This document shows, piece after piece, positions 1 to 64,000 of a stretch of DNA of 64,000 nt; position 1 is the stretch's first letter; the number at the start of each line of letters is the position of its first letter. The translations under genes and the position numbers were made by a program. The notes under the pieces were generated by a model. It was not told the origin of the DNA and did no database searches. It saw nothing but the letters and a program-made list of their open reading frames with translations. The stretch comes from Octopus vulgaris (Eukaryota). The stretch spans positions 18,290,001 through 18,354,000 of the forward strand of contig OX597831.1 in assembly GCA_951406725.2 (NCBI GenBank), in the 5' to 3' direction.

Positions 1-35
1 TTCATGTGCACTCCGAAAATTTGTTCACTCCGAAA

Positions 36-150
36 ATTTCAAAGGCAAAGTCGACCTCGGCGGAACTTGAACTGAGGATGTTGCGTCAGACAGAATATCA
101 CTAATTATTACCAATTAGGCATGCTAACGATTCTGATAGCTTGCCGCCTT
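36..150 (-). mobile_element. tRNA-derived SINE fragment (same family as 40850-41230)
   Basis: Reverse complement matches the head aaggcggc..gctggcagaatcgttagc and the core gtcgactttgcctttca of the copy at 40850. Confidence 0.6.
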
Positions 151-255
151 GACCGATGATTCATAGAAAATCACAAATGGTAAAATTCATGTATGCATTT
201 CATCAAACTACTTTCTGTATATATGAATGAAGTTTCACTTATATTCTCTTTACAG

Positions 256-315
256 ATGAATTTCCATCCTGTTTTCTGTCTTGCTCTTGTGGGTGCACTC
301 TTAATGCATGTCTGA
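256..315 (+). CDS. Terminal exon (exon 5) of an upstream 6-Cys GPI-like family member (gene A); the rest lies 5' of the window
   Basis: Acceptor ctctttacag| then MNFHPVFCLALVGALLMHV* (60 nt), stop overlapping AATAAA (TGAATAAA); homologous to exons at 14472, 28391 and 46839. Confidence 0.8.
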   Translation: MNFHPVFCLALVGALLMHV

Positions 316-821
316 ATAAAGAGCCTTAGACAATAAAGATCTGACTATCATAATTTGTTTTTACAATTGATTCTCTAAAGCTGTATTTCTAATATATGCC
401 ATGAATTTTGATAGAATTGAACAACCAAAGATATAATTATTTGTGTGTGTGTGTGTACCTGTGCCTGTGTAGATGTGTTTGCGTGTGAACGCCACAATTT
501 CTGAAAACTACCAATAACAACGACATGGAATTCTTTTGAAAATAATACATTGAATACGAATAGTATCCACAGGCACTTTATTTGACATTGTTCTTAGCTC
601 ACACACCTGTCGAAATGAGTTTCGACGTCAAATGATTTAAGACGTATCGGTCTTTACCTTATCCTGAGATACCGAGTGAAGGCTGGTATGCATGGGCAAA
701 ATTTCCCAGGTTTGTACCTCGAAGGGAAACATTTTAACTGTATACTATGATGATTCATACGCGAATGGGCCTTGGACTCTTGATATACAAACAAACATTC
801 ATATATATATATATATATATT

Positions 822-2275
822 GGTTGGCATCCTTTCTGTTCCCGGCGACAATGGATTTGCGCATAAAGTAGTCTAGTCCGGCTTTTATATTTCATGTGCT
901 GATACATTTCCTGCTGTGGCTGTGTAGTCCTATCCTGGACAAACACTCCCTCTGGCAGGTACCGCAAATGTAGCGAAGACTGTTACTGGCTGGTTGTAAT
1001 GCCATAGTCTCTTGTTTACGTCTCTTCCTTTATTTCCAGTTCTCCTCTCTCTCTCTCTGTCATTCCTTTGTATTCCCTTTTTTACGGTACGTCGCCATTC
1101 TCCACGGTTGCCCGCAACTGCCTCCCAACCGCTAATATTGATGTTGCAGGCCTTCATGTCCCTTTTGCAAACATCCTTGTAACGTAAGATAGGTCTACCC
1201 ACAGACATAGTACCCCTAGCAAGCTCTCCGTAGAGTATGTCCTTGGGGATTCTGCCATCTTTCATACGGCTAACATGCCCAAGCCATCTCATACGTCTTT
1301 GTGTGAGGAGTGCAAACATGCTTGGTATTCCTGCTTGCCTGAGGACATCTTTGTTGGGGATATGATTCTGCCATTTGATGCGGAGGATTTTTCGGAGGCA
1401 GCGCAGGTGAAAGATGTTTAGGCGACGCTCTTGGAGTGTGCATAGCGTCCATATCTCACTTCCATACAGTAGAGTGCTGAGTACACATGCCTGGTAGATC
1501 TTCATTTTCGTGGTCTTGGTAAACTTATTGTTGTCCCAAGCCTGTTTGGAGAGTTGGGCCATCGCAGCAGCTGCCTTGCCAATGCGTATATTGAGCTCAG
1601 CGTCAAGGGATAGGTTTTAGGTGACGGTGGAGCCCAGATAGGTAAACTTCTCCACATCTTGTAATCTGTGGTCTCCAGTATGTATGTTTGGGATGTCCGA
1701 TGTAGCCTGGCCCATGATGTTGGTCTTCTTAAGGCTGATAGCGAAGCCAAAGTCGTTACATGCTTGCTCAAAACAGTTAATGAGCCTTTGGAGGGCTTCT
1801 TCTGTGTGTGTTACCCGAGCGGCATCATCAGCAAATAATATCTCCTTGATCAGGACGTTTCTGATTTTGGTCTTGGCACGCAGGCGCGAGAGATTGAACA
1901 GTTTCCCGTCACTTCTACTGTGCAGAAACACTCCATCATCTGATGTCTGAAAGGCATGTGAAAGTAAGAGCGAGAAGAAGATGCCAAACAATGTAGGAGC
2001 GAGGACACAACCTTGCTTTACCCCGTTTTTTATTTGGAAGGCGGCTGATGTTGAACCGTTGTTCTGTATGGTGCCTTGCATGTCATCATGGAAAGACTTG
2101 ATGATCCTCAGCAGCTTTGGTGGACATCCGATTTTTTGGAGCTGGATGAAGAGGCCTGTTCTGCTTACCGAGTCAAAAGCCTTTGTTAGATCAATGAAGG
2201 CCATATATAATGATATATTCTGCTCTCTGGACTTCTCCTGAAGTTGGCATATGGAGAATATCATATCGATAGTTG
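822..2275 (-). mobile_element. RTE-clade (BovB-like) LINE, 5'-truncated, frameshifted reverse transcriptase
   Basis: ORFs 1617..2264 and 930..1562: FIDLTKAFDSV, GVKQGCVLAPTLF, LFADDAA, FTYLGS, LLYGSEIW, RWLGHVSRMKDGRIPKDILYGEL. Confidence 0.93.
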
Positions 2276-2287
2276 ATATATATTAGA

Positions 2288-2450
<163 letters not shown>

Positions 2451-3002
2451 ACCAATCTATTCTCTGTCCCCTTTTTGTCACCAAGTTTGGGCCTCACAAA
2501 ATCTCAAAGTTTATTTCATTTGCTTTTTGGGTTCCAACTGTTTTGTCAAAGGCGTATCTTGTCATGAATCGCTCGAAATACGGAGTAGAAAAAGTAGCCG
2601 ACGACTGATGAAGGGTTGTTATTTATGTTGCTTGTCTTGTTTTCCATATGTTTCTTTCATTGTTCATGTTGTTTACGTTCTGTGATGATCTGTACCCATA
2701 TATGTATATGTATATATGTATGTACATATATCTATATATAGCATGAACGAACTCACTTCAAACTATATATTTATGAACTTTATGATGTCTGACACCGTTG
2801 TGTATTATAAATTAATTTCTTGTGATTGATAGCATGAACTATCTTTTTTTATATATAACTTCTTTTGATAAGGTTCATTTCAGGAACTGAAACATGTTAT
2901 AATATATATATAAAAATTAAAAATTGTATAATATAGCAGCATTTTCGAACTTCATTTTTTACAAATATATACCTACTCGTATACGAGCTAATCCTATTAT
3001 AA

Positions 3003-3034
<32 letters not shown>

Positions 3035-5161
3035 GCGGGGTGCAGGTTTCGCTATAGGCCACGGCGTACCTCTGTGGTAAGAAACCACATGGTTTCCGGA
3101 ATCTGTCCAACTGTGTGGTACCTTGGACAACTGTTTCCTACTATAGCCCCGGGCCGAACAAAACTTTGTGTGTAGATTTGTTAGACGGAAATGATGCCGT
3201 CGTATATATATATAAATATGTGAGTGTGTGTGTGTGTGTGTGTTTCTGTGTGTACCCCTCTCTGGCCGCTAGACAACCGATGATGTTTAAATCCTCGAAA
3301 CCTAACAGGCGACAGGGGAGACTGATGAAATTAGTTCTATGCTTTCAAAACAATAAATCCTGGGGTTGATTTCTTCGACTAAATGCGGGGCTTCAGCAAC
3401 GTCCCATACATAGGACGTGGCTAAATCCGCAAGCGTTTCCTTCTTTTGTTTCTCTCACTGATTCCTGGTGTTCTATTGAAAGAATAGGCTCGAGACGTAA
3501 AAGACTTTCTCGCCTCTCCCAACGTCAAACTAATAAAACTGTTTCTTATTTATACACATTTCTTCGTCATTTGACTTTCTGTAAATTTCAACTATATATA
3601 TAAATTTCAACTATATATATATATATATATATAAGATAATAAGTCGTACGGTAGCGTAAATCTCGTTCGCTGTCACTGTGTTAGTTGGGTACCAGTTTAA
3701 AGAGGAAGATGGATGTATTGATAAGTTTATTAATCCCCACAGCTGTTTCGACCTATATTCCAGCTATCCCTCACGTCCCGATTACTTAGGCACTGGTATA
3801 GTGTGTATCCTTCAGTGTAGCCTTGGCACCTAAGGTCATAACAATATGAGTCTCATTAAAATAATTAATGTCCCGCGAAGTAAGGGATACGGCTTCAATT
3901 TTTTATACAAGATTGTTATATATCAAATGCAAAAAAACATGAATACACAAGATGTATAGGTTGTTTGGTGCAAGAACACTCGTTCGTATATACATCCACG
4001 AACATACAATCATACGTACACGCGTAGTTTGATGCGCATTCTCTCAAACGGCGAATTAAATATCTACTTTGTGTTGACAAGAATGGGAAAACTAGATTTA
4101 AATTCAGTTCATGCATAACATGATGCAAATTATGATTACTTACTGGGTAAATATCTACTGAGATTCCTATTGCATTTTGCGAAAATGCATTTATAATCCT
4201 GTGATCATCTTAGGAGACTTCCAGATATTCTATTAGGGATCTAATTGCTCCACAGAATTGATACGGTTTCTTTGGAGCAGAGACTGTAACTCCTGGAAGG
4301 GATATTATATGGTTGCACGTGCCTTATTATGGAGCAATTTCGATCGTATATGTTTTGTTCCAAATAGAACTGTACACTAATCGTAGTCCTCGTGAGGAAT
4401 TTTAATAAATATAACGTCGGTAGCACGATGACCACATTTTCTTAGGAATGTAACTGCCTTCATAAACGCAAGCAGGATATATATACAAATTTATTGACAA
4501 AATATTCATAGATTAAAATATACCAGGAATAACCTGGAACAAACATATTCTAAATCTCTGCTACATATCAAATATGGAAACTGTCGATAGTGTGAAGGTA
4601 ACACCGATGCTTTTCTTGGAGTATTAATTAACTGAACTTACACTGTAAGGTCAATATGAAAATTGATACACATTGAGACGCACCAAAGAAATATCCAGGC
4701 GGAAGTTACACAAAAATATATGGGAATCGATCTAACAGGGCATCATTTAAACTAGCATACTAGCAACGGTATTAATTGCACAATCACTGTATTTGCTCAA
4801 GCTTTAGGCTCGAAACTGAGAGAATAAAACGACATATCAGTGTATATGTGTGGTTGTCTAATTTATCGAGCGCGTTCTCTATAAATTTAATGCATACGTA
4901 CATGTTAGGATTTCTTCATTATATGTTATATATTTTGAAGTTACATGTGTGCTTGGAGTGAATCTCACTCTCTCTATAGTAATATTTATTTATATTCTTT
5001 TTTGCAAACATACTACGGAGAAAAAATATCTCCTATACCATATGCACTCAAAATATTAAAATTTATTGCGCAACATATGTTACATTGCTTACATATTCAA
5101 ATCAGGGCCTCCAGAGGACTGTTGCATCATATTCCATTGAAATATAAGATACAAAACCGAG

Positions 5162-5410
5162 ATGAATCTTTCAGTGTTTTCGTTTGTCCTCTTGTTTGGT
5201 AAGTAACAATATCACAGTCATTTCCTTACTAAATTGCAGTGTATTTCGCTGAGCACCAGTCAGTCTTAATACCACGTGTTATTTAGTTTTATATTGTATA
5301 ATTCTATATTTGTTTACCAATTGAACTGTAATGTTTATATCACCGTTCTCTCTCTCTCTCCCCGTCGCTCTTTCTTTCTTTCGTTCTTTCTTTCTTTCTC
5401 TCTCTCTCTC

Positions 5411-5482
<72 letters not shown>

Positions 5483-6262
5483 TCTGTGAGTATGTGTCTG
5501 TCTATTTATATAGCAATTAAAAATCGAAAAGGTAAGATACATAAATGTGAAAAATAAGCACTTGCAATTGCTAGAAATGAGATCGAAAATAATATAACTC
5601 GAACATCCACACAAAATCCCCAACCTCATGGATTGGAGGCTGTAAGTCACGTCAACCAGCGGGATGAAACTCAGAGAATGGGGTAGCTTGATAAAACCTA
5701 TCACGTGATTTTGAAATTTAACCGATATGTTTCCGTTTCTCTTCAGGGGTTTCCCCAATTTGCTCTCGGTTAAAGAGGTAGCTAGTTTCTTATTTGCTCA
5801 CGATAGTAAAAAGCCGTTGAACATCGAGCGTTAAAATTTAAAACGGTTCAAGTGTACATGAATATACAATTAGATATTATGCTGAGACTCCAGTGTTTGA
5901 CTCGGGGGGCGGGGAAAGGGACTCGGAACATTCACATCGGGAACATTCACATCGGGAATGTTACGAGTCCTCTCACCACTTGCCCGTTTGTCGGCGATGT
6001 TTTTCCTTCATATTCGTTTACTACATGTTTTTCTATATCTATTGCAGTATTTTCTTTTTTTGATTATGCTCGGGCCAAACACGGACACACACATATATAT
6101 ATATATAGATATATACGACGGGCTTCTTTCAGTTTCCGTCTACCAAATCCACTCACAAGGTTTGGGTCAGGCTGAGGCTATAGTAGAAGACACTTGCCCA
6201 AGATGCCACGCAGTGGGACTGAACCCGGAACAATGCGGGAACCACACAACCACTCCTGCGCC

Positions 6263-6303
<41 letters not shown>

Positions 6304-6306
6304 ATA

Positions 6307-6359
<53 letters not shown>

Positions 6360-9300
6360 GTGTCTATATATATAATATATATATACTTTATTTAAAAGCA
6401 CCAGGAATATAACAACAGCCGTTACTCAGTTCCACGTCCCGTTCGTCGGAGTTTTTTTAACAAAAACAACTTATATTTGCAAATTTATTTTCGAAAAGAA
6501 TCTAGTTCGTATCTTTGTGGAATTGAGTTTCTATAAAATACTTTACACGTTTTACTCCATAATGTGATACGCGTTTCTCTTTTTATACATCCAAATTTCA
6601 GGGGCTGCTTTTTCAGGAAGTTGTCCTGAGATCTCACTAATTAAATGCAAGAACGAATTTAAAGTTTATCTAAGATCGGATCCCAGATGCGTGTATGTAT
6701 TATTGGGCCACTACTTTTTTTTTATTTATATGGAAATTATAAATATATTAAATATAATAGTTTTAGTATCAAATACAAAATATGTAAATGTTATTTTAAT
6801 TGTTTCAGTCATGTGATTGTGGCCATGCTAGAGCACTGCTCTTAGTCAAGCAAATCGACCTCAGTACTTATTCTATCGGTCTCTTTTGCCGAACCGCTAA
6901 GTTACGGGGACGTAAAAACACCAGCATCGGTTGTCAAGCGATGTTGGGGGCAAAAACACAGACACACAAACATATACACACACATAATACATACATATAT
7001 ATACACATATATGATGGGCTTCCTTCAGTGTCCGTCTACCAAATCCACTCACAAGGCTTTGGTCTGCCCGAAGCTATAGAAGAAGACACTTGCCCAAGGT
7101 GGCATGCAGCTGGACTGAATCCGGAACCATGTGGTTCGTAAGCAAGCTACTTAATATATAGCCACTCCAACGCCAATATTTTTACATGCAAAACGAGTGA
7201 TAGCAAAGGAGTTGGGTTTTCAGATGATGAGGTTTCAAGTATAATTGTATAGGTATTTAAATTAACAGAGTATAAGCAAGCGGGGAATTAAAATGCCTGA
7301 AGAAAGGTGTCCAACGGTAGTTTGTGTGGGCTCGGGGATCTATGATAATGTTGGTAGAGGTTGATGTTCATTACGGCCACAATATGTGACCGTAATCAAC
7401 ATTGGATTAGACGAGCATCCTTCATCAGGGTGGAGAGGATCTTACATTTTAGATCTTTATGTAGAATAGAGGGAGAGTTATTTTCCAAGCCCACATCATC
7501 CCACATTTACTTCCGTTGCCAATCCGATCACCCACACCATACAATTCGGTCAAATCCGAAAACCCAATGTTTGTGGATAAAACTGATTTACACGGACATC
7601 GGTGGAAACAAGCAAATGCCTTTGTGTACCATCATGGCAAACGCAGTTACAGTGTAACACGAAGGTGAAACATGCAGACTTTTCTACTTGGGGTACGCAA
7701 AAAGAGATTTCTATTTGGGGTACGAAACTCAACTTGGTTTATTTTGGTTGTACAAAAGAACATTTAAACAAAAGATTTCATGTGTACAGCTATGAAGTCA
7801 GGCACAATAAATGTAGTTCCCCAAAACTTGCCAAATATTTTGCTTCAAACAGGTGCAATTGTGAACAATACTTGAACGCGCATATTCTTAGAAAATATTC
7901 TGAATCCGCTTCACAGTCAATACTCAAAATGTAAGAGGACAAATATGTTTGCGGGTTATTAACATCATGCATTGTAGAATGAATAAAATGATAGGAGAAT
8001 ATTATGAAATTTTCACAAAACTGTTTTATTAAACATTCTTCTTTTTCCCTATTTATGCTTTCCTTATTTTTCTCTCCCTTTTCTCTGTGTTTTTGTTTCA
8101 GCCAGTTATCAGACTGAAACTGAAAGACTGATGATGTCCCTCCCTTAACGAGTGGACGCCGGTTGTTCTCGCTCATACTTTAGATTTGTAGTTCTAAAAT
8201 TTAGAATTCTTATCATATTTGTGTTTATTTTGAATTCGATAAAAACAAGCTTGTTGTCGACAAATAATTAAAGCAATAGAATATCTATTGCACTCGCGTC
8301 ACAGTTTTCGTCTTGCCTGTTTAACTCTGTGAACAGTCAAGTGACTCCTTTTAAAATAATAATAAGAAGAAATAAAAGAGGAGGAGGAGGAGGGGAACAA
8401 CAACAACAAATTTACGAGATTCTGACAAAAATGTCTATAGTAATAAAAAGAGTAAACCAACTAATACTATATGCTATACTGCCCCATTTTCATATTGAAT
8501 TACTTCTAATAACCCTCGTAAATTTTTTACATCACTCATCAGGTATTTCCCACCTTTAAGCAAATATGGGAATTTGTTTAATAGAGATAATGTTAAGTTT
8601 ACGTACTAAATCACAAGAAATTTAGCTGAGATTATTGCAGCACAATAGAAACAGAGAATTAGAGAATATCGAAAATTTAAATCGATAAATAATTTTAGAA
8701 CTGATAATATGTCTAGGGAAATGAGTGCTGTTTGTGATGTAGAGAGTTGTTGTCACTGATGACAAAGCACGAACACTTTCTTTTCCAATGAACACTAAAT
8801 TACATTCCTACCAGGAGTTCGAATCAGATATTTCATTTCTTAAATGCTTTCCTTTGAGACAATACTTCAGTCGTAATTAAGACGTAAAACACTTTAACAT
8901 ATAGTCACATGTGAGGCACAATTTACATATGTAATAACCACTAGAATTTGATAATGTAGATTTGTTCAAAGTTGATTTGATTACATATAAATGTAAAGGT
9001 TTATCGAAATTCAGCATTTAATGTTATGTAAAATTCCAAAATTGATTTCTTTCAGGGCATACAAATTATTTTTGAAATGCTTGGAGAGAAATTCCCCAAT
9101 GTGTCATTCTAATTTTAAGCAACACCTCGTGTGCTGGGTAATATTTTTTTCCATATTATTAATAGTACCTATTTAAATCAAGTGAACTGATAATTAAAGA
9201 TATTTAGTTGAGAAATTCATGCGAATTTATATATAACGGATATTGGCTTTGTTCAAAATCTAAGACTGATTCTGGTTATGAAAGCTTTATTATTATTTCT

Positions 9301-10156
9301 ACAATTAGCGAAAACTCTACAATTTAATGTGGAAATATTTTGTTGAATTGCATCTGATACATTAAATATGATTTTGCGAATTGACTTTTATATTAACATC
9401 AGCATTGCTGAAAGGTTGAGATTGTATATCGGAAATCACAAGCTCGTGTTTTTGCACCGCGTGTTTCAGCTGGTTAGACAAGGTTGTGAATATGTATCAG
9501 TTGATACACTGTCATAACAGTGACACCTGCTACCAATTTTATAAAAAGATAACTGAAGCAAAAAAATGTAAATTTGAATTACAGATATTATGGCATATAT
9601 CCGAAAAGTGATCAATGGAAAAAGACATTGAACAACTAATTTTTATTGAAAATCCCAGATTTATTTTTCAGGCTACTAGAAGATACGTTATTATTATACA
9701 AATCTGTTGAATAGATTTTTGTATCATATGATTTAAATAATACCACAATGAGCGTAAATAATGGATAAAATTTGTTAGATTATCCAAAATTGATATCGCA
9801 TTGGATGAGAAAAAATAGAATGAAATGTATTGGATTCCGGAAACAGTTATTTTAAACGCCCCGCAAGTGGCGGATGAAATGCCTTTTTTATAATTGACAT
9901 TTTATTACGAGAAACGTATCTCAATAGGTAATTCTATGAAATTGCCTTCAATGTAGATATTCCAAAACTAGTTTTCTCACCGGCATTAATTTCAATATAT
10001 TTAAAATATTTACATTATTTACATTGGACGGATATGTGTCCTCATCTTCTATATAATTACTACAACATTTCGGCTGATATACTCTCAAGCCTTCATCAGG
10101 TGTCCTGGTGGAATTTTGAAACCAAACGTGGGTTTTCATTCTTGAGGTACTTTTGA

Positions 10157-10223
<67 letters not shown>

Positions 10224-10391
10224 TATTCAAAGCAATACCTGGAATTGAACTTGAAAAATTGGAGTTAGTAGCCCGCGCTCTTAACCAGTACGCTATGACC
10301 ACGGGCATATAGCATAGTAGTTAAGAGCACGAGCTACTAACGCCAAGATTCTGAGTTCAATTACAGCCAGAGCTTTGAATAAATAATAATG

Positions 10392-10467
<76 letters not shown>

Positions 10468-11199
10468 TAATAACAATAACAACAACAACATAAAAATACT
10501 TTAGGAATGAGAACACAGGGTTGGGTTCAAACATCAACCAGGACACCTGATAAAGGCTGGGGAGTAAATCAGCCGAAAAGTTGTGGTGACAACAAAGAAG
10601 ATGAGGACACAATCTAGACAATCTAAATAACGTACATAATTTGTCATCCTTAGAATTAAGAACATTCAATACAATTATATTACATGAACGGAATATTACA
10701 ATCTATATTTCTTATCATTTTCGTCAATGTTCGTCTCGAAATTGATTTAAAAACAAGGTTATTTAACATTTTAATTCATTTGTATTCATAGTTTTGCTAC
10801 ACAATAATCAATTAATTATACAATATAGAAAACGTTTAGGGAGAGGAAAATTATGTCTTGCTAAGTAGGAACGTTGTTATGAATTTAGATTCAATCCAGC
10901 TTCACTGCGTCGATTTATTTTCACATTTTCTTTGCATTGAACTTTCAGCCCTCAAGAAGAGGCTCCAGTAACCGAGAGAAGGTATATGATTTCGTTGCAA
11001 CACTTCCCAAAAACATTTTCACTAAATTATACAAATTCCTTTTAACGTTACACATAATAGTGCATAGTTATTATAGCCATACACAGAATATCATGGTAAC
11101 GTTGATATGTCAGAAAATTTCATATTTCTAAATAAATTCTTAATAACATTTGCATTGTGTAGACTAATACATTACACAATGTAACGATGCAATAGATCA

Positions 11200-11233
<34 letters not shown>

Positions 11234-12747
11234 GCAGATATACCCGGCATTGCTCGGGTTAAAGAGAATAATGAAATTTTAAAATACCCTCCAGATTACG
11301 CATTCCCAATTATTAGAAGCTGAGATACCAGCATTTTACATTAATAACTCTACAATCCATGTAATGCAAGCATGGAACATAGGCGTTAAGTGAAATGTTA
11401 AACGTAAGTTTTCAACTCATATATGTGTATAAAGTAAATACACATAATTCAAAAACACGTCTTGTGTAGTTTATGTCGTAACCCCAAAACAGGTACAGAT
11501 CTTAAACAAAGAAAGGCCGATTTTGGTGATTCTTTTGACATAGGAATTAGTGAGTCAATCGAATGATAAATTTGACTTTGAATCTTGAAAGTTTGCATGA
11601 ATCCTGCCGCAGTAAAATCTCTTGTGGCTCCGAATGGCGTCATATGCAGTGCAGCGTTGTATTGTCTGACTTCTTTTCGAAGTGCTTGGAATCTTGGTCA
11701 GTTGATGAAAAACATTTCTTCCATGGCTCTGGAGTTTGGGGGATTGCAGTGAGTTTAAACTTTACACCACTGCAACACCGTTCAGCTGTCTCTCTAGGAT
11801 GCTTCCTTGCTTTATAATGTATGCACTTATTTGGTATTGCACCAATGGGAACTGTAGAATCATCTGCATAACGAATTGATGGGACATAATTGAAACCTGC
11901 TTCGTAGAAGTTGCTACTCCGAGCTGTTGCAACCACTGTTCGTTCTGCAGTGGATATCCTATTCCTTGTCAGCTGTGCACACCTCCGTTCCTCACATTGA
12001 GATACTCTGGCTGTGGTAGTGAATGTTCTGTTCATTTCTTCGTATGCTTTATTTTCTGCAGTTGTCTCTCTTTCCCTGGACAGAGACGTTCTTTTGGCTG
12101 ACCTTGATATTGTGGACACATTTGACACTTTTCTTCTACGGATGGTTATACACTTATACAGAAATACACGAGTACAGAGGATAGCAAACAAAGAAAATAA
12201 CTATGTGATGGAAATTATGTTACTTGATATGACATGCAGAAATTTATTTTTAATATTTTTCTTAACATAAAGAATTGTACGGGTTGAAGCAAAGAGCCAG
12301 TATCGAAGGAACCAGAGAAAAAGCCGTTAACAGCAAATAAACACAAAACCATTGCAAAATTAAATAAAAAATTTATGGGGAAATTTAACGAAGTATAAGA
12401 ATTGAAATGAAATTTATGAAGTTATTTTTCTTAGTAAATTATGCATGAAATTACTTTCATCAGTAATTGTGAGCTTCTTTCTGTCAATAATTTGTCGCTG
12501 CTGTTTGTAAATAGCCAGTCAAATCTTACAATTACAACAATATTGATTCAGTTTAAAGTGAAAAGTAATAGGCGGTTTTCTGCTCCCAGGGGCCCTCGTA
12601 CGCATTATCTAAGACCATTATGAGTGTAAAAGCACCCGTGGAACGTCAGTAATGTATGTTTCCGGAAAATCAATTGACAAATACGGCTGTTATAATATAT
12701 TACACACACACATACACACAGGAAGGGATTTATATTACATATATGTA

Positions 12748-12820
<73 letters not shown>

Positions 12821-14531
12821 TTTATTTTTTTAAATGTTATCTAGTTTCAGCTCAAGAGCTGTGGCCATGCTGGGGCAACGCCCTTTGGTTTTGCTACATG
12901 ATTTTACTTCACGAATGCATTTTAGCAATTGCCATTTGGTGCATGAGAGAGTTCGATGCAGCTGCACTCATCTTCACCTCCTGACGTGCAGTTGGTTCAT
13001 CTGGGACACCTGACAGGAAAAGATCCAGTTTTATTTTAAAGACATCTGCATCCACCCCCATGCAGGTCTCTCAGGTTCTTCGGGAGGATATTGAAGAGCT
13101 GTGAGCCTCGGAAGCCCATGCTATCACAGTATCTTGTCCTACATCTTGATGGCAAATTTGGAGTCCTTAGCACCATGCAGTGGCGCCCAGTTCTAGCATT
13201 TGTGTAACTCTCGATGCCAAAATTTGGGACAAGTCCTTCTATGATCTTCCAGATATATATTATGGCATATCTGTCTCGCCTACGCTCTAAGGAATAGAGT
13301 CTAAATCTCTTGAGTCTTTTCCAGTAGCTTATATGCTGCACAGATGCTATCGTTTTCGTGTAACTTCATTGGATCGCCTCAAGTTCTGTGATTAACTTGA
13401 CACTGGATGGTGACCATAGCTGAGAGCAATAGTGAAAGTGGCTTAGGACAAGTGTCCTCCAGAGGACGATCATGGTTTCCTGGTCTCTTGTTCTAAAGGT
13501 TCTTAGAATCCATCCGGTCAGCCGCCTACATTTCATTGCCAATTTAGCAACATGCACATGAAAGGTTGCATCATCACTCCTGTACATACCTAGGTCTCGC
13601 ACTGATTGTGCCTCTGGGATTGCAATCCCGCCAGGCCCAGTGTATGTTTTGGGTATTGTACTTAGTTTTGCATGCTAATAGCATAAAGCTTGAAACTTTT
13701 CAGCATTGAACTGCATGCTATTCTTTTCAGCCCACTTGTATATTTTGTCCAGCTCACATTACAGGTGCTTAGTGTCTTCAGGGTTCTGTATACATACATA
13801 CATACATACATACATACATACATACATACATACATACATACATACATACATACATACATAATGTGCCTGCGTGTTTTGTTTGACTATATATGTAGACCAT
13901 GATTTCTGTAAGAAATTTCATATTACTGTGTTAACTTTGTTAATTAGTTTGTTAATATACCATCGGGCTGAATCAGAATATCGGACATTTATTGTCTTGG
14001 AAAGTAAGATCAAGCTCTATGGAAGCCGAGTTGAAGGTTTTTCCCTTAAAGTTGACAAATGACTTCAAAGGTTATTTCAAAGCAAATGGTTTTACGTTAT
14101 ATGGTTTACTTTTGCTTTCACCTACACGGAAGCCCACCTGTCGTATCTTGTTTAGTTGACAACAACAACATATCCATTCTGGACACCCTCTGTTTTTTTC
14201 GGTTCTTAGGAAATACAGTACTTTTGACAACAAACGATTCCTATTTCTAATTTATGTCTGTGAAAAACAACGAACGTGAATAGTTGAAAAGATCGATATT
14301 TCCCCAGTCTTATTGTGTTCTCTTCAGGTATTCTCCTAGAAATACCGCGCTCATCAATGTGCGAAACATTGACATCAGGACTGGGTGAAATATTGATCGT
14401 TTCAGTTCGAGTATGTATCTCGTCAATATACGTTCACTATATATGAATAATTTTTTGTTTTCTCTTTACAGATGAAATTTCGCCCAGTTTTCTTCGTTGC
14501 CATTGGAGTTACATTAATAATATTTTATTAA
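5162..14531 (+). CDS. Gene B: complete 5-exon gene for a 100 aa secreted, probably GPI-anchored 6-Cys protein
   Basis: Exons 5162-5198, 6602-6692, 9056-9137, 10949-10981, 14472-14531; all introns GT..AG, phases 1,2,0,0. Translation [100 protein letters not shown]; TAAATAAA at the stop. Confidence 0.88.
6075..6262 (-). mobile_element. tRNA-derived SINE fragment (further copies 6790-7170 and 60810-61210)
   Basis: Shared text cagtttccgtctaccaaatccactcacaagg...gaagacacttgcccaag..gccacgcagtgggactgaacc; the reverse complement contains a B-box-like ggttcagtccc. Confidence 0.7.
7460..7680 (+). mobile_element. Penelope-like element reverse transcriptase (thumb) fragment
   Basis: [41 protein letters not shown] fits the PLE motif KPT..xY...S.HP.H...SIP..Q..R...IC. 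Confidence 0.6.
10010..10635. repeat. Palindromic element: two head-to-head SINE-like copies (tRNA-like head, (AAT)n, hammerhead-like tail)
   Basis: 10010-10300 is an imperfect reverse complement of 10303-10635; A/B-box-like tagcatagtagttaagagc and gagttcaatt; ctgat(g/a)aaggctg...cagccgaaa in both arms. Confidence 0.75.
11229..12700 (-). mobile_element. Degenerate Helitron with a Rep-helicase N-terminal fragment, in intron 4 of gene B
   Basis: ORFs 11640..12191 and 11449..11643: [35 protein letters not shown], then MTPFGA...[14 protein letters not shown]; terminal hairpin tacccggcattgctcgggt at ~11241. Confidence 0.75.
12838..13788 (-). mobile_element. CR1/L2-like LINE 3' fragment (RT C-terminus)
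   Basis: RDLG..., [44 protein letters not shown]; its N-terminal end continues the RT at the end of the window (KWAEKN). Confidence 0.85.
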
Positions 14532-14892
14532 ATAAAGACTATAATACAATAACGATTGTACTGTCTGAGTTTATTGTTATTATTGGTGATCTAAAGTTGT
14601 TTATCTTCACCATTGTCAAAAATAAGCATATATACTTAAAAGACAGGCTATTTTTATTTGTTCCACTCTTTCGTAAACTAACAAAATCAGACAGAGACAA
14701 ATGCACCACAGACAAAATATAATGTTGAAATTTATGCGTTCGGAATGACAATTTATAGCCAATATTTATGCGATAGTGTCTGTGGTGTGAAACAGCTTTA
14801 AGTCATTTTTAAATACTAACGCACATGGCGCATAAATACACACAAACACGCACACATATAAATGTGTGCATTTATATATGTACATATATATA

Positions 14893-14968
<76 letters not shown>

Positions 14969-15217
14969 AATTGTATGTACACACTTACGTGTTTATGTTT
15001 GTATCTATGTATATACTGGGTGAGTAAAAAGTAGCGCCCCGTTTCTGGCAAAGTCATGACGTAATTCTATTGCCGGTTATTTTTGACACTTTTGAAATTT
15101 AGTTAATCTGGATTGTATATTAGAAATATAGAACAAAAATTAGGCGTCAATTATCTCCGAATTTGGAAGTCTTACATGTAAAAACTAACAATGTATATAT
15201 TTTTTTTTATGTATTTA

Positions 15218-15708
15218 CCTAGTTTCAGCTCACGAGATGTGGTCATGCTGGGGCAACGCCCTTTAGTTTTGCTACATGATTTTACTTCACGAATGCATTT
15301 TAGCAACTGCCATTTGGTGCATGAGAGAGTTCGATGCAGCTGCCCTCATCTGCACCTCTTGCCGTGAAGTTGGTTCATCTGGGACACCTGACAAGAAGAG
15401 ATCCAGTTTCATTTTAAAGACATCTGCATCCACCCCCATGCAGGTCTCTCAGGTTCTTCGGGAGGATATTGAAGAGCTGTGGGCCTCGGAAGCCCAGGCT
15501 ATCACAGTATCTTGTCCTACATCTTGATGGCAAATTTGGAGTCCTTGGCACTATGCAGTGGAGCTTAGTTCTAGCATTTGTGTAACTCTCGATGCCAAAG
15601 TTTGGGACAATTCCTTCTAAGATCTTCCAGATGTATATTATGGCATATCTTTCTCCCCTACGCTCTAATGAATAGAGTCTCAATCTCTTGAGTCTTTCCC
15701 AATAGTTT
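15218..15708 (-). mobile_element. Second, shorter copy of the same CR1-like LINE 3' end
   Basis: Highly similar to 12838-13330; ORF 15414..15728. Confidence 0.85.
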
Positions 15709-15726
15709 ATATATATATATATATAC

Positions 15727-15838
<112 letters not shown>

Positions 15839-16157
15839 ACTACACAAATGCAATGAATGATACTCTACAGGTACCGAAACATTATTGTATCTAGATAAGA
15901 AACGGCTGAGGGAAATATATATTTGGCGTGTTTTTCCTCAAATACTCCATAACGAACGTTGCCGTTCTAAGAGGTTTTCCTTCACTTTTGTGCCGTAAAC
16001 TTGATAGGAGTTTCTTTTGTTTATATTTTAAAGTTCTTTCAGCCTTTTCGGTTGCGTTTATCGAAGTACGCCTCGATGTTGTATGATTGACCAGCATAAG
16101 TATTCTAATTTCGGTTAGTTCAATAGGCATTTAAGGAATACTGGGTTGACTTAGTAA

Positions 16158-16212
<55 letters not shown>

Positions 16213-18074
16213 TCTTACACCCATAAAATAATCAGAGAAAGTGTGTGCTTCCCCACGGACAAGTCATTCCCCACGGACAAGTCAAAGTGCAGAGAACTAC
16301 ACGTCGCCGATGCAACTCCACTTCAACAATATGAAGGAAACAACGGTGCGGGTGTAAGGGGAGAGAGAGAGAGAGAGAGAGACGATCCTCAAAGCTCGTT
16401 TGATGAGGTGGGCAAAACAACTAAGGACAAAAAAGAAGTGCACGGCGGCCAGCAACACCGAGGCTACTACTAACGACACAGCAGCAGTGTCAGTATTGCT
16501 GGCGATGTGGCTACGCATGGTAGGATAGGGAGCTCACCGGGTTATGAGCAAAGAGCTCTATAGCTGTAAACATGTGCTTCGGCTCTGTGGATGCTATCAA
16601 CATAGTGGCTAAATCACCCCACATAACAACGCAGATGAAATAAATGCTAGCACTGTGGAGAACATCCAGCAAATAAATAACTTCATCCACCAGAATATTA
16701 AAGTAACAACAAACTACCTTAGCAAGCACTCGGACTTAAGGCTACCGGTTTACACACGAAACTTTGAGTGGAAACTAAGAGTAGTAAGGTCCAGATAATT
16801 CCGGTTAATAACAAAGGTGTGTGTAAGGTATTATCTACGCATAGAAAAGACAGACACGACATTTAGACAGATTACGAATGCCACACACATAGCAATATAC
16901 AGATTTAGCCTCAACAGAACACACGAATGGTTCAATAACATTTCCACCTCATCACACAACACAACGACCTAAGAGAGAAGGGAAAATATGCAGATAAAAT
17001 ACTATAATACACACACAAAGACCAACCTGCACATACTTACAGTGAAATGTAAAAAGTAGAGATACATATGTAAACAAAAACAGGAACAATATATAAAGGG
17101 CCCTCATACAACAACAGCCACCTACTGGCTCACTTACATATACGATCAGGTATACGTCATTATTCATTATTAGATAATTTTTTAGGTACCTCCATTATTC
17201 CACGAACACACTTAAATTAAAAGATGGCTACTACACTGTTGCTGCCACCCGATATTCATTTGTAACCATAATAACTCCATTCCACGTACAATCGTCCTTT
17301 TATTACAAGTGGATTTTACTATCCCATATAGTATATTTGTCCGTATATCAAAATCCTAAATCTATTTTTCTCTACCAGATAAAATAATCACACCAAACAC
17401 TCCCATCCCACAATTGTGAGAACCGATCTGTTGACCTCCTCACTACCATTTCCCGTAGTCAATCACTATCCACGGTAATTCTCCCCTCCTCTCTCTGAGC
17501 TTTAATCTTTAGCAAGGGATTGATAACACCCCGTTCCGCATATATTTACTTATTCATTTATTTATTCACCTTTTGTTTCTTCGATTCATTCCCTGGAACC
17601 CACATTTCTAAGCCTAATATAATAACTTACACTATAATTGCCCACACCTCTTCTCCAGTCTCTCAAATAAATCAGTCTAGTGAACTCCAATTTACTTCCT
17701 GTACCTCCGGTCACTGAACATAAATATGTTAACCTTTTCACCCCAGCACCTCATGCCCTTAGCAGCCAATTTTGTTGGATTTTTTTCTCCAATTTCACGT
17801 TCAGCTTCGGCTAGTTCTTGGGATATTCTGTTGTTTTGAAATTATGCTTCATCTAATGATTGCAGTTTCTTGAAAATATGTAATGTGCACATTCTTCTAG
17901 TAGAACATGCGTCAGAAAACACTGCAATGAGCGGACATTTATCCATTGACAATTATTTGCTTAAATACACCATAATGTACACTCTGGACCTAGATGCTTA
18001 ATACTCATAGAAGTGATTTTCGATATGTGCACGTCCCGAATATCCTACTGCATAATTAATCAACCATAGTTGAT

Positions 18075-18330
18075 TAAAAAAATTCCCAATTTGGAAGAAC
18101 CCAGGACTGGATGAGGTCCAATGTTATTGGATGAAGAAACTGAGAGGGCTCAATGAAAAGACAGCACAACAGTTACATGAATGCTTGCAGGAAGACGCAG
18201 TATCTAGCTGGATGACACACTGAAGGACAATTTTTATGTGCCAAGGATCCTACAATGGACAGCTTTGGACCAATAATAACACCTAATGTAGGAATTAATG
18301 TCATGTGCCTTGGCCGGTGAACCGTGCAGT
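18075..18330 (+). mobile_element. R4/Dong-like LINE RT fragment
   Basis: KKIPNWKNPGLDEVQCYWMKKL...QLHECLQE...SWMT resembles the NWK.PG.D.V...W.K motif of RLE-type LINEs. Confidence 0.55.
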
Positions 18331-18514
18331 TACTTAACGTTTAGTGTTAAGCTAGTGTATTCATTTACTGTCTCTGTTTGCCTGTGTGGGGTTTTATAGT
18401 TGGATGTTTTGAACGACATTTCTATGAACTCGATTATACGGAAATGCAAGTGTGTGTTGGTGGTTGTCTGCTATTGCACTGAGAGAAAGGCTTCTATCTT
18501 TTGGGAAATTGAAG

Positions 18515-18576
<62 letters not shown>

Positions 18577-19579
18577 ATATAAATTAAGCAATGTAGGCAT
18601 AGATATATTTCTGTATCACCCTTTTATCTTTGTTTCAGTGTGTTTGTGTGTATTGTTAAGGACACGTTTTGTACTCAGTTATAACAATTATCAAGTTGTA
18701 ACTGTTTTACATAATGGATCTAACGATGCGGGTTACGCATAGACTATATAATTCAAGAAAGAATGATTTCAATTGTAAATACTAAGCGTAAGTATTTCTA
18801 ATTGTTTGGGTTCTCTGTCGTTTGATGCTTTTTTCTAGGATATTGCGTCGTCATCTAGTTCAAGGTCCACATCAGTAAGTGGAATTAGATTTCACATTTT
18901 ACCATGTTTCAGCGCAACTACTTAACATATGATACACTATACAGCTAGCTTTGTTACTGTTTTGTCTATTAACTGGGATGCTTCAATGAAGCGAATTATT
19001 CAACTATATCGTTGTGCAAGAAACTGATAATCTTACTTGTAAAGTTATTTAAAAGTACTTCGACGATACAATCCTTCCTGCGATTCCAGACGAACTAACC
19101 TCACAACAAGAGACTCAATCACGGAGTATAATAATGATGTACTAATTAGCAAGAAGAGTGCAATCATACTTCTTCCAGCACCAAAAATAATCTGGAATAA
19201 GTATCAGTTGCGTAATCGTCATAAGAACATAAATCTGAGATGGAAATTTTAAAAGAATTGATGGATGAATGATTATATATCCAAGTGAAGGAGCATATAT
19301 CTGTGTAAGTTTACGAGTGGCATCTCACTGAAACTGGTGCATACGGAGGTATTAACGTTTCTTAACTGTAGCATATCGGTCGAGTTACATACACCGATAA
19401 ACAAACACTTACTTTCTAGAAACGTGTCTTCCATTCTTCTGTATTGCAAGCAAATTATGTGAAGTCTCATAGATCAGCATTTACTGGATTAGCGTGTAGG
19501 AAATGCAATGACAAATGTCATTATCTAAAAAGTTGATGCAGCATATGTTACATAAGACTCAATGTTTCAAATAAGACAT

Positions 19580-19664
19580 ATGGCGGTCGGTTGGATGATA
19601 AAGCACAGAATTCAAAGACACAAAATCATATATCTTTCAGTGTTAACTCTTCTTCTCTCATTTG
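19580..19664 (+). pseudogene. Orphan first exon of the 6-Cys family (gene C): homologous start is ATA, with in-frame ATGs upstream
   Basis: 19628-19664 ATA TAT CTT TCA GTG TTA ACT CTT CTT CTC TCA TTT G|gtaagt (IYLSVLTLLLSFG), 37 nt like the other first exons; in-frame ATGs at 19580 and 19595; no exon 2 found before gene D. Confidence 0.7.
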
Positions 19665-21974
19665 GTAAGTATTTATACAAGGTTATTCTTTCCTTACTAA
19701 TTGAAACTTCAATATCTTTCAGTATATTTCTATGAAAATCACTATATCGGAATTATAATATATCTGTACATAACTTTATTAATTTCCTTTCCTTTCTTTT
19801 CTTTGTCAACCGATCGATTTACATTTCCAAGTATATATTAGGACTTGTACAATATAAGCCGCCATGGCTGTGTAGTTAGGAAGTTCGCGTGTTTTTTTGT
19901 CTGGATCCACTGCGTGGCATCTAGAGTCAATGTTTAATGCCGCACTCTGTTCATATGTCTCGACATCACCACAAATTCACAATCGGTATTGGTCTATCTA
20001 AGTCCTCATCACTTGGGCGTAACGAAAAAGGTGACCGAGAGAAAATGGAAAATAACTGACAAAAATGCGTTTTGTTGTGGATTGGTTCGACATTTCAGGG
20101 CTGTGGGCCATCAATGCCACACTGTAACCTATAAAACAAGTTAAAGTTAAAAGATATATGCATATCTTTATCTCTTATTCAATACAAGACAATTTATTCA
20201 ATTGTCGATAAACATGCACGTCTGTGAATGTTTATCTGTGTATAGAGTAATATGCTTTATTTAAAAGCAGCAGAAATTTAACAAATTGTTACTCAGAGTT
20301 TCACCTTCCCGTTTGTCGAACAGTTTTGTTAAAATGGAACCGAGATGACACTTCGATCAAGACTAGCATAAACGATACACCTTTTGTTTTATTGGTCCTT
20401 TCAAATAACGGTCATATGCGAGCGATAAACAAAATAAACAAAACAAAATAAAGAAGTTCAATAAAAAAATTATAAAAAACGAGGAAAAACCTTAAATCGA
20501 AGAGTTGATTCAAATACATATTGTCATTAATAATGTAGAAAATATAATTCGAATAATACAATTAATACAAAAATTGAAATTTAATATTAAAATATATTAA
20601 AATATCTCACAACAGTATATACTCATACTAAACCATCAATATACATGTATTCATCAAAATACACAGAGAGATGTGCACAGACCACATATATATATATACA
20701 GACATATAAATGCAAAACGAAAATATACACACAAATACATGTACACATATGTATACGAAATCTTGCTCGCATGCAAAAATCACTTGGTGTATACATATAG
20801 ACTAGAAGTGAAACCCAGAGAGGGGGAAGAAAAGAAAATCTAACGATCTTATAAGCAACAGAAAGTTCTAATTCTTATAGTTCTTAAATCTGACAGGAAT
20901 GTGTCAGTGTAACGATTGTTAAACTGATTTGTCTAAATTGTTTGTATTTCCTGTCCTAAGAATTGCTTATCTGAACGATGAACCGAAAAGCTATAACAAC
21001 ATAAAAATCAAATTAAAATTCAATTATCTTCCTTGGCAGAAAGGACAATACTTTCAAGAATTCACGTTGTATGTGTCTAAGAAATATGATTTGGTAATGT
21101 TATATATAATCAGGATTGTCCTGATCCAAAAACGTCTTCGTAGAGTTTTTTGAAATATTAAAAAGAGTGACATATATCTCTCATGTGAAAAGATTGCGTT
21201 GAGGCTATTATATTATGGACTTTTCTTTCTCAGGTTTAGAAAACGGAACGTAAAAGTTCATCTGCAAAAGTAGCTCGATGTCTGTTTCTCCTGAAACAAC
21301 AAGCAACATAAATTTTAAAACAGGAAAACAGCAAGGCTGTGTTTCTAAGAAGAAATTGAACCTATGTTTGAACCCACTAATAAAATTTTGTTCCTAAGCG
21401 CGTGCGTCCAGAATGTAAGAATTGCAGATATTTAAATGAATATAAGAGAACTGGAAAACGAACGTATGAAAATAATGAAAAACAGAACTAAAATTGGAGA
21501 TTAAGAACACTCGGTGATATAAAGTAAGTAATGAAAGAGGCCAAATATAGAAAGAAATATCTGAGAATAATGAGAGAGAGAGTTAGTTAAAAATACCAAC
21601 TAGAGAGAGAAAGCGGAGGAGGAGATGAAGAAAGAAACATAGAAAAACAGAAAAGGGTAGACAAACAAATACAGGTATGTTAGGAGGACGAGATATGAAA
21701 TATAAAACAGACTGTGGTGGGGGAAAAAGGATATAGAGGCCATAGGAGAATAAATTACAAACACACAGAGTAAAATGTGTAAGCAAAATTCAAAATAATT
21801 AGACGCAATTTATATACACACACACGCACACACAGACATCTATCTATATATATATAACTTAGAATAACTTAGAAAGGTTTTTGGCCAGTATTGGCCCAGG
21901 CCATGTCTAACTTAATAGCACCACCTGGCGAAGTCTTTCAGTTCAGGATTTGGGCACCAAGGCCCATTCGAGCA

Positions 21975-22240
21975 GAGAGTTATACAAATTCAGCTTCTCT
22001 AGTCTACCCCAGTAGTCAAGGTCTGACATGCCATCTATCTTTTTTGTGATTGACGTTTGGGGAGCTTCAATTCTCATAATATTTTGTTTTGTGTAGGGAG
22101 ACCACAGTGGACAGCAGTATTCAAGGTGGGGTCGGGCAAAAGTGGAGAAGAGAAGGATAATAGCGTGGGAATCTCTCGACTGGAAGGTTCTGAGAATCCA
22201 GGAACACATTCTGCGGGCCATGTCAACTTTGCTGCTTATA
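21975..22240 (-). mobile_element. CR1-like LINE fragment
   Basis: ARRMCSWILRTFQSRD...RPHLEYCCPLWSPY...DYWGRLEKLNLY. Confidence 0.8.
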
Positions 22241-22357
22241 TGTGTATATATATATATCATCTTCATCATCATCATTATCATCATCATCGTCGTCATCATC
22301 ATCACCATCACCATCATCTTCTTCTTCTCCTTCTCCTTCTTCTTCTTCTTCTTCTTC

Positions 22358-22388
<31 letters not shown>

Positions 22389-22479
22389 ACATCGTCATTT
22401 TCTTCTTCTTCTTCTTCTGCTGCTTCTTCTTCTTATTATTATTCTTCTTCTTCTGCCCCCCCCTTCTACCTCTTAACTT

Positions 22480-22877
22480 TATCACTAATGCTTTTTAGTA
22501 AAACACCTACGCAAATTCCATAAACAAACCTTTCAATAGAAATATTCTCCTGAATTGAACTGCAACTGCTAGCCGTCACTGACCATTCAAATTACGACAA
22601 TCAAGGCACTCCCAAATTTTCCCCCTCTCCTCATCAACCTTCTTCTTCTTCTACCCTACCAAGAATTCACAACGACCTCGAACACACAAGTGCAAACAAG
22701 GGAGACAGAGAAAGGCAGAATGCCACTTATATTTGAACACTATACAAATATTCCTTTAAGAAAACTTTTCTTTCAATTTTTCTAAATATAATTATTTAAT
22801 CGTTACAGTTGAAAAGGTCTCAAAATGACCGAAACCGGTACTGAAATTATTTTAGCATTTTCTATCTTGACTTGTTT

Positions 22878-22880
<3 letters not shown>
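22480..22880. repeat. Dispersed repeat next to a (CAT/CTT)n tract; inverted copy at 61365-61775; carries a degenerate hammerhead-like motif
   Basis: ttgaaaaggtctcaaaatgaccgaaaccggtactgaaa at 22809 and its reverse complement at ~61400-61440; flanks also match. Confidence 0.75.
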
Positions 22881-22929
<49 letters not shown>

Positions 22930-23297
22930 TTATAGCTTATCAACATTAACCAAAAGTAAAAAGAGAAAAAGACAGTCTGAACGCAATCTTTTCACATGAG
23001 AGATATATGTCACTCTTTTCAATATTTCAAAAAACTCTACGAAGACGTTTTTGGATCAGGACAATCCTGATTATATATAACATTACCAAATCATATTTCT
23101 TAGACACATACAACGTGAATTGTTCAAAGTATTGTCACTTCTGCTAAGGAAGATAATTGAATTTTAATTTGATTTTTATGTTATAGCTTTTCGGTTCATC
23201 GTTCAGATAAGCAATTCTTAGGACAGGAAATACAAACAATTTAGACAAATCAGTTTAACAATTGTTACGCTGACACATTCCTGTCAGATTTAAGAAC

Positions 23298-23685
23298 TAC
23301 TAGCAGTATCGCCCGGCGTTGCTCAGGTTTGAAAGGGAAATAACTATAAAGCATTTTTAGAGAGTTATAGCCAAAAAATAGCAAAAAAATGGGGAAAAAA
23401 TAATGGCAAATTTTTTTTTGAGAGTTAAAAAAGGTGGAGTTGCGTCCCCTAGACAGTCTGTGGTTTGTGTTTCTGATTCTCGACCCCATGTCGAATTTAT
23501 CGATTTTTTTCAGAACTGGGGGAACTTTTCAAAATTTTCGCTGCGTTAGTTTTGAATTATGACATTGGGCTATGTGTGTGTCAAGTTTCATCAGAATCGG
23601 TTGAAAGCCGTGGTCAGGGTGAGGGTACAAGCAAACAGACACACAGAAACACGCACAGACAAACTGCCGTTTATATATAGAGAGA
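23298..23685. mobile_element. Non-autonomous Helitron/Helentron-like element
   Basis: Begins actagcagtatcgcccggcgttgctc (hairpin like 11241) and ends acagacaaactgccgtttatatatagagagat; similar architecture at 33961-34438. Confidence 0.55.
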
Positions 23686-24416
23686 TAATTAGTTTGTAGT
23701 TGTTTTTGTCAACAAAGTATCGTGTGCTTTTTTGTTGAGAATGGCTTTGTTAAGCAGTGACGATTTTTACAATCCCGTAAATAATAATAATAGCATTCTA
23801 TAAGCTTGAAGCTTACAGCGATCAGCGCGCATGATGTTCTCTTATAACAGCACTTTGAATTGAAGTGCCTCCATGATAAAACTTTAACGTAAAAGGAAGT
23901 CTAAGTCAAACAGTCAAAATGAAAAATTAATATTCTACATTGTCTTCTTCGCAATGAAATAACGACGCTGCATATGCAGTGATGAGTGTTTCGGATGGCA
24001 CTCAGCTCATTTATATGGACATCAACATCTAAAAAAGCCTCAAGCACAAAACGTATAAAGAATTACTGATGCATATTTTGCGCATAACAGGCGTGAGGTT
24101 GTATGTGTGTGTGAGGGATAGTTTCGTGTGTCTGCGTATGTGTGTTTGTATTCATTTCCGATCGGAGTCTCTGCAAAATTACACTTTCTTTTCTTTTATA
24201 TTGTCTACTCATTCGTGAAGTTACATTGGTCGGGTAAGAGATAGCGCGTAGGAACAGTGGGTTAGCGTATAATATTTCAGCTTGCTCAAACATATCATGG
24301 TATTTAATATCGCGAAGCGCAACATATGTTACATTGTGTTTCATTAAGGTAAAGCACCTCTCGGGCACTGTTATATCATTATTCATATCCAATGAAGCTG
24401 AAACGACAACACCGAA

Positions 24417-25614
24417 ATGAATACTTCTGCGTTTATTTTAATTCTCTTATTTGGTAAGTTGCTAAGCATTGATATTTTCTTTACGTATTCACTTGTCAAT
24501 AACTTTCGGTATATTTCTCTTAACAAATATGTGTATATGTACTTACATATTTGTCTGCACTTGAAGAATTGCCAAGTAAATGTGATATTATAGTCGTAAT
24601 TATATATGTAGCTAGTTCTATGTCTGTGTGCGCTCGCGTATGTTATGTGCATGTGTACATAGACCTATATATATATATTTATGTATGTAGATTTATTGGA
24701 TGAATATGTATTTGTGTGTGTGTGTGTGTGAGTGTGTGTGCATGTACCTATATGTGGAATACGTCCTGTAAATGTGGCTCTACCATAGGAATTCCAGAAT
24801 CTAAGGAGTGGGAAACTTTCTCTTAACAACATGTGTAGCGACGTCTGCTCAGCCTTGAATTTTCATACCAAGATTCCTCTAATTAGCATATGGACCACCT
24901 CTAATTCTCTTTAGACATTTCTCAGGAGATGGTATGCAAGAAATCTAAATTAAAATTCAACTTTGGTTGCTTCCACCTCCTTTGTGTCACTGGTTTATAA
25001 TTGAATGCGCTTTCAGAGGAAGCCACGGTAGGCATAATCTGACGAGGGACTTAATTTCTATAAAATGTTTTAGAAATTCTCTTCGTAATACTATTTGCAT
25101 AATGAGTTTTGATAATCTAAAATCTACACTAGGAAATATGAAAGACCTAATGTATTCGTTTTCTAGGTTCCGTTCTCTCAGATACGTGCATGGAACTCGC
25201 ACTTTGTGTGTGTAAAGAGGATTACATTGCATATTTGAAGAATAGTTTCCACTGCAAGTATGTATTATTAGGTTACTATAAGTCACATTCATATATAGCT
25301 TTCACACACATTTTTCTATATGTATGTATGTTTGTGCACACACACACTCATTCACATATATATGCAAGACACTTTATTTCACATTGCCCCAGTTCACTCA
25401 ACCGTAGAAATGTGTTGTGACACCACAGGTGCTAAAATGTATCGGCCTTTGCCTTTTCCTTGGATAACATCGTTGGTGTCGAGAGGGGAGGCTGATATGC
25501 ATGGGCGACTGCTGGTCTTCCATAATACAAACTTACCCAGACTTGTACCGCGGAGGTTAACTCTCTAGTTACAATCTCATCGTCATTCATGCCCAGAGGG
25601 GATCACACTTCACC

Positions 25615-25654
<40 letters not shown>

Positions 25655-28450
25655 AAGAGTAAGAGGTTACACAGGATTGAATCTAGATACTGTAAAATAA
25701 ATAAATTTGATCAGTTACATGAACCAAATTGTGTTCATAAATCACATGTAAAGACTGGGAGAAATGTTGAATGTATCGAGTACAACAATTTATTTCATCG
25801 GAGCCCGCATGCTCACAGAGCAGTGATTCTTACCGATAGGTAGAAATTCATTTGCTCAGGGACTTGATATGATATATTAATTAAAATTATATCTTTGTAC
25901 TCAAATTAGCACTGAAAACCAATGCAACGGATTCTTCAAACAGCGTTACATAGATATTTCATTCCTAATACTTGTACACAATTATTGAAATCCAGCGACG
26001 TGGTTATGAATTGAACTTCCTTACCATAGAGCCATATCAGGGAATAAATTTGTATTTTTTAAGAAACACTCGAAAGAGAAAAGATAAATTTAAAGACGAT
26101 GGTTTGATGGCAAATTATTATGATGAAAGAGATTTGAAAATTAACGTTTTAACTTCTGATTTCAAATTTGTATTCCAGGACACGCAGACAGTTTCTGAAC
26201 TGCTTTACAGGAGAGGATGATTACTGTTACACTCAATTTCACAACAAACTTTATTGCAAGGTACGATGTTTGTTATCCTCATAATTCTGTGGAAGACAAT
26301 TGTAGCAAATAATTAAAGTAACAAGCAATAATCCTTACCGTAAATTATTCTATTGAAATTTCATACAAAACAGATTATATAACGCTGTGATTTATTTTGT
26401 CAATGGGAACTTTTAATGGTATTCGAGAAAATGGAAATCGCTGGACGCGAATGGAATGGCTATGCTGTTTATTTCCGTCGTATACAGCTCGGGAACATTA
26501 AACATTACAAATACGGCATCGATATCCAGTCCAAGAATTTCACAGTCGGTGTGACGATATAGCAAAGACCACAGGTGCAATCTTTCGCAGTTTAGGTTTC
26601 TGCAGAAAATGCAGCGTTTATAAAATTAACATTTGAAATTACCAGTTAGTAAACCTGACGCACACTCTATATTTCAATCAACATGGGAATAAAAAATGCT
26701 CATTACCAAGAGGTATTAAGGTGCAGAACTCAAAACTTACTCAACATAGGAAACGTACAGCTGAAATCTATTTTTAATAAAATTCACAGATGTGATTAAT
26801 GTTGCAAATGGTACAAAAAGTGTCCCTGATTATTCTGATGATGTTCTGAAAATCCTTGTGTGGGTTATAATTTAAATACAACAACAGTGCGAGAAACATT
26901 CTCATAAGATTCGTAAGTTTCAAGATCAAAATATATTTGGGGTTGAAAATTTTCACCTAAAAGTATAGGCATTCAAACCTTATTTCAGAATGCTTTCACA
27001 ACTTTCAAAATGGTCGTAACTTTCCGAAAAGTCATTTTCCTATTTTACAAAATTATATTAGGACATACGTGATTCAAGTATTTCATTTACATTATAGAAA
27101 GCATATCTTGCCGGTTTTGTATTCAACAGTAAAGGCATACGATATCCAATAAACATATTTGGTAGTAAAACTCTTTGTATTCCTTAATTTTTTCTAGAAC
27201 TGTTCGTTAAGAAATCGATGAAAATACTAGAAATATACTCCATCAGGTCGTTATGAATGTTAATCGTATAAACTATAAAATTAATTCTTTCCACAAAAGG
27301 CACAGCGAACAAAATTTGGGGGCGGGTGATGATCGATTACGATGACACCGATACTCAACTAGGACTTATTTTATTGGCACTGAAAGGAATTTGAATTTAT
27401 CTACTAAGCATTATGCCCGACGCATTATCAATTCTGCCAAATGCAAGTAGTTTGACTTCTACGCTCAGCCAAGGCAAGCATACTGCCTTCTTTCTTTTCA
27501 CACCGATTGCATTATATACTGGGTGTTGATCGAAGAAGGTTGTACACAGATCAGTAGAATATATTTATAAAGTAACATTAAATACAACTATGTTTTGTTC
27601 TTTCATTATTCAGTATACTTTGGCACTTTACTTTCAGATGCGCAACTCTAGCAACCGACGGGAGGTACGTTGATTTCATCGTTACTGAACTCTTGATGAA
27701 CTGTTTTTAATTAATTATGTTTCATATAAATTTCGTTTCTTGACAGCATCAATTTTCAAGTTTTTCATATTTGTCGTGAACTTGTTCACAGCGACATTTT
27801 GAATTATACACAGAATATCATTACAATTCTAATATTTTCCATGTTTAAATATATATTTTAATATATTACTTAATAGTATTTACAATATGTTGAATATTAC
27901 TTGAATATAATTGCAATATATGGAATAGAAATTGCGCCTTATAACAATTTCGGAAATCTTTCGCATAACAATTCTTACATAAGTTGTTTATTATTTCTAA
28001 TACCTTGAATAACACATCATACAGTTGAAGTAAACATCGGAGATATATTCAGGGGACTGAAGATTTAAGACCAAGAACATCTATATGGAAGATTCTCTAT
28101 TCAATGCGGAGGTAGGGCCGAATGAAGCATCGTTGATAAAAACATTTTTTCAACTGTGTCGTTATCAAACTCAACAAATATAAACTGCTCTTGAAATCGA
28201 TATATCTCGAGCATTTTTCCGTTCTTTTAAGGTTCCTTACCAATTTTCACCAAGACTCACTTAACTAAACTTGGTACGAAATAACATGCAATAATTCATT
28301 GAAAACTATTACACAGAACATTTTTATATACGTCATATCGCACCATTTTCAATATGCCTGAATAAAGTTAGTTTTCATTTCTCTTTACAGATAAAACGAC
28401 AGCCACTGTTCCTTCCAGCTATTGTGTTCACATCGCTCATGCATGACTAA
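24417..28450 (+). CDS. Gene D: complete 5-exon gene for a 98 aa secreted, probably GPI-anchored 6(+1)-Cys protein
   Basis: Exons 24417-24453, 25167-25257, 26179-26260, 27638-27664, 28391-28450; GT..AG, phases 1,2,0,0. MNTSAFILILLFGSVLSDTCMELALCVCKEDYIAYLKNSFHCKTRRQFLNCFTGEDDYCYTQFHNKLYCKMRNSSNRREIKRQPLFLPAIVFTSLMHD*; TAAATAAA. Confidence 0.88.
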
Positions 28451-29384
28451 ATAAAGAGTATTTCGCAATAATCTATTGATTTCGTTATTTTGTAATTATG
28501 GCAAAATGCAATTTTTTTCTTTGGAAAAGTGCTACTTCCTATTTGTTTCTATATGGAAATTTAAGGAAATGATTAATATCCCCTTCATACCGTGATTGTT
28601 TGAACCGGACAACATTGACGTACAAGAAACCAACGCTTCGTTACGTTTCAAAGATAAATTCAGCGCTGAGCTGCTGAAGCGGGATTATAGTTATAGCAAA
28701 CATTCTGCTCAGTTCCATAAGCTTGCTTAAAAATTTATGCATGCCTCTTAGGTTTGCCAATATGGGCATTTTGAAGCATGCGCCGGAATAGTGTGGGAGT
28801 ATTATAGGCATATCTTGAAAGGGATTCTTTGTGGTGAGAATGAATACAAGAAAGGCAAGTTGTCAAAGAAATATTGAATATTTCCAATTTCTAGTGATAT
28901 GTAAGGAGAAAATAGCAATCGCTACCAGAGGAGAATAGTCGGGCTGCACAGTGTAATGTATACCAGAGTCATGTCTAAGGAGTGTCACAAAAGAAGAAAT
29001 ACGAAAACCAGAAATATATATATGTAAGTATGTGTACATACATATATCAAATTTTATATAAATAAATGTATATATACACACATTCAATCATATATATGTA
29101 CATATATGTACATACATGCATATACATACATACACAACCTGCAAGGGTCAACTTGTTGACATATTACACTTTTAATTTCGCTCAGTATATTACGTTCAAT
29201 TGGGTCGCGTTTGTGAGAAAAACAACACCGTGAGGCAATTTACTCGGCAAGAACTTTCCAACCGATTTGCCGTATTGCGTGTCATAGGCGCCAATAATAA
29301 AATATTTCAGAGTGTATGAGTGTCACATATTTTAGTGTGTATACATCTGTGATGTTGCTTTTTTCCCCGAAGCATGTACGGAAC

Positions 29385-29575
29385 GCGATAATGAAACATC
29401 CTGTCACATCATGGTGTTTGGAGTGATCACTAGTGATGGTGACGTTATACTTCCATTCATCTTCCCACATGGTCACAGACACACCAAAGAGGCCTACACC
29501 AAGTGCATGAGGCAGGTTGTGTTACCCCGAGTTAAGAGGATGGCTGCTGGAAGAACCTGTATCTGGCAATAGGAA
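29385..29575 (+). mobile_element. Tc1/mariner DDE transposase fragment
   Basis: KHPV../MVFGVITSDGDVILPFIFPHG...EAYTKCMRQVVLPRVKRMAAGRTCIWQ*. Confidence 0.75.
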
Positions 29576-29598
29576 TTTGTATTCTATTCTCTTTACAG

Positions 29599-29659
29599 CT
29601 GAATTTTAAAGTCTGATTTCTTTGCTGCATGTGATGTTTTATAACTAATGGAAAATTAA
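29599..29659 (+). pseudogene. Degenerate orphan terminal exon of the 6-Cys family
   Basis: Same ctctttacag acceptor and TAAATAAA end; 61 nt with a +1 frameshift and an internal stop (LNFKSDFFAACDVL*LMEN* after removing one A). Confidence 0.7.
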
Positions 29660-30087
29660 ATAAAGGTCATTCTACAATAATGGTCTGACAGCCGCCTCAT
29701 TTTATAGTAATAATTGATGTATTAGAAAAGTATGTCTGCAAAATTGTCAAAATTGTCATAATGTGGACAAAATTAACGACCCGGGGTCACTTTTTAATTG
29801 TTCCACACTAACAAACTTTCAAGACCCCCGCATGGATAGAATATTATGTTTAAATTTATACTTCAGAAATAACGTTTTATGGCCAATATTCAAATTATAG
29901 GACTGGTGGTTTGAAATAGGTGTTAGAAATGTAAAAATAGTAACACACATGGTGCGTAAGTGCGCCGATACACAGAGGTACACACACGCAGAGACACAAG
30001 CACCTAAGTATGTGTGTATGTATATGCATATATATGTGTGTACTTGTATGTTTAACAGATATATATATATATTCATCATCATTATCA

Positions 30088-31110
30088 TCATTGTTCGACC
30101 GTAGTCGAGACAATGGAATTTACCATGCTACGCCGGACTTCACGGTCCATCATGGCATTACGGAGGTCCTGTTGCTGGATGCCTGTATCCCTGGCGATTA
30201 CATCAGGGTAGGAGAGTGTGCGCCCACTGGTATTGCAAGTAGATGGCTTCCAGAGGAGAAGAGTAGAAATTACTTCTTTTTCAGCTCTACAACAATGTCC
30301 AGCAAACTGGACTCTCCTACCTTTCACAAGACATGACACAGGTAGTAGTTTCCCATATATTTGCATGTTGGTTGGATGGCACTTCCACGAGAGATTTTGA
30401 GCTCTCATAAGGAGGCGAGTGTAGGTTCCATCCAACCGCCTCTCAAGCTTCTTTGATAACGTCTAGGTTTCTGAGGCATATAGTAGAATTGGTTCGACTA
30501 TGGCTTTGAAGATTTCAAGTTTGAAGTCTCTACTTAGATTTGATGACCAGATCTTATGAATGTCATTACAGGCTGACCAGGCCATACCCTTTCTAGTTAG
30601 AAAGTTTTTTCCAGATGATGATATGTATGACCCAAGATATTTATAATCAGAAACCATATTTAAGGGCGCATTGTTGAGAGTATGGATGATGCAAGAGTAT
30701 GGATGATCACTGTTGGACAGGCACTTGTTTATGTATTCAGTTTTGGCCTCATTGAGGTAAAGACCTACACAATTTGAGGCTTGTTCAAGAGATTGTAAAA
30801 TAGACTGGGCATTGGAGAGAGAATCACTGATAAGAGTGATGTTGTCAGCAAAGTCAGTGTCTGTCAAGCATTCAGCTGGGTGTCTGGAACTTCTTCTTTG
30901 TTTTATTTCAAAGCTCGTGCCAGAGATGGTATCAACTGACATACGTAGCACATAATCAACAACAATGATGAAAAGAAATGGGGCGAGTGTGTCTCCCTGC
31001 AGTATTCCGGCTTTGATTGAGAAAGATGATGTTTCTCCGTGAGGGGTTAAGATGGTTGAACACGTATCTTTGTAGAGGACCTTGATGGCAGAAATGATTT
31101 TGTCTGGTCT
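30088..31110 (-). mobile_element. RTE-like LINE, 5'-truncated RT
   Basis: AGILQGDTLAPFLFIIVVDYVLR, DTDFADNITL, DYKYLGSYI, EPILLYASET, RVQFAGHCCR. Confidence 0.9.
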
Positions 31111-31273
31111 CACATAGAGATTAAGGATTTCAAACATATATATATATATATATTCATGTTTGCATGTATGTGTGTATGTATATATGTATGTATGTACAGT
31201 GTGAGTCAAACCTGCCTGCCAGATTATAATTATTATGGTTATTATTATCATTATTATCATTATTATTATCATT

Positions 31274-31308
<35 letters not shown>

Positions 31309-31529
31309 AGAGAAATGATATCGTTGGTGATACAACATTCTAATGTAGCTACATGCCATTAATTTGCGACTAAATGACATGTGATGCAGATTCACTCTCG
31401 AACGGAATTAGCATCCCAGTCTTTGTATCATAAATATTTATAGGGACATCTCCTAACGAAAGCCAGAACTGTGCCTTGTTACTGTGAATGCGAGAACGGA
31501 TCTTTAAGAAGATCCCTCACATATTTTGG

Positions 31530-32030
31530 CAGGGCTCTAAATAGCCGTGGTCCTTGAGTCACGAGCTAATGGAGTATATGTTTCTCATACTAGAACAGAT
31601 AACTAGTACATTTAGAATAATGTACAGATTAAATTTGGGTGGTTTTCTCACTCTTAATGCTATAGATTCTATTCCAATTCTTTTGGGAACTTCCATCATC
31701 ACGCCAGAGAGAAGAGTGAAAGCTCTTTCAGTCTCTCTAAGTAGTTCATATGTACCCCTGCTGCCGTCATGCTGGTGGGGCAATCATATATGATAATAGT
31801 AGTCCACACCGCTGAGTAGGAGTATCCATAGAACCAGCATAGTTTCTTCGTTTTTCTTGTTCTAATATTTCTCGGGATCCTTCCAGCCATTTGGTTGCAC
31901 ATTGACAACATTGTGGTGATATGTATGCGGAACGAGGCGCTGTTGCTCATATAAATTCCTAGGTAACGGAGTGTACTTGACTCCGGTATTGCCGCACTTT
32001 TAGGTCCAAAGTGTTGCTGTAGTGGCACGT
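31530..32030 (-). mobile_element. Old CR1-like LINE fragment
   Basis: LRYLGIYMSNSASFRIHI, MNYLERLKELSLFSL. Confidence 0.6.
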
Positions 32031-32827
32031 AAACACAGGCTAATTAAACGCGGAAGACTTGGAACTTTATACATACACAAACACATACATACATACATAC
32101 ATACATAGACCCACAAATACGTATATATATATATGAGTGAATATAGATACAGGAAAATAGATAGATGCTTAGTGCGTTTCACCATAGAAAGGAGAGAAAA
32201 GACATCTACGTGTTTTTAAGCAAGCAGCGGCCATTTTTATCTACCATAAAATCATTTCAGCGCCAAATTTCGAGAACGTAAACGCAACGCCGATTGCTCG
32301 TGATTATAGTGGGTAAGCACTGACCCCGCACACACAATTATAGCCATTGTTCAGAAATCTTTCGTCACACGTCTGTGCCTTCTTCAGCGACACTTTTCGT
32401 TTTCTTATCCATTTAGTCTTTTTCTGTTCGTCTAAGATGTGTATCCTTATTGCACATGCGTTTGTGCCCTAGTTTGTTTGTGTGTTTGTATGTTTGTGTG
32501 TGTGTGTGCCATACATTTTAGCAGCAGTGTTACCTTCTTCTGAGCCACATCTGCTCACCCTATTGTGCTGCTGCTGTTGTATAGCCGGAAAAATTATGGT
32601 AAAAATCCTGTATTCCTCTGTACATGTGCGTTGCCATTGAGGTAGGTTTTGTTGCTGCTATTGCCATCAGCTGCTGCTAAACGTGTGAATAGTGTCGTTG
32701 ACGTTGTTATGACCATCCATGAAGTTTTATGTGTGTGTGTGTATGTGTTCGATTCGTATGTATCCATGCCCTGTATATAGTTTTATTCATTTCATCTATC
32801 CCTATCTTTCATTTATCGCAGGTATGT

Positions 32828-32907
<80 letters not shown>

Positions 32908-34894
32908 GATACATATATATGTATGTATGTATGAATTTATTTATTTTTCTTATGCATCAATCTCAATTTCTCGCAAGTATCACGTGTTATTGCATACGTG
33001 TCTCTGACTTTAAAGATCTGCAACCTGACTGTGCTGTAATCCTTGGAAACAGATGGAAGATTGAGAGTTAAAATATGAATTATCCTTATAATTTTATTGA
33101 CGAGAAATACGTGAAATACTGGAATAAATTCCATCAACTAACAACTCTGCCCATTGACGCTGGACGCAAAACATGAGAGAGGGAAGTGATAACAGCAGTT
33201 TGTATTGAGACATGTTTGAGTGGAGTTGAAAGATTGCTGGGGGATGTCGAAGAGAAATCACAATGTTGGCGATACGACATTCTATTGCAATGTTTGCGAT
33301 AAAGTGAAATCCGATGACGATTCATCCCCGAACTGAAAAGGGTCCGCAGCTTTTGTATAATGAATGGTTATGTCAACAACTCCAAGCGAAAGACAGAGGT
33401 TCCATTGTTCACTACATAAAAAAAGGATTAAGGAAAAGATGTTATTTAGATATATACATTTTCTTTAGTTGGTTACACTATTTTACGCTTCTATATATAT
33501 TAAATATTCAAAGTTCATCAAGTTCTTTATTTAAAATATTAATCATAATTCTTTCGATAATATGAATATGATTACAATATTTTCCGTTTGGTCTACGTTC
33601 ATTTTCAAATTGTTGGAGTTGCTCTCTTCATAAGGATGTATAATGTCTGTAAACCTCGGAGCCGGTAAAATACACCTGCATTACCTAAATCCGGTCCTCT
33701 GCCATTCTATAGTTCCAAGAAATCAAGCTACGACTTACGTCTCACTTTTGCATGCGAATAGTATCTGAATGTTCTGGTACCGTTGCTTAGTTTGCTCGAC
33801 AAAACTGAGATGTAAACAACAGCTGCTTCGATTAGCTGTTACGAATCCTCCACGAGACAGATGCACTTCAATAACCACTAACTAATGACACACACTATAT
33901 CCTGACGCACCATCTTTCTATTTTATTTTCGTTATTAACCGTAATCGCTACTCACCCCATAACTAGGATGGGGCCACGAAATATACGATGAAAAATATCT
34001 AGATTTGCTCGTGGTCAATGAATTTCTAATAAAAATGTGAAAGTGATTTATCAATTCAAAAGTCAAGAATCCACAAAATAATCATACTAAGAGACGGACA
34101 TGAAAACCGATTCTAGTAAGATTGCAAATCTGCCAAACTTCGATGGGAAATTATAGGATAATAATGCAAATCTAAACCCTCTAAATTCATTAACTATAGA
34201 GTGGTGAAATCCAGTGTTATTCCTCGGCACCGAATTTTAAACAAAGAAATCAAAGATGATTTATCCATACAAAACTCAATAGCCACTAACTAATCATACC
34301 TTTTCACATGGTTCCGCTAAAAACTTGCCTGTTTATCTCCATCGTAATCTCGAAAAGTATCGTGGCCATTGGTTCATCCATTTCACCGTGAAATTTGGAC
34401 AGACAGACAGACTGAAATGACATCCATTATAGTAAGATTTCATACGAAACATACTTTGTATAAAAACTAAGATTTATTTTGGCAATAAAATCATTTATTG
34501 CTATTTCAAAAACAACGGAAAGCGCTGGATACCAAAGTGAACAAAGGCCTCTGGTATTTACATGCGTCATATGCATTGTTACAAATCTAACATCAGAATT
34601 CAATACAACTATTGCACAAATGGTAAAATGTGAAATCATACAAAACACAAGCAAGCTATGGCCCAATGCGTTTTGGCAGGAGAGGCAAGGTTGCAAAATA
34701 ACATTCTGAAAAATCCCACACATAAACGTTTCCATAGAGAATGCATGTAAGCAACGTATATTTTGGTGCCAAGCCATAAATTTCTTCAATACTACATAAT
34801 ATATTTCTAATCCCCAGTTTTAATACACACCGCAGTTATTCCAAATGATGCAAAAAAATTCCATGATTAATTTGGTCATGATGTGAAAGTGCCT

Positions 34895-35345
34895 CAACAA
34901 CAGTAAGTACTTTCGAATCAGCACCGGGTGGAAAATTGGTACGTGAACATTGTAGATGAAAATTCTGAAGAAACTTTATGTGTGCGTGCATGTATCTTTT
35001 TTGTGCATATGTATCTGTATATGCAAGTGTATTTGTGCATGTTTTATGAGGGGTGCCAACGCAGGAGGTCTCCATACGTGGTTATTAATTTCTTTCAAAG
35101 TCGTTTGAAGTTACATGTTGGGAAACACAAACATCTATAAAATACTTTTTTCCCCCATTCTTCATCCTTGTAAGTGAATGAACTGTTGTCACAATAGATC
35201 ATTACAATATTTCAACCTATCGAATATGCAGTCAACAACGTCTTACAAATTACAACGCCTTACAATATGCTACAGTGTTTAAATCAACAGCACATAGAGA
35301 AGAGTGTTACATCCTGACCATTGAAGTGTGGGAGAGAAAATCAAG
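34895..35345 (+). promoter_or_regulatory. Conserved upstream (promoter/5'UTR) block of the 6-Cys genes
   Basis: Alignable with 54818-55250 and 57255-57515, e.g. gaagtta..catgttgggaaacacaaacatctataa...cattcttcatc.ttgtaagt...atttcaacctat.gaatatgcagt.aacaacgtc. Confidence 0.6.
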
Positions 35346-46898
<11,553 letters not shown>

Positions 46899-48913
46899 AG
46901 AAAAGGAATGTTGAATCAGGATCTGCAATTTTCTTTCATGTTATAACCTTATATGACTGAAATATCTCACGATAAACGAATGATTTAAAGAAGACGAGCT
47001 ATTTGTGTGACACAATTTTAAATACAATTTAGGTCTTCAGATTAGAAATTTTGCTATCATTATATTTCAGTCAGGAATTAATATATATAATCAATTAATA
47101 AATATAATTAATAATTTTGACTTTGGGTACATGTCTATTGGTTTGCCAATTAAAGCACGTTTCCTGTTTCAGCTACTAAGTGTCATCCACCGTTCCGGCA
47201 TAATTTTCACTGGACCTGCATCAGGAATTCCGCAGGTTACGTTTAGCATACAATTGCTGAGAGAAACGTAAAATGGGTTTGGTACAAATCTTTATTCAAT
47301 GACCCATTCTCCAGCTGACCCTTACGGACAGGATATTGTGCATCAGGTTGTGTTGCGTCAAGCAGTGCATTCTGTATCACCTCATGTGTTCAGTATAAAA
47401 GATATCCTACGATATATTCTGATTTTCTCCGGGCATGTTATATTCTACAGTTATATGTGTGCACACTGACGGAGAGTAGAATAATTCTGGGGTTTTAACC
47501 TACAAATTCATCTGGCTATATATAACATAAAAATAGTAAAATATAGAATGCCAAAGGAAACGAATTGTATAATACATGCAAGGATGGGTATATATTCCTT
47601 GACATACTCATATATATATATAGACGTACAGACACTCACACACACCTCAATCGTGCCGCTAAGACGGGAAAGCCATTTCTTGTGGTCATATATAATGAAG
47701 ATGGTCAAAGGTTTCCGCGCTTCCTAGCAAATTGTATTGTCACGGATGGCTGGACAGACACGTTAGTGTGTAGTTCGTCAGACACGCTCACACATACAGA
47801 AATTTTTGCGTATATAAATAGTCGCCGCACGTACATATATTTGATGGTTGGTTGACACACACCAGTCTCACAAATATCCACAATCACACATACGCAAGTA
47901 TTTGCATATATACATAGACGCAAACATATGCACATTGTTGACGGTGGATTAACACACGGCAAACTCACAATTGTTTTCATACATGCACATACAGACACAT
48001 GTACATATACATATCTCCATATAGAGCCGCGTATATAATATATCTATATGTACATTCACTAATTCATAAGCATATATTTCCATGCATCTATATATCCCTT
48101 TACTAATGGGCATCTATGTGTAAAAGTCTATCTTCCAGTTGTGTAGCCACACCTTATTAAGTGTACCTCAATATTTACCCTTCGACACTCGCAACTGAAC
48201 AAACATATTAATACTTGCATGTACATAACTGAATTTTTGAATTAACATAGATCAGTGACACACAAACACACTCCCATGGTTACAAATATAAACAGACAAT
48301 AATTACTATTTATTTTGTAGAAAATGGTATCATATGGATTGTGCATACATCTGAGCGAACAGTCTACTATTGTACTCAAGACATTCTACAATAATCTTGA
48401 AATATATTGTATAAGATAAAACTATATGAATAGTTACTAGGTCTTGCTTGTGTAGGTAGTCTAGGATTGTATGATCTGTCCATATAAGTTACAGGGGTAC
48501 AAGTTTCGCAGGCGTGTAGTTTGGTATATCTCCGCGTCGCATCAAAATCAATTTACAAGGAAACAATCGCATATATTCAGAGTGTATAGTCAATATTAAT
48601 GTTCATTTGAAGGGAATGAACTACGGATTTATCCTACACGTAGTCATTGACCCACATACTACAGAACAGTACAACATGCCCGGCAGAACCCGGTATATGC
48701 CGTAGGTTATTATTTATATTGAGCACCTGAGGTGACACAGGATGAAACTCTTTGCGCAACACAACTAAATGCACAATATACTACCCGTACGGAAGCGTTG
48801 CAAGTGAAGGATGGATCCAAGCGATCGACAAGCTGAATAGAGATTCGTACCAAATCCATTCTGAGATTCACTCGTGAATTCAATATACACATATGCATAC
48901 ATACATACATACA

Positions 48914-48982
<69 letters not shown>

Positions 48983-50481
48983 CTCCTGCCTAGTTTGTCT
49001 GACTTCATCCTATTATATCTGTTGTGACTTTATGTATGTCTCCCTTTCCTCAATCATGTACCCCCTACAAACTATAAAATCATATATAAAATAACACATA
49101 TAACATTATAACTCTTCCGTCTGAATATCTTTAACTGCCCTCAATATTACCATAGATATCACCTCCACTTTTTGGGTTACCTTTATCTTTTAGATACCTC
49201 TAATTTTAAACCCCCGTCTCTCTGTATGTAGGTTATATGTATTTCTTATTATTTTCTATCAATTCTTATTATTTCGTTTTTTTTTCTTATTTTCATGTCC
49301 TGTTTTCCTTGTTTTTAAATAGATACTCTTCAGTTACTTTAGTAAACGCATGCTATTTATAATATATCCATACAAACATATTAATATAGCGTGTATATCT
49401 TTCCAGTTATTCCATAAGAAAATGCCTTGAGCCGTTTCCATAGAAACCACATCATAAATACGTAAATACAGAAGTGAATATTAAACTAATTCTATGCAGT
49501 CTTAATTTTTAATGTTTATAAGTGATATATACACACATTCTACCTGTTTTTGGTTATGAAATCATGCTTGAAATTCTTAAATTAATTTTTATACAACATT
49601 GTTTATAAAGAATCCCCCATAATGCCCCTAAATATAATTTCCTCTGTATTAATATCTTAGGTTTATTAGCATCTCGCCCCTTTGACAGGAAACTATCACA
49701 ACGATTTAAAGTGTTCGCCTATCCTGCATCTTTTTATAGACACTTATTTATATCCAACTGACTACTCGTAATGCCTGATTTCCTTCCTGGGGAAAAAGGG
49801 GTACTTATGATAATATATTTATAACTATACCTAGCCAAGAGATGTCAACCCACTCTTGTCCGATATTCAAGATAGACACAGTCTATTATAATCCCTATTA
49901 TCCCACTATGATCCCACTATGGATTATTAGGAGTTGTAATCTACTGTTAATTCTAATAGTGACAACATGAATTCATTCTATCTTTTTCCAGTTAAAATAT
50001 TAGAGAAAATTATATTAATGTTCTACTTGTTAAAATTCCGTTTATTTTTTAATGCACCGTATTGAAATTGATGTAATAAGTGCATTGTTCAATTAAATGG
50101 AGCCGCTTGGAACGGTCGTAGTGCATCACTATGGGATATCCTGTTTCTCATTGTGAATTTTGATTATATATATACATAGCATTAGGAATATGCAACCTTT
50201 GAAACATATGTCGAAAATAAAGGAATATTGTTAATTCGTCGTTCAACTCCATTCTTTCATATATATATATATATTTAAATAGGTGATTGAATTATCCTAT
50301 GTTTATCGTCAGCATGGAAAATTCGTTGAACCGAAACCTGGGTAGCAAATTCACGTCAGAAACACGGTTGAAGCGACCTGTCCAAGGGTAGAAACTCCGG
50401 GTTCATGTGCAGAAATGTGTGTGTTGTATATGAATAACTGAAAGAATGGAGTCGAAAGAAGATGTTAACTGAATTCCTTTA

Positions 50482-50563
50482 CTCTCGACATATGTTTCGA
50501 AGACAACATGTTCTCATTCCAAAGGAATAAAGGGTGCATTATGCAATATTTTCATCAGGAAAG
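50482..50563 (-). ncRNA. Putative type I hammerhead ribozyme (Penelope/retrozyme type), left arm of the palindrome
   Basis: Minus strand: ctttc CTGATGA [long stem II] GAAAC ATAT GTC gagag; stem I ctttc/gagag, short stem III with palindromic ATAT loop, GUC cleavage triplet. Confidence 0.6.
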
Positions 50564-50649
50564 AAAGGGACCCTCTCTCGACAACAAGACAAACAAACAT
50601 TTCGATGACTGTCTACATGGTAAATATGTTGTCGAGAGAGGTTCCCTTT

Positions 50650-50731
50650 CTTTCCTGATGAGAATATTGCATAATGCACCCTTTATTCCTTTGGAATGAA
50701 AACATGTTGTCGTCGAAACCTATGTCGAGAG
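50650..50731 (+). ncRNA. Putative type I hammerhead ribozyme, right arm of the palindrome
   Basis: ctttc CTGATGA gaatattg...gtcgtc GAAAC CTAT GTC gagag. Confidence 0.55.
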
Positions 50732-50793
50732 TAAAGGAATTTATTTAACATCTTCGTTCGACTGCATTCTTTCATTTATTTATATGTATACAT

Positions 50794-50855
<62 letters not shown>

Positions 50856-50873
50856 ATGAGCTTTGGTAAAGTA

Positions 50874-52445
<1,572 letters not shown>

Positions 52446-52559
52446 GGCTTAGATCGCAGCTGTCTTCCTTTTCGTGTTTGATGCGTCCCCATTTTTATAG
52501 GGAGTCCGTGGCGCAAATAAGAGAGCAAGAGTTATCCGACCAGGGAAGAGAAATACGAG

Positions 52560-53400
52560 TAATATGTTGTTTACTAGTCATGGAAATGGACGTGATAAAA
52601 AGACAAGTAGCAAATCAGAAATAACTACTTTATGAAAGAGATGGATAATTACACGTAGCAATGGAAACAGATTGCCGAGATGACATACTGCAAAGTGTAA
52701 ATGTATATGCATTCTCAGCAAATGCAGCAGAATTAATTGGAGGAGCTATATCTCAAGAAAACGATGATTACCAACCAGAAATAGTGAGGAGTCTGTGCCG
52801 ATGTATTCGAGAAGCCAAGAAGTAAACTCCCTTGAAACTGACATATATTGTTCGACATTCATTTATCGCCGCAAGCTCAAAGCTAAAACGGCAAAGATAC
52901 ATAAAGTCCTCGGGAGAAATATAAGTGAAACTAACAAGATTATTTGGCTGCAGCTATGGTTGCTGCGGAGAGAGGTTGATAGAAAAAAAGGAAAATAAAC
53001 AGAAAGTAAAGCACCATCCTGCCGTAAACGATTTTGTGAAAAATAAACAAAGTTAACAAGTCTTTTAGAAGAAGTTAATAGATTAAGATGACGGGGATTG
53101 AGGAAGAAAAGCACGAGGATAATGCAGGAGAGAAGATATAGATTAAGGTATATTGGGTAGGATATGATATTGGAAGAATTGAAACAAAGAGTGGTATCAA
53201 TCAAAGCAAACCTGGGACGATATGTCAATAGAAAACCATAATTCAGGCAAAACAGATGGTTTGAAGCAAATCAGAAGAAACTCTTTCATGAAAGAGATGG
53301 ATAATTACACGTAGCAATGGAAACAGATGCCGAGGAAAGCAGGATAGATTCCAAGGTTTTCGGATGAAAATGCTGAGAGAGAACCATGGAAGGATAGCTC
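52560..53400 (+). mobile_element. R4/Dong-like LINE fragment upstream of the RT
   Basis: Reading across frameshifts gives ELKQRVVSIKANLGRYVNR...QNRWFEANQKKLF, an RLE-LINE pre-RT motif. Confidence 0.5.
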
Positions 53401-55251
53401 AACAGAAAGATGTGTATTGGGAGGAAGGTGTAGTGCCAAGCTGGATTACAAAGGTAACCGAGCGTCCTATGGCAAATGAAGGATAAGAGATGTCATAGCA
53501 TGACTGAAAGCTTAGGAAGCTCCTAAAAATATTTGTCTCATTGTGACAGTAAGGATTATCAGGTGGGTTCAAATCACTTGAAAAACATGTGGAAACTTGT
53601 GGTACCTGGTAGTACCCACATGTAAACTTAATAAGAATAAGACCGAAGTTAAGACAGACCAAAATAATAATCATAATTTCAATGGCGTTGGGCCAGGTTG
53701 TAACGACGGAGAGCAGCAAGGAATGGGAGCATCAGTTGTTATTTTTTAGTTGTTTTATTTTGTTCTTCTGGAGAGACTAACTAGCGAGAACGAGGCATTA
53801 GTGAGTTAATGCTGTATTCTTAATAATCAATGTAGAAAATAGTAATGCTTGAGTAGCAGAATAAGCCGCAATCCCATCAAACTTTCCTATTGAGAAGAGG
53901 GAAGAAAGGCAAGCAGGTCCCACTGAAGGGAAGATGTACTCATGTGAGTTAACAACATGTAACAGGAGTGTGAGGATAGATGTGGAATCTCTTATCCTTG
54001 AACTGAAATCTACCTAATGATGAATCCCGTTAGATATATTGTTCAAACTTATAAATGCAAACTCACAATGAGATTAAATATAATCAAGTTATCCCTGAAA
54101 TAACGAGAGGAGGGCAGTACAAATAGAGTTGCAGTGATTGACATTTCTCTAATGAAAGGTACATCACCTATCTGGTGACATCGGCTAAACCTTCAAATAT
54201 TCAAACTACTTTTATCACTAGATGTAGTAAAATGCTTTCATGGGATAAAAGAAACAAGGTACACAAAAACAATGGCACATAAACTTAACAGAATCTGGAG
54301 CGAGTATGTAATACTACGGGAGAACATTGGAGGCAAACAAACTCTCTGAGTCAGAGAAACATATAACTTGGCAATTTAGATGTTATACATTCTCGTTTCA
54401 ACATCTCGGGTGCAGATAGAGTTTCACAGTGTTAAAACTTAAGGAACTGCAAAGATACCGAAAATTCCCCTAGTGGTATGTGTATGCAGTGACCAAGAAG
54501 GATTTCTGCAAAACTTCGGTAATGTGGGCTTTATCAGATTGGAATCAAATTCCGACCCTTTGGCCCTTAAGTACACACATATGAAAATTGAAGGCCACGA
54601 ATTTTAATATATTTCCATGTAAATTCCCTCCAATCTTGTCATTTGATTTAAAACACCTAGGAACCTACATAAATAAATTGTGTATAAAATGGAAAGGTAA
54701 ATGCGTACGTTAAACTCTGCAGTTCTACAAGATCCGTGAACATAGCATAACACTAAATACGTGAGTGATATTATGCTTCATTCATTTGAAATGTCAGTGA
54801 CATTAACATATCTGAATCGCAGTAAGTACTTTCGAATCCGTGTCGATCGGAAAATGGATTCATGGAAATTGTAGATAAAGTTATGAATAAAAAATATGTG
54901 TGTGTGGGCGTGTGTATCTGTATGAGCGTGCGTATTTGTGCATTTTACGAGCGGTACCTACGCAGCATATCTGCAGAAGTGGAAATTAAAATGTTCTCAA
55001 CTTCAAATTCCTAACATACCTACGTTGGGAAACTCAAGCACCTATAATAATATTTCTTCAAATTCCTAACCATTGCAAACAAATGTGTGTCCGTCAGTAT
55101 AGACTATTACATATTATTTGAACATGTAGAATATGCAATTAACAACGTTACAAAATTGCATCGTGCAACAAAACGCAACGGATTATAAAACAACAGCATT
55201 TCTACGAATCCCTTATATTCTGAGCTTCAAAGGGAAGAAAAGAAAACCAAG

Positions 55252-56791
55252 ATAATTATATCTACATTTCTATTATTTAGTGAGTTGTTTACGATTATTT
55301 TCTTATTCTTACTTAACATATCAAAGCATTCAATTAGTTTTGCTGTTTACAAATACATCGAAATACAATTCTAGCTTTATAATATTTTATTATTTATTTT
55401 CAAGTCGACATTTCTCCCTTACTATTTCTTCTCGTATGACTTAAATTAATTTTTCCTTGAAATGCTTGCTGGAAATGTGAAGTTTGGTTGCGTATTACTT
55501 GCATATCTCTGTATATGTTCACTCAAATGAATTTGTCTGTATTGTAGTAAACGGTTCCATTCCTTATGTAGTGTGGTTTGCCGACTAAGTGCCAGTACAT
55601 AAGCAATTATTTGAGTGAACGCATGGAGAGGTCTCCAGGTAAAATCCAACTAAACTTCACAATTTTCCTCATGTATAAGTGCAAAGAAGCATTTTCTATA
55701 CAAGAATGTTTAAATAATATATAATAAAATATATATTTTCATGGAAAAAGTAAAAAATAAAAACATATTTATGGAAAAATACAGAAAAATATGAACGCAT
55801 AAACAACTTTGGTCTCAGAAGATATTTTAATTCATGTTTACATGCACGTCTCTGTAAATATTTCATCTCACTAATTTATCTTTTGAGATTTTGTATACTT
55901 GTTTACCCACGCCCCCCAAAATAAGCAGTTACCTACCCTGTCCCGAATGATAATGTTCACCAATGACTATCCCTTACAGTTTTCAACTTCTTGATTCATT
56001 TCATTCACAAACTTCCATACACAACGTGAACGAAAATCTACTTAAGAAAATACGAAATTACAACAATTTCAATGTCATTATTAGCGAAAGCGAAACCGGT
56101 TCAAACACACAATAATATTTTGCTTATAAAATGTATTAAAATACATATTAACACTATGTAAACTGTGTGTGCATTTTCCTTCTTTTATTTTGTTTATGTG
56201 TATATACGTATATATATAAATATATATATATGAATATATATATATACATGCATATATACACATATACACATATACATATGTATATACGTACATATGCTTA
56301 TCTATTTCTCTACATATATATATATATATATGTGTGTGTGAGTGTGTATTCGAGTATTTTATGTTCATTTGCCGAAATATTTAGGACACCTGTGTAAGTT
56401 GAAATATAGTTATTTGCAGGCCAGCCTAAGCAAGATCTTATTAAGTAATAATGAAACTTGAGACCTATTTTCGACGTTCCAAAACACTTTAGCTTCCCAT
56501 TCAATTTAGGATTTAATGCAGTGGAAAATGTCACACGTTTAAGCTGAGCCAAAATTTAAGACCCAAGCTCGGGGTAGACATCATTTACAGGCAAATGTAA
56601 TTTTCTATGATATTCAATGTTAAAGAAAATATTATATTCCATGATCCCGTTCGCAAAGGAAATTGAATAAATTCTGTGATATCAGGAATCTTGTAAGCAG
56701 GGATGGCCCTCTCAAATAGGCGGGAACTACTGTCAAACCGATTTTGTCCATCGGATTATGAACATTATCAGGGGCCTGACTCTCATTGCCA
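55252..56791 (+). pseudogene. Gene F: truncated pseudogene of the 6-Cys family (exons 1 and 2 only)
   Basis: Exon 1 55252-55279 (ATG>ATA, 9 nt shorter, gtgagt donor); exon 2 56701-56791 (x)MALSNRRELLSNRFCPSDYEHYQGPDSHC with first Cys lost, donor GT>CT and acceptor pyrimidine tract deleted relative to gene G. Confidence 0.8.
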
Positions 56792-57515
56792 CTATGCATT
56801 ATCGTATTCCTACATCGAATATTCAATTACTGCACGTGTATAAAATTCATATTCTCACGAACACACTCTCATTTATATATACATGCAGATACAGGCAGAC
56901 ACATAAATATAAGTGTAAAGATGAAAATCTCTATACTGACTCTTAAACGGATCTAAAGAAGATTAGTATAAAAAGAGAAAACTGTGTAAAAATAGTTCTA
57001 TGCTGTAATGTACAATCTAAAGTTTAATAAATTTTAACCGTCACTGGAAATCGATATCTCAAGATTTTGAACTGGAATTGTCCTTCAATTTGTCTGCAGG
57101 CGGAATACATCTGAACATGCGAAGGTCGTCGACAAATAGGCATGCTGGTTTCTTGTTATAGGAATCAGCGTCTCCTTGGCATAACTGTAAAATTTTATGC
57201 AGTACTAATAGCGCTGGAATCATTCAGGTTTCTCTTACGTGGATTTATTACAACTTTGATGTCTGAAGTTATACATATGTTGGGAAGCACAAACATCTAT
57301 AAGAATCTTTCTGCCCATTCTTCATCATTGTAAGTAACTGAGGTTCTGTCACAAAAGGTCATTAAATATTATTTCAACCTATAGAATATGCAGTTAACAA
57401 CGTCATAAATTTGCGACATCTGTCATAGAACACTGTTTAAAACAACGGCACAAATAGGACACTGTTATCTACGATTGATGTATACGATGACCATTGACGC
57501 TTTAGAAACACAAAC

Positions 57516-62583
<5,068 letters not shown>

Positions 62584-62660
62584 GTATGTATTATCGTCCT
62601 TTTACGTTTAAATATTCAATTATTCCACGTGTATAATATACATCTTTACACGAGCAAAGT

Positions 62661-62717
<57 letters not shown>

Positions 62718-62729
62718 TGTAATGCAAGC

Positions 62730-64000
62730 CATATGCTACAAATGTGTCCCAGAGAGAAAGGCCACTGTACACAAGAACAAAATCCCCAGAGAGAGGAAGA
62801 TTTTAATGAGACGACGTACAAAAATTTCAAATCGCCTAAACAAACAAATTAAAAGCAGTGAAAAGTCCCGCCTGAAAATAAAACTGTTGGAAATTGAAAA
62901 ATATCTGCAACTCTCCCATGAAAAGGAAAGAGCAGACAAAGAAGCCTGGGCTATAGACAACATAAAAACTAACCCCAGAGTTTTCTACAGGTATGCCAAA
63001 GAAACAGCTACGGTGCACTGTAGGATAGGGCCACTCCTTGAAAAGGATGGCACACTCACAGGAAAACCAATGAGGGTAAGTGAAATACTGAATGAGCAAT
63101 TCAAGAGTGTTTTCACTCCACCCCTTCGGCATTTCCAAATCACCAATCCAACTGACTTCTTTACCACTGCAGATATAAAATCAGAGGCGGCGACGATAAA
63201 TTACATCGATATAAAGGAAGACGATGTAATAAAGGCTATAGATGAAATGAAAACAGACTCAGCTACTGGCCCCGATGGATTCTCGGCAATCCTCCTAAAA
63301 GTATGTAAGAGAGTCCTAGCAAGACCACTGCAGTTCCTCTTTCAGAACTTCCTTGCAGCTGGCAAACTTCCAAGAAACCTGAAGGAAAGTAAAAGATGCC
63401 CTATTCATATAGGAGGTAGCAGAGCGGAGGCCAAGAACTACAGACCTATCTCTCCGACCTCACACATCAGCAAGGTCATGGAACGAATAGTCAGAAGGAA
63501 ACTGATCACCTTCCTTGAAGAAAATGACTTGCTGCCTGACACCCAACATGGTTTCCGACCAGGAAGAAGCTGCTTAACTCAGCTCCTACAACACTATGGC
63601 TGGGTGCTGAAACGACTGCTCAACCACTCAAATGTGGAAGTGATATATCTCGACTTTGCAAAGGCCTTTGATAAAGTCGATCATGGAATGATATGTCACA
63701 AACTGCGTGATCTCAGCATAGTTGGAAAACTGGGAGAATGGCTTCATGACTTTGTGAAAGATAGAAGTCGGGTGGTAGTAGCCATTAATACGCAAATAGT
63801 GAGCGGTGTTTCGCAGGGCACTGTTTTGGGACCACTAATGTTCATAATGGCCCTCTCAGACATGCCCTCAGCCACGCAGAGAGCCACGATTACAAGTTAT
63901 GCAGATGATACAAAAGTTTCACAGGCAATACAGAACCCCGAAAACACTAAATGCCTGCAATGTGAGCTAGACAAAATATACAAGTGGGCTGAAAAGAATA
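62730..64000 (+). mobile_element. CR1-like LINE ORF2 (RT), frame apparently open to the window end, in intron 2 of gene G
   Basis: GPDGFSAILLK, NYRPISPTSHISKVMERIV, QHGFRPGRSCLTQLL, IYLDFAKAFDKVDH, SGVSQGTVLGPL, YADDTK. Confidence 0.93.

Follow-up and report, generated by a model that had tools for sequence, protein, structure and literature searches.

A tandem array of small six-cysteine genes with predicted GPI anchoring in a 64-kb region of the Octopus vulgaris genome

Neuritin carries six cysteines with spacings of eight and seven residues in the middle, and a comparable pattern, C-x8-C-x7-C, was read by an initial annotation in a segment of octopus DNA (6602-9137) that holds no long open reading frame. 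It was proposed that this segment encodes minimal surface proteins related to neuritin and to the N-terminal domain of the repulsive guidance molecules (RGM-N), expanded in this lineage. The question is what this locus encodes, and whether its cysteine pattern denotes kinship with these families. The whole stretch of DNA analysed, referred to as the window, spans 64 kb. From its sequence, the locus is part of a tandem array of poorly annotated octopus genes that encode tiny six-cysteine proteins, for which GPI anchoring is predicted.

Within the window lie three complete genes (A, B and C), a pseudogene (E), two orphan exons, and two further genes (Z and D) truncated by its ends; the array runs head to tail on the forward strand, in the order Z, A, B, C, E, D (Table 1). 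The segment 6602-9137 corresponds to the second exon of gene A, an intron of 2.4 kb and the third exon; its endpoints are the exact exon limits, and exon 2 is bounded by AG and GT. The intron phases (1, 2, 0, 0), the exon lengths and the splice sites recur across genes A to C, and each full model, compared with a profile built from the remaining two, reaches 54-77 bits, where 200 shuffled sequences reach at most 10.6; for these reasons the six-cysteine pattern is not attributable to chance. The hydrophobic last exons of Z, A, B and C have 19 codons each and are directly followed by a stop, and in most genes a poly(A) signal overlaps or adjoins that stop. Profiles built for each exon and run over the window retrieved both orphan exons, which were absent from the training sets, and the first exon of pseudogene E; later exons of E were not found in the window. 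The orphan exon-1 copy near 19600 has lost its in-register ATG and has in-frame ATGs upstream; gene B could use it as an alternative first exon, or it could be a remnant. The approximately 260 nt that precede the first exons of A, B, C, E and D can be aligned between paralogues, show no obvious common TATA box, and are likely a conserved promoter or 5' UTR.

Table 1. Positions of the genes and exon copies of the array within the window
Feature	Position	Strand	Description
Gene Z, last exon	256-315	+	remainder of the gene upstream of the window
Gene A, exon 1	5162-5198	+	start codon and signal-peptide hydrophobic core; donor in phase 1; 37 nt, equal in B and C
Gene A, exon 2	6602-6692	+	91 nt; end of the signal peptide (A-x-S site), Cys1-Cys3
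Gene A, exon 3	9056-9137	+	82 nt; Cys4-Cys6, predicted helix-turn-helix
Gene A, exon 4	10949-10981	+	putative micro-exon, 33 nt, phase 0-0; G-S-S, likely GPI omega site
Gene A, exon 5	14472-14531	+	hydrophobic C-terminal tail (19 codons); the stop overlaps the poly(A) signal
Orphan exon-1-like copy	19595-19664 (noted span 19532-19676)	+	phase-1 donor intact; nhmmer E 2.9e-10, outside the training set
Gene B	24417-28450	+	98 aa; exons 24417-24453, 25167-25257, 26179-26260, 27638-27664 (putative, N-S-S), 28391-28450
Orphan last-exon copy	29599-29658	+	dead, in-frame stops; E 8.8e-10
Gene C	35346-46898	+	100 aa; exons 35346-35382, 43717-43810, 45027-45108, 46392-46421 (putative, D-S-S), 46839-46898
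Pseudogene E	55252-56791	+	exon 1 (55252-55279), ATG changed to ATA; exon 2 (56701-56791), Cys1 absent, donor dead
Gene D	57516-62583	+	exons 1 (57516-57555) and 2 (62493-62583); later exons past the window end

The window is AT-rich (GC 0.26-0.43) and includes many microsatellites and retroelement fragments. Reverse-transcriptase (RVT_1) fragments of LINE-type elements occur at 1617-2264 (-), 30463-31395 (-) and 63471-63706 (+), one of them inside the second intron of gene D. The first intron of the same gene carries two open reading frames of 231 and 136 aa (58512-60132, -), with a weak Pfam match to BIR (E 0.006), and they resemble a decayed DNA-transposon protein. Long inverted or palindromic blocks at 50428-52445, at 10003-10642, and at 20878-21206 with 22974-23299, whose arms are up to 96-100% complementary, are likely foldback or MITE-type elements. 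A repeat found in several introns (6076-6238, 6864-7135, 60902-61173 and others) is SINE-like and presumably resembles a common octopus SINE. In addition, a direct repeat of about 515 nt, 93% identical between its copies (12823-13334 and 15198-15712), lies on either side of the last exon of gene A and may act as a substrate through which exons are lost or duplicated.

When the models are spliced, the C-x8-C-x7-C motif is present in the three complete genes as part of a full cysteine spacing of 7, 13, 8, 7, 9, in which Cys3 and Cys4 are residues 42 and 51. The phenylalanine that had been pointed out three residues before the second cysteine of the motif, which is Cys4, is likewise invariant in these genes, as is a phenylalanine at Cys5+4 (3/3 in both cases), and Cys2+4 is Phe or Tyr in all five exon-2 copies. 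None of the three decapeptides quoted in the initial annotation is encoded in one frame; each spans the phase-2 intron of gene A, B or C, with its first cysteine at the end of exon 2 and the remainder in exon 3 (at 9057, 26180 and 45028), so they had been spliced correctly there. In agreement with the same source, the three-finger motif of Ly6 proteins (CC..D.CN) is absent from the spliced models. The amphipathic helical periodicity also claimed there was borderline for the averaged Cys3-Cys4 segment (maximum between 100 and 110 degrees; p = 0.054 and 0.069 by permutation) and did not appear in three of five segments (p 0.17-0.59). Gene B has a seventh cysteine two residues before Cys2 (exon 25167-25257), which could allow a disulfide-linked dimer.

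The helical fold was checked with AlphaFold, run exon by exon. Exon 3 alone (alignment of three) was modelled as a helix hairpin, with helices at residues 2-12 and 16-29 and a mean pLDDT of 62.5, and exon 2 alone (alignment of five) gave no structure (pLDDT 51.7); at this low confidence the C-terminal half would not be beta-rich. Foldseek/VIA searches with the exon-3 hairpin, a single exon of about 30 residues, returned generic matches, none of them neuritin or RGM. The turn of the model falls between Cys4 and Cys5, and judging from the residue numbers Cys4 would oppose Cys5 and Cys3 would oppose Cys6, which is the nested layout of CHCH proteins; such a turn appears to fit a nested hairpin at least as well as the long second helix of an RGM-like arrangement. 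With exon 2 present, a crossed, RGM-like disulfide layout is possible. In genes C and D a proline directly follows Cys2.

By inspection, the four genes in which these exons are available encode an N-terminal signal peptide, formed by the hydrophobic exon 1 and small residues at -3/-1 (A/V-x-S). The C-terminal end demanded more attention, given that joining exon 3 straight to the tail exon leaves no acceptable GPI omega site. A search of the third introns yielded one micro-exon candidate of 27-33 nt and phase 0-0 per gene; the three candidates encode G-S-S, N-S-S and D-S-S in identical register, and these triplets are likely the GPI attachment site. With them, the precursors of A, B and C would have 100, 98 and 100 aa and the mature domains 56-58 aa, the predicted omega site would lie 4-6 residues past Cys6, and the propeptide would have exactly 25 residues in the three cases. 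A GPI signal is described in PMC3497722 as small residues at omega and omega+2 followed by a hydrophilic and then a hydrophobic stretch, and according to PMC2119539 serine at omega+2 works, less actively than glycine or alanine. Given the putative micro-exon, the three genes conform to this rule: the residues at omega and omega+2 are small, the spacer that follows is polar and basic, and the tail is hydrophobic with no cytosolic domain behind it; tail hydropathy is 2.2-3.0 over 12 residues, and the tail of gene B is weak (1.2 over 15 residues).

Across the two strands of the window there are 91 candidate micro-exons, and 4 of them contain the small-residue triplet; three of these 4 are those of the third introns of A to C, one in each. 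This motif filter was chosen after the candidates had been seen. The best local DNA match between introns covers the micro-exon in four of six directed comparisons with flanks and in three of six without them, and the DNA similarity is modest, since 3-34 of 100 shuffles reach these scores with flanks and 20-71 of 100 without. The micro-exons of B and C do not select each other in this comparison, and in gene C another candidate, at 45720/45729-45758, competes with the chosen one. The remaining AG/GT-bounded, Ser-rich candidate (18839-18874) lies outside the modelled genes, goes undetected by the DNA profile of the micro-exons, and is probably due to chance.

Sequence divergence is distributed unevenly along these proteins. 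Among genes A to C, 8-10 of 16 positions are identical in the signal region and 14-16 of 54 in the mature region, six of them being the cysteines, which corresponds to a paralogue identity of about 28%. Over the whole genes dN (0.63-0.69) is lower than dS (1.2-2.4, near saturation). In exon 2 of C and D, the closest intact pair, pN exceeds pS (0.46 and 0.34), and third positions give 0.70 versus 0.50. For this pair the flanking introns (0.73-0.75) resemble each other more closely than exon 2 does (0.57; uncorrected Fisher p 0.02), a comparison biased by setting ungapped against gapped alignments and with a shuffle baseline of 0.53-0.58. The pair D-E, which includes the pseudogene, also shows pN (0.47) above pS (0.23), and in C-E pN is lower than pS; hence pN exceeds pS in two of ten exon-2 pairs, each of 20-21 codons, and the seven pairs other than these three are saturated. 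These values are a hint of diversifying selection on exon 2. Pseudogene E has decayed at positions that are conserved in A to D.

Two other readings of the array were weighed against GPI-anchored surface proteins. It is unlikely, in our estimation, that the C-terminal segment is something other than a GPI signal, so that the proteins would be tail-anchored by a short membrane helix or would be soluble antimicrobial, pheromone or venom-type peptides cut at basic residues. A conserved signal exon followed by a hypervariable cysteine framework is the layout of defensin- and toxin-type families, the mature form of A is cationic (+5), both A and B carry Arg-Arg in their micro-exons, and the omega site depends on the micro-exon; on the other side, mature B and C are near neutral (0 and +2), the small-residue triplet stands a constant 25 residues from the C-terminus in the three genes, and the hydrophobic tail runs to the C-terminus with no cytosolic anchor and in gene B is too short for a membrane span. 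Far less probable still is that these are remnant exons, dead or non-coding, in which the cysteine pattern is a relic. Such a reading would agree with the incorrect public models, with the pseudogene and orphan exons of the array and with the lack of protein records found for A, B or D, but genes A, B and C, unlike E, retain open frames, splice sites, six cysteines and a stop at the same codon in spite of near-saturated silent sites.

The public record of the family is scarce. Word-based searches and a full HMMER scan of 1.84 billion representatives produced a single true match, the Octopus vulgaris hypothetical protein CAI9735852.1, and no protein record for genes A, B or D; single-exon profiles are blind to relatives below approximately 70-80% identity. 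Four stretches of the window account for CAI9735852.1; three match it at 100%, and the fourth agrees until the splice point, in keeping with a window from O. vulgaris or from a genome indistinguishable from it at these sites. The record takes its second exon from exon 2 of gene C, skips exons 3 and 4 and uses a wrong frame in the last exon, and has the look of a mis-prediction. This model (26431-46957) also joins two unrelated segments (26431-26550 and 36289-36370) to that exon. Searches of Pfam, PDB sequences and the Atlas, each with one exon of about 30 residues, gave no match to neuritin or RGM, and two sets of single-exon queries (7 and 10) retrieved no neuritin family with E <= 10, at a fragment length (about 30 aa) for which the HMMER filters drop weak matches. 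The only hint from Pfam was CHCH (PF06747), with E 0.03-0.05, for gene A alone among the three exon-3 sequences. In the octopus-directed literature covered, no description of this family appeared; the family, of likely GPI-anchored surface proteins, is real and apparently undescribed. From the original proposal there remain small six-cysteine proteins with a signal peptide, a likely GPI anchor, tandem expansion and a predicted helical exon 3; the anticipated profile or structural match to neuritin or RGM-N was not obtained with single exons.

The exon structure, the signal peptide, the six conserved cysteines and the hydrophobic C-terminal 19-mer lacking a cytosolic tail are read directly from the genomic sequence. 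On this basis the reading that we favour, as probable but with some reserve, is that the tandem genes encode a helical mini-domain, likely trimmed at its N- and C-termini to 56-58 residues and likely with three disulfides, which is predicted to be displayed by GPI on the cell surface and likely serves as a partner-binding recognition tag or receptor modulator. The precursor would be imported into the ER and cleaved after residue 17, the micro-exon would be included in the mRNA, three disulfides would form, with Cys3-Cys6 as a helical hairpin, and the GPI would be transferred to the G, N or D of the micro-exon. A recognition role is proposed because the scaffold is conserved and the non-cysteine surface hypervariable, such that each paralogue may bind a different partner, which could be a microbe, a membrane receptor, a gamete or some other cell. 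Shedding would be possible by cleavage of the GPI or, in gene A, at the Arg-Arg directly before omega. Recognition molecules, little known in cephalopods, are expected to combine a conserved GPI scaffold with a surface that changes fast; since the public annotation is wrong for this family, single-cell atlases and proteomics cannot see it. A bolder proposition, which we hold to be doubtful, is that cephalopods turned a stand-alone neuritin/RGM-N-type domain into a Ly6-like, positively selected repertoire of GPI surface tags. If true, neuritin and RGM-N would be joined in one ancient fold family that extends to molluscs, and the repertoire would be a source of candidates for molecules that modulate receptors or confer identity in octopus neurons, skin or suckers; if the neuritin/RGM link held, these would be the smallest known version of the domain and an invertebrate entry to the evolution of neuritin.

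That link in its strict form, true minimal homologues of neuritin or of the three-helix RGM-N domain, with crossed disulfides and acting as neurotrophic ligands or as co-receptors of the TGF-beta/BMP family, seems to us rather improbable. The invariant aromatics at Cys2+4, Cys4-3 and Cys5+4 speak for it, the last of which would equal Leu103 of RGMB if Cys5 is Cys99, and since both Cys1-Cys2 and Cys4-Cys5 are spaced by x7, an antiparallel pairing of C1-C5 and C2-C4 would fit. The octopus phase-2 intron lies in the codon after Cys3, and the second intron of vertebrate neuritin, of phase 2 and just past its third cysteine, may share this position. The x8 spacing equals Cys80-Cys89 of hemojuvelin (PMC6615163), RGM-N consists of three helices and three disulfides (PMC7354924), and neuritin of a signal peptide, a small domain and a GPI anchor (PMC12715718). 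Against it, only two of the five spacings agree, and the C-x8-C-x7-C spacing alone is weak evidence because about 1% of random six-cysteine layouts contain an (8,7) pair (0.23% at that position), which is not rare given the many families with which a pattern can be compared.

Compared with neuritin (CPG15; NRN1 and NRN1L), the octopus proteins share a signal peptide, one small cysteine domain, a C-terminal GPI signal (predicted in octopus) and possible shedding (PMC12715718 and PMC6502786). Neuritin is described as a conserved, GPI-anchored and sheddable protein of 142 aa (PMC12715718, PMC4669798, PMC6502786 and PMC7880330), whereas the octopus precursors have 98-100 aa. The high conservation of neuritin contrasts with the low identity of the tandem paralogues, a divergence unlike that of a conserved signalling ligand, and its other three cysteine spacings differ from those of octopus. 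With RGM-N (RGMA, RGMB and hemojuvelin) the likeness comprises six cysteines, a helical character (predicted in octopus), the x8 spacing, a hydrophobic Cys5+4 and a GPI-anchored host protein. In RGM the RGD/RGN-Leu loop, which joins helices 2 and 3, and the third helix bind GDF5 (PMC7354924), and a vWF-D domain follows the N-terminal domain (PMC8063088). In the three octopus genes Cys4-Cys6 spans 18 residues versus the 30 of Cys89-Cys119, with no room for the long BMP-binding third helix; Cys5+2 is Ser, Thr or Glu instead of the loop glycine, only the hydrophobic +4 (Phe) agreeing; and there is no vWF-D domain, the predicted omega site being 4-6 residues past Cys6. The constant genomic offset in PMC6615163 means that the stretch from Cys80 to Cys119 of hemojuvelin is free of introns, where the octopus domain is interrupted by two. 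Membership in the RGM family thus fails on the tested features, except for the Cys3-x8-Cys4 spacing and the hydrophobic Cys5+4.

CHCH (twin CX9C) proteins are approached by the CX8C-x7-CX9C arrangement and the predicted helix hairpin, but the match to PF06747 misses the gathering cut-off (14.3-14.9 versus 27.2 bits), genes B and C give no match, and CHCH proteins are mitochondrial, with neither an ER signal nor a GPI signal. Ly6/uPAR genes lie in tandem clusters and encode tiny, GPI-anchored disulfide scaffolds whose surfaces vary, an architecture that the octopus array, with its predicted GPI anchors, appears to share; it differs in having six cysteines instead of 8-10, no adjacent CC, no terminal CN, and an exon 3 predicted to be helical and not beta, while the three-finger motif ends in CC-x4-CN. 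By analogy, the octopus proteins appear to resemble neuritin and Ly6 in architecture, with family membership unproven.
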